Shown piece by piece: positions 1 to 64,000 of a stretch of 64,000 nt of DNA. Position numbers and translations under genes: made by a program. Under the pieces are notes generated by a model that saw only the letters and a list, made by a program, of their open reading frames with translations, was not told the origin of the DNA and made no database searches. The stretch lies in sequence record DRR723986_576. One strand, given 5' to 3'. Each line of letters starts with the position of its first letter. Position 1 is the stretch's first letter.

Positions 1-151
1 AATGCTTGCGTCTGAACAGGGTATCTACAGATCAGGCAACATGCCCGCGCTGCCGAGCACGGCGGGATCTGTGCAGGAATAAGCCTTTCGGGCCATCAGG
101 AAGGTGCCACGTAACCCAATCGCGGTCAGAGGCGGGGTTGCGCGAACGCTA

Positions 152-1237
152 TTAGCGCCCGCTGGTATAGCGCTCGGCTTCTTCCGCCAGCTCTGCTTCA
201 ACTTCCAGCAGACGCACTTCTTTAAACAGGTGATGGGCCGGGGTGTGCTCGGTGAGCGCATCGGCGGCAAGCAGGATAGCGGCGGCGGTCCAGGTGGGGC
301 GCTCATCGGGCCACAGCAGGTCTTCGACCATTTGGTAGCCGGTCCAGTATTCGCCGTTGCCGTCACGCCATTGGTGTAGCCAGCTGTAAACGTTAACCGC
401 GCGCGCGTGATCGCCGGCGGCGAGCAGGGCCATGGTCAGCTCGCAGGATTCGGCAACGGTGACCCAGGGCTCGTCGGACACGCAACGGCAACCGAGGCCG
501 TCTTCAACGAATTCGCCCCAGCGTTTTTGCAGGTGGGCGCTGCCTTTGGCGGGCGGCACTACACCGGTGAGCACGGGGTAGAACCAGTCCATGGAGTAGC
601 GGGCTTTGCTTTCCCAGGTGCGGTCAAAGCGCTCGGGCTTGTTGCGCATGGCGTCGCCGAGGGCCGCGCGGGCGGCGCGCCATTCGTCGCGGGGCTCGCC
701 GAGTACAACCGAGATATTCCAGGCGCACTCCAGGCTTTTGTAGATGGAGGCGCAGCCGGTGACCAGCGCGTCTTCCATCGACTGGCCATCGGCATCGACC
801 GCCCAGTTAATGTCGCCGTGGGGGCTTTGCTGGCCCACCACAAAATTGATGGCGCGCTGCACGCAGGGCCACATGGCTTGCAGGAACTCGCGACGCTGGC
901 TAATGAGGTAGTGGTGCCAAACGCCAGTGGCAATATAGGCGACGAAGTTGGTTTCGCGGCGTTCGCGGTTGTCCACTTCGCCATTGCGATAGGCGGCCCA
1001 CCAGCTGCCGTCGGCAAGCTGGCTGTCGCGCAGCCAGAAGTAGGCGCGCTCGGCGGCGTCGTATTCGCCACCAATACTCAGTCCCATTGCGGACTCGACG
1101 TGGTCCCAGGGGTCGGCGTGACCGCCCTCAAACCAGGGGATGCTGCCGTCGGCCTGTTGCTCGCGCTTCAGGAACTCAATGGTGGCGCGGAAGAAGTCTT
1201 CCGGGTACAACCCCTTGCTGAGAAACAGTCCGCTCAT
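152..1237 (-). CDS. Prenyltransferase/squalene-cyclase-repeat-like (alpha/alpha)6-barrel protein of unknown function
   Basis: 361 aa. Repeated QxxDGS(W) motifs (QQADGSIPW, QLADGSWW), plus DPWDHVE, RYSMDWFYP and EPWVTVAESCEL. Its ATG overlaps the methyltransferase stop (ATGA). Confidence 0.75.
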   Translation of the reverse strand: MSGLFLSKGLYPEDFFRATIEFLKREQQADGSIPWFEGGHADPWDHVESAMGLSIGGEYDAAERAYFWLRDSQLADGSWWAAYRNGEVDNRERRETNFVAYIATGVWHHYLISQRREFLQAMWPCVQRAINFVVGQQSPHGDINWAVDADGQSMEDALVTGCASIYKSLECAWNISVVLGEPRDEWRAARAALGDAMRNKPERFDRTWESKARYSMDWFYPVLTGVVPPAKGSAHLQKRWGEFVEDGLGCRCVSDEPWVTVAESCELTMALLAAGDHARAVNVYSWLHQWRDGNGEYWTGYQMVEDLLWPDERPTWTAAAILLAADALTEHTPAHHLFKEVRLLEVEAELAEEAERYTSGR

Positions 1238-1947
1238 GCTGCCTGTCCTTTTTCAAAATACATGACCACTGACTTGCCCATTACCGGGTTGAGGCCACGC
1301 TCGACGGTGCGGGTGATCCACGGCCGATCCATCAGGTCCCAGACCAGCAGTTTGTGGTAGCTCTTTACCAGCGGGTTGTTGTCCTGCTCCCAGAAGGCGC
1401 ATTTCAGCCACCAATAGGGGGAATGCAAGGCGTGTGCCCAGTGCCGACGGTAGAAGCGGAAGCCCAGGCCTTGGATCTGCTTGCGCAGCTCGCTGGCTTT
1501 GAAAATACGCAGGTGACCGCCTTCCACTTGGTGGTAGGCATCGCTCAGTGCCCAGCAGATTTTTTCTGGCCAGGCGCGCGGCACGCTGGCGCAAAACAAG
1601 CCGCCGGGTTTAAGGATACGCTCGATCTCTTTGAGCACGGCCTGATAGTCGGGGATGTGCTCCAATACTTCTGAGCAGATGATTTTGTCGAAGCTGTTGT
1701 CGGCAAAGGGCAGGTTCATGGCATCGGCATTGGCGAGGCCAAAGGCGCGTTTGTCATCGCTGCCGTCAACAAAATCAGCGGCGCGCTGCTGGGCGGTTTG
1801 CAGGTCTTTCAGGCACAGGTCGACGCCTACCGCGGTGACTTCACCTTCCACATAAGCAGAGATAACGTGGCGGCCTTCGCCGCAACCCAGGTCCAGCAGG
1901 CGGTCGCCGGGCTGGAGTGCAAAGTGTTTAAAATCAACCGTTTTCAC
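1234..1947 (-). CDS. Class I SAM-dependent methyltransferase
   Basis: Motif I LLDLGCGEGRH and downstream LPFADNSFDKIICSEVLEH. Start reassigned to GTG at 1947, overlapping the upstream glycosyltransferase stop; the ORF-track extension to 2322 lies inside that gene. Confidence 0.88.
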   Translation of the reverse strand: MKTVDFKHFALQPGDRLLDLGCGEGRHVISAYVEGEVTAVGVDLCLKDLQTAQQRAADFVDGSDDKRAFGLANADAMNLPFADNSFDKIICSEVLEHIPDYQAVLKEIERILKPGGLFCASVPRAWPEKICWALSDAYHQVEGGHLRIFKASELRKQIQGLGFRFYRRHWAHALHSPYWWLKCAFWEQDNNPLVKSYHKLLVWDLMDRPWITRTVERGLNPVMGKSVVMYFEKGQAA

Positions 1948-3256
1948 TGCGTAATACCTGTTCGTAATAGTCCAGCATCTGCTGGGCGGCGCGGCTCCAG
2001 CAGAACAATTCTTCCATGCGCTCGCGGCCAGCCACTTCCAGAGCGCGCCGTTGCTCGGCGTTGCTGAGCAGCGCATCGATGCCATCGGCCAAAGCCTGGG
2101 CGTCGCGCACCGGCACTTGCAGGGCCGCGTCGCCGGTGACTTCTGGCAGCGCACCGCCAGTAGTGGACACCAGCGCTGTACCGCAAGCCATGGCTTCGCC
2201 AGCGGGCAGGCCAAAGCCTTCGTAAACCGAGGGCACGACGGCGACTTCGGCTTCATTGTAATAGCGCACCAGTTGCTCGGTGCTGATGCCTGAGGCGGTG
2301 GCAATGTGATTGTGCAGGCCAAGCTTTTCGATCAGCGCTTCGGCCTCGCCACCCTCGCGAATTTTGCCCACCATTAATAATTGCAGGTCGGGGTAGCGCG
2401 GTAGCAGTTTTGCCACGGCTTCAAACAGGTAGCTCATGCCCTTCAATGGCGCATCGGCCGAGACGGTTGCCATTAAGCGGCGCGGTATTTTTTTCACGCT
2501 GGGCAGCGGGCGGAATTCGTCGGTGTCGATACCACAGTGCACCAGCTGGATCGCGGCGGGCTGCATGCCAAAGGCGGCGGCGATGTCTTCGCGGGAGCGC
2601 TCAGAAACGGTGACGACGTGGTGCAACTGCGGCGCAACCTGGCGCTGCATTTGGATAAAACTGTGCCAGCGGCGTATCAGCACGCGGTCAACCAGGGAGT
2701 TGGCGGCCTTCAAGGCAATATCCAGGTCGCTGGTAATGGGGTGATGAATGGTCGTGACCAGCGGAAAGCCGAGCTTTTGCAGTTTGAGCATGCCAAAGCT
2801 GAGGCTTTGGTTGTCGTGAATAATGTCGTAGTGGCGACCGTGTCGCTTGAGGTATTTCACCACGCGGCGGCCAAAGCAGTAGGGCTCGGCAAAACCGCCG
2901 GTCAGTTTACTGCTCCACTCGATGATATTGGTGAGCGAGCTGAGGTGATGGGGGCGCAGCGAACCGAGGCCGGTTTCAAACAGGTTCATGCCCGGCATTT
3001 TGATCAGCTTCACCCGCGGGTCGAGATGGGGATAGGGCTGCCCCGAGATCACATCGACCTCGTGGCCGGCATCCACCAGGGCCTTGCTGAGGTACTTGAG
3101 GTAAATACCCTGACCGCCACCAAAGGGCGCACTGCGATAACCGAGCAGACAGATATGCAAGCGACGCTGCGGACGCGCCTCTTCAATGGGAATAACTTGG
3201 GCCGACCCGGTCACCGCGGTGGCGGACTGGGCAAGCGCGGTTGGGTCTGATGACAT
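1934..3256 (-). CDS. Glycosyltransferase family 4 (GT-B fold, MshA-like)
   Basis: GGQGIY N-terminal loop, KG motif (APLKG), and C-terminal PSVYEGFGLPAGEAMACG signature. Confidence 0.92.
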   Translation of the reverse strand: MSSDPTALAQSATAVTGSAQVIPIEEARPQRRLHICLLGYRSAPFGGGQGIYLKYLSKALVDAGHEVDVISGQPYPHLDPRVKLIKMPGMNLFETGLGSLRPHHLSSLTNIIEWSSKLTGGFAEPYCFGRRVVKYLKRHGRHYDIIHDNQSLSFGMLKLQKLGFPLVTTIHHPITSDLDIALKAANSLVDRVLIRRWHSFIQMQRQVAPQLHHVVTVSERSREDIAAAFGMQPAAIQLVHCGIDTDEFRPLPSVKKIPRRLMATVSADAPLKGMSYLFEAVAKLLPRYPDLQLLMVGKIREGGEAEALIEKLGLHNHIATASGISTEQLVRYYNEAEVAVVPSVYEGFGLPAGEAMACGTALVSTTGGALPEVTGDAALQVPVRDAQALADGIDALLSNAEQRRALEVAGRERMEELFCWSRAAQQMLDYYEQVLRSENG

Positions 3257-3516
3257 AGCCGTTATCGCTGTTTGTTAGGATTGTTTCTGACGTGCCCGGC
3301 CTCTTATCGCCGCGACCGCTATTCACACTGGCGGCTCGCGTGCGGGCCTTGGGCCGCCGCAGCTATTGCGGGGCATGACGCCTCGTAAGTGAACGGATTC
3401 TAACCATCGCTTGTGGATAAATCCACCGACGGCCCGTCTCGCGGCCCACTAGAGGGATTACCAGTTTGTCATGTTACACTGCCAGGCCCCGCAAAAATGC
3501 CAGGAAAACCATAAAG

Positions 3517-3891
3517 ATGCGTGCCATTTACAGCGCTTTTATCGCCTGCGCCCTGACCGCCGCTTGCAGCAGCCAGCCCAGCCCGCCGCAGGACAGGGGA
3601 TTATTCACGCCGCTGAATCGCGGTGGCGACCTGAAACTGTTTGAATACCAACTGCGAATCGCCCTCCCGCCGGTGAAACCGATTCGCCACACGGTGGACC
3701 CGAACCGCCCACAAAAACGCCCACCCAGTGACGACGAGCTGCTGAAACAGGCGCAGCGCATGCTGCGCAACGACAGCCGCCTGCAGGCCTATTGCCCCTA
3801 CGGCTATATCACACTGGAACAATACGCAGTGCTCAATGCATTGAAGATTCGCGGGGAATGCCGCTATCAAGCACCGCAGGGTGAAGGCTAA
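3517..3891 (+). CDS. Hypothetical lipoprotein
   Basis: ATG at 3517 gives MRAIYSAFIACALTAAC, a signal peptide with lipobox Cys. Two further Cys may form a disulfide. Confidence 0.7.
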   Translation: MRAIYSAFIACALTAACSSQPSPPQDRGLFTPLNRGGDLKLFEYQLRIALPPVKPIRHTVDPNRPQKRPPSDDELLKQAQRMLRNDSRLQAYCPYGYITLEQYAVLNALKIRGECRYQAPQGEG

Positions 3892-3941
3892 TAAGGGGAG
3901 AAGCGATGCGCGAGCCGCCCGGGCAGCTCACGCACAGGGGC

Positions 3942-4868
3942 TTAAGCGACGGGGCTTAACCACTCAGGGAATTGCTCGCGACGACCTTTGACCTGGTCAA
4001 AGTAGCGGCTTTGCAGCTCGGTGGTGATCGGGCCGCGTACACCACTGCCGATTTGACGGCCATCCAGCTCGCGAATAGGCAGAACTTCCGCTGCGGTACC
4101 GGTGAAGAAGGCTTCGTCGGCAACATACACTTCATCGCGTGTGATGCGCTTTTCTTCCACTTCCAGACCCAGCTCTTTGCAGAAGGCAAAGATTGTATTG
4201 CGGGTGATGCCGTCCAGACAGCTGGTCAGCTCGGGCGTGTAGAGTTTGCCGTCGCGGACGATGAAAATGTTCTCGCCACTGCCTTCGGCCACGTAGCCTT
4301 CGTTGTCCAGCAACAAGGCCTCTTCACAACCGCTGTCCAGCGCTTCGCGCAGCGCCAGCATCGAGTTGATGTAGTGGCCATTGGCCTTCGCCTTACACAT
4401 GGAAATATTGACGTGGTGGCGGGTGTAAGAGCTGCAACGCACCTTAATACCCTTGTCACGCGCTTCCGGGCTCATGTAGCTGGGCCAGTCCCAGGCAGCA
4501 ACAATAACGTGAGTGCGCAGGTTGTCCGCACGCAGTCCCATGCCTTCCGAGCCGAGGAATACCATCGGGCGCAGATAGGCTTCGTCGAGATTGTTTTCGC
4601 GGACCACTTGGCGCTGCGCTTCGTTGATCACGTCTTTGTCGAAGGGCATTTCCATATTCATAATATGGGCTGAGCGGAACAGGCGGTCGGTGTGCTCGTT
4701 CAAGCGGAAGATGCAGGTTCCACGATCGCCAGCGTGATAGGCGCGCACGCCTTCAAATACGCCCATGCCATAGTGCAGCGTGTGGGTGAGTACGTGTACA
4801 CGGGCATCGCGCCAGGGCACCATTTCACCGTCGAACCAGATTAGACCATCGCGATCGGCCATGGACAT
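3942..4868 (-). CDS. ilvE: Branched-chain amino acid aminotransferase
   Basis: THTLHYGMGVFEG, KAKANGHY (PLP Lys), EGSGENIF and EAFFTGTAAE; follows glnE as in Pseudomonas. Confidence 0.97.
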   Translation of the reverse strand: MSMADRDGLIWFDGEMVPWRDARVHVLTHTLHYGMGVFEGVRAYHAGDRGTCIFRLNEHTDRLFRSAHIMNMEMPFDKDVINEAQRQVVRENNLDEAYLRPMVFLGSEGMGLRADNLRTHVIVAAWDWPSYMSPEARDKGIKVRCSSYTRHHVNISMCKAKANGHYINSMLALREALDSGCEEALLLDNEGYVAEGSGENIFIVRDGKLYTPELTSCLDGITRNTIFAFCKELGLEVEEKRITRDEVYVADEAFFTGTAAEVLPIRELDGRQIGSGVRGPITTELQSRYFDQVKGRREQFPEWLSPVA

Positions 4869-4901
4869 TGTCGTTTACTCCTGAAAATTACTGTTATGCG
4901 G

Positions 4902-7805
4902 TTATTGCTCGTCGAATATCTGTTGCCAGATTCGACGCACGGCGCCGCGTTCCTCTGCGAGGGCCTCACCACTGAGTTGTCCCTTTTGTTCCTGCAAGCT
5001 GGCCCGGTGCGACTGGCTGCGAAACGCGATATAGGCCTCGATCAAGGCCCGGGCATCAGCCTCGGGAATCAAACCTTCTTGTTGAAGGGACTCCAGGATC
5101 CGAATATTGTCGGTGTGGTAGTGCAGTGGCGGGTGCTGATGCGACCAAGCTAAAACGGCATATTGCACCATAAATTCTATATCAACGATACCTCCAAGGC
5201 CTTGTTTGATATCAAATTCGTGGTTTTTTTCACCGCCTGACGGCAACAAGTGCTGGCGCATCTTGTCGCGCATACTCAGTACGTCTTCGCGCAGCTTGGC
5301 AAGATCGCGCTCACTGCCCAGCACATCGGCGCGCAGCTCGGTAAATTTTTCGGCCAGCACCGGGTCACCGGCCACCACCCTCGCCCGCACCAGTGCCTGG
5401 TGCTCCCAGGTCCAGGCCTGACCGCGCTGGTAGTCGCGAAAGGCCGAGAAGGAGCTCACCAACAGGCCTGAGTTACCCGACGGCCGCAGGCGCATATCCA
5501 CTTCGTAAAGCTGACCGAGACGGGTTTGCGCGGTAAGAATATGAATGATGCGCTGCCCCAGGCGGGTATAGAACATGGTGCCATCCAGCGGGCGCTCGCC
5601 ATCGCTGACCACGCCAGCGGGCACGTCGTGCACGAATACCAAATCCAGGTCTGAGCCATAGCCCAACTCGATACCGCCCATCTTGCCGTAGGCAAGAATC
5701 ACAAAATGGCGGCGCGGGTCATCGCCACAGGGGGTGCCGTGCTTCTCCACCAGATTCTGCCAGGCGATATCCACGACAAATTCCATTACCGTTTCGGCGA
5801 TAAACGTCAGGTAGTCGCTGACCTTCATCAGCGGCAGGCTGCCGGTAATTTCCGAGGCCGCCACCCTGAGAACATGGGCCAGGCGGAAGTAGCGCAGCGC
5901 TTCCATTTGCGCTTCCAGGTCGTCCTCGGGAATGCGCAGCAGGCGCTGGCGCAATTCACTGCGCAGGCCGTCTTTGTCGGGCACTGAGTACAGGCTGCTG
6001 GCGTCGAGCAATTCATCCAGCAACACCGGGTGCGCCGCCAACTGCCGCGACACCCAGGGGCTGGCATCGCACAACCTGACCAAGCGTCCCAGCGCGGCGG
6101 GGTTTTCCATTAACAACACCAGATACGCGGTGCGGCGCAGCACGGCTTCGATCAACGGGATCAACCGCAGGAAGGCGCGACCGCTGTCTTCCGCCTCTTG
6201 AACCTGCTCCAGCAGCAGCGGCAGGAAATCGTCCAGGCGCTCCCGCGCACTGCCCTGCATGCGCTGCACACCCGCGCCGGTTAACAGCGCCAGCAAGCGC
6301 CGGGCGACTTCGGCGGCATCGTTGTAGCCCGCCGCTTGCAGCTCTTCGGTCAGCGAGTCGGCGTCGGGGTCGTTCAGCAGCACTTCCCAGCGCTGAATCG
6401 CTGCGCGATCGGTGCTGCCCTCCTCCTCTGGCGCGGCAATAATATTGGCAAAGTGCTCATCGACACGCTGGCGGTGTTCGGCCAGTGCCGCCGTGAAGGC
6501 CTCCCAGCTGTCAAAGCCCATACTCAGCGCCAACGCCGCCTGAGGCGCCGGTGCATCGGGCAACTGCTGAGTTTGCTCGTCGCGCCAGGCCTGTATCGCA
6601 TGCTCGACGTTGCGCAGGAAGACATTGGCCGCCTGCAGCTCGTCCACCACCGGGGCGGGCAACAGCTCCATGTCGCGCAACTCATCGAGAATAATCCGCA
6701 GTGGACGCTGCTGCAGGCTGATTTCCTGACCGCCGCGAATCAACTGGAAACACTGGGCGATAAATTCAATTTCGCGGATACCGCCCGCGCCGAGTTTGAT
6801 GTTGTTGTGCAGGCTGCGGCGCGCGACCTCGCGCTGGATCATCGCCTTCATATCGCGCAGCGACTCAATAGCGGAAAAGTCCAGATAGCGGCGGTAGGTA
6901 AACGGCCGCAGGCTGGCCATCAGGCGTTGATTTGCCGCTTCGTCACCGGCGATGCAGCGCGCCTTGATCAGCGCGTAGCGCTCCCAGTCCCGCCCCTGGT
7001 CTTGGTAGTACTCTTCCATGGCGTCGAAGCTGACCACCAGCGGCCCGCTCTGGCCATAGGGGCGCAGCCGCATATCCACGCGAAACACAAAGCCGTCGGC
7101 GGTGCGCGCATCCAAGGCCTTGATCAAGCGCTGCCCAAGGCGAATAAAGAATTCCTGATTGTCGACGCTGCGCGGGCCACCCACCGTGCTGCCCGCTTCG
7201 GGATAGCTGAAGATCAGGTCGATATCTGACGAGAGGTTCAGTTCACCGGCGCCCAGCTTGCCCATGGCAATAACGCTGAGCTGCTGTGGGCGGCCGTCGG
7301 CAGACTGCGGCTCACCCCATTCCCGGCACAGTTCGCGGTGCAAAAAAGCCAGCGCTTGCTGCACGCATACATCGGCCAGAGCCGAGAGTTCGGCAGTGGT
7401 GGCGACCATATCGCAAAGGCGGTTCAGATCGCGCCACACCAATCTTAACCAGTGGCGGTAGCGAAACTGACGCAGGGTTTTGGCCAGCTCGTCGGCATTG
7501 CTGCAGGCGTCGCACTCGGCCGCCAGTTGCTCAGTTAACTCGCCGGCGGACAGCGGTGCATCCAATAAACCCTGCTGCTGCAGGTCGATCAGCGCCTGTG
7601 GAAAACGCTGGCAGTAGTCGAGAAAAATCGGGCTGGCAGCGATCGCCAGCAGCAGTTTGGGGCGCGCCTCCGACTGGGCAAATTCCTGATACCACTGGGC
7701 CTGCGGCTCGCTGCAGCGCTGAAGAAAACTCTGCCAGCGGGCATCTAAACCCTCGGCAAGTAGCGCAGGTAACTCATCGGTTTGCACGTTTAATGCTGTG
7801 CTCAT
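4902..7805 (-). CDS. glnE: Bifunctional glutamine synthetase adenylyltransferase/adenylyl-removing enzyme
   Basis: Two nucleotidyltransferase motifs (MGKLGAGELNLSSDIDLIF; YGKMGGIELGYGSDLDLVF) and RVDMRLRP; 967 aa. Confidence 0.97.
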   Translation of the reverse strand: MSTALNVQTDELPALLAEGLDARWQSFLQRCSEPQAQWYQEFAQSEARPKLLLAIAASPIFLDYCQRFPQALIDLQQQGLLDAPLSAGELTEQLAAECDACSNADELAKTLRQFRYRHWLRLVWRDLNRLCDMVATTAELSALADVCVQQALAFLHRELCREWGEPQSADGRPQQLSVIAMGKLGAGELNLSSDIDLIFSYPEAGSTVGGPRSVDNQEFFIRLGQRLIKALDARTADGFVFRVDMRLRPYGQSGPLVVSFDAMEEYYQDQGRDWERYALIKARCIAGDEAANQRLMASLRPFTYRRYLDFSAIESLRDMKAMIQREVARRSLHNNIKLGAGGIREIEFIAQCFQLIRGGQEISLQQRPLRIILDELRDMELLPAPVVDELQAANVFLRNVEHAIQAWRDEQTQQLPDAPAPQAALALSMGFDSWEAFTAALAEHRQRVDEHFANIIAAPEEEGSTDRAAIQRWEVLLNDPDADSLTEELQAAGYNDAAEVARRLLALLTGAGVQRMQGSARERLDDFLPLLLEQVQEAEDSGRAFLRLIPLIEAVLRRTAYLVLLMENPAALGRLVRLCDASPWVSRQLAAHPVLLDELLDASSLYSVPDKDGLRSELRQRLLRIPEDDLEAQMEALRYFRLAHVLRVAASEITGSLPLMKVSDYLTFIAETVMEFVVDIAWQNLVEKHGTPCGDDPRRHFVILAYGKMGGIELGYGSDLDLVFVHDVPAGVVSDGERPLDGTMFYTRLGQRIIHILTAQTRLGQLYEVDMRLRPSGNSGLLVSSFSAFRDYQRGQAWTWEHQALVRARVVAGDPVLAEKFTELRADVLGSERDLAKLREDVLSMRDKMRQHLLPSGGEKNHEFDIKQGLGGIVDIEFMVQYAVLAWSHQHPPLHYHTDNIRILESLQQEGLIPEADARALIEAYIAFRSQSHRASLQEQKGQLSGEALAEERGAVRRIWQQIFDEQ

Positions 7806-7849
7806 ACATCATCCCCATCAGGCGGGCGGTTATGGATTCGGTACGCACC

Positions 7850-9634
7850 TTAGTGCGACTGCACCGGCGGCGCCACGCGCATAATTTCTGCAATGGTGGT
7901 CTCGCCAGCGGCCACCTTTCTCGCGCCACTGAGGCGCAGTGTTTTCATGCCTTTTTTCATCGCCAACAGGCGCATCTGGTCCAGCGCCACATCGTCTTGA
8001 ATCGCTGCCTGCAACTCGCCTTCGAGGGTGAGAATTTCATAAATGCCCTGACGGCCGTAGTAGCCGGTATTGCGACACTCCAGGCAGCCAGTGGCGGCAA
8101 AGTAGCGCGCAGGCGGTGACAGTTTCCAGGGCGCGGCCAAGGCGGCCCATTCACTGCCGGCAGGGTCGGCTTCACTGCTGTCGACAGCGGTTTTGCAGTG
8201 CGGGCACAGTGTGCGCACCAAACGCTGCGCCATCACCCCGAGCACGGTGGCGCGAATCAGGTAGGCGGGCACGCCCAGCTCCAGCAAGCGGGTAACCGCA
8301 GAGGGCGCGTCGTTGGTGTGCAGGGTGGAGATCACCAAATGGCCGGTAAGCGCCGCTTGAATGGCCATTTCGGCGGTTTCCAGGTCGCGGATCTCGCCGA
8401 TCATAATAATGTCCGGGTCCTGGCGCAGCAGCGCGCGCACGCCCCCGGCAAAGTCCAGGCCGATATTGTGCTGCACCTGCATCTGATTAAAGGCCTCTTC
8501 GACCATCTCGATGGGGTCTTCAATGGTGCAAACATTCACCTCGGGGCTGGCGATCTTGCGCAAGCTGGAGTAGAGCGTGGTGGTTTTACCCGAGCCGGTG
8601 GGGCCGGTGACCAACACTATGCCGTGGGGCGCGCCGATCATCGACTGCCAGCGCTGCAGGTCGTCGCCGCGCAGGCCGAGTTCGTCAAAGCTGCGCAGCA
8701 AGACTTCGGGGTCGAAGATACGCATGACCATCTTCTCGCCGAAAGCGGTCGGCAGGGTGGACAGCCGCAGTTCTATTTCCTGCCCGGCGGGGTTTTTGGT
8801 TTTCAGGCGGCCGTCCTGGGGGCGGCGTTTTTCTGCGACATCCATACGGCCGAGAATCTTAAGGCGGCTGACCACCGCCGTGAGCACGGTTGCAGGCAAC
8901 TGGTATACCGTGCACAACACGCCGTCGATGCGAAAGCGCACATTGCCCTGGTCGCGGCGGGGCTCGATATGAATATCACTGGCGCGCTGGTCGTAGGCGT
9001 ATTGCAGCAGCCAGTCGACAATATTCACCACGTGGCTATCGTTGGCATCCAGGTCTTTTTGTTTGCTGATTTCGAGCAGCTGTTCCAGGTTGGTCGTGCT
9101 GCTGCGCTCCCCGGTGCTGGCGCCGCGCACCGAGCGCGCCAGGCTGTAGAACTCCACGGTATAGCGGTCGATGGCATCGGCGTCGGCAATCACCCGGCGA
9201 ATAGGGCGATTCAATACCTGCTGCAAATCACTCACCCAGCCATCAACGAAGGGTTCGGCGCAGGCGATCACCACCTCGGCCGGCGTGGACGCCACCGCCA
9301 GAATGCGATGGCGCTGAGCAAAGGCAAAGGACATAACCTCGGTGACCGAGGGCACATCGATTTTTAAAGGATCAATGCGCTGAAAGCCCAGCCCGCAGCG
9401 ATCGCTCAGCCACTGCAATAGAGTGTCTATACTGAGGGTCGCCCCGCTGCGCCGCGCATCGGCAAGTTGCTGACTGGCCAGGTAATTGAGCGGGTGCTGG
9501 AGGCGCTCGCCCTTGCGCGGTGGATTAACACCGGCGCGCTTGGCAGCAACTGGCTCAAGCAGGCCGTCGTCAACCAGCTGCCGGAGTAGCACTGCGGTAT
9601 CGAGGGGGCCCTGTGTTTTCAGCGAGTTGGGCAT
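7850..9634 (-). CDS. GspE/PulE/PilB-family secretion ATPase (orphan)
   Basis: ASDIHIEP, Walker A GPTGSGKTTT, Asp box TIEDPIE, LRQDPDIIMIGEIRD, TGHLVISTLH and tetracysteine CPHC/CLEC. Confidence 0.92.
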   Translation of the reverse strand: MPNSLKTQGPLDTAVLLRQLVDDGLLEPVAAKRAGVNPPRKGERLQHPLNYLASQQLADARRSGATLSIDTLLQWLSDRCGLGFQRIDPLKIDVPSVTEVMSFAFAQRHRILAVASTPAEVVIACAEPFVDGWVSDLQQVLNRPIRRVIADADAIDRYTVEFYSLARSVRGASTGERSSTTNLEQLLEISKQKDLDANDSHVVNIVDWLLQYAYDQRASDIHIEPRRDQGNVRFRIDGVLCTVYQLPATVLTAVVSRLKILGRMDVAEKRRPQDGRLKTKNPAGQEIELRLSTLPTAFGEKMVMRIFDPEVLLRSFDELGLRGDDLQRWQSMIGAPHGIVLVTGPTGSGKTTTLYSSLRKIASPEVNVCTIEDPIEMVEEAFNQMQVQHNIGLDFAGGVRALLRQDPDIIMIGEIRDLETAEMAIQAALTGHLVISTLHTNDAPSAVTRLLELGVPAYLIRATVLGVMAQRLVRTLCPHCKTAVDSSEADPAGSEWAALAAPWKLSPPARYFAATGCLECRNTGYYGRQGIYEILTLEGELQAAIQDDVALDQMRLLAMKKGMKTLRLSGARKVAAGETTIAEIMRVAPPVQSH

Positions 9635-9735
9635 TGAAGCTCCGAATTGTCATATTTTGTATTTATAGTACGGCAAGCCGCTCAGCCAGCGAGAGGCGAC
9701 CGTGCAAAAAACTGGAGGGGGCGACACTGCGTCCG

Positions 9736-9741
9736 TATAAT
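9736..9741 (+). promoter_or_regulatory. Putative sigma70 -10 box for the DUF47-pit operon
   Basis: Perfect TATAAT about 45 nt upstream of the GTG start, which has an AAGGAG RBS; no clear -35. Confidence 0.45.
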
Positions 9742-9782
9742 CGCCGCCACTCAACTACTCATGTGCGCAAAGGAGCCTTAAC

Positions 9783-10460
9783 GTGCCCTTAAATAAGCTA
9801 AACAACCTGTTTGGTAAGTCACCCTTTGAACCCATACAGGAGCATATTAAGAAAGCCGAGGCCTGTGCGATAGCCTTGCAGCCATTTATTAATGCGGTTA
9901 TCGATAAAGACTGGCAAGGCGCCGAAACCGCTCAGCAGCAAATTGTTAAGCTGGAGCACGAGGCAGACCTGATCAAGAAGCAAATCCGCCTCAACCTCCC
10001 CAGCAATCTTTTCCTCCCCGTTCCCCGCTCCGACCTTCTCGAATTAATCAGCATGCAAGACCGCATTGCCAACTGCGCCAAAGATATCGCAGGCCTGATG
10101 CTCGGTCGCCGCATGGAGATTCCGGCATCACTTGTCGACGATATGCGCAGCTACGTCGACCTGGCTATTGCCACATCGTCGCAAGCCAAGAAGGCCATCG
10201 AAGAGCTAGATGAACTGCTGGAAACGGGCTTTCGCGGCCACGAAGTAAAGCTGGTTGAGAAAATGATCGAAGAGCTCGATCGCCTCGAGTATGAAGCCGA
10301 CCAATTGCAGGTAACGATTCGCGCCGAACTTTACGGCATTGAGCGCGACCTGCCGCCGGTGGACGCCATGTTCCTCTACAAAATTATTGAGTTGATCGGC
10401 GAGCTGTCGGACAAGTCACAAAAAGTCGGCTCACGCCTGCAAATCATTATTGCCCGCTAA
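9783..10460 (+). CDS. TIGR00153/DUF47 phosphate transport regulator (PhoU-like)
   Basis: FGKSPF, LEHEAD and FLPVPRSDLL motifs; immediately precedes a PiT transporter. Confidence 0.9.
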   Translation: MPLNKLNNLFGKSPFEPIQEHIKKAEACAIALQPFINAVIDKDWQGAETAQQQIVKLEHEADLIKKQIRLNLPSNLFLPVPRSDLLELISMQDRIANCAKDIAGLMLGRRMEIPASLVDDMRSYVDLAIATSSQAKKAIEELDELLETGFRGHEVKLVEKMIEELDRLEYEADQLQVTIRAELYGIERDLPPVDAMFLYKIIELIGELSDKSQKVGSRLQIIIAR

Positions 10461-10492
10461 GCAAGGGTTTCACACGTATTTAAGGAAGACTC

Positions 10493-11758
10493 ATGTCTAT
10501 CATTGCTGAACACGGGCAACTGCTGCTGATTCTCGCCTGCCTCTTTGGATTTTTCATGGCCTGGGGCGTTGGTGCCAACGACGTGGCCAACGCGATGGGT
10601 ACCTCGGTTGGCGCCAAGGCGCTGACCATTAAACAGGCGATTCTTATCGCCATGCTGTTTGAATTCTGCGGTGCCTACCTGGCCGGTGGCGAAGTCACCC
10701 AGACTATTCGCAAGGGCATACTCGACCCCGCCTATGTCGCCGACAGTCCCGAGTTACTCGTCTACGGCATGTTATCGGCGCTACTTGCCGCTGGCACCTG
10801 GCTGCTGGTTGCCAGCTTAATGGGCTGGCCGGTTTCCACCACCCACTCCATTGTTGGCGCACTGGTCGGTTTTGCCGCCGTGGGTATTGATGTCGACGCC
10901 GTCGCCTGGGGCAAAGTCGGACAAATTGTCGCCAGCTGGGTGGTCTCTCCGGTGCTCGCGGGGACGATTTCCTTCGGGCTGTTTATCAGCGCGCAAAGCC
11001 TGATCTTGCGCGCCGAAAAGCCGTTCGAAGCTGCGAAACGCTACATCCCTTATTACCTGTTCTTGGTCGGCTTCATGATCTCCATGGTCACCATGGTGAA
11101 AGGCCTCAAGCATATTGGTTTGGGCCTGACCTTTGGCCAAAGCCTGATGTACGCCGCCGTAGCGGGCCTGATCATTACCTTTATCGGCAACCTGTTCCTG
11201 CGCCGCATTAAGGACGAGCCCGACCCGACTGGCCATTCACGCTTTGCCAGCGTCGAGCGCGTCTTTGCGGTACTCATGGTATTCACTGCCTGCGCCATGG
11301 CCTTCGCCCACGGCTCCAACGATGTGGCCAACGCCATCGGGCCGGTCGCAGCGGTGGTTAGCGTTATTCAGTCCGGCGGCGAAATCGCCGCAAAAGCGGC
11401 CCTGCCCTGGTGGGTATTGCTGCTGGGTGCTGGCGGTATTGTGTTCGGTCTGGCGACTTACGGCTTCAAGGTTATCGCCACCGTTGGCACCAAGATCACC
11501 GAGCTGACCCCGAGCCGCGGCTTTGCGGCCGAGCTGGGTGCAGCCTCAACCGTTGTGCTGGCATCGGCCACCGGCCTGCCCATCTCAACCACTCACACAC
11601 TGGTGGGTGCCGTGTTGGGCGTAGGCTTGGCACGCGGTATTGCGGCGCTGAATCTGCGTGTGATACGCAATATCTTCATGTCGTGGATCGTGACCCTGCC
11701 CGCGGGTGCCGGCCTGGCCATTATTTTCTTCTTCATTTTCAAAGCCACGCTGGGTTAA
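10493..11758 (+). CDS. Inorganic phosphate transporter, PiT family
   Basis: Two PiT signatures (GANDVANAMGT; HGSNDVANAIGP) and PVSTTH/PISTTH. Confidence 0.95.
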   Translation: MSIIAEHGQLLLILACLFGFFMAWGVGANDVANAMGTSVGAKALTIKQAILIAMLFEFCGAYLAGGEVTQTIRKGILDPAYVADSPELLVYGMLSALLAAGTWLLVASLMGWPVSTTHSIVGALVGFAAVGIDVDAVAWGKVGQIVASWVVSPVLAGTISFGLFISAQSLILRAEKPFEAAKRYIPYYLFLVGFMISMVTMVKGLKHIGLGLTFGQSLMYAAVAGLIITFIGNLFLRRIKDEPDPTGHSRFASVERVFAVLMVFTACAMAFAHGSNDVANAIGPVAAVVSVIQSGGEIAAKAALPWWVLLLGAGGIVFGLATYGFKVIATVGTKITELTPSRGFAAELGAASTVVLASATGLPISTTHTLVGAVLGVGLARGIAALNLRVIRNIFMSWIVTLPAGAGLAIIFFFIFKATLG

Positions 11759-11895
11759 GCCAGCGCTTCGCCGCCACTGCCGAGGCCATAGCGCTGGGCA
11801 GTGGTGGCTGGACCGATTCCCCCCTCACACCCTATTCGCTGCCCATTTTCCTGCCTACAATGGTGGCTTTACTGCCGTTGAGTGCAAACCACACC

Positions 11896-13083
11896 ATGAA
11901 ACACCCGCCATTGGTAAATATGCTTCGCGAGCTGATCGCGCTGCCGTCGATCAGCGCCACAAGCGAGAAGTGGGATATGGGCAATCAAGCTGTGATCGAG
12001 CAGCTGGCCAACTGGTTGCGCCCCCTCGGTTTCGAGGTGCGCGTTATGCCGCTGGCCACACCGGGCAAAGCCAATCTGATTGCCAGCTACGGCAGCGGCA
12101 GTGGCGGTTTAGTGCTGGCCGGGCACAGTGACACCGTGCCCTATGACGATGCGCGCTGGCAGTCCGACCCGTTTGCACTGAGCGATCGCGACAACCGTTT
12201 TTACGGTTTGGGCACCGCGGACATGAAGGGCTTCTTTGCCCTGGTGATTGAGGCCGTGAGTAGCTTGCTGAGCCACGACTTCAAAGCGCCGCTGATTATT
12301 CTGGCAACCGCCGATGAAGAAAGCAGCATGGACGGTGCCCGCGCGCTGGTGCAGAGCGATATCTCGGGCGCGCGCTACGCGGTAGTGGGCGAGCCTACCG
12401 GGCTAAAACCGATACGCGCGCACAAAGGCATATTAATGGAAGGCATTACCATTACCGGGCGCAGCGGCCATAGCTCGAACCCGCTATTGGGCAACAGCGC
12501 CCTGGAGGCCATGCACGAAGTGATTGGCGAACTGCTAAACCTGCGCGGCGAGCTGCAAGAGAAATACCACCACCCCGGCTTCGCGGTACCCACACCCACC
12601 ATGAACCTGGGCTGCATTCACGGCGGCGACAACCCCAACCGTATTTGCGGGCAATGCGAGCTGCATTTTGATATTCGCGCGATTCCCGGCATGGATACCG
12701 ACGAGGTTCGCCAACGCATTCAGCAACACCTCGGCCCCATTGCAGAGCGCCGCAAAATCAATATTGGTTTGCGCTCACTGATCGGCGGGGTAGATGCCTT
12801 TGAACAGCCTGCGGACTCGGAGCTGGTGAAGGTTGCGGAACAACTCACGGGGCAGAGCGCCGATGTGGTCAACTTCGCGACTGAAGCGCCGTTCTTCCAG
12901 CAGCTGGGTTTGCAAACCATCGTCATGGGGCCCGGCTCTATCGACCAGGCCCACCAGCCCGATGAATTTATTGCTCACGACCAGATACAGCCCACCGTGG
13001 CGTTAATTCAGAATTTGGTAACGCGCTTTTGCCTTGCGCCGCCGGCCTCAACAGAGGGGCGCGTAACACCCTCGGCAGAGTGA
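11896..13083 (+). CDS. argE: Acetylornithine deacetylase (M20 family)
   Basis: GHSDTVP, GLGTADMKG, ADEES, GEPT and QAHQPDE. Start set at ATG 11896 because the longer ORF overlaps pit. Confidence 0.93.
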   Translation: MKHPPLVNMLRELIALPSISATSEKWDMGNQAVIEQLANWLRPLGFEVRVMPLATPGKANLIASYGSGSGGLVLAGHSDTVPYDDARWQSDPFALSDRDNRFYGLGTADMKGFFALVIEAVSSLLSHDFKAPLIILATADEESSMDGARALVQSDISGARYAVVGEPTGLKPIRAHKGILMEGITITGRSGHSSNPLLGNSALEAMHEVIGELLNLRGELQEKYHHPGFAVPTPTMNLGCIHGGDNPNRICGQCELHFDIRAIPGMDTDEVRQRIQQHLGPIAERRKINIGLRSLIGGVDAFEQPADSELVKVAEQLTGQSADVVNFATEAPFFQQLGLQTIVMGPGSIDQAHQPDEFIAHDQIQPTVALIQNLVTRFCLAPPASTEGRVTPSAE

Positions 13084-13512
13084 CAGCAGGTCGTCGGCGG
13101 CCAACTCGATTTCTAACCCCCGACGCCCGGCACTGATGTATATGGACGGTAAATCTGCGGCAGACTCGTCGACAAAACTGCGCAGCGCTTTTTTCTGTCC
13201 CAGCGGGCTTACCCCACCGAGCACGTAACCGGAACTGCGCTCCACCGCTTTCGCCTCCGCCATCGCCGCCTTTTTAGCCCCGGCTGCCTTGGCCAGTTTT
13301 TTCATGTTCAACATGGCGGCAACAGGCACCACGGCGACCACCAATTCGCCAGTGGCGAGCGCGGCCACCAGCGTTTTAAACACCCGCTCGGGCGGTAAAC
13401 CCAGCTTGTCCGCCGCTTCTAAGCCATACGATGCAGCACTGGGGTCGTGTTGATATTCGTGAACGCAGTGGCGAATACCCGCCTTGCGTGCGAGTTCAAT
13501 AGCCGGAGTCAC
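13048..13512 (-). CDS. ybaK: Cys-tRNA(Pro) deacylase
   Basis: MTPAI start, VFKTL, GYVLGGVSPLGQKK and SAGRRGLEIEL. Confidence 0.95.
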   Translation of the reverse strand: MTPAIELARKAGIRHCVHEYQHDPSAASYGLEAADKLGLPPERVFKTLVAALATGELVVAVVPVAAMLNMKKLAKAAGAKKAAMAEAKAVERSSGYVLGGVSPLGQKKALRSFVDESAADLPSIYISAGRRGLEIELAADDLLSLCRGCYAPLC

Positions 13513-13571
13513 GGGAAGGCCTCACAAACAAAAGCATGAGTATAGCGCCGCACTCGGGCGGCCGGGTAGCA

Positions 13572-14972
13572 TCAGCCCGGCTTGCCCTGACGCAGTCGCC
13601 GGCAGTACAGGAAGACACCGAGCGCAAAACTGGCGGCAATGCCCAGGGCGAAAAGCGCCGCCACCGCATCGCGTGTATCACGCCCCAAGCCGTCGAGAAA
13701 ATGCCATTTATGTAGCCACGCAAAGCTCCAGCCTTCGGCCCGGTCGCTATCGCGAACATGGGCGGCCAACACGCCGCTGCGAGGCTCAACATAATAGCGA
13801 TCGCCATTTTGCAGATTCTCGAAAGCCACTACCGGCAGGCGCTTATTGATGAAGCCATACTCGCCTTCAAAGCGTGTAATCCACACTGCTTCGCCCAATT
13901 CGGCATTGCCGGAATAATAGCCGGCAAGCTCTCGGGCGTGCTGCGCTTCACCACCCGCTAGCTCCTGGCTGCTGGCAGCATGCACATAGCTGAGTTCACC
14001 GGATTGCCATACGCGAAAATAGGGCTGGCCCTGCACCGCAACCAATTCGGCCTGGCGGATGCCATCGCCCAGCGGGCCCCAGTCCAGCGACAATGCACTG
14101 GGTGAAAAGGCGACGCTCGGCGTTGCGTGGCTAGGCGCCGGGTTGTGTTTTTGCAGCAGGTGCCATGCGCCACTGACGCTGAAGGTCACCGTTGTTAGGG
14201 CCACCACGATGCCCAGGCGACGGTGCCAGGTTCGCGCCGCGCTGCCCTTGCGCCAACCGCGGCCGGACCTCGCCTGCATAACATATTGGCCAGCGCCCAT
14301 TACACCGACGACAATGCCGCCGAACAGAAACACCAGCATCGCCCCGTGTCGCAGCTGCTCATTGGGGATAAACACCCAGTTGTGCAGATTGCGAAACAGC
14401 GCCGACCCCGCCGCCTTATTGGCATCGACCATCGCGGCCAGACGCCCACTGGCAGTGTCGACATACACCCGCAGTGCGTCATCGCGCGCAAAGGCAACGC
14501 GCTGCACCGGCAGCAAGCGATTGATAAACAGGTAGTCTTCACTGAACTGCCGCTGCTCCGTCAGCTGCGCCACCGGGCTGGCCTGGTCGCCGCTAAAGTG
14601 CCGTGCCAGCTGCGTTGCATAGGCCTGTTCGGCGTGCGGCAGCAGCGCCGCGCTGCGGGCGTCGAGCCACAAAACCTGCCCCGCAAGGGCGACGCGATAC
14701 TGCGCGCCCTGACCCCAGTCAACCAGTCGCAGCGCCGTAACGGGCGCGGCAATACCGGCGCGCTGCAAGGCCTCGGCCGGGCTCAGTAGTTCACTACCCG
14801 ACATTGCATTCAGGGGGTAGCGATGTTGATCGGCGACCGGCTGCAGGCGAGAAATAATGGGGTGGGCGAGACCACTCAACCCCCAGGCAATAATACCGGC
14901 GGAGACCAGTGCCCCCAGCCGCATGTGCCAGCGCAACAGCAGGCCGACCAGCGCGGTGCGTGTCATCGCCAT
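13572..14972 (-). CDS. PepSY-associated transmembrane protein
   Basis: Repeated His-bearing TM motifs (RWHMRLG, LHNW, TWHRRLG, LHKWHF) and an internal duplication EY(L/G)FIN(R/K)(L/R)LPV. ATG at 14972 overlaps the receptor stop (TAATG). Confidence 0.85.
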   Translation of the reverse strand: MAMTRTALVGLLLRWHMRLGALVSAGIIAWGLSGLAHPIISRLQPVADQHRYPLNAMSGSELLSPAEALQRAGIAAPVTALRLVDWGQGAQYRVALAGQVLWLDARSAALLPHAEQAYATQLARHFSGDQASPVAQLTEQRQFSEDYLFINRLLPVQRVAFARDDALRVYVDTASGRLAAMVDANKAAGSALFRNLHNWVFIPNEQLRHGAMLVFLFGGIVVGVMGAGQYVMQARSGRGWRKGSAARTWHRRLGIVVALTTVTFSVSGAWHLLQKHNPAPSHATPSVAFSPSALSLDWGPLGDGIRQAELVAVQGQPYFRVWQSGELSYVHAASSQELAGGEAQHARELAGYYSGNAELGEAVWITRFEGEYGFINKRLPVVAFENLQNGDRYYVEPRSGVLAAHVRDSDRAEGWSFAWLHKWHFLDGLGRDTRDAVAALFALGIAASFALGVFLYCRRLRQGKPG

Positions 14973-17107
14973 TACCAATCCACCTTCACACCGAGTATCG
15001 CTGTGCGGGGGCGTCCAGGTGTATAGCTCGGCCCCCACTTGCTGGTGGTTTCCGCGTAGCGACGGTCGTCGACGTTGAGCACGCGGCCATACACACTCAG
15101 GGTGTCACTGAGCGGGTATTCTGCGCGCAGATTTAACAGCGCATGGCCCTTGTAGCGGTCGCGGTCATTGGCATTGCCGTCGTCCCCGTTGGCCTCATCC
15201 AGCCAGTGCGGGCCCTGATGGGACCACTCCACTTCCAGATAGCCGCCCTTGAGCGCCAGCGGGTGGTAGTTGAGCCGGATATTGGCGAAGCTGCGCGGGG
15301 CATCGGGCATGTCGTTGCCGCTGAAGTCGCCACTGCGGTCGACCCAGTCGCGATATTCATGTTGGTTGCGGCTGTATGCCACGCTCACGTCCAGGCTGCT
15401 GCCCAGCCGCTGAGCCACGCCCAGTTCAATACCGCGGTGGCGGGTTTCACCGGCGTTGGTATTGCGTCGCGCGCCCGTGCCGGTGTCTTGAATGCTGAGG
15501 ATATCGTCTTCCTTGCGCATATCGTAAAGGCTGATTTCAAAGCTGCCGCCATGGCCCCACTCCCCTCGCAGCCCCACTTCAATACTGTCGGCTTTCACCG
15601 GCTCCAGAGCGGTTGAGTCCTGCGTACTGCCGCTGCGAAAGAGCTGCCCGGCCGAGGGAATACGAAAGGCATGGCGGTAGGCCAGATAGGCGTTTAGGCG
15701 CTCGTTGATGTCGTAGATCAGCCCCAGTTTCGGGCTCAGGTGTTCAAAGTCGATGGCCTGGTCACGGGGGCGCAAATGAAGCGGCGTGTCCGGGCCGGAT
15801 AAATGGTCACGGTAGTCATAGCGAATAGCGTCGTAACGCAGCCCCGCCGTGGCGCGCAGGCGTGAAGAGAGCTGGTGCTCTATATGCACATAGGGCGATA
15901 CCGAGGTGAAGTCGACCGTAAAATCATAGAGCCTGCCGGCGCGACGATAACTCTGCCAGTAATTACCGGCATCGTTGTCGCTGCGCTCGATATAGTCCTG
16001 GCGGGTGTCGCCGCGACTGACGTCGATATCCACCCCGGCAATGTAGAAACTGCTTTCGGCAAAGTCGCGCCGAAACTTGGCGAGCAGGCCGAGAGAATCG
16101 TGGCCACTCTGGTTGATATGCGCGTCCTGCGAATCCAGCGCCGCGGGGCAACTGGGGCACCACGGCGGTGGTGGCTGCACGCGGCCGGTGTTCAGCGTCC
16201 ACGTCGCGATATAGTCCAACTGGTTGCTGCGCAGGTAGGGTGTCAGGCTCAACAGCCCCTTATGCGTCGTTTTTTCAAAAGCGCTGGAGAGACGGAAGGC
16301 CTTTACGTCGCGAAAGCCGATGGTGTTTCCCGCCTGCTGCGGGTCGTTGCGAAAGTCATCGTAGCGCAGCCCCGAACCGCCGGTCGCCATATTGATCACG
16401 CTGCCACTGGCCACGGTGTTCACCGTCCAACGCTCGCTGAGCTGACGATACCACGACGCCACCAACTCCTGACGCTCGCTATCGGTGTTGTCGCGCCAGC
16501 CGCCGTTGTGGCTCAGCGAGGCGCTGAGGGTGTAGCTGTTCTCGTCGCCTACACTGGCCGTGCGCAACTGCGCGCGCAGCCAGTCGTGCTCGCCCGCCTC
16601 CACACTCACACTCGCCCTGTCTTGCGACGGCGGCTGTCCCACCAGGCTGTTGATGACGGCGCCTATTGCATCGGAGCCATAAAGCGCCGACCCCGGCCCC
16701 TTGATCACCTCCACACCGTTACCCAGTGCGGTGTTCACCTCATACAGGGCATTGTGATTGAAGAAGCCCGCGCTGCGAGTGGGCACGCCGTTCTCCAAAT
16801 AGAGGTAAACCGGGCCGTACGACACAGGCTGACGGATCGCCGCCGCAGCGCCCTCGCCACTGGAGCCCAGCTGAACAATATTGACACCCGGAATGCGATT
16901 TAATAGCTCGGCCGAGTGGCCGGGGTTTACCGCTTCCAACTCGTCTTGACCAAGGACACCAACGCTGGCGGCGACATCCTGTAGCTGACGCGCCTCGCGA
17001 GTGGCGGTAACCAATACGGTTTCGAGCTTGCTGTGCTCCGCCGCCGCCCATTGACTAGATAGCGCCGCCAGCAGTGTCAGCAGGCCGGCAGGTAAACGAG
17101 ATGACAT
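14972..17107 (-). CDS. TonB-dependent outer-membrane receptor
   Basis: Signal peptide, TonB box ETVLVTA, plug motif VEVIKGPGSALYGSDAIG and terminal aromatic residue (VKVDW). Confidence 0.93.
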   Translation of the reverse strand: MSSRLPAGLLTLLAALSSQWAAAEHSKLETVLVTATREARQLQDVAASVGVLGQDELEAVNPGHSAELLNRIPGVNIVQLGSSGEGAAAAIRQPVSYGPVYLYLENGVPTRSAGFFNHNALYEVNTALGNGVEVIKGPGSALYGSDAIGAVINSLVGQPPSQDRASVSVEAGEHDWLRAQLRTASVGDENSYTLSASLSHNGGWRDNTDSERQELVASWYRQLSERWTVNTVASGSVINMATGGSGLRYDDFRNDPQQAGNTIGFRDVKAFRLSSAFEKTTHKGLLSLTPYLRSNQLDYIATWTLNTGRVQPPPPWCPSCPAALDSQDAHINQSGHDSLGLLAKFRRDFAESSFYIAGVDIDVSRGDTRQDYIERSDNDAGNYWQSYRRAGRLYDFTVDFTSVSPYVHIEHQLSSRLRATAGLRYDAIRYDYRDHLSGPDTPLHLRPRDQAIDFEHLSPKLGLIYDINERLNAYLAYRHAFRIPSAGQLFRSGSTQDSTALEPVKADSIEVGLRGEWGHGGSFEISLYDMRKEDDILSIQDTGTGARRNTNAGETRHRGIELGVAQRLGSSLDVSVAYSRNQHEYRDWVDRSGDFSGNDMPDAPRSFANIRLNYHPLALKGGYLEVEWSHQGPHWLDEANGDDGNANDRDRYKGHALLNLRAEYPLSDTLSVYGRVLNVDDRRYAETTSKWGPSYTPGRPRTAILGVKVDW

Positions 17108-17166
17108 AGTTCGCCCCAAGTGCGTAAAAAGGCGAACATTCTAGTTATCTACAGGGTTTGCCGAAA

Positions 17167-17183
17167 TGCGACCAATTGTCGCA
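17167..17183. promoter_or_regulatory. Palindromic RegA/PrrA/RoxR-type site TGCGAC-N5-GTCGCA
   Basis: Perfect inverted repeat 60 bp upstream of the TonB receptor; matches the GCGNC...GNCGC RegA-family core. Confidence 0.55.
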
Positions 17184-17201
17184 GGCCCGTCCCACCGGCA
17201 G

Positions 17202-17939
17202 CTATTCGCTCAGGCGCTTGCTCAAGGCGATCTGACTGCGTTTGCGCACGCGAATATTGAGTATTTCCACCGCAAAGGAAAACGCCATCGCAAAGTAGAT
17301 ATAGCCTTTGGGAACATGAACATCGAGGCCCTCGGCCATCAGCGTCAGGCCAATCATCAGCAAAAATGACAGGGCGAGCATTTTGATAGTGGGATGACGG
17401 TCGACAAAATTGCCGATGGGTTTTGCCGCAAACAGCATTACCGCCACCGACACCACAATGGCGATCACCATCACGGAAATGTGGTCGACGAGGCCCACGG
17501 CGGTGATCACCGAGTCCAGCGAGAACACCATATCCAGCATCGCGATCTGCACCATCACCGACGCAAAACTGGCCGACACTGGCGCCGTGCTGGTTTCGTC
17601 GCTAATCTCCAGACTTGCATGGATCTCGTGGGTGGACTTCGCCAGCAGAAATAAGCCGCCGACCACCAGAATGATATCGCGCCCCGATATCTCTTGCCCG
17701 AACGCCACGAACAAGGGCTCAATCAGGCCCATAATCCAAACCAAACTAAACAACAGCCCCAAGCGCGCCAACATTGCCAGAGCCAAGCCCAGGCGGCGCG
17801 CTTTCTCACGCTGCGCCGCCGGCAGTCGACCCACCAGGATCGAGATAAAAATAATATTGTCGATACCCAGCACGATCTCCAGTGCAACGAGTGATGCCAG
17901 GGCAACCCAGGCCTCGGGGCTCGCGATCCACTCAAACAT
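17202..17939 (-). CDS. TerC family membrane protein
   Basis: LEIVLGIDNIIFI and DMVFSLDSVITAVG motifs. Start set at MFEWIASPEAW (17939). Confidence 0.92.
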   Translation of the reverse strand: MFEWIASPEAWVALASLVALEIVLGIDNIIFISILVGRLPAAQREKARRLGLALAMLARLGLLFSLVWIMGLIEPLFVAFGQEISGRDIILVVGGLFLLAKSTHEIHASLEISDETSTAPVSASFASVMVQIAMLDMVFSLDSVITAVGLVDHISVMVIAIVVSVAVMLFAAKPIGNFVDRHPTIKMLALSFLLMIGLTLMAEGLDVHVPKGYIYFAMAFSFAVEILNIRVRKRSQIALSKRLSE

Positions 17940-18080
17940 GATCAATACTCGCAATGGGAAAACGCTGAGCATAGCGCGACATCCGCGAGGCGCAAATACA
18001 CAGTGGAGATTCCGCAACAAAATCCTTATAAAGCGCGCCGTGACTTGCGATAATTCCGCGCCAACCCCGCCGGAGAGCTT

Positions 18081-18824
18081 ATGAACCCGCCCCCCGTCGC
18101 ACTGATTACCGGTGCCAGTCAGCGCATAGGCGCAACCATTTGTCGCAAACTGCACACGCAGGGCTACCGCGTGATTATTCACTGCCGCCGCGAAAGCGCC
18201 GCTGGCACGGCCCTGCTCGAAGAGCTCAATCAGCAGCGAAGCGACTCGGCCGTTATGCTGTACGCCGATCTGGAAAAGATCGCCGATGTGGAGCGCCTGG
18301 CCAGCGACGCCCTCGCGCAATGGCAGCGGCTGGATGCCTTAGTCAACAATGCTTCTGGGTTTTACCCGACGGCGCTGGGCGAGGTAAGCGAGGCCGACTG
18401 GGACAGCCTGCTGGGTAGCAATGTCAAAGGCGCATTCTTTCTCAGCCAGGCACTGGTTCCGGCGCTGCGCAAGCACCGCGGCGCCATTGTGAATATTGTC
18501 GATATCTACGGCGACAAACCCCTGCAGGGCCACCCGGTCTACAGTATTGCCAAGGCTGGCTTGGCAATGATGACGCGATCACTGGCGGTGGAGCTGGCAC
18601 CGGACGTACGCGTGAATGGCATTGCCCCCGGCGCAATATTGCCGCCGGTAGCCAGCGATGCCTTTGGTGAGATCGAACAGCGAAATGTGAGTGAGCGCGT
18701 GCCATTGCAACGCTGGGGGAGCGCCGCAGATATTGCCGGCACAGTCTGGTTTTTGCTCCAAAGCGATAGCTATATCAACGGCCAGATTATTGCCGTTGAT
18801 GGCGGGCGCAGCATCTCGATATAG
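18081..18824 (+). CDS. Pteridine reductase / FolM-like SDR
   Basis: TGASQRIG, NNAS, IVNIVD, YSIAK catalytic motif and RVNGIAPG. Confidence 0.88.
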   Translation: MNPPPVALITGASQRIGATICRKLHTQGYRVIIHCRRESAAGTALLEELNQQRSDSAVMLYADLEKIADVERLASDALAQWQRLDALVNNASGFYPTALGEVSEADWDSLLGSNVKGAFFLSQALVPALRKHRGAIVNIVDIYGDKPLQGHPVYSIAKAGLAMMTRSLAVELAPDVRVNGIAPGAILPPVASDAFGEIEQRNVSERVPLQRWGSAADIAGTVWFLLQSDSYINGQIIAVDGGRSISI

Positions 18825-18838
18825 CCGCAATAACCGCC

Positions 18839-18858
18839 TTAGGGCATGTGAACACTAA
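18839..18858 (+). repeat. 20-bp dispersed repeat, copy 1 (IS5/MITE-end-like)
   Basis: TTAGGGCATGTGAACACTAA; 17/20 identical to the copy at 54181. Confidence 0.5.
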
Positions 18859-18862
18859 TAAG

Positions 18863-19012
18863 TGGGCATCCCTTCCCATGGGCGAACTTCCTGGCCGGCC
18901 CGGTTCCACGGCGAAGTCCCTGTGACATTCGCAAGCGACACACTTCTCACCGCAGACATTCACTGCCGACCTAACAAGCAGTGAATGTGGCGGGACGGGT
19001 TTGCCCAGCGCC
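18863..19012 (-). ncRNA. Candidate structured non-coding RNA (~145-150 nt), family not recognised
   Basis: End-closing stem, 11-bp perfect hairpin, G(CUUG)C tetraloop stem and a fourth stem. A TATAGT -10 and a palindromic operator lie just upstream on the minus strand. Confidence 0.55.
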
Positions 19013-19041
19013 AAGACTAACTATATAGTCGAGGCTCTACC

Positions 19042-19057
19042 TCCCCAAAACTGGGGA
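19042..19057. promoter_or_regulatory. Palindromic operator TCCCCA-N4-TGGGGA, probable site of the adjacent LuxR-type regulator
   Basis: Perfect 6-4-6 inverted repeat, 16 nt upstream of minus-strand TATAGT (19025-19020). Confidence 0.6.
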
Positions 19058-19112
19058 CGGCGAAAGGAGTCGCTGTTCACTGCCAGGGATGCACCGGCGC
19101 AATGAAAAATAC

Positions 19113-20228
19113 ATGGACAACGACAGACTGTCGCAGCTCATTGGAGAGCTCTATCGCCACGCGGATCAGGCAGACGGCTGGCTAGCCTTTTTCTCACTGC
19201 TGGAATCGGACATTCCCACCCGCTCTACCACCTTAATGCTGGAAAACACGCAGGAAAAAAACGGCGACGTTATGCTGAACCGGCATATCGACGAGAGCGA
19301 TATGCAAAGCTATATCGATTACTACCTCAAGCGGGATGTCTGGTCGGCCGAGCTGATTAAACGCCCGCCGAAAAAATTTCACGGCAGTCAGGAACTGTCG
19401 GACAAAGCCTTGCTAGCCTCTGAATTCTACGCCGACTATGCACGCCCCGCCGATGTTCGCCATGCTTGCGGCGCTTATATAGAAGACCCAAGTCAGGGGC
19501 GGGCGTTTCGCGTTACCCTGCAACGCAGCCACAGTCACCAGCCCTTTAGTCGCGACGAGCTGACCTCTCTGGATGCCTTTGTCCCCCATATTCAGAACGC
19601 GCTGGCCATTCACAAGCGCAATATCGATGGCGAAATTACCCGCATGGGCCTGGAGGCGGTAGGACGAATTGTCGATAGCGCGGCCTTCTTACTCAGCCCA
19701 AGGGGCGAACTGCTGTCTCACAACAGCATGGCAGAAGCGCTACTGAAACGTGGCATTGCCCTGCATCGCGGTCGTCAACTGCGTTTCAACCACCCACAGC
19801 TGGATCGTCACGCCGCGCAACTTTTCAATGACTTGATGGCGTTTACCGACAATAAACAACGCCAAGCGCGCCGCTTTGCCCGAATTGGCGACAGCGACAA
19901 TGGCTATCAAATGAGTGTGGAACCCTGGCTGATTCCGTCGATACGGCCCGGTTACCAGGAGCTTGGCGCACTGCTGCAGCTCAAACCCAACACCTTGCGC
20001 AGTCAATTGAGCCACCAGGGCTTGCGCAAGCTATTCGGCCTTACCGCTAGCGAGGCCAGCGTTATTCAGGGCCTGGCAGACGGCTGCTCAGCGGCAGCCA
20101 TTGCCCAGCAACTGGGGGTGAAAGAAAGCACCGTGCGCAGCCACATTAAATCCAGCTACCAAAAGCTGGGCGTGGGCAAACAGTCGGAACTGCTAAGCGT
20201 GGTGTTTTCTTCCCTGGCCCGGCTTTAA
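19113..20228 (+). CDS. LuxR-family HTH transcriptional regulator with N-terminal GAF/PAS-like sensor region
   Basis: C-terminal FGLTASEASV...IAQQLGVKESTVRSHIKSSYQKLGVGKQSEL; no receiver domain. Start could alternatively be 19089. Confidence 0.88.
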   Translation: MDNDRLSQLIGELYRHADQADGWLAFFSLLESDIPTRSTTLMLENTQEKNGDVMLNRHIDESDMQSYIDYYLKRDVWSAELIKRPPKKFHGSQELSDKALLASEFYADYARPADVRHACGAYIEDPSQGRAFRVTLQRSHSHQPFSRDELTSLDAFVPHIQNALAIHKRNIDGEITRMGLEAVGRIVDSAAFLLSPRGELLSHNSMAEALLKRGIALHRGRQLRFNHPQLDRHAAQLFNDLMAFTDNKQRQARRFARIGDSDNGYQMSVEPWLIPSIRPGYQELGALLQLKPNTLRSQLSHQGLRKLFGLTASEASVIQGLADGCSAAAIAQQLGVKESTVRSHIKSSYQKLGVGKQSELLSVVFSSLARL

Positions 20229-20585
20229 TTAGCGGTTCAGTACGTCGTCGCGCACACTTTCCGCAATATTGGCCACTTCCTGAATATCACTGTCGCCCAC
20301 GCCCAGCTCTGACAGCGTGGCGGCCAAGTCTTCAACAACGGCGTTGAAGTGCTCATCGTTCAAGCCCATACCGGCGTGTGCGTTGCGCATGTCCTCACCG
20401 GTGTAATCATTGGGGCCACCAAACACCATGGTTAAGAAGGCTTTCTGTTTGCGGGCCTGGGCGAACATATCAATATTTTCAAAGAAGCTATTGATGCGCT
20501 CATCTGCCAGCACCTTTTCGTAAAAAATATCCACGGCCTTGTCTACCGCTGCTTCGCCACCTATGCGCTCATATAGTGTTGTCAT
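20229..20585 (-). CDS. Group I truncated haemoglobin (trHbN/GlbN-like)
   Basis: TLYERIGGEAAV, FYEKVLAD, GGPNDYTG and proximal His (MRNAH); 118 aa from ATG 20585. Confidence 0.93.
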   Translation of the reverse strand: MTTLYERIGGEAAVDKAVDIFYEKVLADERINSFFENIDMFAQARKQKAFLTMVFGGPNDYTGEDMRNAHAGMGLNDEHFNAVVEDLAATLSELGVGDSDIQEVANIAESVRDDVLNR

Positions 20586-20601
20586 TATCTCTCTCCGATT
20601 A

Positions 20602-20624
20602 AAGATGCATAATAAATGCATGTT
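20602..20624. promoter_or_regulatory. NsrR binding site
   Basis: AAGATGCATAA-T-AAATGCATGTT, an 11-1-11 inverted repeat resembling the gammaproteobacterial NsrR box, between the divergent globin and Rrf2 genes. Confidence 0.8.
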
Positions 20625-20674
20625 TTGAGGCGCTATAATAGCCACGACTCCAGTGTCAGGTAAAGGGCTGATAG

Positions 20675-21100
20675 ATGAAATTAAGTAAACATACGGACTA
20701 CGCCTTTCGCAGCCTGATATTTTTGGCGGGGCAGCCGCCGGGGCAGCGCGTTACGATTCAGGATATTTGCGACTTTTACAGCATTTCCCCGAACCATGTA
20801 TCGAAGGTCATCATGCAACTGGTGCGCAGGGGTGAGGTTGAATCTGTGCGGGGGAAAGGTGGTGGTCTGAGTTTGGCTAAGGCCCCTGAGGACATCGCGC
20901 TGCTGGACATCGTAAAAGAGTTTGAAACCACTTTGCAGCCGATCAACTGTGCCGAGCAGCCCTGCAGGATTATGGGCGACTGCGCCTTACAAGGACTGCT
21001 GGGCAACGCCGTGGGCGCCTTCCTGGAAAGCCTGGCACCCTACACGCTCGCCGATATTACTAGCAGCGAGGTGCAGGTACTGCGCCTACAGGCTGATTAG
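20675..21100 (+). CDS. nsrR: Rrf2-family NO-sensing repressor
   Basis: [16 protein letters not shown] and three Fe-S Cys (C-x4-C-x5-C); cognate box upstream. Confidence 0.8.
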
Positions 21101-21822
21101 TCAGCCGGTAGCTCGGCGCTGTGGTAGATATTTTGCACATCGTCCAGCTCGTTGAGCATGTCCATGAATTTTTCAAACATGGGCATATCGTCTTGGCTGA
21201 TCGGCGCGGTGGTTTGGGGCAAAAACTGAATTTCTTCGACATCAAAATCGATGCCTTCAAACGTTTCTTGCAGTGCCTGTTTGGTCTTAAAGAATTCCGT
21301 ATGCGGCGCAAACACACTGATTTTGCCGTCTTCGCACTCGATATCGCTGACGTCCACGTCAGCCATCATTAGCGCCTCCAGCACCGCCTCTTCGTCGTCA
21401 CCGTCAAAAACAAAGATCGCAGAGTGGTCAAACATGTGGCTGACACTGCCCTGAGTACCGATCTTGCAGTTGGTTTTGGTAAACGCCAGGCGCACATCGC
21501 CAAAGGTACGGTTTGGGTTGTCGGTTAAACAATCCACAATCACCATGCAGTTGCCGGGACCAAAGCCCTCGTAGCGCGCGGGCGAGAAGTCTTCGCCGGC
21601 ACCGCCCTGCGCTTTATCCAGGGCATTTTTGATAACGTGGCTGGGGACTTGGTCTTTCTTTGCGCGGTCCAACAAACTGCGCAGAGCCAGGTTGGCATCG
21701 GGGTCTGCCCCTCCCGACTTCGCCACCACGTATATTTCGCGGCCATACTTGCTGTAGACCTTGGTTTTGGCGGCGGCCGTCTTGGCCATAGACTCTTTTC
21801 GGTTTTGGTAGGCTCTGCCCAT
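21097..21822 (-). CDS. YebC/PmpR family protein (YeeN-like branch)
   Basis: MGRAYQNRK start, [16 protein letters not shown] and DDVQNIYH. Confidence 0.93.
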
Positions 21823-21905
21823 TACGCAGCTCCGCGTGTTGGTTAAATTAAGGTCGGCGATTTTAGCTTGCCAAAGCGCGCTCTGCCAATCGCCTGACGG
21901 TTTGG

Positions 21906-22523
21906 CTAAAACTCGAACTTCAGCGGCGCGGTGTTTTTCTGTTCCAACACCACCGGCAATCGGAAGTTTTCCGGCATGCGCTTCATAATATAGCGGCGGC
22001 CGTTGTCCACATGTTGGTAGCGCATCAATTCGCTACTCAGGTGATCAATGCGGTAAGCGTCGTAGTGCGACGGGTTCTTCGCGTTGGCCAGCTTCATACC
22101 GTCAACCATCACCCAGCCGCGAAAAATACGAAAGTACACATCCCCCGAAACGCCCCAAAAGCCCACCTCGGCCTGGCTCTCTACCCGACCGTCGGGGTGC
22201 GTGCTGCGAAAGTCTGTGCGGTAGGTGCCATCTTCGGCTCGCTCTACCAACCACTCTTTGCGAATACCGGTTTTGCTATTGGCAATGCCATACCACTTAC
22301 CCAGCAGGGCTTTGCGCGCCTGCGCGGTAGTCAGGCTGCCGCCATCTGCCGGCGCGGAACGAACGTCACCCCGAGACTCCACGGCGGGCGTGGCAGCAAG
22401 GCTGGCACCCTCAAATTCCACCTGCTGGCGGTCTACCATTGAGCTGCATGCCGACAAACTGGCTGCCAGAATGCCCGTTAACACCAGGCTGCCCAAGCCA
22501 GAGAATTTAATCATCTTGTCCAT
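21906..22523 (-). CDS. Hypothetical lipoprotein (possibly lipocalin-like barrel)
   Basis: Lipobox LSAC, followed by LLGKWYG and E.G.WG motifs. Confidence 0.65.
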
Positions 22524-25500
22524 CCAAACAAAGCAGGCGCTGATGAGCAGGAAAATACAGCGCCGACGAAATCGGACATTCTAACCCAGTTGCCTGCAAG
22601 GCCTCTCGGTATATCTGCATTTTATTGCTGTAGCGCTCACGCTGGGCCGCCAGAAAGGTCTCCAGAGAGCCCCGTGCCTCAGCGGTTTTATAATCGATAA
22701 TCCAACAGCGCGGTTGCTCGCCGCGATTGTCGATAAACGCGCGATCGAGAATGAGTGTTTGCCACTGTCCTGCCATCAAGCGACGAATGGTTTGTTCACT
22801 GGCCTGCCAGTCGTAACTCTCCAGAATCCACTGCCCCTGCTCACAGGCCAGTGTGTTGTCGAGTAAGTGCAGCACTCGTGCCAGACTGTCTTCCAGACCC
22901 GGCTCGGGGTGGCAATGATGGCGCAACCGCTGTCGCAATGCGCCGACCAATCTGGCGCGGTCATCTATCAGCACCCGGCTCGTTTGCTGGCGCCCCAGCC
23001 GCTCCATTAATTCGTGGAACACAATACCAACAGCGCGCTCTTCAATATTGTCTTCAAGCACCGCGTTTTCGGTCTGGCGCTGCACCCGTTGCAGCGGCGA
23101 CTCCGGGTACACCTCCGCCTGCCAGGGCGGCTGCAGTGTCACAGAAAAGTCGCGTAACCTCGGTGCCAGCGGCACTCGCAGCGGCGACGCTCCATCGCCT
23201 TCCTGCAGCAACTCGGCGGCTTCGAAGTCAGCCGACACCACCGGCCATAGCCGCGCCAGAAAACTTGCCGCATCGGGCTTGAGGTCGTCTTTACTGTTCA
23301 TTCTCGCCACGCCAAACAGGTGCAGTTCCACCTTCGCGCGGGTGAGTGCCACATAGAGCAGGCGATCCAACTCTTCACTGAGCGCCTGCTTCTGCACGCC
23401 ACACAGGTAGTCGTAAAGCCGCTGCTCATCACCGCCACTGCGCTGCGGCTTGGGGGCAAACAGCATGTGCTGTTGCAGGCGCTGCCAGGCCAATAGTGGC
23501 CGGTCATCATTGCGGCCGCGATTGCCCAGGCCCGGCAGGATCACCACATCAAACTCCAGGCCCTTGGATTTGTGAATGGTCATCAACTCCACGCGGCTGC
23601 TCGGCGGCGCGGCGAACAACCGTGCCAGCGACGATTCAAAGGCCGCGATGTCTTCGAGAATACCCGAGGGCGCGTGCTCGTCGAGCACCGCAAGCACACG
23701 GTCGATATCAGCTTGCTGGTGCGGCGCAATACAGGCCGGTCCGCCCAAGCGGTGCCAAAGGCTGCGCAGTGCCCAGCGCAGGTCGCGACTCTCCGGCCGC
23801 GAGTCCAGCCAATTCAGGGCCTCGACGAGGCGTGTGCAAACGCGCCGTCCCTCGTCACTGAGCGCGGCGTTCTCGGCACTGGCGTAGAGGGCGTCGCGCA
23901 GAGGCATTTCGGTTTCGCGCAGGCACAATAGATCGTCCCAGCTCAGGCCCACGAAGGGCGCTCGCAACAGGCCTGACCAGGCAACCTCATCGGCGTCGTG
24001 CCACAGCGCCCGCAGCATAGACAGCAGATCCATTACCGCCGGCAATTGCGCCAGGCTGTCGATATCCTGACCAGAAAAGGCAATATTGGCGGCTTTGAGA
24101 GCTGGGGTAATCTCCCGTAAGTGACTGCGGCCGCGCACCAGGATAGCGATACTCGCCTCGGGCGTTTCCCTCTGCACACGCTGGATAATTTCCACCACGT
24201 CCTCTGCCTCGCGGCGGGCGGCACTGGCGCTAGCATCGACATCTTTAGCCACCGCAATCGGGTGAACCTGCAGTCGCCCGAGGTTTTGCCGCTGTGGCAT
24301 CGCTTCTACATAGGCACTGTCACGCTCGGCAAACAAGCCGCGAAAACAGCTGTTAACCCAGTTGACCAGGGTCGGCGATGATCGAAAGTTGGCGCGCAAC
24401 TGCAGCAAGTCGAGGGATTTTCCCGCAAAGCCGGCGGACTGGCGCAGGTCGTCAAACAGGCTGACTAAGCTGCCCCGAAAGGCGTAGATGGATTGTTGTA
24501 AGTCGCCGCAGAAGAATACCGAGCGCCCGTCATCCGGCGCCCAGTCCTGGCACAGCGCCTTGAGCAGTTCGATTTGGCTGACCGAGGTATCCTGCATTTC
24601 ATCGACAAGGATGTGCTCAATGCGATCCTCGACCAGCATGGCATCACTGACCTCCCCTGCACTTCCGGTGCGAAGGGCATGAATGGCGCGCAGGGCAATT
24701 TCACCAAAGTCGACGCCGCCGCGCTGTTCAAACACCAGCCGCAGCTGCGCCAGCAGGTAGCGCAGCGCCACGCAAAAATGCCCCACCAGCTCGCGGGAAC
24801 CGTCGGGTAAGGTAGCAGGTGGCAGCGTTGCCAGCGCCTGCCAGTGCGCCGCCAGCGCCTCCGGTTCGCTTTCCTGAGCGCGCGTCAACCAGTCTTTTGC
24901 CTGTTCGGTTCCCGGCTGGCCCTTTTTAAATTTAGCGTGCTGCACCGACCCCGGCTTATAGAGCTCACCGCTGCCTTTGCAAATACTGCGGCCCACCTCC
25001 GCCAACACCGGCAGATCCGTTACGGTAACCGCCTCCGGCTGGGGCAGCTGCGCCGCCCAACTGTGTGCATCGCAGCTACCGGACGACTCCCGGTAGGCGG
25101 CAAACAGCTCGTCGATGCCAAAATGCTTAAGCGGCGTCCAGTGGCGCTCAAACGCCTCGCTCACCAATGCCGTTAGTGCCTCGTCCATCACATCGAGGTC
25201 AGCGCTGAGGATATCTTCCTGCCATTGGTCGCGCTTGGCCAACAGGGCCGACAGCAGCGGTTGCAAGGTTTCGATGCGATTGCTGCCGTAGCGCAGCAAA
25301 CTCTCCAGCGCCTCGCGCAGCGGCGCCGGACACTGTGGGTCGTCGAGTTGACGAAATAGCTCCAGAATTGCCTCGCGGTACAGCGCCTCGCTGTCGCTAA
25401 CCGGGGCGGCGGCGCCCAAGCCTGACAGCAGAGGCAAGCGCCGCACCAGGCTGCCACAAAAGCTGTCGAAGGTGGCAATTCGCAGGCGCGCGCTATTTTC

Positions 25501-25830
25501 CAGCAGGTTCCAGCCCAAGCGGGCCTGGTGCTCACGCACCGCCAATACGGCGTCGCGAATATCGCGGTCGAACACACTGTTGATCGGCATTGCCTCTGCC
25601 GACTGCAAAGCCGCCATCACCCGCTCTTTAATCTCGCCCGCCGCTTTATTGGTGAAGGTGATGGCCACCACTTGCTCTGGGCGTTCCACACAGAGCAGGC
25701 AGCGCAGATAACGCAACAGCAGCACGCCGGTTTTTCCCGAGCCTGCGGGCGCACTGAGCAGCACCGAACGAGCGGGATCAACCGCCTGCTCGCGCTGGGA
25801 TTGATCGGGAGGGCTGAGTAGTTCGCTCAT
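22507..25830 (-). CDS. AddA-like UvrD helicase with C-terminal PD-(D/E)XK nuclease
   Basis: APAGSGKT, ITFTNKAA, LVDEMQD, GDLQQSIYAFRG, NFRS, MTIHKSKGLEFD, RLLYVALTRA; C-terminal ILDR...IIDYKT. Confidence 0.9.
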   Translation of the reverse strand: MSELLSPPDQSQREQAVDPARSVLLSAPAGSGKTGVLLLRYLRCLLCVERPEQVVAITFTNKAAGEIKERVMAALQSAEAMPINSVFDRDIRDAVLAVREHQARLGWNLLENSARLRIATFDSFCGSLVRRLPLLSGLGAAAPVSDSEALYREAILELFRQLDDPQCPAPLREALESLLRYGSNRIETLQPLLSALLAKRDQWQEDILSADLDVMDEALTALVSEAFERHWTPLKHFGIDELFAAYRESSGSCDAHSWAAQLPQPEAVTVTDLPVLAEVGRSICKGSGELYKPGSVQHAKFKKGQPGTEQAKDWLTRAQESEPEALAAHWQALATLPPATLPDGSRELVGHFCVALRYLLAQLRLVFEQRGGVDFGEIALRAIHALRTGSAGEVSDAMLVEDRIEHILVDEMQDTSVSQIELLKALCQDWAPDDGRSVFFCGDLQQSIYAFRGSLVSLFDDLRQSAGFAGKSLDLLQLRANFRSSPTLVNWVNSCFRGLFAERDSAYVEAMPQRQNLGRLQVHPIAVAKDVDASASAARREAEDVVEIIQRVQRETPEASIAILVRGRSHLREITPALKAANIAFSGQDIDSLAQLPAVMDLLSMLRALWHDADEVAWSGLLRAPFVGLSWDDLLCLRETEMPLRDALYASAENAALSDEGRRVCTRLVEALNWLDSRPESRDLRWALRSLWHRLGGPACIAPHQQADIDRVLAVLDEHAPSGILEDIAAFESSLARLFAAPPSSRVELMTIHKSKGLEFDVVILPGLGNRGRNDDRPLLAWQRLQQHMLFAPKPQRSGGDEQRLYDYLCGVQKQALSEELDRLLYVALTRAKVELHLFGVARMNSKDDLKPDAASFLARLWPVVSADFEAAELLQEGDGASPLRVPLAPRLRDFSVTLQPPWQAEVYPESPLQRVQRQTENAVLEDNIEERAVGIVFHELMERLGRQQTSRVLIDDRARLVGALRQRLRHHCHPEPGLEDSLARVLHLLDNTLACEQGQWILESYDWQASEQTIRRLMAGQWQTLILDRAFIDNRGEQPRCWIIDYKTAEARGSLETFLAAQRERYSNKMQIYREALQATGLECPISSALYFPAHQRLLCLDGQDD

Positions 25831-28472
25831 TATTCGTCCTCCGAAGTGGCGCTATCGCGCAGTAGCGGCAGCAGGTACGCACTAAAGCTGCGATCCAATT
25901 GCGTGCTGTAATCGTGGGCGATATTGCCCGCCAAAATGCCCTCCGCCATGCTTTGCAGGGCGCCTTCCCAGGCGCGAAGTTCGGCCTGCCACTTTTCGGG
26001 GCTGTCGACATCATTGCCGTGGGCCTTTTTGGCAATAACACTGTTGGCCCAGTTGCTGCGCATATGCACTTTCAAGTCGTCGGGGCTGCGCAGCTGGGCC
26101 AGCATCACCCCATCGACGGGGCTATCTTCGCTCGCGGCCAGCGCATAAATAGGCAGTTGCGGCTCAGTCAACGAGTCACTATTGAGCGCCTTGCCATCAA
26201 TGCTGCCGGTTTTGTAATCGATAACAAGGCGCTTGTCGCCGATGCGATCAATGCGGTCGATGCGAAGCTTTAGCGGAATTCCCATTAACTGGGTATCCAT
26301 TGCCGTTTCCAGGGCAACGACCTCAAAGTCCTGCAGGCGCGCTTTCTCCTTGTATTCCAGCCAATGGCTAATCAGCGCCACCACACGCGTCTTTTCAAGT
26401 TGCATCAGCGACTCGCCAAAGCGTTGCGGGTTGATTTCCGAGCCCTGCAAGGCCTCGTCCACACACTGCGCCACCAGCCGCTCTATCCCGGCAAAGTCCA
26501 GTGCGTCCAGCGCAGCCTTGCCCCCCAAGCGCTGCCACACTTTTTCCAGGCTGTCGTGAACCAAAATCCCCTGCAGGCGATGATCCAGGCCCTCTGCGGG
26601 CCGGGGAAATTCCTTGAGCCGCAAACGGTATTTTAAAAAGGCCAGAAAGGGGCTCTGAGCGTATTCTTTAAACAAACCACTGCCGCCGCGCAACCGCGCC
26701 CGCTGCTCCGGGGCCACCGGGCGTACCTCATCTGACTGCGGATGTGTTAACTGCCCCTGACAGCGAACCGGCAACTCCCCATCGGCCATCTCTGCCGCGG
26801 CCATCGCCGGCAGCAAACTACAAGGCGCCCGGGGTGTGCCGCTGGGGTCTTCGCCTGCATAGCTGCACATCAACACCGGGGCGCTGCGCAATATCTCTGC
26901 AAGCAAGGCGCGATCGCGCTGCAAACACATGCCGGGCTCACAGCCATCAACCTGCGCCTGGCGCTGCAGGTGCAGCGGTAAAAACGGTGACGGTTCAGCG
27001 CGGCGCGGCAGAGCTGCATCATCGAGCCCAGCGATCCAGGCGCCGTCGAAGTGCAGGCCGAGAGCCTCCTCGTACTGCAAGACCCGTATGCGGGCCGGGC
27101 TTCGCCTGCTGACGGCGAAGCGTTTGGTGGTCAGAATATGCTGCAGCCAGTGCAGGGCATCGCTATGAGCAACCTCCCCCAACTGGCGATCCAAGGCGCG
27201 AAACACATCCATCGCCTGACTAAAACCGCGGCGACAGTCTGCAACCACGGGGTCATCGCTGTCAGCATTCGGCCACCCCGCCGCCAACAGCATTTGGTCG
27301 AAACTGCGCACCCAGGCCGAGGGCAGCTGCCGCGACGGCTGCGCGCTAATGTGCGAGTGCAAGGCCTGCAAAACATCGACCCCGGCGTCCTCGCCAAAGT
27401 ACGGCGCCAAGGCCAGCATGTCGCCAAGCTGACATTGCACCGCTAAGCGGTCGCGACAGAAACGATCATACTGTGCGCGCGGCTGGCGCATGGCTGGCCA
27501 GTCCGCCACAAAGCGGCTGCGCAACACGCGACTCAGCTGCTCCAAGGGCAGTGCGCCCTGACGCAGAGAGATCACATCCCAAGCCGCCCGAATGAGTGGA
27601 TACGCATATAGGCTCTCGCTGCCCTCAAAGGCCCAGGGCGCTTCCTGCGCCTCGCCCTCGACATAGAGCGACTGCGGAAATACCCGGCGTTGCAGGGCGC
27701 GCTCAAGCGGGGCGCGGTAATTATTCATGTCGGCGACCAACACCGCCAGATTCGCCTCGGGCTGCTGCGATAGCTGCCCGGCCAACCAATTGGAAATGGC
27801 GTCGCACTCTTGCTCAAGCTGGTTCGCGCCGCACAAGCTCGGCACTGCATCAGGCGGCGTGTCGTCGAGCTGAAAACACTGCACACCCTGCGCGCGACAC
27901 TGCTCGACAAATGCGTGCGTGGCGGGTGTTAAATGCAGCAAGGGCGAGAGAATTAAACGCGCCGGCAACTGCAATAGCCCCTCGGGTAACGCGGCACTCA
28001 GCGCTGCTGGTAACTGCTCCGCACTCATCGCGTCCAGCTCGTCCAGCGCCTCCTGCATGGCGCTGCGCCAATGGAAAAAAGCCTGGTACTCGGCGGAAAA
28101 CAGGTAGTCTTCACGGTTACTGCCAAGGCAGTAGGCGGCGTGAATTTGGAAAGCATCGACAAACTGGCGAACAATGGCGAGGCTATTGAGACAGTTGGCT
28201 GGGAAGAACTCGCTGCTTTCGATGATCTTCTGCGCGATTGCCAACAGCTGAATGGGCCGCAACACCTGGCGACTGGGCAGGCTCTCGTCCCACAGTTCAG
28301 CCAACCACTGCGCAACAGGAACAACGCTCATGGTTTCCAAAAAGGCCTGATCGTGCTCGCCCCGCGCCACCGCAATGCGCTCGCGTAACTGGCGGGCACT
28401 GGCATCACTGGGCACGAGCACCACACTTTTGCCGTCGAGGTTGAGCAGCTCTTCAAAGTGTAGTGGCGTCAT
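25830..28472 (-). CDS. AddB-like inactive helicase/PD-(D/E)XK nuclease
   Basis: C-terminal GILVHDSLE and RIDRIDR...VIDYKTG...EPQLPIY; translationally coupled to the AddA-like gene. Confidence 0.85.
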   Translation of the reverse strand: MTPLHFEELLNLDGKSVVLVPSDASARQLRERIAVARGEHDQAFLETMSVVPVAQWLAELWDESLPSRQVLRPIQLLAIAQKIIESSEFFPANCLNSLAIVRQFVDAFQIHAAYCLGSNREDYLFSAEYQAFFHWRSAMQEALDELDAMSAEQLPAALSAALPEGLLQLPARLILSPLLHLTPATHAFVEQCRAQGVQCFQLDDTPPDAVPSLCGANQLEQECDAISNWLAGQLSQQPEANLAVLVADMNNYRAPLERALQRRVFPQSLYVEGEAQEAPWAFEGSESLYAYPLIRAAWDVISLRQGALPLEQLSRVLRSRFVADWPAMRQPRAQYDRFCRDRLAVQCQLGDMLALAPYFGEDAGVDVLQALHSHISAQPSRQLPSAWVRSFDQMLLAAGWPNADSDDPVVADCRRGFSQAMDVFRALDRQLGEVAHSDALHWLQHILTTKRFAVSRRSPARIRVLQYEEALGLHFDGAWIAGLDDAALPRRAEPSPFLPLHLQRQAQVDGCEPGMCLQRDRALLAEILRSAPVLMCSYAGEDPSGTPRAPCSLLPAMAAAEMADGELPVRCQGQLTHPQSDEVRPVAPEQRARLRGGSGLFKEYAQSPFLAFLKYRLRLKEFPRPAEGLDHRLQGILVHDSLEKVWQRLGGKAALDALDFAGIERLVAQCVDEALQGSEINPQRFGESLMQLEKTRVVALISHWLEYKEKARLQDFEVVALETAMDTQLMGIPLKLRIDRIDRIGDKRLVIDYKTGSIDGKALNSDSLTEPQLPIYALAASEDSPVDGVMLAQLRSPDDLKVHMRSNWANSVIAKKAHGNDVDSPEKWQAELRAWEGALQSMAEGILAGNIAHDYSTQLDRSFSAYLLPLLRDSATSEDE

Positions 28473-28563
28473 TCAGCATCCTTGTGTTGCTAATCTGGGT
28501 GTGGGTGTGGGTGTGGCCAAAGCCAGTATTATTGCAAAAGTCCGAAGCAAAAACGTCAGGCAT

Positions 28564-28592
28564 AAAAAAAGCCGCGACCAGCGCGGCTTTTT
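28564..28592. terminator. Bidirectional intrinsic terminator downstream of rpmG
   Basis: A7-GCCGCG-ACCAG-CGCGGC-T5. Confidence 0.85.
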
Positions 28593-28611
28593 GCAATCTC
28601 GCGAAGAGGCC

Positions 28612-28782
28612 TTACTTGATTTTGGCTTCTTTGTAGATCACGTGCTTGCGAACAACCGGGTCGTATTTTTTAAATTCGAACTTGTCCGGAGTGTTACGCT
28701 TGTTTTTAGTGGTCGTGTAGAAGTGACCAGTGCCCGCGCTGGAGACCAGACGGATTTTATCGCTAGCGCCTTTCTTCGCCAT
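28612..28782 (-). CDS. rpmG: 50S ribosomal protein L33 (no zinc ribbon)
   Basis: Hand translation, absent from the ORF track: [63 protein letters not shown]. Confidence 0.97.
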
Positions 28783-28793
28783 GATGGTTCTCC

Positions 28794-29030
28794 TTAGTAT
28801 TTTTCGCCACGGGCGCGCAGATCAGCCAGAACTGCATCGATGCCCTTTTTGTCGATGATACGCATGCCCTTGGCAGATACGCGCAAGGTTACGAAACGTT
28901 TTTCTGCTTCAACCCAGAAACGGTGGCTGTGCAGGTTTGGCAAAAAACGACGACGGGTGCGGTTTTTTGCGTGGGATACATTGTTACCGGTTACCGGACG
29001 CTTACCAGTAACTTGACATACTCTGGACAT
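28794..29030 (-). CDS. rpmB: 50S ribosomal protein L28
   Basis: [21 protein letters not shown]...RRFLPNL. Confidence 0.98.
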
Positions 29031-29191
29031 GATTTTCCTTCGCCTCTTTAAGCTTTTTACGCAAAAAAGCCCGATGAATTCTGCTTCAAAACTTTCGCTT
29101 TAAAAAATATGGGCCGCAGCACCGGGAAAACCAGTGCCCGAATCAGGCTCGCTTGACACCGCGCAGCGGTCAGACCCAAATTGAGCGCGAC

Positions 29192-29220
29192 TTTATACCA
29201 GAAGCCTCCCCCCTAATCAA
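29192..29220 (-). promoter_or_regulatory. Sigma70 promoter of rpmBG with GC-rich discriminator
   Basis: Minus strand TTGATT-17 nt-TATAAA followed by GTCGCGC. Confidence 0.65.
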
Positions 29221-29367
29221 TGAAACTGGTGAAAAAACCAGCATTGCGGTGCAGATGTGGCGCTATCGCCATTGCCAGTTGCGTGTTAAGCTCAAATTTG
29301 TATCGCGCGCGACTAAATTCGCGCCCACACACATTTTGAGAATCAGCCCCGTGGAGGCCACCCAGTT

Positions 29368-30483
29368 ATGTCACGCGACGCTCTGTTTACCCCCTTCTCC
29401 TGCAAGTCATTGCAGCTACCCAATCGCCTGGCCATGGCACCGATGACGCGCTCGCACTCGCCCGGCGGTATTGTCTCCGATGCCATGCGCGGCTACTACC
29501 AGCGTCGCGCCGAAGGCGGCGTCGGCCTGATCATCTCCGAGGGAACCGGCATTGGCCGCCCCGGCGCGCTCAACGACGCCAAGGTTCCCCGTTTTCACGG
29601 CGAAGCCGAGCTCGCCGCGTGGCAGCAGGTTGTCGAAGCGGTACACGATGCCGGTGGCCACTTTGCCCCCCAGCTTTGGCACGTGGGCGCGATGCGGGCC
29701 GCGGGCGGCGCCGAGCGTATTGACGACGCGCTATTAGAAAGCCCGTCAGGGATTCCCTCACCCGGAAAAACCCGTGGCCGCGTCATGTCCGACAGCGACA
29801 TTGCCGACACCATTGATGCCTTTGCCCAAGCGGCCCTCGCCGCGAAGCAAATCGGCTGCGACGCCGCCGAGTTTCACGGCGCCCACGGCTACCTGATTGA
29901 TGAATTTTTCTGGGGGCCGACCAACCAGCGCGACGACAAATATGGCGGCAAGACCCTGGTAGAGCGCAGCCGCTTTGCGGTGGAGATTCTCAAAGCGGCA
30001 CGTGCAGCGGTGGGTGAAGACTTTGCGCTAATCCTGCGAATTTCCCAGTGGAAGCAACAGGACTATCAGGCCCGACTCGCCGACACCCCCGAGGAAATGG
30101 CCGCCTGGCTTGGGGCGCTGAGCGACGCCGGGGCCGATATTTTCCACTGTTCACAGCGCCGCTTTTGGGAACCGGAGTTTGAGGGGTCGTCACTGAATTT
30201 TGCCGGCTGGGCGAAGAAGCTGACCGGCAAACCCACTATCAGCGTCGGCTCGGTTGGCCTTGAGGGCGACTTCCTCGACACACTAGCCAAAGGGATGTCA
30301 TCTGAGCGCGACCAGCACCAGCGCATGGACGAACTCGAGCAGCGCATGAGCGACGGCGAGTTCGACCTGATCGCGGTTGGCCGGGCACTGCTGCAAGACC
30401 CCAATTGGGTCGCCAAGTTGCGCGATGGCCGCGAAGACGAGCTGCAAAGCTTTGATGTGAAGTCGATGATGGCCCTGAGCTAG
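29368..30483 (+). CDS. NADH:flavin oxidoreductase (Old Yellow Enzyme family)
   Basis: NRLAMAPMTR, QLWHVG, HGAHGYLID, NQRDDKYGG and AVGRALL. Confidence 0.93.
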   Translation: MSRDALFTPFSCKSLQLPNRLAMAPMTRSHSPGGIVSDAMRGYYQRRAEGGVGLIISEGTGIGRPGALNDAKVPRFHGEAELAAWQQVVEAVHDAGGHFAPQLWHVGAMRAAGGAERIDDALLESPSGIPSPGKTRGRVMSDSDIADTIDAFAQAALAAKQIGCDAAEFHGAHGYLIDEFFWGPTNQRDDKYGGKTLVERSRFAVEILKAARAAVGEDFALILRISQWKQQDYQARLADTPEEMAAWLGALSDAGADIFHCSQRRFWEPEFEGSSLNFAGWAKKLTGKPTISVGSVGLEGDFLDTLAKGMSSERDQHQRMDELEQRMSDGEFDLIAVGRALLQDPNWVAKLRDGREDELQSFDVKSMMALS

Positions 30484-30489
30484 AGCGCT

Positions 30490-31164
30490 TTACAAAAGGC
30501 CGCGCTCCGCCAGGGAAATCACCTCGGGGCCGGCCACAATGCAGTGATCTAACAAACGAATATCCAACAGCTGCACAGCCTCGCGGATGCGGGCCGTGAT
30601 TCGCACATCGGCGTCGCTGGGCTCGGCGACCCCACTGGGGTGGTTGTGGGCAACTATTATCGCCGCGGCATTTAGCTCCAGAGCGCGACGGGCAATCTCC
30701 CGCGGGTAGACAGCGGCGCCGTCAATCGTGCCAAAAAACAGCGGCTCATAGGCAATCAGCGCATGCTGGTTGTCCAGATATAGCACCGCAAAAACCTCAC
30801 GCCGCTCGCCGCGTAACTGGGCGCACAAATACTGTTTCGTCGCGGCCGCGCTGGCGAACACCTGCTCGCGCTGAAGGGCCTCAGCCAAATAGCGGCGGGA
30901 CATCTCAATCACAGCCTGCAGCTGAACGTACTTGGCGTCGCCCAGCCCCTTTGACTGGCAGAAGCGCTGCTGGGAGGCCGACATCAGCGCCGCCAGCCCC
31001 TCGTGCTCCGCCAACAACTCCCGCGCGAGATCAACCGCCGACTTGCCGCGTACGCCGGTTCGCAGAAAAATGGCGAGCAACTCGGCATCGGACAGCGCCT
31101 GGGCGCCACGCTGCAACAGTTTTTCACGGGGCCGTTCATCCGCGGGCCAATCACAGATTGCCAT
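30490..31164 (-). CDS. radC: RadC/YicR JAB-domain protein
   Basis: RPREKLL...[15 protein letters not shown] and LLDH; start set at MAICDWP (31164). Confidence 0.95.
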
Positions 31165-31278
31165 ACCACCCTCCTTGGTGATGCTGCAAAGCAAAGCGAT
31201 GTTTATGGACGCTCCGCCTAGTGCCAATCGCCTTGAAAGTTCATAATAGCGGCTTTATTGGCAATATCGAGCCCAGGC

Positions 31279-32496
31279 ATGAAGCAGCTCAGTAATCGAC
31301 AAATCCTTCTCGGCATCACTGGTGGCATCGCCGCCTACAAAAGCGCCGAGCTAGTGCGCCGCCTCAAAGATCACGGCGCCGATGTGCGAGTGGTAATGAC
31401 GGCCGCCGCAATGGAGTTCATTACCCCGCTCACCCTTCAAGCGCTGTCGGGCAACCCGGTGCACACGGCACTGCTCGACCCCGAAGCCGAAGCCGGTATG
31501 GGCCACATTGAACTGGCGCGCTGGGCGGACTTGATCCTCGTCGCACCGGCCAGCGCCGACTTTATGGCGCGCCTGGCAAGCGGCCGCGGCGACGACTTAC
31601 TGACCACCCTGTGCCTGGCAACACCCGCGCCCATCGCGCTGGCCCCGGCAATGAACCAGGGGATGTGGCGCGACCCCGCAACCCAGGCGAACGCCGACAC
31701 GCTGCGCCAACGCGGTGTCGCCCTGTTCGGCCCCGCAGCCGGAGAACAAGCCTGCGGCGATATTGGCCCCGGCCGCATGCTCGAAGCCGAGCAACTGGCA
31801 GAGCTGGCAGCCGGGTTATTTAACAGCCGCGCGCTGGACGGTATTTCCCTGAGCATTACCGCCGGCCCCACGCGCGAAGCGATTGATCCGGTTCGCTATA
31901 TCAGCAACCACAGCTCCGGCAAAATGGGCTACGCACTGGCCGAGGCGGCTGCCGACGCCGGTGCCCGCGTCACCTTGATTAGCGGCCCGACCCAGCTGCC
32001 CTGCCCGCCGCGCGTGACACGGGTAGATGTCATCAGCGCCGACGACATGTATCAGGCGAGCATGGCAAATATGGGCAGTTGCGATATTTTCATCGCCTGC
32101 GCCGCGGTCGCAGACTACCGCCCGGCCCACATCGAAGAGCAGAAAATAAAGAAGCAGAACACGTCGATGCATATCGAGCTGGTGCGCAACCCAGATATCG
32201 TTAGCGCTGTAGCCAGCCACGCCCAGCGGCCCTTCACGGTGGGCTTCGCTGCCGAAACGCAAGACGTTATTCACTACGCCAAAGGCAAGCTCGAGAAAAA
32301 GAACCTCGATATGATTATTGCCAATGACGTCTCGGACACACGCATCGGCTTTAATTCTGATGAGAACAGCGTGACGATCATCGACCCCAACGGACAACAA
32401 AAACTGGAGCAGATGGGTAAGCGCCAACTCGCGAAACAATTGATCGACCTTATCGCCGCGCGGTACGCCGAGCAAAAGCGCGATCACAACGGCTGA
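31279..32496 (+). CDS. coaBC: Phosphopantothenoylcysteine decarboxylase/ligase
   Basis: [46 protein letters not shown] and GFAAET. Confidence 0.96.
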
Positions 32497-32602
32497 GGCG
32501 GGCAAAGATTCTCCGCTTGTGCCGCCTTTCGCTAGACAGCAGCCCAATGCACTACCATGATGAAAGTTCTAAACCAACTTTTGCAGAAGATCAGCCAGGC
32601 CC

Positions 32603-35077
32603 ATGACAAAAAAGCGTAGCGCCAAAGCGGCCGTTAAATTTCCACTTTCTCCTGCGCGCAGAGATATTCTCGCCTCCGGTATTGTCTGCGCCGCGCTGAT
32701 TATCGGCGCGTTCTACTGGATCCAAACCATCGAGCTGCCGCGCAGCCTGAATCAAAACGTTATTGGTGTTACCAGCAATATCGCCGAACACCAGCGCAAA
32801 GTCGTTATTGATGTTGTCGACTCCATCGGCAAGCGGGTTAGCGCCCAGGCCGCAAGTCCCGCCATCGCCGAGGCACTGATCCGCGGAGATCAACAGCGGC
32901 TTAAGCAGCAGGAGCGCGACCTGCAACGCAGCTTCCCCGCGGCAATAGATGCCAAACTTATTCAGCTGGGCGATCAGGGTATCGCCGACGAGCGCAGCCA
33001 AACGGATCGGCTGCGCAACCACATAGAAATAGACATGCTGCGCAAAGCCACTGACACCGGCAAGCTCACCATAGAAGCCTACCGCCACGACGGCCAGTGG
33101 ATCATCTCGATGTTGCAGCAAGTGAATGCACGCGGCGCCATTATCGTTAGCTTTGATAGCCAATTTTTTGCGCGCATCCTGCGAAATATTGCAGGCACCA
33201 GCGTGCACAGCGAGTTGGTGCAGCGCTACAAAGACCGAGAAGACATCGTCATTGCCGCTGACTCAAAGCAATTTAGCGAGTATATGGTGAGCCGGAACCT
33301 ACCCGTGCCCGGCTGGACATTGCATGTGCTGCCGCAGTCGGCAATGCTAGAGACACTGCGCGTCGACGGTACACTTATTTGGCTTGCGGGCTTGCTTTGC
33401 CTTGGCATCATCGTCGGCAGCCACAGCATTTTCTTTCTTCGCGCCGATCAACAGCAAAGCAGCCCAGCGCCGCAACCCGCCCCTGCCGCCAAGTCACCGC
33501 CACCCAGCCTCGAGCAGCAGCTGGCCCGCAAACTGGCTGCGCGAAAGCCCAGTGAAAGCGACCAAGGTACGGCGCCATTTAACCCCCAAGGCAGCCTAAC
33601 CCCGCCCCTCCCCGAAGCGGCACCACTGCGGAAAAAAGCCGCCGCGCACGCCGAGCCTCCTGCTCCCCAGCCAGCGACAGATACAGAGCCGGAAGAGAGC
33701 GGCCCGGCTTTGGCATTGAACTGCTTTCGCGCCTATGACATCCGCGGCATTGCCGACCGCGACCTTAGCGACGCGCACTGCGTGCAAATTGGCCTGGCGC
33801 TGGGCAGCGAGGCCCAGGCGCGCGGCCACAGCAAAATGCTGCTGGGGCGCGATGGCCGCAACAGCAGCCCACGCATTCGCGAAGCCTTACTCAAAGGCCT
33901 GTTAGGCAGTGGCGTTGATGTTGTCGATTTAGGCATTATCGCGACGCCCATGCTCAACTTCGCCTGCTACGACCTGAATATTGGCAGCGCCGTAATGATC
34001 ACCGGCAGCCACAACCCCGCTGACCACAATGGCATGAAAATGCTGTTGGATTTTCAGAGCCTCACGAGCGACGACATACAGTCCTTGGCGCGACGCATTG
34101 AAAGCCAGAATTTCGCCAGTGGTGACGGCCAACTCAGCAACGACAGCATTGAGCAGCGCTACATCGACCGAATATGCAGTGATGTCGTGGTCGCACAGAG
34201 TTTGAAAGTGGTTATCGACGCCGGCAATGGCGCCACCGCCAACATTGTTGTGCCACTGTTTGAAGAACTGGGCTGCGAGGTGGTGCCGCTGTTCTGCAAC
34301 ATCGACGGCAGCTTTCCCAACCGCGACCCCGACCCCACTATCCCGGAGCACCTGGATGCTCTCGCCGCGGCGGTTAGCGAGCACCAGGCGGATATCGGCA
34401 TCGCCTTTGACGGCGACGGCGATCGCGTAGCAGTAATAAGCGCCAGTGGCCGACGCCCCCGCGCCGACGAATTACTGATGCTGCTCGCCGACGACATGGT
34501 GAGCCGCAACCCCGGCTGCGAGGTGTTGTTCGACGTAAAATGCAGCCGGCTGCTCAGCCAGCTTATTGTGAATCACGGCGGCCGCCCCACCATGTGGAAA
34601 TGCGGCCACTCGCATATGAAGCGCAAGATGGCCGACAGCGATGCACTGCTCGGCGGCGAGTTCAGCGGCCACATCTTCTTTAAAGAGCGCTGGTATGGCT
34701 TTGATGATGGCATGTACGCGGCAGCGCGCCTGCTTGAAGCGCTCACGCTGGCCGGCACCACCCTCGACGACGAACTGGCCGGCTATCCGAGCTTGCACAG
34801 TAGCCCGGAGATACTGATCGCCGTGGACGACGAGCGAAAATTCTCGCTGGTGCAAAGCTTCGCGAATCACGCCAAGTTTGACGACGCCCAGCTTATCGAC
34901 ATTGACGGCCTGCGCTACGAATTTCGCAATGGCTGGGGCTTATTGCGCGCCTCGAATACCGGGCCGGCAATCTCCCTGCGCTTTGAAGCAGACAGCCCAG
35001 CCGCCCTGGATGGAATTCGTGAAAGCTTCGCACAAACTCTGGCGAAGATTGATCCGACCCTGGCAGATGGTCTTTAA
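32603..35077 (+). CDS. algC: Phosphomannomutase/phosphoglucomutase with N-terminal membrane/periplasmic extension
   Basis: C-terminal ~450 aa carries FRAYDIRG, TGSHNP, FDGDGDR, GEFSGH and RASNT. The N-terminal part has two TM segments and a Pro-rich linker. Confidence 0.88.
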   Translation: MTKKRSAKAAVKFPLSPARRDILASGIVCAALIIGAFYWIQTIELPRSLNQNVIGVTSNIAEHQRKVVIDVVDSIGKRVSAQAASPAIAEALIRGDQQRLKQQERDLQRSFPAAIDAKLIQLGDQGIADERSQTDRLRNHIEIDMLRKATDTGKLTIEAYRHDGQWIISMLQQVNARGAIIVSFDSQFFARILRNIAGTSVHSELVQRYKDREDIVIAADSKQFSEYMVSRNLPVPGWTLHVLPQSAMLETLRVDGTLIWLAGLLCLGIIVGSHSIFFLRADQQQSSPAPQPAPAAKSPPPSLEQQLARKLAARKPSESDQGTAPFNPQGSLTPPLPEAAPLRKKAAAHAEPPAPQPATDTEPEESGPALALNCFRAYDIRGIADRDLSDAHCVQIGLALGSEAQARGHSKMLLGRDGRNSSPRIREALLKGLLGSGVDVVDLGIIATPMLNFACYDLNIGSAVMITGSHNPADHNGMKMLLDFQSLTSDDIQSLARRIESQNFASGDGQLSNDSIEQRYIDRICSDVVVAQSLKVVIDAGNGATANIVVPLFEELGCEVVPLFCNIDGSFPNRDPDPTIPEHLDALAAAVSEHQADIGIAFDGDGDRVAVISASGRRPRADELLMLLADDMVSRNPGCEVLFDVKCSRLLSQLIVNHGGRPTMWKCGHSHMKRKMADSDALLGGEFSGHIFFKERWYGFDDGMYAAARLLEALTLAGTTLDDELAGYPSLHSSPEILIAVDDERKFSLVQSFANHAKFDDAQLIDIDGLRYEFRNGWGLLRASNTGPAISLRFEADSPAALDGIRESFAQTLAKIDPTLADGL

Positions 35078-35105
35078 TAGTCACCCTTTTTATACGGCCG
35101 ACTAA

Positions 35106-36053
<948 letters not shown>

Positions 36054-36061
36054 GGCAGGCC

Positions 36062-36310
36062 ATGACTAAGCGACCTTCTCGCCGCGACGAAATTCTGCAA
36101 TCTCTGGCCACCATGCTGGAAAGTCAGCCGGGCAGCCGTATTACCACGGCAAAACTGGCTGCTGAAGTCGGAGTTTCCGAGGCGGCGCTATACCGCCACT
36201 TCCCCAGCAAGGCGAAGATGTTTGAAGGCCTCTTCCACCTCGAACAATTCCGCGTTGCGTCGCTCAAGGTCGCTCTCAGTAGCACTGACTTCGCGACGCA
36301 AGTCATTTAG
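36062..36310 (+). pseudogene. slmA: Nucleoid occlusion factor SlmA, 3'-truncated (N-terminal HTH only)
   Basis: [32 protein letters not shown] is the SlmA HTH in the usual post-argB position. Homology ends at about 36231 and the ORF is 82 aa versus about 200. Confidence 0.8.
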
Positions 36311-36811
36311 CGTTTTCGCCAGCGCCTCTGGCACTGGGCGACCGCGGCGCTCCTGTTCGGCCGCTTCCGACTGATTCTTTCTAACCTTGCCTTTCAGCGC
36401 CGACAAATTGCTCTTCAGTATCGAAATACGTACCCGTATATCGTTGAGTGCGCGCGCCTTGGCGTGGTCAATATCGGCGGTGTCGCTGTAACGCAGCAAC
36501 AGGGACTCATCCCAAGCTCGCATTTTTTCCTCGGCTTCAGCTCGCGCTTTTGCCACCGCTTTCTCGCGCTCCCACGCCTCCCGCTCGGCGCCGGTCAGCT
36601 GCGCGGCCACACTCTTCACTACACTGCCGTCAGCGCGGATCACATCGTAGCCGCGCGGCACGACATCAGGTGGCAGGCGATCGAGGATAACCACCTTATT
36701 GTTGGCATCGACATAGCGATAAAACAGCTTCTCTGCCGCCAGGGCAGGCGCGCTCACTACGGCCAACGCGAGGCATAGTGGGCTGAGAAACCGTAACGAC
36801 CAACAAGGCAT
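36188..36811 (-). CDS. Exported coiled-coil protein (DUF4124-like N-terminus); C-terminus apparently replaced by antisense slmA sequence
   Basis: Signal peptide, FYRYVD, LLLRYSD and long heptad region; the last ~12 codons read antisense through slmA. Confidence 0.65.
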
Positions 36812-36839
36812 AAACTCTCACTCTCCTGTTTTTTGTGAA

Positions 36840-37493
36840 CTATAACGACACACCGTAGCGCTCACGATACGCACTTACCCTAGATACTAGTTCAGGATCG
36901 CCTGCACCGGCATTCAGATACTCAACAATATCGTTAAGGCCAACAATACTAATGACTGCCAGGTCGCGCTCGCGTTCCAGCTCCTGAATCGCCGACAGCT
37001 CTCCCTTGCCGCGCTCCTGGCGGTCGAGACCAATCGCCACCGCCGCCACGCTGGCGCCCGCGGCTTCGATCATTGTAATGGCCTCGCGTATCGCCGTACC
37101 CGCAGTAATCACGTCGTCAATAATCAATACTCGGCCCTGCAGCGCCGCGCCCACCAACGTACCGCCCTCGCCATGGTCTTTGGCTTCTTTGCGGTTATAG
37201 GCAAAGGGAATGTCGATATTGTGGCGCTCTGCAAGTGCACAGGCTGTTGCCGCAGCCAGAGGAATCCCCTTGTATGCCGGGCCAAACAACACGTCGAACT
37301 GCACCCCCGAGTCCACAATGGCGTCGGCATAGCAGGCCGCCAATGCGCTTAAGGCGCCACCGCTGCTAAAACGGCCGGCGTTAAAGAAATACGGGCTGAC
37401 ACGTCCCGACTTCAGGGTGAATTCACCAAAACACAGCGCATCGCTGTCGATGGCCTGGCGGATAAACTGCTGCTGAAAAGGCTTAATACTCAT
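36840..37493 (-). CDS. pyrE: Orotate phosphoribosyltransferase
   Basis: [37 protein letters not shown] and [11 protein letters not shown]. Confidence 0.97.
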
Positions 37494-37650
37494 GGGCGGC
37501 TACGACTCATCTCACAAAAGCTGGACTGTAGAGCCCCTTATTGTACGCACCGCGGTGGCCGCGGCCCAGAGCGAAGCGCGGGCATTGTAGGCAAAACTCC
37601 GCGGAACGCCCTCAATCATGGTGTTTTTGCCGACATTCACGTCCAATTGA

Positions 37651-37679
37651 TTGTCGTAAAAAGGGTTTCATTGTAGTCT
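37651..37679 (+). promoter_or_regulatory. Putative sigma70 promoter for crc
   Basis: TTGTCG-17 nt-TAGTCT, implying a leader of about 160 nt. Confidence 0.45.
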
Positions 37680-37845
37680 AAACACCTGTTTAGTACGGAC
37701 TTTGCAAGTGTCGATCTCGTCGCATCGCAATCTCCTTTAGAGGCTTGCAACGCACACAGCACGGCCTACTCTGCCCCAATAATGGCGGGCGACAGTATCG
37801 TTGAATAAGGGCATCAGGCCCGCTTAGTAGACACACGGGAAGCAC

Positions 37846-38628
37846 ATGAGAATCATCAGCTTTTGCGCTGACAGCATCACTGATGCTGCGGAAAGAGGCT
37901 TTTTTGACTGGGTCGTCAAGCAGGACGCGGATATCATCTGCCTGCAAAACCTGGGTATAGCCGAGTACAAGCTTCGCGACGACGTCTTCTTCCCCCGCGA
38001 GTATAACCCGTACTTTTTCGATGCCGCCGATGGCAAAAGTAACGGTGTCGCGATTTACTGCAAACAGCTACCCAAAGCCATTATGACTGGCCTCGGCTTC
38101 ATGGATTTCGATATGGATGGCCTCTACATCCAGGCCGATTTCGACAATATCAGCATCGGCAGCCTGCTGGCACCCAGCGTCCCCGACGGCGACAGCGAGG
38201 CGCAGATCCGCAAAAATAACTTCTTTGAGCAGTACTACAACCACCTGCACAAGGTCCGCAACAAGCGCCGCGACTTCGTCATTTGCGGCAACTGGGGCAT
38301 CGCCCACAAAAGCATTGATATTCAGGATGTGAAGGGCAACCACGGCGTATCAGGCAGCCTTACTGAAGAGCAGCAGTGGATGGAACGCTTGTTCCATGAA
38401 GAACACTACGCTGACGCCTTCCGCCTGGTGAATACCGATGCCGATGAGTTCAGCTATTGGCCCGACGGCGAGCCAGGCAAAAACGGCTGGCGCGTAGACT
38501 ATCAGGTGGTGTCAGAAAGGCTGATTCCGCGCGTTGAGTACGGCGCCATCTACAAAGTGCAGCAATTCGGCAAGCACGCGCCGGTAATCATGGATTACGA
38601 CTACGAATTGCCAGAAAGCGCCTTTTAA
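37846..38628 (+). CDS. crc: Crc-like catabolite repression control protein (ExoIII fold, catalytic residues lost)
   Basis: Lies between pyrE and rph as in Pseudomonas. MRIIS, PKAIMTGLGF, QADFD, GWRVDYQ and HAPVIMDYD motifs; LQN and CGN replace ExoIII LQE and GD. Confidence 0.75.
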   Translation: MRIISFCADSITDAAERGFFDWVVKQDADIICLQNLGIAEYKLRDDVFFPREYNPYFFDAADGKSNGVAIYCKQLPKAIMTGLGFMDFDMDGLYIQADFDNISIGSLLAPSVPDGDSEAQIRKNNFFEQYYNHLHKVRNKRRDFVICGNWGIAHKSIDIQDVKGNHGVSGSLTEEQQWMERLFHEEHYADAFRLVNTDADEFSYWPDGEPGKNGWRVDYQVVSERLIPRVEYGAIYKVQQFGKHAPVIMDYDYELPESAF

Positions 38629-38636
38629 GCTTATAA

Positions 38637-38661
38637 GCGGCGGAGGCTGAGCCTCCGCCGC
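38637..38661. terminator. GC-rich hairpin between convergent crc and rph
   Basis: GCGGCGGAGGC-TGA-GCCTCCGCCGC, an 11-bp stem with weak U tracts. Confidence 0.6.
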
Positions 38662-38668
38662 ACGCCCG

Positions 38669-39394
38669 CTACTCCGCTAAAGCGGCCTGCTGCGCCGCGA
38701 TCAACTCGGCGATACCCTTCTCTGCCAAATCCAGCATCGCATTCATTTCATTGCGATTGAAAGTTGCACCCTCAGCGGTTCCCTGCACTTCAATTATGCC
38801 GCCCGCCTCGTCCATGACCACATTCATATCGGTCTCTGCTGACGAGTCTTCAATGTAGTCCAGGTCCAACACTGGCTGACCTTCATAAACCCCAACGGAA
38901 ACCGCAGCCACCATTTGCTTGAGGGGGTCAGCGCTGATCGCGCCGCTGCGCTGCAAATGCCGAATGGCATCAACCAATGCAACGCCAGCGCCAGTAATGG
39001 ATGCTGTGCGCGTGCCGCCATCAGCTTGGATAACATCGCAGTCCAGCGTAATGGTGTGCTCACCCAGCAAGCTCAAATCCACCGCGGCACGCAACGAGCG
39101 GCCAATTAAACGCTGAATTTCCTGAGTGCGGCCCGACTGCTTACCGCGCGCCGCCTCGCGCCCCATCCGACTGCCGGTACTGCGCGGCAACATGCCGTAT
39201 TCAGCCGTGATCCAGCCCTGTCCCTTGCCGCGCAAAAACGGCGGAACGCTAGCATCAACCGAGGCCGTACACAGCACCTTCGTTGCACCGGTTTCGATCA
39301 AGACAGAACCCTCGGCGTGACAGGTGTAGTTGCGGGTAATACGCAGCTCGCGTTTTTCATCGGCGCTGCGGCCACTCGGTCGAACAAAACTCAT
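38669..39394 (-). CDS. rph: Ribonuclease PH
   Basis: [33 protein letters not shown] and [13 protein letters not shown]; start set at 39394. Confidence 0.97.
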
Positions 39395-39516
39395 AGCAAT
39401 CTCCTCTACTGAAGCGCGACAGTATACCTGCCGCACAGGCACTGAAGCGAAACCCGTTTCCCGCTACAATGCCAAGCCTGCGTATCAATACCGTGACAAG
39501 ACGCTACTAACAGGGG

Positions 39517-40389
39517 ATGCCCGTGACTATTTGCAGTATGACCGCCTTCGCCCACCGCCGCAGTGAACATGACTGGGGTACCGCCATCTGGGAGTTGCGC
39601 TCCGTCAATCACCGCTACCTGGAGCTGTCGTTTAAACTCCCCGAGAACTGGCGCCAGTTGGAACCAGAGCTGCGCGATCGGCTGCGCAAGACGCTGCAAC
39701 GCGGCAAAGTGGAATGCTCGCTGCGTATTAACCTGCAAGAACAAGAGCAAAGCCTGACGCTTAACCAAGAGCTGGCCGAGCAGCTGCTCAACACTGCAAA
39801 CGCCCTGCGGGCCGATATTGCCCATGCTGCGCCTATCAACGTACTAGAAGTATTGCGCTGGCCTGGCGTCATGCAAAATGCCCAGGTCGACAGCGACACC
39901 ATTAGCAAGGCGCTGTTGACCAGCTTTGAGCAAGCCCTGCAAGACCAATGCGACAATCGCCAGCGCGAAGGCCTGGCACTCGCCGACCTGATCGAGCAAC
40001 GCCTCGTCAGCATTGACAGCATCGTCGCCGATTTACGTCAGCGCATGCCGGAAATCGTCAGCGGACAGCGGGATAAACTTCGCCAGCGACTCGCCGACCT
40101 GAAAGCGGAGCTCGACGCCGAACGGCTCGAACAGGAAATGGCCCTCATAGCCCAGAAAGCCGATGTCGACGAAGAACTCGACCGCCTCGACACCCACGTA
40201 AAAGAAGTGCGCCGCGTACTCAAAAAAGGCGGCGCAGTGGGTCGTCGGCTCGACTTCTTAATGCAGGAACTCAACCGCGAGGCCAACACCCTGTCTTCCA
40301 AAGCCGTTGTTGCCGAAAGCACCCAGGCCGCAGTTGAACTGAAAGTGCTGATCGAGCAAATGCGCGAACAGATCCAGAATATTGAGTAG
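39517..40389 (+). CDS. yicC: YicC/YloC endoribonuclease
   Basis: SMTAF, RSVNHRYL, GRRLDFLMQELNREANT and REQIQNIE; start may be GTG 39523. Confidence 0.95.
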   Translation: MPVTICSMTAFAHRRSEHDWGTAIWELRSVNHRYLELSFKLPENWRQLEPELRDRLRKTLQRGKVECSLRINLQEQEQSLTLNQELAEQLLNTANALRADIAHAAPINVLEVLRWPGVMQNAQVDSDTISKALLTSFEQALQDQCDNRQREGLALADLIEQRLVSIDSIVADLRQRMPEIVSGQRDKLRQRLADLKAELDAERLEQEMALIAQKADVDEELDRLDTHVKEVRRVLKKGGAVGRRLDFLMQELNREANTLSSKAVVAESTQAAVELKVLIEQMREQIQNIE

Positions 40390-40392
40390 CCC

Positions 40393-40707
40393 CTAAAACC
40401 GCTCAGGTCGTATGACTTCAACATCGGAGATCACGACGATCTCCGCGTAGTCGTCAAAGAACTCTGCGCAGCCTTCGACAATCCGCTCGGCAACCTCATC
40501 GTCGGCGATCACGTTGAGCTGGATGTTTTTCAGCACTAAGCTCAGGTCGTCGGGCTCGCCCTGCCGGCCGTTGAAATCGGCCCCTGAAACATAGTGGTGA
40601 ACGGTGTAACCCGTCGCCCCGGCTTCTTTTATCAACTCCAGCAGCCGATCTAACAACAGCGCTTCGGCGACAATTTCGATACGCTTTTTCCGGTGTCTCT
40701 GCAGCAT
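40393..40707 (-). CDS. PII-like protein (SbtB family)
   Basis: KRIEIV.E, GATGYT and SDVEVIRPERF; directly follows the SbtA-like gene. Confidence 0.8.
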   Translation of the reverse strand: MLQRHRKKRIEIVAEALLLDRLLELIKEAGATGYTVHHYVSGADFNGRQGEPDDLSLVLKNIQLNVIADDEVAERIVEGCAEFFDDYAEIVVISDVEVIRPERF

Positions 40708-40708
40708 G

Positions 40709-41701
40709 TTAATTCACTCCTTGCAGTAACATCGCCAGTTGAAAATACAGTGGAATACCCGCGATAACGTTGAAGGGAAAAGTGACCGCAAGGGAGGTGG
40801 TGATGTACAACGATGCCTTGGCTTGCGGCAGTGCCAGGCGCATTGCGGCGGGCACAACGATGTATGATGCGCTGGCGCACAGCACTGCCAGCAATGTGGT
40901 CTCACCTAACCCTAAGTTCAGCAAGGCACTAACGGCCAAGCCGAGCGCAGCGCCAATTAGCGGCATGTAGAGACCAAAGGCGACCAGCGCAACGCCCACT
41001 CGGCGAAATTCCCCAAGGCGGCGACCCACTAATAAGCCCATGTCGAGCAAGAACAAGCAGAGCAAACCGTAGAAAGGCGCTTTAACGAAGGCGTCTACCT
41101 GCGCTAACCCGGGCTTACCGACCAGGTAGCCAATCGCCAAACTCCCTAGCAACAGCACGACACTGCCGTTGAGCAAGCTGTCTTTTAAGCGCAGTTTTGG
41201 ACGGCTATTCTGCTTGCCCTGTTGACGCAAATACGGCGCCGCCAGAATCAGACCCGACAGAATGGCAGGGGTTTCCATTAGCGCCAGCATCGCCACCATA
41301 TACCCTTCGTAGTCAATGCCTTGCTGGGTTAGGAAGCCCACCGCCGCCATAAAGGTCACAACGCTAATCGAGCCGTAATGTGCGGCAATCGCCGCCGCAT
41401 CAATCGGCTGCACGCGGGTGGCAAATTTCAGCAAGGCGAACGCTATAAAGGGGATGAGAAAACTCAGTGCAATGCCGGCAAGTAGCAGCGCGATAAGCGC
41501 GGGCGTGATCGCGTTTTCGCTTAACTCGACGCCGCCTTTGAAGCCGATCGCCAGCAGTAAATATATGGACAGTGCCTTGCCCATACCCTCGGGAAGCTCG
41601 AGGTCGGCCTTGGCACTTGCGGCGAGCACCCCCAGCACAAAGAACAAGATCGCCGGGCTGGTTAAGTTGGCAATCGCCGTGGCAAGTAGCGACTCCATCA
41701 C
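40709..41701 (-). CDS. Sodium-dependent bicarbonate transport family permease (SbtA-like/DUF897)
   Basis: YLLLAIGFKGG, AAHYGSISVVTF, FLLDMG, ASASYIVVPAAMR and TFPFN. Confidence 0.9.
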   Translation of the reverse strand: MMESLLATAIANLTSPAILFFVLGVLAASAKADLELPEGMGKALSIYLLLAIGFKGGVELSENAITPALIALLLAGIALSFLIPFIAFALLKFATRVQPIDAAAIAAHYGSISVVTFMAAVGFLTQQGIDYEGYMVAMLALMETPAILSGLILAAPYLRQQGKQNSRPKLRLKDSLLNGSVVLLLGSLAIGYLVGKPGLAQVDAFVKAPFYGLLCLFLLDMGLLVGRRLGEFRRVGVALVAFGLYMPLIGAALGLAVSALLNLGLGETTLLAVLCASASYIVVPAAMRLALPQAKASLYITTSLAVTFPFNVIAGIPLYFQLAMLLQGVN

Positions 41702-42006
41702 CCCTCCCTAGCTGGCGGCAGGGCCAGTGGCACGAGTTGAGGTTCATTGTGCAAACGCTGCCAAGCGCCATCTACAGCGAGCAAAATGTCATCGCACACT
41801 GCCTGAAAAACCCACTGCCGCCGACGCCTGAGCTGCACGACCAGCAAGCAGCACAGGCCACCTTTGCTGGCGACCCGGCTGAGCAAAACATGTATCGCCA
41901 TCACTTTGCGAGAGGATCGCCGGCGCAGAGCACTGAATTTAGACTCAATCCTAGCGATGAGATTCGGGCTTAATACCACTTCCTTTGTTTGAATTTCTAA
42001 GCGCAT
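41698..42006 (-). CDS. Small basic HPF/RaiA-fold-like protein (divergent)
   Basis: Pattern M.LEIQT...LS..L...IE.K...V.L...C...V...DI..AVD.A resembles the S30AE/HPF fold. GGAGG RBS; stop overlaps the sbtA start. Confidence 0.55.
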   Translation of the reverse strand: MRLEIQTKEVVLSPNLIARIESKFSALRRRSSRKVMAIHVLLSRVASKGGLCCLLVVQLRRRRQWVFQAVCDDILLAVDGAWQRLHNEPQLVPLALPPAREG

Positions 42007-42112
42007 AACATTCCCTCCTAGCAGGTGGAGGTGCTAGCTTAGCGAGGGATAAAATAACGAAAAAGTCGATTTTTAATGACTAATAATCAACTTTTTGTTG
42101 ATAATAGTTGCC

Positions 42113-43704
<1,592 letters not shown>

Positions 43705-43785
43705 CGCTGCGAAGTTTGATAGACTGTGGATAACTGGCGGTGGTGCCTGTTACCACTGCGATTCAGCACATTCAGGAACATTTTC

Positions 43786-44049
43786 ATGGCCCGTATTACT
43801 GTAGAAGACTGCCTCTCGGCAGTAGACAATCGTTTTGAGTTGGTAATGGTTTCCAGCAAGCGCGCCCGCGCTATCGCCACTGGCGGCAAAGAGCCACTGG
43901 TTACCGAGGAAGGCGACAAGCCAACAGTACTGGCGCTGCGTGAAATTGCCGAAGGCAAAATTACCCGCGAAGAAATCATGGCTGCCGACGCGGTAGCGGA
44001 AGAGCCCGAGCTGGACCTGGGTGTTGAGCTGGGCGCTCAGCCTCTGTAA
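43786..44049 (+). CDS. rpoZ: RNA polymerase omega subunit
   Basis: [10 protein letters not shown]...NRFELV...[11 protein letters not shown]; start 43786. Confidence 0.97.
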
Positions 44050-44064
44050 AAACCTTGGCCCGGG

Positions 44065-46257
44065 GTGTCGATGCACCAATACAGCTTTTTCAATTACCAA
44101 CACGGTAAGCCTGAACCGGCGCAATCCATCGACGCCCTCGCCGAAACCCTGAGTAATTACCTCTCTGCCTCACAGGTGGATCAGGTTCGGCGCGCCTATT
44201 ACTACGCCGAACAAGCTCACGAAGGGCAGAATCGCCGCAGCGGCGAACCCTATGTTACCCACCCTTTAGCCGTGGCCGGCATATTGTCGGAAATGCGCCT
44301 CGATGCACAGAGCCTCATGGCGGCAATGCTGCACGACGTGATCGAAGACACCGCCGTTAGCAAGCAAGACCTCAGCGAGCAATTCGGCGACGCGGTTGCC
44401 GAGCTGGTAGACGGCGTGTCCAAGCTGACCCGGATTGAATTCCAGTCCAAAGCGGAGCAGCAGGCCGAGAACTTTCAGAAGATGGCCCTGGCAATGGCCA
44501 AGGACATTCGCGTTATTCTCGTCAAATTAGCCGACCGCTTGCACAATATGCGCACCCTAGGTGTGATGCCGCCGCCAAAGCGCCGCCGTATCGCCCGCGA
44601 GACGCTGGAAATATACGCCCCCATTGCCCAGCGCCTGGGTATGCACAACATCCGCGTGGAATTTGAAGACCTCGGCTTTCAGGCCATGCACCCCATGCGC
44701 GCGCAGCGCATCAGCAAGGCCATTCGCACACGCTTTGGCGACCGCAGCAAAACCATCGCCAATATTCAGGAAAGCCTGGAAAACTGCCTGTTGGAAGAGG
44801 GGCATAAAGCCCACGTTGTCGGCCGCGAAAAACACTTGTTCAGCATTTACAGCAAAATGCGCAACAAGCGGAAGTCGCTGAAAGAGATCATGGACCTGTA
44901 TGCCTTTCGCATCGTCGTCGACTCTGTCGACAGCTGCTACCGCGTACTCGGCTGCGTCCACGGCCTCTACAAACCTGTGCCAGGGCAATTTAAAGACTAC
45001 ATTGCCATCCCCAAAGCCAACGGTTATCAATCCCTGCACACTGTACTCTTCGGCATGCAGGGCGTGCCCATTGAAATCCAGATCCGCACGCAGGAAATGG
45101 AGGAAATGGCCAATAACGGGATTGCTGCCCACTGGCTGTACAAGTCTAACGAGCAAGATGCCCGCGGCAATTCCAGCCATGCACGCGCTCGCCAGTGGGT
45201 ACAAGGCTTGCTGGAAATGCAGCAACGCGCTGGCGACTCGCTGGAATTTATCGAGAACGTGAAGATCGACCTCTTCCCGGACGAGGTCTATGTATTCACC
45301 CCGCGCGGCGACATTATGGAATTGCCGGCTGGCGCGACCGCCGTCGATTTCGCCTACGCGGTACACAGCGATGTGGGGAATTCCTGTGTTGCATGCCGAA
45401 TCAACCGACGCCTGGCACCGCTGTCTGAAGCCTTGCAAAGCGGGCAGACCGTTGAGGTCATTACCACCCCCGGCGCCCAGCCCAACCCGGCGTGGCTGCA
45501 CTTTGTAGTTACCGCAAAAGCGCGCAGCGGCATTCGCCACTTCCTAAAACATCAGCGCCGCACCGAGGCAGTGAGCCTCGGCCGCCGAATGCTGGAGCGC
45601 GCCTTAGGCAGCATGGATGAGCAGCTGGATAACTTCAGCGACGAGCACTTGGAACAGCTCGTCGACGCTACGCAGAGCAAATCGGCCGACAATATTTTTG
45701 AACAAATAGGCCTGGGTAACCGCGTTGCCTACCTCACCGCCCGGCAGTTACTGACCCTGCGCGATCAACTCAGCGACGACGATGACAATGCACCGCCTGC
45801 CACCAGCCAGCGGCAGACCATGGTCATTCACGGCACCGAAGGATTTTTGGTTAATTTCGCCCGCTGCTGCTACCCCATTCCCGGCGACCACATCGTTGGT
45901 ATCGTCAGCGCAGAGAAAGGCGTGGTGGTGCACTGTGAGAACTGCCACAACAGCATTGACCTGAGAAACACCCCTGAGCGCGTCGTACCGCTGAGCTGGG
46001 CCGATGATATTGACCGCGACTTCTCCGTAGAGCTCAAAGTCGAGCTGAGCAAACAGCGCGGCATCATTGCCGTGCTTGCCACCCGGGTAAATGGCGCAGA
46101 GGCCAGCATAGAAAAGATCAGTGTTGAAGACGAGAACCCGAAGATCAGCACCATCCACCTAGTGATTGGCGTGCGCTCACGTATTCACCTCGCCAGCATC
46201 ATGCGCCGTATTCGCAATATTCCCGCGGTAATAAAAGTGACCCGCGAAAAACACTAG
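44065..46257 (+). CDS. spoT: Bifunctional (p)ppGpp synthetase/hydrolase
   Basis: HD domain (LHDVIED, KLADRLHNMRT), KDYIAIPKANGYQSLHT, plus TGS and ACT domains; exact start uncertain. Confidence 0.96.
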   Translation: MSMHQYSFFNYQHGKPEPAQSIDALAETLSNYLSASQVDQVRRAYYYAEQAHEGQNRRSGEPYVTHPLAVAGILSEMRLDAQSLMAAMLHDVIEDTAVSKQDLSEQFGDAVAELVDGVSKLTRIEFQSKAEQQAENFQKMALAMAKDIRVILVKLADRLHNMRTLGVMPPPKRRRIARETLEIYAPIAQRLGMHNIRVEFEDLGFQAMHPMRAQRISKAIRTRFGDRSKTIANIQESLENCLLEEGHKAHVVGREKHLFSIYSKMRNKRKSLKEIMDLYAFRIVVDSVDSCYRVLGCVHGLYKPVPGQFKDYIAIPKANGYQSLHTVLFGMQGVPIEIQIRTQEMEEMANNGIAAHWLYKSNEQDARGNSSHARARQWVQGLLEMQQRAGDSLEFIENVKIDLFPDEVYVFTPRGDIMELPAGATAVDFAYAVHSDVGNSCVACRINRRLAPLSEALQSGQTVEVITTPGAQPNPAWLHFVVTAKARSGIRHFLKHQRRTEAVSLGRRMLERALGSMDEQLDNFSDEHLEQLVDATQSKSADNIFEQIGLGNRVAYLTARQLLTLRDQLSDDDDNAPPATSQRQTMVIHGTEGFLVNFARCCYPIPGDHIVGIVSAEKGVVVHCENCHNSIDLRNTPERVVPLSWADDIDRDFSVELKVELSKQRGIIAVLATRVNGAEASIEKISVEDENPKISTIHLVIGVRSRIHLASIMRRIRNIPAVIKVTREKH

Positions 46258-46273
46258 TCCCTGTTAACACTCA
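46254..46273 (+). repeat. 20-bp dispersed repeat, copy 2 (overlaps the spoT stop)
   Basis: CTAGTCCCTGTTAACACTCA; 17/20 identical to the copy at 54181. Confidence 0.45.
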
Positions 46274-46309
46274 TTAGTCGGCCACCGGCGTGGCGATAAG
46301 GATACTTCT

Positions 46310-46693
46310 GTGAGCACTAAAACCATCATCAGCACCGACAAGGCCCCAGCGGCCATTGGCCCCTACTCGCAAGCGGTAAAAACCGGCAACATGGTGTTTT
46401 TGTCGGGCCAGATCCCATTGATTCCCGAAACCATGGAAATGATCGAAGGCGGGATAAGCGAACAGAGCCAGCAAGTGTTTAAAAATTTGACCGCCGTTGC
46501 CGAGGCCGCTGGCGGCAGTTTGAACGATGCAGTAAAAGTGAATATCTCCCTCACCGACCTCGGCGACTTTGCTGCCGTCAACGAGGTGATGGCGTCGGTA
46601 TTTGATGAGCCCTACCCCGCGCGCGCCTGCGTACAAGTTGCCGCTTTACCGCGCGGCGCGATGGTGGAGATTGAGGTTATTCTCGCCCTTTAA
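46310..46693 (+). CDS. ridA: RidA/YjgF enamine deaminase
   Basis: [16 protein letters not shown] and PARACV.V..LP...VEIE. Confidence 0.93.
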
Positions 46694-46696
46694 CAG

Positions 46697-47557
46697 TCAA
46701 GCCGACCGCGCGTCGCTGAGCACTTGAACAAAGCCGCTGCGATAGTCGGGGTGCAGGAATTCGTAGCCGCTGTCGCGCAGGCGGCGGTTACTACAGCGCT
46801 TGCTGCCGGTTCGTGAAATGGGTGCCCCGTTTTGCAGGTAGGGGACGTCGAGCTGCTCGGCCAACCAGCGCTGCACGGTTTGGATCTCTACCGGCAAGTC
46901 GTCAACACCCAAGTAACAGCTCGCCACTGACTCACCGCCGTCAACCTTATCAATCAAGTGCGCCAGCACCCCAACGCAATCGTCGCGGTGAATACGATTG
47001 CTGTAGTGCAGTGGCTCGTCCGGCACACATTCACCCGCCTTCACCTTAGCGATCATTTGCAAACGCCCCGGGCCATAAATACCGGCGAAACGGACAATAC
47101 TGTGCGACCAGCCCGTGCCGGCAATCTGCTGCTCTGCTCGCAAAATGCTTTGCCCGGAAAAGCGACTAGGGGCCGTCGGACTATCTTCGTCGACCCATTC
47201 GTGGCCGCTCTGGTCATACACACCACTGCTGGAAACAAATAACAGCAGCTTGGGCGGCTCGACGATAGATTCCAAAATCACCGCGAGCGCCTCTTCAAAA
47301 ATTTTGCGGTAGCCTTCCGGATTATAACCATTGGGTGTGAGCGTCATTACGATATAGTCCGCCTGCAAGGGCCCCAAAGCCCGTATGCTGCTGGGCTGCG
47401 CAAGGTCAGCTGACAAGCCCTCTACCCCCGCTGGCAACTTGCTAACATCACGGCGCATACCCTGCACATGCCAGCCCTTGGCCAAGTAGCGCGCCGCCAG
47501 TCCACCACCAATATCGCCACAACCAACGATCAACAGCCGCTTCGTACTCGCGTTCAT
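46697..47557 (-). CDS. NAD-dependent epimerase / atypical SDR (YeeZ-like)
   Basis: GCGDIG, VSSSGVY, GIYGPGR and NRIHRDD. Confidence 0.85.
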   Translation of the reverse strand: MNASTKRLLIVGCGDIGGGLAARYLAKGWHVQGMRRDVSKLPAGVEGLSADLAQPSSIRALGPLQADYIVMTLTPNGYNPEGYRKIFEEALAVILESIVEPPKLLLFVSSSGVYDQSGHEWVDEDSPTAPSRFSGQSILRAEQQIAGTGWSHSIVRFAGIYGPGRLQMIAKVKAGECVPDEPLHYSNRIHRDDCVGVLAHLIDKVDGGESVASCYLGVDDLPVEIQTVQRWLAEQLDVPYLQNGAPISRTGSKRCSNRRLRDSGYEFLHPDYRSGFVQVLSDARSA

Positions 47558-47653
47558 GTTCCCACCTTAGTCGGTTCAAGCCCAAGCTCAGCTCAGGCAT
47601 ACTTGGGCACATTCGCCCTCGCAGGTCGGGGAGCATAGCAAAGGGGAACAACA

Positions 47654-48652
47654 ATGACAGCGCTTCCATCACACGTTCGCTGCGTTAACGTTAACGATGA
47701 CCACAGCCTGGTAATTGGCGAGCAGCCGCTGCCTAAATGCGGCGCCGGCGAACTGTTGATTGCCGTGTCTGCTGCGGGTGTTAACCGGCCCGACTTAATG
47801 CAGCGCTATGGCCTTTACCCCCCTCCGGCTGACGCCAGTCCGATTCTCGGCTTGGAGGTTGCCGGGCGCGTCGCGGCCATCGGCGAAGGCGTAAGCGGCT
47901 GGCAAATTGGCGACCGCGTGTGCGCGCTGTGTAACGGCGGTGGCTATAGCGACTACGTCGCCGTGCCCGCCGGGCAGTCCCTACCCATTCCCGCTGCCTT
48001 AAATGATGTGCAGGCAGCGGCTCTGCCCGAGACCTACTTCACCGTTTGGCACAATGTCTTTGAGCGCGGCGCCTTGCAACCCGGCGAGTCGTTTCTGGTA
48101 CACGGCGGCAGCAGCGGTATCGGCACCACCGCCATCGCACTGGCTGGCGCCTTCGGCGCCAAGGTATTCACCACCGCGGGCAGCGCCGAAAAATGCACCG
48201 CCTGCGAATCACTTGGCGCGAGCATTGCCGTCAACTACCGGGAGCAGGATTTTGTCGAACAACTGCGCGCGGCCACCAACGGCCGCGGTGTCGATGTGAT
48301 TCTGGATATGGTTGGCGGCGATTATATCCGCCGCGATATCGACCTTGCCGCCGAGGATGGCCGCATTGTTTTTATCGCCTTCCAAGGTGGCTTTGCCGCC
48401 GAGCTGAACTTCTTGCCGGTGCTAATGAAGCGGCTCACCCTCAGCGCGTCCACCCTTCGCGCGCAGAGCCGAGACCAAAAAGCCGCCATTGCCAGCGCCT
48501 TGCGCGAACGCGTGTGGCCATTGCTGGCTCGCGGTGAGCTGCAGCCCGCCATCGACAGTGTCTACCCCCTTAAGCAGGTTGCCGACGCCCATTCGCGCAT
48601 GGAGAGCAGCGAGCATATTGGCAAGCTGATACTGGATCTGCGGCGCCAATAG
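47654..48652 (+). CDS. NAD(P)H-quinone oxidoreductase (PIG3-like MDR)
   Basis: GVNRPD..QR.G.YPPP, GLEVAG, HGGSSGIG and HIGKLIL. Confidence 0.92.
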   Translation: MTALPSHVRCVNVNDDHSLVIGEQPLPKCGAGELLIAVSAAGVNRPDLMQRYGLYPPPADASPILGLEVAGRVAAIGEGVSGWQIGDRVCALCNGGGYSDYVAVPAGQSLPIPAALNDVQAAALPETYFTVWHNVFERGALQPGESFLVHGGSSGIGTTAIALAGAFGAKVFTTAGSAEKCTACESLGASIAVNYREQDFVEQLRAATNGRGVDVILDMVGGDYIRRDIDLAAEDGRIVFIAFQGGFAAELNFLPVLMKRLTLSASTLRAQSRDQKAAIASALRERVWPLLARGELQPAIDSVYPLKQVADAHSRMESSEHIGKLILDLRRQ

Positions 48653-48720
48653 TAGGCAGGCCAGAGTCGTCGGTGTACACTGCTGCGCTATAGTCTAAAA
48701 CTATCGAACCAGGCAATTTT

Positions 48721-49644
48721 GTGACGCTAACAGAATTACGCTACATCATCGCGCTTCAGGAAACCGGACATTTTGGCAAGGCCGCCGAACGCTGCTTTGT
48801 TAGCCAACCCACCCTCAGTGTGGCGGTTAAAAAGCTTGAAGAGGAGTTAGCGGTAAGCCTGTTCGAGCGCAGCCGCGGCCAGGTGACCTGCACACCTATC
48901 GGCGAGCAGATTATCGAGCAATCCCGCTATGTGCTGGAACAGAGCGAGCGGATTCGCGAACTGGCCGCTCAGGGGCGCGACCCTCTGGGCAGCCCCATGG
49001 CGCTGGGCGCCATTCACACCGTCGGCCCCTATCTTTACCCGCGCGCCATCCCTCGCATCCGCGAACTCGCGCCACAAATGCCACTGTATGTTGAGGAAAA
49101 TATGACGGCGATCCTTCGCGGTCGCCTGCGCAGCGGCAAGCTCGATGCCATCGTTATTGCCCTGCCCTTCAATGAACCCGAGGTGGTCACCCAAACACTC
49201 TACGACGAGCCCTTTGTGGTGCTGCTACCTGGCGATCACCCACTGGCCGCGAAGTCCCATATTGAGCACAGCGACCTGTATCAGCAAAACGTATTGTTGC
49301 TGGGCGAAGGCCATTGTTTTCGCGACCAAGTGCTCGCCGCCTGCCCCGGACTACAGCAGCACCTGGCCCGCAGTGACCGCCTGCTTCAGTCAGTGGTTGA
49401 GGGCAGCTCTTTGGAAACCCTCAAACACATGGTGGCCTCCAAACTCGGCATCAGCATTTTGCCTTTGTCCGCCGCCCAAGTCGGGCCCTATGGCGACGGT
49501 ATGTTGTGCACTCGGCCCTTTGCCGGCACACCGCCCACGCGGGAAATTGCCCTGGCCTGGCGGGCCAGCTTTCCCCGCCACCAAGCCATCGACGTTATCA
49601 GTCAGGCGATCAAAACCGCCCACAGCGATCACCCCTCCACATGA
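48721..49644 (+). CDS. oxyR: Hydrogen peroxide-inducible activator OxyR
   Basis: LysR HTH and GHCFRDQVLAAC with both redox Cys; overlaps the recG start as in Pseudomonas. Confidence 0.95.
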   Translation: MTLTELRYIIALQETGHFGKAAERCFVSQPTLSVAVKKLEEELAVSLFERSRGQVTCTPIGEQIIEQSRYVLEQSERIRELAAQGRDPLGSPMALGAIHTVGPYLYPRAIPRIRELAPQMPLYVEENMTAILRGRLRSGKLDAIVIALPFNEPEVVTQTLYDEPFVVLLPGDHPLAAKSHIEHSDLYQQNVLLLGEGHCFRDQVLAACPGLQQHLARSDRLLQSVVEGSSLETLKHMVASKLGISILPLSAAQVGPYGDGMLCTRPFAGTPPTREIALAWRASFPRHQAIDVISQAIKTAHSDHPST

Positions 49645-51716
49645 CCCAAGCCCTGCACCAACTTGATGTAAGTTCGCTCAAGGGCGTAGGTCCAAAGCTG
49701 AGAGAAAAGCTCAAAAAGCTCGGACTGCACAGTGTGCAAGATCTGCTTTTCCACCTGCCACTGCGCTACCAGGATCGCACCCGCATCTGCCCTATCGGCG
49801 CCTTGCGACCCGGCAACGATGTGGTGATCGAAGGCGAAGTACTCGCCGCCGATATCACTTTCGGGCGACGGCGCAGCCTGGTTTGTCGGCTGCGCGACGG
49901 CACCGGCACCACAACACTGCGCTTCTTTCACTTCAACGCCGCGCAGAAACAACAACTCAGCAAAGGCGCGAGACTGCGCTGTTTTGGCGAGGCCCGGCGC
50001 GGCGCCAGCGGCCTGGAGTTTTACCATCCGGAGTACACCGTTCTGCAAGGGGAGGCAGTGGCGCCCGTCGAAGACCGGCTGACGCCCATTTACCCAAGCA
50101 CGGAAGGGTTTGCTCAAACCAGCTGGCGAAAACTATGCGGCCAAGCCCTGCACTATCTCGATACTCACCCCATTACCGAATGGCTACCGCAGACGGCACT
50201 GCCAGGCCGCTGGACACTGGCTGAGGCACTGCGCTATTTGCATCATCCACCGGCAGACGCCTCGCTTGAGCTGCTGCAATCTGGCCAGCACCCCAGTCAG
50301 CAGCGCCTCGCCTTTGAGGAATTGCTGGCCCATAACCTGGCTCTGCAAAAATTGCGCGTCGAGGCCCGCCGCTTCGGCGCGCCCCGACTCGACGGCCCCG
50401 ATGATCTCGAAAACGCCTTTCTCGACGGCCTGGGTTTCAGCCTCACCTCAGCGCAGCAGCGCGTTGCCGATGAAATCCGCCGCGACCTACACCAGGGCGC
50501 GCCTATGCTGCGCTTGGTGCAAGGTGATGTCGGCAGTGGCAAAACCGCCGTTGCTGCACTCGCCGCGCTGCGCGCTGCCGCCAGCGGTTATCAGGTTGCC
50601 ATCATGGCACCCACCGAGATTCTCGCCGAGCAGCACTTCCACAACTTCAGCCAATGGCTGGCCCCACTCAATCTGGACGTTGCCTGGCTCAGCGGCAAGC
50701 AAAAAGGCAAGGCCCGAGCCGCTGCCCAACAGCGCGTTGCCGAGCACAAAGCGCACGTCGTGGTAGGCACTCACGCGCTGTTTCAAGACGAGGTAATATT
50801 CGCCAAACTCGGCCTGGTTATTGTCGACGAACAACACCGCTTCGGTGTGCACCAACGCCTCGCTCTCAAACAGAAAGGCGAGGATCAGGTCGGCCACCCT
50901 CACCAATTGATTATGACGGCCACCCCCATTCCCAGAACCCTGGCAATGACCGCCTACGCTGACCTGGATACCTCCGTCATCGACGAGTTGCCACCGGGGC
51001 GCAGCCCAATCAATACCGTGGTGCTCGCCAATGACCGGCGCGAGCAAATTGTCGAGCGGCTGCGCGCCGTCTGCCAAAGTGGCCAACAAGCCTATTGGGT
51101 ATGCACCTTGATCGAAGAGTCCGACAAGTTACAGGCGCAAGCCGCCGAGGTGAGCTGGCAACAACTCAAGGACGCACTGCCGGATTTGAATGTCGGCTTG
51201 GTGCACGGGCGTATGAAAGCCGCCGAAAAGGCCGCCATGATGGCAGACTTCAAAGCCGCAAAAGTCGATTTGCTGGTCGCAACAACGGTTATTGAAGTCG
51301 GCGTTGATGTCCCCAACGCCACGCTGATGATTATCGAAAATGCCGAGCGCTTGGGGCTCGCCCAACTCCACCAACTGCGCGGGCGGGTGGGCAGAGGACA
51401 TCAACAAAGCCATTGCGTACTGCTCTATCAAAGTCCGTTGTCGCGCAATGGCCGCCAGCGCTTATCTGCACTACGCGACAGCAACGACGGCTTTGTCATC
51501 GCCGAACAAGACCTGCAACTTCGCGGCCCCGGCGAAGTCCTCGGCACCCGTCAAACCGGGCTAATGAGCTTTAAAATTGCCGACCTGCAACGCGACGAAG
51601 ACCTACTGGACAGCGTACGAGAACAAGCACGCCTACTCAGTGAGCACCACCCACAAAATGTTCAGCCACTCATCGACCGCTGGCTGGCCGAGCGCACACT
51701 TTACGCCAGCGTGTAG
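49641..51716 (+). CDS. recG: ATP-dependent DNA helicase RecG
   Basis: QGDVGSGKT, DEQHRFGV, MTATPIPRT and QLHQLRGRVGRG; start ATG 49641. Confidence 0.97.
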   Translation: MTQALHQLDVSSLKGVGPKLREKLKKLGLHSVQDLLFHLPLRYQDRTRICPIGALRPGNDVVIEGEVLAADITFGRRRSLVCRLRDGTGTTTLRFFHFNAAQKQQLSKGARLRCFGEARRGASGLEFYHPEYTVLQGEAVAPVEDRLTPIYPSTEGFAQTSWRKLCGQALHYLDTHPITEWLPQTALPGRWTLAEALRYLHHPPADASLELLQSGQHPSQQRLAFEELLAHNLALQKLRVEARRFGAPRLDGPDDLENAFLDGLGFSLTSAQQRVADEIRRDLHQGAPMLRLVQGDVGSGKTAVAALAALRAAASGYQVAIMAPTEILAEQHFHNFSQWLAPLNLDVAWLSGKQKGKARAAAQQRVAEHKAHVVVGTHALFQDEVIFAKLGLVIVDEQHRFGVHQRLALKQKGEDQVGHPHQLIMTATPIPRTLAMTAYADLDTSVIDELPPGRSPINTVVLANDRREQIVERLRAVCQSGQQAYWVCTLIEESDKLQAQAAEVSWQQLKDALPDLNVGLVHGRMKAAEKAAMMADFKAAKVDLLVATTVIEVGVDVPNATLMIIENAERLGLAQLHQLRGRVGRGHQQSHCVLLYQSPLSRNGRQRLSALRDSNDGFVIAEQDLQLRGPGEVLGTRQTGLMSFKIADLQRDEDLLDSVREQARLLSEHHPQNVQPLIDRWLAERTLYASV

Positions 51717-51813
51717 CAGGATAGCTGAGGTGATCTTTTTACAAAGATCGAGCGACTCACCCAGCCTTCCAATACTCTACACTGAAAGTAATACGGGATA
51801 GCGGAGTATCGAC

Positions 51814-52098
51814 ATGACGACTATTGCTTGGCTCTGTATTGCCCTATGGGTAGTAAGCGGAAAAGCCTTGGCCTTGATCTGCGTTTCCTATTCCGGCTAC
51901 ACCGGCAAGCAAAGCGCTGACGCCGGCATGCGGGAAATCTATCGATGCATCAAAACGCGTTCAGCGGAGCACGGCTTAACCAACTCGGCAATCCATAAAA
52001 TTCGCCCACTGTATTGGCTGTATATTTTTTCCAGTTGGCTCAGTGCAGCGCTTCTATGTTGGGTTGTTGTCGGTATTGCGCTTAGCAACCTGGGCTGA
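51814..52098 (+). CDS. Hypothetical small membrane protein
   Basis: 94 aa with two hydrophobic segments and a GGAG RBS; no family recognised. Confidence 0.5.
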   Translation: MTTIAWLCIALWVVSGKALALICVSYSGYTGKQSADAGMREIYRCIKTRSAEHGLTNSAIHKIRPLYWLYIFSSWLSAALLCWVVVGIALSNLG

Positions 52099-52108
52099 CG
52101 CTTACCTG

Positions 52109-53365
52109 CTAAAACACCAGCTCCACGCGTGTGCCTTTTCCCTGCTCACTGTGCACGGCGATCTGCCAGCCGTAGCGGTCACAAATTCTGCGCACCATAT
52201 TTAGCCCCAGACCCGTGCCCTCGGTTTTGGTTGTGTAGCTTCGCTCAAAGATATTAGGTAAGTCGGCGGCGGCAATCCCCTTCCCGGTGTCGCGAATACT
52301 CAAAGTATCGCCCTTGAGATGAATACTCACTGTGCCGCCAGCACTGTGTTCAATAGCGTTGCGCAGTAAATTTGTCAGGGTGATTTTGAGTAAACTTTCC
52401 GGTACTCGCAGCGCCAAGGGCTTATCAACCACCGTCTTCACGGTAATATCTGCCGCCGAAAACGCCTCCTCTAAATCGTCGACTAACTGGCGTAGCACAT
52501 CGGCGACTTCGCAACTCGCTTTCTGACTGATTGAGCGCTCCTCTTCACGGGATAGAAATAACGCCGCTTCGATAAACGCCAGCATGTCGCGACACGCGCG
52601 ACGAATACGGCTGGCAGCACGCTGCGTCGGCGGGCTAGGCGCATTCGCTTCGATAACATCAACGGCGCCCATCATCACCGAGAGCGGTGTGCGTAATTCG
52701 TGACTCGCCGCAGCGGTAAACGAGCGCTCGCGCTCTACGAACTGATCGATGCGCTCCAAGTAGGCGTCAAACGCTGCGGCGATTTGGCCGATGTCACTGT
52801 CATTAAACTCCTGCTGAATTCTCACGTTGCGCTGGGTTGGTGAAAGACTGCTGAGCCGCCCGGACAACCTTCTCACTGGCTCAAGAATGGTATCAGCGGC
52901 CTTGCCGGCTATCAGTAACGCCAACACCAAAACAATGACAACGCCCATCAACAGAAAACTGAGCAAGGTGTGCTCCTGACGCTCCCATTCAGAAATGTCG
53001 TAGAGCAGATATATTTTTTCGTCGCTGGCCCGCGCGACTTGCAGGTGATACTGCACCCCGTCGAGCAGCACACTGTGGTGTGTCCCCAGGGGCAAGCTGC
53101 GAATGGCTTCCGGTAAGTGCTGAGCGTTGCTGCCGCGATAGTAGCGCCACTCATTCAGGAGCGGGTTATTGAGCACACTGGCCTTGTCTGGGTCTTCCAC
53201 CAACATGTCAATGTGCTTGCCAACGATATTTCCGAAGGTGGCTTTTTCCAATTGCTGCTTGATCAGCAATAGGCCACCGGCAAACAAGGTGCTCGTTGCG
53301 GTGACAATAATAGCCGTACTCAGAATTAATCGGCGCCGTAGCGTCTGTACTTTTTTCCCGCTCAC
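52109..53365 (-). CDS. Sensor histidine kinase, ColS-like
   Basis: Two TMs, HAMP, H-box ASHELRTPL, N/G boxes and a periplasmic ExxE (WERQE) before TM2. Confidence 0.9.
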   Translation of the reverse strand: MSGKKVQTLRRRLILSTAIIVTATSTLFAGGLLLIKQQLEKATFGNIVGKHIDMLVEDPDKASVLNNPLLNEWRYYRGSNAQHLPEAIRSLPLGTHHSVLLDGVQYHLQVARASDEKIYLLYDISEWERQEHTLLSFLLMGVVIVLVLALLIAGKAADTILEPVRRLSGRLSSLSPTQRNVRIQQEFNDSDIGQIAAAFDAYLERIDQFVERERSFTAAASHELRTPLSVMMGAVDVIEANAPSPPTQRAASRIRRACRDMLAFIEAALFLSREEERSISQKASCEVADVLRQLVDDLEEAFSAADITVKTVVDKPLALRVPESLLKITLTNLLRNAIEHSAGGTVSIHLKGDTLSIRDTGKGIAAADLPNIFERSYTTKTEGTGLGLNMVRRICDRYGWQIAVHSEQGKGTRVELVF

Positions 53366-54042
53366 TCGCCCCCCAACGCCACCAAGCGATAACCGACACC
53401 ATGAACGGTATGCAGCAGGTGGGTATCAAATGGTTTATCGATAATTGCTCGCAAGCTGTATATGTGGGTACGCAATATATCTTTATCGGGCGGATGGTCC
53501 CCCCATACACGCTGTTCCAACTGTGCTCGCTTAACCACATTGGGACTGTGCTGCATAAGGCACTGCAACAAGGTGGTTTGAATGGGGTTCAAATCCAGGG
53601 CCTGCCCGCCGCGATTAACCTCCAGCGTTTGAAGATTAAAATTCAGATCGGCAACCTGCATTGTGTTCAATTGCTCGCTGGGATTTAAGCGCTTTAGCAG
53701 GGCTAGCAAGCGAGCTTCTAACTCCTTAACGGAAAACGGTTTAACAAGATAATCGTCGGCACCCACCTCAAAACCAAGCAGTTTGTCGTCTAGCTGATCA
53801 CGTGCGGTCAACATTATTACCGGCGTCATACCGTGATGGGCTCGCAGGTTTTTACACAGTTCAATGCCGTCCATTTTTGGCAGAGTAAGATCCAACACAA
53901 TAGCGTCGAAATCTCCTGACAGCGCCAACGCCAAGCCTTGTCTACCGTCCATTGCAAAGTCCAGCTGGTGCCCTCGGGGCTCCAGGTAGTCAGCGATGTT
54001 CTCCGCGATATCGCGGTTGTCTTCAACGATCAGTAAGTTCAT
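53362..54042 (-). CDS. OmpR-family response regulator, ColR-like
   Basis: VEDNRDI..N.ADYL, MLTARDQLDD and IDKPF...LHTVHGVGYRL closely follow Pseudomonas ColR. Confidence 0.9.
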   Translation of the reverse strand: MNLLIVEDNRDIAENIADYLEPRGHQLDFAMDGRQGLALALSGDFDAIVLDLTLPKMDGIELCKNLRAHHGMTPVIMLTARDQLDDKLLGFEVGADDYLVKPFSVKELEARLLALLKRLNPSEQLNTMQVADLNFNLQTLEVNRGGQALDLNPIQTTLLQCLMQHSPNVVKRAQLEQRVWGDHPPDKDILRTHIYSLRAIIDKPFDTHLLHTVHGVGYRLVALGGE

Positions 54043-54105
54043 CTATGTCTTTGCCAGTCCTTGCCTACCTGCCCCTCACCGTGCCACCAATTTATCACGG
54101 TAAAC

Positions 54106-54165
54106 GCCAAAAGAATGTCAAATCTCGCTTCATAGATAGCGCCGCAATGTCGACATATTTTTGAC
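54106..54165. promoter_or_regulatory. Two divergent ColR-box-like sites
   Basis: Plus strand TCGACATATTTTTGAC (54150-54165) and minus strand TTGACATTCTTTTGGC (54121-54106) resemble the ColR consensus YYNASNNYTTTTTSAC. Confidence 0.55.
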
Positions 54166-54180
54166 AACTGCCCCCGTACC

Positions 54181-54200
54181 CTAGGGCCTGTTAACACTAA
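54181..54200 (+). repeat. 20-bp dispersed repeat, copy 3 (IS5/MITE-end-like)
   Basis: CTAGGGCCTGTTAACACTAA, ending 12 bp before the TolC-like start. Confidence 0.5.
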
Positions 54201-54212
54201 CTCTCGGCGGAC

Positions 54213-55502
54213 ATGAATGTGAAAGCTCTCTTATTCTTTGGCCGGTGCTGCGCAGTACTCAGCGCGGTTGCTATCGCGCTTCCGGCAACCGCTGCCGCCG
54301 TGCATGACGGCGAAGCGGTCGACCACCCTCACACCGAACACCCCCATCTGGCGGCTAGCCCGACCCTGACTATTGAACAGGTACTTAATGCCGCGCTGCG
54401 CCTTGCCCCGGAGCAATCAATGGGCGATGCCTACCAGCAGCAGGCGACTTCACAGCAGCAAGTGAGCCGCCGAATGATCGCCGGACGCCCCCGCCTCAAT
54501 GCAAGTTATTGGGACGACCAGAACGCCGATGATACAGGCCTGAGGGAAATGGAATTGGGTCTGGAGGTAGACCTTTGGCGCTGGGGCGAGCGCAGTAATG
54601 CCCAATCGCTAGCGCGAAGCTATGCCAGCGGCGCCGACGCTTGGCAGGACTATCAACGGCTGATCGTCGTTGGCAGGCTGCGCAACGCACTGCACCAACT
54701 CAATGCCAGCACAGCGCGCCGGGAACACGCCGTGAACGCGGTGGCCGACGCCCAGGCACTGCTCACCGTTAGTGAAAAGCGTTTACGCGCTGGCGATATT
54801 TCCCGGGCTGCGCGAATGCAAAGCGAAGCATTGCTACTTGAAGCGCGCCAGCAGCTGCTTAATGCCGATGCAGAATTAGTCGATGCCGAGCGCCTTTACA
54901 TAACCTTGACCGGTCTGCGGCAGCGCCCGGCGCAATTCAGTGAAACGCCGCCAGCGCGACAAAACATCAGCACGCAGCACCCCCGGCTGCGCCTATTGCT
55001 GGCGAAACGCCAACAGCAACAGGACCGCCTGAACCAAGCCCGCCACGCTGCCGCAGGAAACACCACGTTGGCGATTGGCGTGCGTCGAGAGCGCGGCAGC
55101 AACATAGAGCCAGAGATAGAAAGCCTGGGGCTCAGCCTGTCCATCCCCTTTGGCGGCGCCTCCTATACCGCAGCGGCCAGCTCCAATGCGGCCATTGCAT
55201 TGAGCGACGCGGACATTGAGCTAAAGCAGGCGCAACAGCAGTTACAACAGCGCTTTCATGAAGTTGAACACGAGCTTGATGTGATCGCCGAATCCATTAC
55301 CTATGCCGAGCAGTCACGTGATTTGTCAAAACGCCAATGGCAAATGGCCAAAAAAGCCTTCGCCACGGGAGAGTCGGATATTCGACCTACCATTGTTGCC
55401 CTACAGCACTATCGCGCAAGCCAGTTGCAATGGCAGCTGCTCACGCTGCGTCAGCAAGCCTTGATTTCCTCCCTAAGACAAACCGTTGGAGAAACCCTAT
55501 GA
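54213..55502 (+). CDS. TolC/CzcC-family outer-membrane efflux protein
   Basis: Signal peptide, His-rich N-terminus and two helical repeats (RAGDIS, FATGESD); first gene of an RND operon. Confidence 0.85.
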   Translation: MNVKALLFFGRCCAVLSAVAIALPATAAAVHDGEAVDHPHTEHPHLAASPTLTIEQVLNAALRLAPEQSMGDAYQQQATSQQQVSRRMIAGRPRLNASYWDDQNADDTGLREMELGLEVDLWRWGERSNAQSLARSYASGADAWQDYQRLIVVGRLRNALHQLNASTARREHAVNAVADAQALLTVSEKRLRAGDISRAARMQSEALLLEARQQLLNADAELVDAERLYITLTGLRQRPAQFSETPPARQNISTQHPRLRLLLAKRQQQQDRLNQARHAAAGNTTLAIGVRRERGSNIEPEIESLGLSLSIPFGGASYTAAASSNAAIALSDADIELKQAQQQLQQRFHEVEHELDVIAESITYAEQSRDLSKRQWQMAKKAFATGESDIRPTIVALQHYRASQLQWQLLTLRQQALISSLRQTVGETL

Positions 55503-56602
55503 CATTTTTTTTGAATCGCCCCCAGCGCGTATTAACGGCTCTGGCCTTTATAGCGCTACCGGGTTTGTGCTCCGCGGAACGCATTGTCCTGTCAACGGAA
55601 GACCAGGCCCGCCTTGGCATTGTTAGCCAAGCACTAGATGCCGCTGGCAGCCAATCCGGCATGCGGGTTCCGGCGGTGGTGATCCCCTCGCCCGACACGC
55701 CGTCGATTCTACAAAGCCGCTACGCCGGGGTCCTGCAACACTGGCATCAAACCGGCGGCGCGCAGTTAGAGGCCGGAGATATTGTCGCCACCCTCAATAG
55801 TGCGGAACTCGCGCAGACACAGCAGCAGTGGCTGGACGCCTCGGTCGAGCTTGCAAACCAACAGGCGAAGCTCAAACGCGATCGCGAGCTTTTCAGCGAG
55901 GGCATTATTTCCCGCCAGCGTCTGGAACAGACCCAGCGGGCCTACCAGCAAGCTCGCTTCAAACGAGAGGCGACGAATAACCAACTACAGCTCGCCGGCT
56001 TTGATACCAAGGCCTTAGAAGCGCTGCGCGATGGCCAGGGTAAGCCCGGCGACTATCCGCTGATTGCGCAGCAGCCCGGCCAACTCAATCGTCACTTTAT
56101 TCGCATTGGCGACCAGGTTGCGGCCGGTCAGACCGTCGCGACGATTACCTCAACGCAAGCACTGTGGTTGCGCGCCGCCGTCAGTGCGCCACTAGCCGAT
56201 GGCCTGACACTTGGGCAAACACTTCAGGCGACCACGGGAAGCCAACACGCGTCGCTGATACTGGTCAGTAAAAACCATCAGCTTAACGATGACACCCAGC
56301 GGGTAGAGGTCCTCGCGCGCTTCACCGAGGCCACCGACCTTCGCCCCGGTCAGAGCCTGAGTTTGGTGCTTTCAAGTGCGCACAGCGGTGTTCGAGTGCC
56401 CGCTAGCGCAGTCACCCATAGCGGCTCGATCACCTCTATCTACCTGCGCAATAACGAGGGTTTCGAGAAGCGCGATGTGCAGCTAACGCCGCTCGGGGCA
56501 GACTACCTTGCCACCGACACGCTTGCGCCCGGCGACACTGTCGCTGTTGAGGGAACCGCGCAACTCAAAGGCATAACACTGGGCCTGGGAGGCGGCGAAT
56601 AA
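55499..56602 (+). CDS. RND periplasmic adaptor (CzcB-like)
   Basis: RDRELFSEGIIS hairpin, lipoyl-like GDQVAAGQ and LRPGQ...VPASAV; start ATG 55499. Confidence 0.88.
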   Translation: MTFFLNRPQRVLTALAFIALPGLCSAERIVLSTEDQARLGIVSQALDAAGSQSGMRVPAVVIPSPDTPSILQSRYAGVLQHWHQTGGAQLEAGDIVATLNSAELAQTQQQWLDASVELANQQAKLKRDRELFSEGIISRQRLEQTQRAYQQARFKREATNNQLQLAGFDTKALEALRDGQGKPGDYPLIAQQPGQLNRHFIRIGDQVAAGQTVATITSTQALWLRAAVSAPLADGLTLGQTLQATTGSQHASLILVSKNHQLNDDTQRVEVLARFTEATDLRPGQSLSLVLSSAHSGVRVPASAVTHSGSITSIYLRNNEGFEKRDVQLTPLGADYLATDTLAPGDTVAVEGTAQLKGITLGLGGGE

Positions 56603-59600
56603 TGCTCTCACAACTGGTTCAGTTCTCGCTTAGCCAACGGCTGTTAATCGGCTTGCTCACCCTATTGCTGATTGGCTTGGGCGGCCGCGCGGTTACAAAT
56701 ATCGCCATCGATGCCTTTCCTGATATTTCACCAACGCAGGTCAAGATCATTATCAAGTCGCCGGGCATGACACCGGAGGAAGTTGAAAACCTGATTACCC
56801 AACCCATTGAGGTGGAGCTGCTGGGCATCGCGCGCCAATCCATGCTGCGCTCCATTTCCAAGTACGCCCTGTCCGCCATCACCCTCGATTTTGAAGAGGG
56901 CACCGATATTTACTGGGCGCGCCAACAAGTCGCCGAGCGCATGAATAATATCTGGGACGAACTGCCTGCCGGTATCAGCGGTGGGCTGGCGCCCATGAGT
57001 ACCCCGCTCGGCGATATGTTTATGTTTACTGTCGACAACCCCACCATGTCACTGAGTGAGCGCCGCTACTTACTTGACTGGACGATACGACCGGCGCTGC
57101 GCACCGTGGAGGGCGTGGCCGATGTAAACGCACTGGGCGGCTTCGTTAAAACCTATGAAGTGGCGCCGCGTCGCGCCGATATGGCGACACTGAAAGTCAG
57201 CACCGAGCAGATCATTGAGGCCCTGCAACGCAATAACCGCAACGATGGCGCGGGGCGCCTCGACCAAGGTGAAGAGGCCATTCTGGTGCGCGTGGCTGGC
57301 GCGCTCACCTCGCTGGAGGAAATCGCAAACATTCGTATCAGCAATGTCGATGGCAACAGCTTTGCCCTGCGTCAATTAGCCGATATTCGACTCGGCGCCA
57401 TGGAGCGGTACGGCTCAGTGACCGTAGATGGAAACAGCGAGGCCGTGCAAGGGCTCGTCATTGGCCTGCGCGGCGCGAATGCCCGCCATGTAGTGGAAGG
57501 CGTGAAGGAAAAGCTGGCTGAGTTGCAGCCGGCACTGCCAGACGGCACCGAATTAAATGTGTTCTACGACCGCAGCCAGCTCATTGAACAAGCAACTGGC
57601 ACCGTCGGCGAGGCGTTATTGCAAGCGGTATTGTTGGTGCTGATTGTGCTCGGCCTATTTCTCGGCAACGTGCGCGCCGCGCTCACCGTGGCCAGCATTT
57701 TGCCGTTGTCGGCACTGTTTACCTTTTTCATGATGGATCAAATGGGCATGAGCGCCAATTTGATGAGCCTGGGCGGCTTAGTCATCGCGATTGGCATGTT
57801 AGTGGACTCCGCCATTGTCGTGGTTGAAAACATGGTCTCACTAATGGCCAGGCATCAAACCAATACCGCGTCTTCACGTCGCTTGCCACTGCTGCATATT
57901 CTGTTTCGCGCCGTGAAAGATGTCGCCGTGCCGGTGACCTCTGGCGTGGTCATCATCGTCATCGTCTTCCTGCCGCTGCTTACGTTAGAGGGCTTGGAGG
58001 GCAAGCTGTTTGTTCCCGTGGCGCTGACCATCGTCTTCGCATTATTTGGGGCGCTGGCCATGTCGCTAACCGTCATACCAGTGATCGCCTCGCTCCTGCT
58101 AAAGAAAACCAGCGATCGAGAGCCGTGGCTCAGCCGAAAACTCATCGCCCTGTATGCCCCGCTACTGGAAAAAGCCCTGCAACGACCGGCTATTGTGGTC
58201 GCCTTTGCCGCTACACTGCTGGCCGGTATGGCGCTGCTCTTTCCCTTTGTGGGCAAGACCTTTATGCCAACCATGGACGAAGGTGACCTCATTGTGCAGC
58301 TTGAATCAATTCCGTCGGTAAACCTCGACAGTGGCATTCGCATGGTGCAGCAGGTGGAGCGGGCGCTGCTTGAAAACGTCGATGAAATTGCACGTATTGT
58401 TTCTCGTAGTGGTTCCGATGAAATCGGCATGGACCCAATGGGTCTGAACGAAACGGATGTGTTCCTTCAGCTCAAACCACGCGATCAATGGCAGGTTGCA
58501 GACAAGGCCGCATTGCAAGAAAAAATGCGCGCGGTGCTCGAGCAATTCCCGGGAATCAATTACGGCTTTACCCAGCCCATTGATATGCGCGTGTCAGAAA
58601 TGCTTACCGGCTCGCGGGGCGATATTGCCATTAAAGTGTTCGGGCCCGACCTCAAAACACTTAACCGCTTGGCGCAGGCAATTAGCGAAGTGGTGGGCGC
58701 TGTCGACGGCGCCGTCGACACCACCGCCACCCTCAATGAAGGTGCGCAGTATTTGCAGGTGAATATCGACCGCCTGCGCGCGGGTCAACTCGGCCTGAAT
58801 GCCGATACCCTGCAGCGCCGCCTGCGTGCCGAAATCGAAGGTTTACCCCTTGGCAATATTATTGAACATAGTGCACGGGTTCCGCTGGTACTGCGCTTTG
58901 AAAAACCCCTTGGTGATGGCATGGCCCAGCTGCAAAACAGCTTGCTCACACTGCCCAACGGCAAGGTGGTACCGCTGTCTTCTCTGGCGAGTATCGAACT
59001 CACCGATGGGCCGGTTGGCGTATCACGCGAGACCGGACGACGCTTCGCCGTTGTGCGCAGCAACGTGGCGGGGCGCGACTTAGTCGGCTTTGTCGATGAA
59101 GCCAAAACGGCTATTGCAGCGCAGCTATCTCTCCCCGAAGGTTATTCGCTGATGTGGGGCGGCCAGTTTGAAAACCAGCAGCGCGCCGCCGCGCGCCTGG
59201 GCTTGGTGGTGCCAGTTGCCTTGGGGCTCATCGCCCTGTTGCTGTTCATTACATTTGGCTCACTCAAACAGACCCTGATCATTCTCTCGAATATTCCCTT
59301 CGCCCTCACGGGTGGCGTGGTCGCGCTCTGGCTCACCGGAGAGTTTCTGTCGGTACCGGCCTCGGTGGGCTTTATCGCGTTGCTGGGCATCGCGGTAATG
59401 AACGGCGTGGTGATGATGTCGTATTTTAATCAGCTGCGCGCCAAGGGGCTGGATATCCAAACGGTGGTGACAGAAGGTGCGGTGCGACGCCTGCGCCCCG
59501 TCATGATGACGGCGACGACCTGCGCACTGGGGCTGGTGCCGCTGCTACTGGCCAGCGGCCCCGGTTCAGAAATACAAAAGCCATTGGCCATTGTTGTGAT

Positions 59601-59697
59601 CGGTGGACTGACAAGCTCCACCCTGCTCACCTTATTCCTGCTACCCATCATTTACCGCCGTTTCCACCACGCCCTCACCACCGCGGAGCAAGTCTGA
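56602..59697 (+). CDS. CusA/CzcA-family heavy-metal RND permease
   Basis: IDAFPDI..QV, ANLMSLGG, GMLVDSAIVVVEN and RLRPVMMTA; 1031 aa. Confidence 0.95.
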   Translation: MLSQLVQFSLSQRLLIGLLTLLLIGLGGRAVTNIAIDAFPDISPTQVKIIIKSPGMTPEEVENLITQPIEVELLGIARQSMLRSISKYALSAITLDFEEGTDIYWARQQVAERMNNIWDELPAGISGGLAPMSTPLGDMFMFTVDNPTMSLSERRYLLDWTIRPALRTVEGVADVNALGGFVKTYEVAPRRADMATLKVSTEQIIEALQRNNRNDGAGRLDQGEEAILVRVAGALTSLEEIANIRISNVDGNSFALRQLADIRLGAMERYGSVTVDGNSEAVQGLVIGLRGANARHVVEGVKEKLAELQPALPDGTELNVFYDRSQLIEQATGTVGEALLQAVLLVLIVLGLFLGNVRAALTVASILPLSALFTFFMMDQMGMSANLMSLGGLVIAIGMLVDSAIVVVENMVSLMARHQTNTASSRRLPLLHILFRAVKDVAVPVTSGVVIIVIVFLPLLTLEGLEGKLFVPVALTIVFALFGALAMSLTVIPVIASLLLKKTSDREPWLSRKLIALYAPLLEKALQRPAIVVAFAATLLAGMALLFPFVGKTFMPTMDEGDLIVQLESIPSVNLDSGIRMVQQVERALLENVDEIARIVSRSGSDEIGMDPMGLNETDVFLQLKPRDQWQVADKAALQEKMRAVLEQFPGINYGFTQPIDMRVSEMLTGSRGDIAIKVFGPDLKTLNRLAQAISEVVGAVDGAVDTTATLNEGAQYLQVNIDRLRAGQLGLNADTLQRRLRAEIEGLPLGNIIEHSARVPLVLRFEKPLGDGMAQLQNSLLTLPNGKVVPLSSLASIELTDGPVGVSRETGRRFAVVRSNVAGRDLVGFVDEAKTAIAAQLSLPEGYSLMWGGQFENQQRAAARLGLVVPVALGLIALLLFITFGSLKQTLIILSNIPFALTGGVVALWLTGEFLSVPASVGFIALLGIAVMNGVVMMSYFNQLRAKGLDIQTVVTEGAVRRLRPVMMTATTCALGLVPLLLASGPGSEIQKPLAIVVIGGLTSSTLLTLFLLPIIYRRFHHALTTAEQV

Positions 59698-59993
59698 TGT
59701 CATCACAACAGCGACTGACCTTAACCATTGCACCAAACCTGGAAGACGCACTGAGCGACTACCTGCTCAGCCTTGAAGAAGTCGGTGGCTTTACCTCCTA
59801 CCCGGTGCGTGGCCACGGCGAAAACCGTCAGCTGTCGATAGCCGAGCAGGTGACCGGTCGGCAAAAGCGAATTCAGTTTGAATTAATTCTGGCAACGGAA
59901 GATGTACCACGTGTACTTGGCGGGCTGAAACAACACGTCGGCGGCGATATTTTTTTCTGGTATCAGGATATCAATGGCAGCGGCCGCTTATAG
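59697..59993 (+). CDS. DUF3240-family small protein (PII-like)
   Basis: GFTS..V.GHG...SIAEQVTGR; coupled to the RND permease. Confidence 0.8.
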   Translation: MSSQQRLTLTIAPNLEDALSDYLLSLEEVGGFTSYPVRGHGENRQLSIAEQVTGRQKRIQFELILATEDVPRVLGGLKQHVGGDIFFWYQDINGSGRL

Positions 59994-60076
59994 CAATAGC
60001 CAACTGCCGTGTAATGACGTCGTTAGTGGCCAAGTCTTGCAACTTGGCCATACCAACCGGAGCAATATCGCCCAGT

Positions 60077-62113
60077 TTAACTCTGCTGTAAGGTGCCAGC
60101 CGGCAAAGGCGCAGGCAGGTCGTCGCGCTGCCCCTGTGTTGCCGCCACAGTTCGACCATGCAACGTTACATCGTCGATCTGATTGCGGTAACGCGGTGCG
60201 GGCAGAGCACCTGGCTCGTCACCTGCAAAGCTGACCATCTGAAAACCGAGTACGTCCGGAGAACCGACGGTAAGTTTATCCTGCCACCAAAATTCGAAGA
60301 TAGCCTCCTCGGCGCTGAGATGAACAATGCCATAGCCGTGGTCAACCCACTCCTGGTATTGAATGTTTTTGTTGGCCATTACGCTGGCAAGCTCTAGTGC
60401 CCGGGCACCCGCAACCTGCACTTCCTCGGTGCTGCGCGGTAGCGCATTGGCCACTAGCTCGTCGGCGCCGCCACGACCCATTGAACTTGGCGCAAACTCC
60501 ACTCCCACCGAGGCTGCTCGATTATTAAGGGCCGCCAGATTTGCCGTACCGAGACGGCCATAACCTGCAGCAACATTACTGGGCCTTGATCCCGCGCGCG
60601 GGTTGGCCAGCGGCAATGAGGACTGATAGCCGTTAAACAACGCATTGTCTGCCACCAAGTCGCTCGCCCAGTTTCCGTGCATGTCGCCGGACAGAACAAT
60701 ATTGTTGGCGATATTGTTGTCACGCAGATAATCAAACCAGGCTTTGCGCTCCTCGGTAAAAGACGACCATCGGGTTTCGATAGGCGACCCAGGAACACTC
60801 GCCTCGGCCGTTGCCCCTGGAATATTCCACGGTGCCAGCCAGCTTTGATGGGGAATCACTCGCCAGACCTTGCCAGCGTCAGCCGAGGCCTTCATTTGTT
60901 CGGTAATAAAGTTAAATTGCTGGCGGCCGAGCAAGGACTGCCCGCTGCTTAAATGTGCGGAATAGTCATCGGCCAGCTCCTCGGTATTCAGCTGCCGGTA
61001 CAGTTCGATATCGGTACACAGAATATCGGCGAGCGCGCCGTACTCCAGCTTGCGCCATAACTGCTTCGGTAGTGGCGGCTCGGGGTAGCTGCCATCGTCA
61101 ACGCGCAATGGGTTGCCCGCCACGTCGGCGGGTGGCCGACAGGGCGTCCACAACCAGAATGCATCAATGGTCTGATCCAGAGTAGTGGTCTGACTATCAC
61201 GATCGATGCTGCTGTCGTCGAGCTCGTTGCCAAAGCCCGGGTCGATATCATGGTTGTCCCAAATAATTGTCCACGGATGCTGCTGGTGAGCGCGAAGTAA
61301 GTTTGGCTCAGACCGATACAGCGCATAGCGGCGACGCACCTCGTCAACGTTTAACCAATCTCGGTAGTCCACGTCGGAGATGGCATTGCGCTCGACGCCA
61401 TCGCGGTCAACCCGCGCCCGCACTTCCTCATCTTGGTCGACAAAATCGTAAATATAGTCCCCGAGGTGAATCACCAAATCCAAGTCGTTGCGGTCGGCAA
61501 TATGGCCATAACCCGACCAATAGCTGGACCAGTAGCTCGAACACGACACCACCGCAAAACGCAGCTCATCACTCGTGCTGCCGGCGTCGGGCGCAGTGCG
61601 TGTACGGCCCACAATCGACATTCTCTCGAAGGCGCCAAACGCATAGTAATACGTGGTGGCCGGGTTCAGGCCAGCGACATCGACCTTCACCGTCCAATCG
61701 CGTGCGGCGGATGTGGTCGTCGCGCCGCGCGCAACCACATTGTTTAACGCTGGATCGGTGGCGACCAGCCAATTCACCTGAGCCTCGTCAAAGCCCTGCG
61801 GATCGGCGACCAAGGGGCCCCGCGGGTCAGGGATCGTTACTCGCGTCCAAATGATCACTCGGTCCGATAAGGGATCACCAGAGGCAACGCCGTGAGCGAA
61901 GGGCAGCAGGCTATCCACCATTGGATAATCAAAGCCGCTCAGTTGCGTAAAATCCGCCACCTGAGGAGGATTATCATCGTCCGGTGGTGGCGTCTGACCG
62001 CCAGCGCGGCCCGATTTGCTGGAGGAATGACAACCGGTCAAAAAAGCCATCGAACTCGCGCTGGCAAGGCCAACCATGCCTTTCAGCAGGGTGCGACGTG
62101 AAACAGGGGGCAT
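60077..62113 (-). CDS. PhoD-family phosphatase, Tat-exported lipoprotein
   Basis: SRRTLLK and lipobox LTGC; FAHGVASGDP, HLGDYIYD, WDNHD and SGDMH. Confidence 0.88.
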   Translation of the reverse strand: MPPVSRRTLLKGMVGLASASSMAFLTGCHSSSKSGRAGGQTPPPDDDNPPQVADFTQLSGFDYPMVDSLLPFAHGVASGDPLSDRVIIWTRVTIPDPRGPLVADPQGFDEAQVNWLVATDPALNNVVARGATTTSAARDWTVKVDVAGLNPATTYYYAFGAFERMSIVGRTRTAPDAGSTSDELRFAVVSCSSYWSSYWSGYGHIADRNDLDLVIHLGDYIYDFVDQDEEVRARVDRDGVERNAISDVDYRDWLNVDEVRRRYALYRSEPNLLRAHQQHPWTIIWDNHDIDPGFGNELDDSSIDRDSQTTTLDQTIDAFWLWTPCRPPADVAGNPLRVDDGSYPEPPLPKQLWRKLEYGALADILCTDIELYRQLNTEELADDYSAHLSSGQSLLGRQQFNFITEQMKASADAGKVWRVIPHQSWLAPWNIPGATAEASVPGSPIETRWSSFTEERKAWFDYLRDNNIANNIVLSGDMHGNWASDLVADNALFNGYQSSLPLANPRAGSRPSNVAAGYGRLGTANLAALNNRAASVGVEFAPSSMGRGGADELVANALPRSTEEVQVAGARALELASVMANKNIQYQEWVDHGYGIVHLSAEEAIFEFWWQDKLTVGSPDVLGFQMVSFAGDEPGALPAPRYRNQIDDVTLHGRTVAATQGQRDDLPAPLPAGTLQQS

Positions 62114-62220
62114 ACCGAGCCTCTCTATGTTACAAATACTGTAAATGTGCAGTATTGCACGGACCTGTTACAAGCGTAAGAAAGCCGCTTAAGCCTTGCC
62201 TAGTGCTCGGCATCCACGTA

Positions 62221-62242
62221 TTTTGTACCAAACAGTACAGAA
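62221..62242. promoter_or_regulatory. Probable TetR autoregulatory operator
   Basis: TTTTGTAC-CAAACA-GTACAGAA inverted repeat just upstream of the TetR start. Confidence 0.6.
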
Positions 62243-62256
62243 CCGAGAAGCATACC

Positions 62257-62862
62257 ATGGCGCGACCACTCCAATTCGACCGCGACTCCGCTCTGCGCCA
62301 AGCCACCGCGCTTTTTTGGACGCAGGGCTATCACGCCACGTCTCTGTCGATGTTGCTGGATTGCATGGGAATTGCGCGCAGTAGCTTCTATGCCAGCTTC
62401 GTTGATAAGCGCAGCCTGTTTATGGAGTGCCTTGAGCTGTTCGGCCAGCGAACAGCGGCAAAGATGCCAGCGCTAACAACAGAAGCCCCGCTATCCGTCA
62501 TTGGCGATTTTTTTGCGGCAACACTGTTGAATGTCAAAACAGAACAACTGCAAAAAGGCTGCCTGCTGGTCAATTCCATTCTTGAGCTGGCGGAAACCGA
62601 TCCCCAGCTCAGCGAATTGTCGTCGAAACAGCTGAGTATTATTCAAGGTGCCTTCGAACAAGCACTGCACGCCGCCGCCGAACAAGGGCACTTTGTTTCA
62701 ACGCTTTCCGCGGCGGAGGCAGCTGAGCAACTGATGATCATCAACCAGGGCCTGCGTGTACAAAGCCGCAAAGGCACCGACAAAACACAGCTGTGGAGCA
62801 GCTTCCAGACCAGTTTACGGCTGCTTGGCCTCGACCCGTCCGCGACTGCCGTTTCACGTTAA
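62257..62862 (+). CDS. TetR/AcrR-family regulator (NemR/ComR-like)
   Basis: MARPLQFD...FW.QGY.ATS...SFYASF..K and KGCLLVNS; start ATG 62257. Confidence 0.9.
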   Translation: MARPLQFDRDSALRQATALFWTQGYHATSLSMLLDCMGIARSSFYASFVDKRSLFMECLELFGQRTAAKMPALTTEAPLSVIGDFFAATLLNVKTEQLQKGCLLVNSILELAETDPQLSELSSKQLSIIQGAFEQALHAAAEQGHFVSTLSAAEAAEQLMIINQGLRVQSRKGTDKTQLWSSFQTSLRLLGLDPSATAVSR

Positions 62863-62893
62863 CCGGATACCCCTAACCATACGGAGCAAAATA

Positions 62894-63769
62894 ATGACCA
62901 ATAGCTTTCGTGCACAGAAGAAATTTATCGACATCGACGGCCGACAATTAGCGTATATCGAAAAAGGCAGCGGCGACCCGATTGTGCTGCTTCACGGCAA
63001 TCCCACATCGTCGTATTTGTGGCGAAACGTTATTCCGGAACTCGAGGGTAAGGGCCGTGTGATCGTGCCTGATCTCATCGGTCAGGGTGATTCTGAGAAG
63101 CTCCCACCGGAGCTTGGCCCCGAGCGCTACAGCTTTGCAACCGCGTATCAGTTTTTGGATCGCATGCTGAGCGCCTTGGGGGTTGATCGCAATGTCACCC
63201 TTGTGTTGCACGATTGGGGCAGCGGCCTTGGCTTCCACTGGGCTTGCGAACACCCCGATGCGATCGGCGGTATCGCTTATATGGAAGCCATTGTTACCAC
63301 GATTACCTGGGACGACTGGCCTGAGGCTGCAAAAGGAATTTTCCAGGGTTTTCGCAGCGACAGTGGAGAAGAACTCGTTCTGCAACGCAATATGTTTATC
63401 GAAGCGGTACTACCAAGCTCCATTATTCGTCAACTCAGTGACGAGGAAATGGCCGAATATCGCCGCCCGTTTTCTACCCCAGACGAGCGTCAGCCCACGC
63501 TGAATTGGCCGCGACAAATTCCTATAAATGGCGAACCCGCCGACGTTCACACCATTGTGGAGCGCTACTCGCAGTTTATGGCGAAGTCTGATTTTCCCAA
63601 GCTATTTATTAATGCCGAGCCGGGGTCAATTCTGGTTGGCCGGCAGCGCGAGCTCTGCCGGTCCTGGCCCAACCAACAAGAGGTTACCGTTAAGGGCCTG
63701 CACTTTATTCAGGAAGACTCCCCGCAGGAAATCGGCCAGGCTATCGCCCAGTGGCTACAAATGCGCTAA
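62894..63769 (+). CDS. Haloalkane dehalogenase (HLD-II, LinB/DhaA-like)
   Basis: HGNPTSSYLWR, nucleophile HDWG, acid YMEA, WPRQIP and base GLHFIQED; start ATG 62894. Confidence 0.92.
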   Translation: MTNSFRAQKKFIDIDGRQLAYIEKGSGDPIVLLHGNPTSSYLWRNVIPELEGKGRVIVPDLIGQGDSEKLPPELGPERYSFATAYQFLDRMLSALGVDRNVTLVLHDWGSGLGFHWACEHPDAIGGIAYMEAIVTTITWDDWPEAAKGIFQGFRSDSGEELVLQRNMFIEAVLPSSIIRQLSDEEMAEYRRPFSTPDERQPTLNWPRQIPINGEPADVHTIVERYSQFMAKSDFPKLFINAEPGSILVGRQRELCRSWPNQQEVTVKGLHFIQEDSPQEIGQAIAQWLQMR

Positions 63770-63795
63770 GCCGTTATTAACGTGTTGAGAGAACA

Positions 63796-64000
63796 ATGAA
63801 ACCACTTTCTCTAGTACTAATTTTTAAGATCCTCGGCACCGTAATCCTCTGGTGCCTCCCACTGCTGTTATTCCCGGCGACCATGCTGGAAAGCCTCGGC
63901 CTCCCGGCGCAGAACAGCTATATGTTCGTTCGCCTACTGGGCTGGGCATATTTAGCCCTGTGTGTGGGTTATGGCTTTGCGCTGCGTGAAGCGCTCCGTG
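63796..64000 (+). CDS. Hypothetical membrane protein (partial, runs off the window)
   Basis: Hand translation MKPLSLVLIFKILGTVILWCLPLLLFP...FVRLLGWAYLALCVGYGFAL; frame stays open to the end. Confidence 0.7.
   Translation, partial: MKPLSLVLIFKILGTVILWCLPLLLFPATMLESLGLPAQNSYMFVRLLGWAYLALCVGYGFALREALR

Follow-up and report, generated by a model that had tools for sequence, protein, structure and literature searches.

In Vibrio cholerae the gene of a small RNA, vqmR, adjoins that of a LuxR-family regulator, vqmA, whose product is a receptor with a PAS domain and a LuxR-type helix-turn-helix and activates the small-RNA gene. Autoregulated members of the wider LuxR/GerE group have a dyad-symmetric site in the intergenic region that separates the regulator gene from a divergent operon under its control, and activators of the lux-box kind have their site at roughly -42. 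VqmA binds AGGGGGGATTTCCCCCCT in PvqmR (bioRxiv 10.1101/2021.04.15.439952), and its main target, according to the available portions of that report and of a second one (bioRxiv 10.1101/2019.12.19.881847), is an sRNA gene; the available part of a third (bioRxiv 10.1101/2025.08.22.671807) does not give the orientation of vqmR relative to vqmA. Symmetric bidirectional sigma-70 promoters form another relevant arrangement, for which the accessible text of Warman et al. (bioRxiv 10.1101/2020.01.31.928960) gives 23 bp among the enriched spacings between the two starts and 18 bp as the commonest. The sponge RNAs of the CsrB/RsmX/RsmY/RsmZ group, enriched in GGA motifs, are also of interest here.

The locus that invites comparison with these systems lies in a 64-kb stretch of DNA, called the window below, and combines a LuxR-family regulator gene with a stem-rich, apparently untranslated stretch upstream of it. 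The host is a marine bacterium, and the form of the locus present in the window, which carries a deletion, is also found in two metagenome contigs (L022 and L023). The features are as follows.

18081..18824, plus strand: pteridine reductase (SDR) gene (NCBIfam PRK09135, 335.8 bits against a cut-off of 288).
18823..18858, no strand: 36-nt filler, the scar of the deletion, in place of 2,689 bp of S. marinus sequence.
18863..19012, minus strand: stem-rich stretch of 150 nt, also called the element (minimum-energy fold; 96-97% identity to genomes G001 and G015).
18956..18966 with 18978..18988, minus strand: perfect 11-bp hairpin with an 11-nt loop (inverted-repeat search).
19001..19006, plus strand: -35 box TTGCCC of the regulator promoter (promoter scan; TTGCYC-N17-TATAGT in all 15 aligned loci).
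19020..19025, minus strand: mirror TATAGT, the -10 of the sequence-only reading that preceded this work (read from the sequence; under the promoter-scan threshold).
19024..19029, plus strand: -10 box TATAGT of the regulator promoter (promoter scan and alignment; 17-nt spacer).
19036..19037, plus strand: predicted start of the regulator mRNA, 7 nt past the -10.
19042..19057, no strand: palindrome TCCCCA-N4-TGGGGA, probable operator (position kept in 14 of 15 loci).
19089..20228, plus strand: regulator gene, 379 aa (GerE helix-turn-helix at residues 318-370).

The element occupies a 264-bp gap between two plus-strand genes, and the reductase gene is convergent with any minus-strand transcript that issues from it. 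In the reading preferred here, to which we give a probability of roughly 0.6, positions 18863-19088 serve as common control region for two divergent units, one of them a PAS-type LuxR-family regulator gene and the other a lipoprotein operon no longer present, and the stem-rich stretch is what remains on the side of the operon. That this remnant is now inert is held with about the same confidence.

An exact 24-nt pattern taken from the element occurs in Spongiibacter marinus DSM 17750, in 'Neomelitea salexigens' DSM 19753 and in contigs L022 and L023; the loci of the two named strains coincide with those in G001 and G015. When the whole 264-nt intergenic sequence was used as a BLAST query, matches were returned from three of 41 relatives' genomes, namely G001 (97% over query positions 35-264), G015 (96% over 40-258) and G018, where only the promoter part is matched (79% over 166-233). 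In each of these three, an ORF for a lipoprotein with thrombospondin type-3 (TSP_3) repeats lies downstream of the stretch, on the strand from which the RNA would be read, its product carrying a lipoprotein signal (...LVACGGGG...). Thrombospondin type-3 repeats are calcium-binding. The operon of G001 and G015 encodes this 533-aa lipoprotein and a 226-aa secreted protein, which has a signal peptide and matches no family; G018 has both of these genes too. About 330 nt separate the element from the lipoprotein ORF in G001 and G015, so that the element forms the proximal third of a ~490-nt upstream or leader region in these relatives. The sequence-only reading had seen in the stretch a free-standing sRNA, possibly a CsrA/RsmA sponge, that was the sole target of the regulator; with a coding operon after it on the same strand in all three relatives, an arrangement that the same reading had listed as contrary to its proposal, this is not supported.

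The window itself lacks the operon. Aligned with G001 by BLAST, it is colinear over 19099-18859 (96.7%) and again over 18822-17001 (98.4%), and the intervening sequence is 36 nt long in the window (18823-18858), as against 2,689 nt in G001. The right edge of the deletion, taken as the boundary of homology, falls at the reductase stop codon, and the edge is the same against G001, G015 and G018. A tblastn search of the 64-kb window with both operon proteins gave no match. The fallback offered earlier, that the stretch is the orphaned leader of a deleted gene, is borne out by the replacement of 2,689 bp by 36 bp. Judged from these alignments, the origin of the stretch is regarded as settled, namely the promoter-proximal part of the control or leader region of the deleted lipoprotein operon.

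Because the operon is retained in G001, in G015 and also in G018, a more distant relative, its loss in the lineage of the window is the parsimonious account. Differences at fourfold sites number 12/272 between window and G001 and 31/273 between window and G015, and the window and G001 form the closest pair of the three. An assembly artefact does not account for the loss, since L022 and L023 share the junction and are colinear with the window across it (98.96% and 98.41% over 4,024 nt), as do RNA-library contigs that bridge it (X14 record 1, 17956-20400, gapless; X15 record 4, 18713-18882). The deletion has taken the rest of the leader and both genes, and leaves the promoter-proximal 150 nt beside the reductase gene.

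The 36 nt at the junction had been described as a MITE-like end. They match nothing but themselves in the window at up to three mismatches, and no copy was found in G001, G015 or G018, so the description is not confirmed. The same finding bears on the whole element, for which an origin as a MITE- or REP-like insertion, with terminal inverted repeats that form the closing helix, was also weighed. Complementarity of the two ends, imperfect over ~16 nt, and restriction to one small clade speak for such an insertion. However, the element is single-copy in G001 and G015 by BLAST and by covariance model, the supposed left terminal repeat TGGGCAA is a genus-wide -35 that is present at loci without the element, and no target-site duplication was seen by reading the sequence. 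A single copy, a left end that belongs to a promoter and a filler without any other copy led to rejection of the insertion, an explanation which must be considered close to refuted.

The promoter region decides much about the direction in which the locus is to be read. The sequence-only reading placed a palindrome at 19042-19057, then 16 nt and then a minus-strand TATAGT at 19025-19020, and these are where they were said to be, the palindrome being found once in the window. The TATAGT is thus present, but the -35/-10 pair that is conserved faces the regulator gene on the plus strand. Fifteen sequences were aligned (14 loci and the window, leaving out the 42%-identical paralogue G021b), and TTGCYC-N17-TATAGT-N12-palindrome fits 14 of them, with G018 off by one palindrome base; the motif is absent upstream of G021b. 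This plus-strand sigma-70 promoter, with 9/12 consensus matches in the promoter scan, is the sole consensus-level promoter of the region in the window, G001 and G015. Conservation in the 15-sequence alignment ends right at the -35. Upstream DNA was read at 15 loci (excluded were L019, a fragment interrupted by two stop codons, and L020, at a contig end), and at the remaining 11 orthologous loci there is no conservation upstream of the -35. The minus-strand reading of the -35, TGGGCAA, is the first arm of the closing helix. Since conservation follows the plus strand and the scans found no second promoter, the conserved -10 and the TGGGCAA of the closing helix are the -10 and -35 of the regulator itself.

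The minus-strand TATAGT is owed solely to the symmetry of ACTATATAGT, which in the window, G001, G015 and G018 is a palindrome and reads TATAGT on both strands. The form seen across the genus is ACGGTATAGT, and the corresponding minus-strand hexamer in other species is TATACC, TATAGC, TATAAC or TATACT. Together with TTGGGG at 19048-19043 and a 17-nt spacer, the mirror hexamer makes up a weak candidate promoter (8/12 matches), which could still, to judge from its sequence, serve as bidirectional partner of the regulator promoter. The candidate starts, about 19013 on the minus strand and 19036 on the plus strand, are ~23 bp apart, as in one of the symmetric arrangements mentioned at the outset. 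Unlike in those promoters, only the plus-strand start is supported here, by the end of a contig, and the minus-strand hexamer is specific to one clade.

That contig, X16 record 10 of a metatranscriptome, is 3,540 nt long, starts at 19037, in agreement with the start predicted from the promoter, and continues through the regulator gene; it is a weak hint from a single study, as contigs cannot prove an RNA end. The same caution applies to X15 record 5, which starts at 19054. Among the RNA-library contigs X16 record 9 (154 nt, 18887-19040) alone lies wholly within the region, and it extends 28 nt upstream of the proposed minus-strand start. Uncovered bins occur within 18824-19075 in X15 and X17, where contig depth cannot rank genes and holes prove nothing.

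Perfect palindromes of the 6-N4-6 type are common (the window has 26, simulated sequence 22 +/- 4.9), and the one at 19042-19057 is noteworthy for its conservation only. The exact palindrome occurs once in the G001 genome and once in the G015 genome, and the view that it is a dedicated site thus stands in both close genomes. In five of five further genomes the genus form TCCCCA-N5-GGGGA is found at the regulator locus; additional sites total three, of which G010 has two and G002 has one. In the strain represented by X14 the palindrome is changed in the spacer only, at 19048 and 19051. Its centre lies at about +13 of the regulator start and near -37 of the candidate divergent start, not at the ~-42 of lux-box activators. 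The regulator would bind this genome-unique site and control its own transcription, and since the palindrome spans about +6 to +21 of the regulator transcript, repression is suggested. The palindrome could alternatively fold as a hairpin in the 5'-UTR.

The assignment of the regulator to the LuxR type is confirmed by the C-terminal LuxR/GerE helix-turn-helix, its only firm domain. No autoinducer-binding or acyl-homoserine-lactone-binding domain was found in it, which sets it apart from the autoregulated LuxR/GerE regulators; it resembles them in the GerE-type helix-turn-helix, in the genome-unique site and in the placement of a dyad-symmetric site between regulator gene and divergent operon. 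Among its Atlas neighbours, 10-16% carry PAS or GAF. The AlphaFold model (11 orthologues) is poor, with a pLDDT of 61.7, and at this low confidence consists of two alpha/beta modules, a long helix and the helix-turn-helix. Its best Foldseek matches are VqmA, PpsR, bacteriophytochromes and EL222 at TM 0.2-0.37, VqmA being represented by chains 7dwm (E 4e-6), 6kju, 6ugl and 6ide; phmmer against the PDB recovered the helix-turn-helix only and did not find VqmA. On the strength of the model, this is apparently a sensor-type LuxR-family protein with PAS-like domains, apparently two of them.

Of the 28 genus genomes, 16 carry the regulator (17 matches). Its divergent partner is the TSP_3 lipoprotein at 6 of 14 loci and a small lipoprotein or a Cys-rich protein elsewhere, and this variation between species is a further difference from the autoregulated systems. 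Compared with L022 and L023, which belong to the deleted lineage, the regulator gene of the window differs at 8 and 10 nucleotides respectively, and none of these differences alters an amino acid. By this measure the regulator is under purifying selection after loss of the operon, and this, together with the perfect genome-unique operator, means that something nearby may still merit regulation. Among the matches listed for the Spongiibacter literature, no title or abstract deals with this regulator, the lipoprotein or sRNAs.

If the element were more than a remnant, it could be a functional, lineage-specific structured RNA, made from the minus half of a symmetric bidirectional promoter that the PAS-LuxR regulator controls through the unique palindrome. 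It would have started out as 5' domain of the leader of the lipoprotein gene, and on deletion of the operon selection would have preserved it whole, or it would have found a new use as a trans-acting or antisense RNA. We consider this unlikely. Several of the structural features reported earlier are nevertheless real. The pairing of the ends, from 19007 to 18863, is the outer helix of the minimum-energy fold, and the perfect 11-bp hairpin at 18956-18988 was recovered as an inverted repeat. The window contains three perfect hairpins of at least 11 bp with loops of 3-15 nt, where 100 first-order Markov simulations gave 0.5 on average. Two other helices, UCG(CUUG)CGA and GACUUC.../...GAAGUU, are possible by reading, but the minimum-energy fold has other helices in their place. 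G.U pairs make up 9 of the 53 pairs of that fold, so the minus strand is a better fit than the plus strand, a point in favor of an RNA. The energy itself is only marginal and nearly equal on the two strands, which weighs against it: -65.3 kcal/mol on the minus strand (z -2.04; 7 of 200 shuffles equally good) and -57.9 kcal/mol on the plus strand (z -1.96; 6 of 200).

The five GGA motifs are also present, with first G at 18919, 18907, 18891, 18876 and 18871 on the minus strand. Five in 150 nt places the element in the top 1.3% of the 150-nt tiles of the window (tile mean 1.32), an enrichment that favors a functional RNA and resembles that of the sponge RNAs, as does one AGGA in a hexaloop. In the minimum-energy fold only one of the five is in a hairpin loop, with one in a junction and three within helices. 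The element also differs from the sponges in lacking a terminator and an Rfam match, the CsrB, CsrC, RsmX, RsmY and RsmZ models included, and a GacA-type upstream box, sought by reading the sequence, was not seen.

Screens with Rfam 15 gave no match at gathering score in the whole 64-kb window. Over 18780-19100, with E up to 10, there were two matches at chance level (E 0.3 and 1.8), to an L31 leader (14 bits) and to HOTTIP (9.7 bits), neither of them credible, and the whole G001 leader gave none with E up to 1. A consensus scan found no terminator-like site on the minus strand of 18400-19400 in the window, and none between the element and the lipoprotein ORF in G001 and G015 (scanned as L004 1-700 and L026 2500-3301). 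The want of a terminator-like 3' end counts against a dedicated sRNA, in the window as in the two relatives. Nor was a consensus promoter for the operon found in the ~490 nt before the lipoprotein ORF of G001 and G015. With no better promoter and no terminator over this distance, the stretch was probably the first part of the leader of the lipoprotein gene.

A 75-aa ORF on the minus strand (18787-19014) was considered as coding and rejected, having no Pfam match. In the alignment, read by eye, a C-to-A change in G015 would introduce an in-frame TAG.

The distribution of the element is narrow. A covariance model of it (R1) finds one copy each in two of 28 genus genomes, G001 and G015, and has no match in G018, G006, G011 or G021. 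The element is thus missing from 26 of the 28, among them four further loci with this lipoprotein divergent to the regulator, which tells against a functional RNA. The leader in G018 shares the promoter block and ~20 nt only, and folds differently. The minus-strand -10, too, is not conserved beyond the clade.

Where the element does occur, its 3' boundary is sharp. G001 and G015 are 96-97% alike over the element and cannot be aligned within ~15 nt past its 3' end, and the deletion in the window begins 4 nt beyond the closing helix, so that helix end, conservation edge and deletion breakpoint coincide. This coincidence is a point for a functional RNA. It may be observed that, with a sharp boundary shared in this way, the element behaves as a discrete unit, which does not sit easily with an inert remnant. 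Between window and G015 the element differs at 8/150 positions, about half the rate of the fourfold sites, and this slower divergence is borderline, by estimate.

Covariation among homologues, one of the checks proposed with the RNA, was not significant: no pair has both of its members changed and 369 of 500 shuffles do equally well, in an alignment of only 4 distinct sequences. Single changes tell a little more. All five stem transitions at 18959, 18985, 18978, 18949 and 18886 keep minus-strand pairing, as G.U or by compensation, which would be expected of an RNA; at 18985/18959, for example, the window has U-A, whereas G001, L022 and L023 have U.G and G015 has C-G. Three other stem changes in G015 break pairs and tell against it. 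The absence of amino-acid changes in the regulator of the deleted lineage, the genome-unique operator in G001 and G015, and the 23-bp spacing of divergent starts (reported in part of the text of bioRxiv 10.1101/2020.01.31.928960) are all in keeping with a regulated RNA, and the reach of X16 record 9 to 28 nt upstream of the proposed start is not.

The stretch may also act as DNA and never be transcribed. It would then cover -35 to about -175 of the regulator promoter, or be the activator-dependent promoter of the operon, and the 11-N11-11 inverted repeat and the other symmetric sites would be protein-binding sites. This seems doubtful as well. It accords with the fact that the stretch begins exactly at the regulator -35, with conservation near that of the promoter/operator block (8/150 and 5/76 between window and G015), with a fold energy about equal on both strands and with the failure to find a consensus operon promoter in ~490 nt. 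A dimeric DNA-binding protein would also select for symmetric, two-sided change in the 11-bp repeat. However, the other 11 orthologous loci have nothing conserved upstream of the -35, from which it follows that the regulator promoter does not generally need upstream DNA, and the intermediate states of the stem changes are of G.U type on one strand only, which matters to RNA and not to DNA.

Of the described systems, VqmA/VqmR is the closest to the way in which a functional RNA would work at this locus. VqmA is among the best structural neighbours of the regulator, and its main target, as far as the available text goes (bioRxiv 10.1101/2021.04.15.439952), is an sRNA gene. Both systems would have a regulator with PAS-like sensor domains and a C-terminal LuxR/GerE helix-turn-helix, on the modelled structure, and a palindrome of G/C runs as dedicated site beside the gene of the regulator, and the candidate RNA here is ~150 nt and untranslated. 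The differences are more numerous. The regulator has 379 aa and apparently two PAS-like domains (in a model of pLDDT 61.7), the palindrome is of opposite polarity, a C-run followed by a G-run, and it lies downstream of the conserved promoter of the regulator. The stretch has no terminator, is missing from most regulator-bearing genomes (2/28 against 16/28) and is followed by a protein-coding operon in relatives. Membership of the VqmA/VqmR type fails on terminator, co-occurrence and placement of the operator. The missing terminator and Rfam match, the single looped GGA and the 2/28 against 16/28 genomes also tell against the sRNA or sponge first proposed. Should the RNA prove functional all the same, the locus would be a VqmA/VqmR-like module in the course of forming, and a documented conversion of a leader into an sRNA or antisense RNA.

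In the preferred reading, that of a shared control region with a remnant, the palindromic ACTATATAGT would also supply the weak minus-strand promoter TTGGGG-N17-TATAGT with a start near 19013. This promoter would once have given a long lipoprotein leader, and may now give at most an untranslated, unterminated RNA antisense into the reductase gene. A weak promoter, a former leader and an unterminated transcript would make the stretch a remnant and not a dedicated sRNA gene.

Taken as read, the locus would be that of an ordinary autoregulated, sensor-type LuxR-family gene beside the stump of a surface-lipoprotein operon. It carries a caution, in that a palindromic -10 and a stem-rich remnant can together mimic a regulator-sRNA pair. 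If regulated RNA should be made from the remnant after all, the locus would show cleanly, in a natural setting, how an sRNA gene can arise from an mRNA leader.

The stem-rich element upstream of the LuxR/GerE-type regulator gene is overlapped by an open reading frame.

18787-19014, minus strand: cysteine-rich ORF of 75 aa

An ORF of equal length is found in Spongiibacter marinus. In 'Neomelitea salexigens', by reading of the alignment, a substitution places an in-frame stop within it, and no ribosome-binding site was seen for it on reading the window sequence. The ORF was judged non-coding.

The palindrome at 19042-19057, the candidate operator of the regulator, could alternatively act as a hairpin in the 5'-UTR of the regulator mRNA. 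In the third relative (locus L007), the arms carry a single mismatch (TCCTCA…TGGGGA), and in plus-strand RNA the two bases concerned would pair as U.G. In the strain represented by RNA library X14, variation in the palindrome is confined to the spacer, at positions 19048 and 19051. In other Spongiibacter species, outside the clade of the window (loci L008-L018), the hexamer AATCTA or its complement occurs three times in the control region.

L008-L018, palindrome centre: AATCTA-type copy, CCCCAATCTAGGGG
L008-L018, promoter spacer: AATCTA-type copy, TTAGATT
L008-L018, immediately upstream of the -35: AATCTA-type copy, AAATCTAG

The hexamer may be a second binding motif. A search of the 64-kb window for perfect hairpins of at least 11 bp with a short loop gave only two besides the one in the element (18956-18988), both possibly terminators.

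28566-28592: perfect hairpin, at least 11 bp, short loop
38637-38661: perfect hairpin, at least 11 bp, short loop

Two genes lie back to back at 20229-21100, a pair that looks like the nitric-oxide-response type. On the other side of the element, a TerC-family ORF as listed overlaps the start of the pteridine reductase gene (18081-18824, plus strand) by 240 nt. Its Pfam match begins only at residue 143, and the true start is probably further inside.

20229-20645, minus strand: truncated-globin gene
20675-21100, plus strand: Rrf2-family regulator gene
17202-18320, minus strand: TerC-family ORF, 372 aa, TTG start, with a Pfam match

The lipoprotein cassette, replaced by 36 bp in the window, was compared among the three relatives that carry it.

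L004 271-2959 (S. marinus): lipoprotein cassette, compared with L026 ('N. salexigens') and L027 (third relative)

Lipoprotein identity is 87% between S. marinus and 'N. salexigens' and 83-86% to the third relative, and the distal leaders of the operon in the first two cannot be aligned. The regulator adjoining the cassette is 99-100% identical among the window, S. marinus and 'N. salexigens', and 78% identical to that of the third relative. In the three relatives the cassette changes, by evolution or exchange, far faster than the flanking DNA. It resembles a surface-protein cassette undergoing recombination or diversification, with the element and the stop codon of the reductase gene as its borders.
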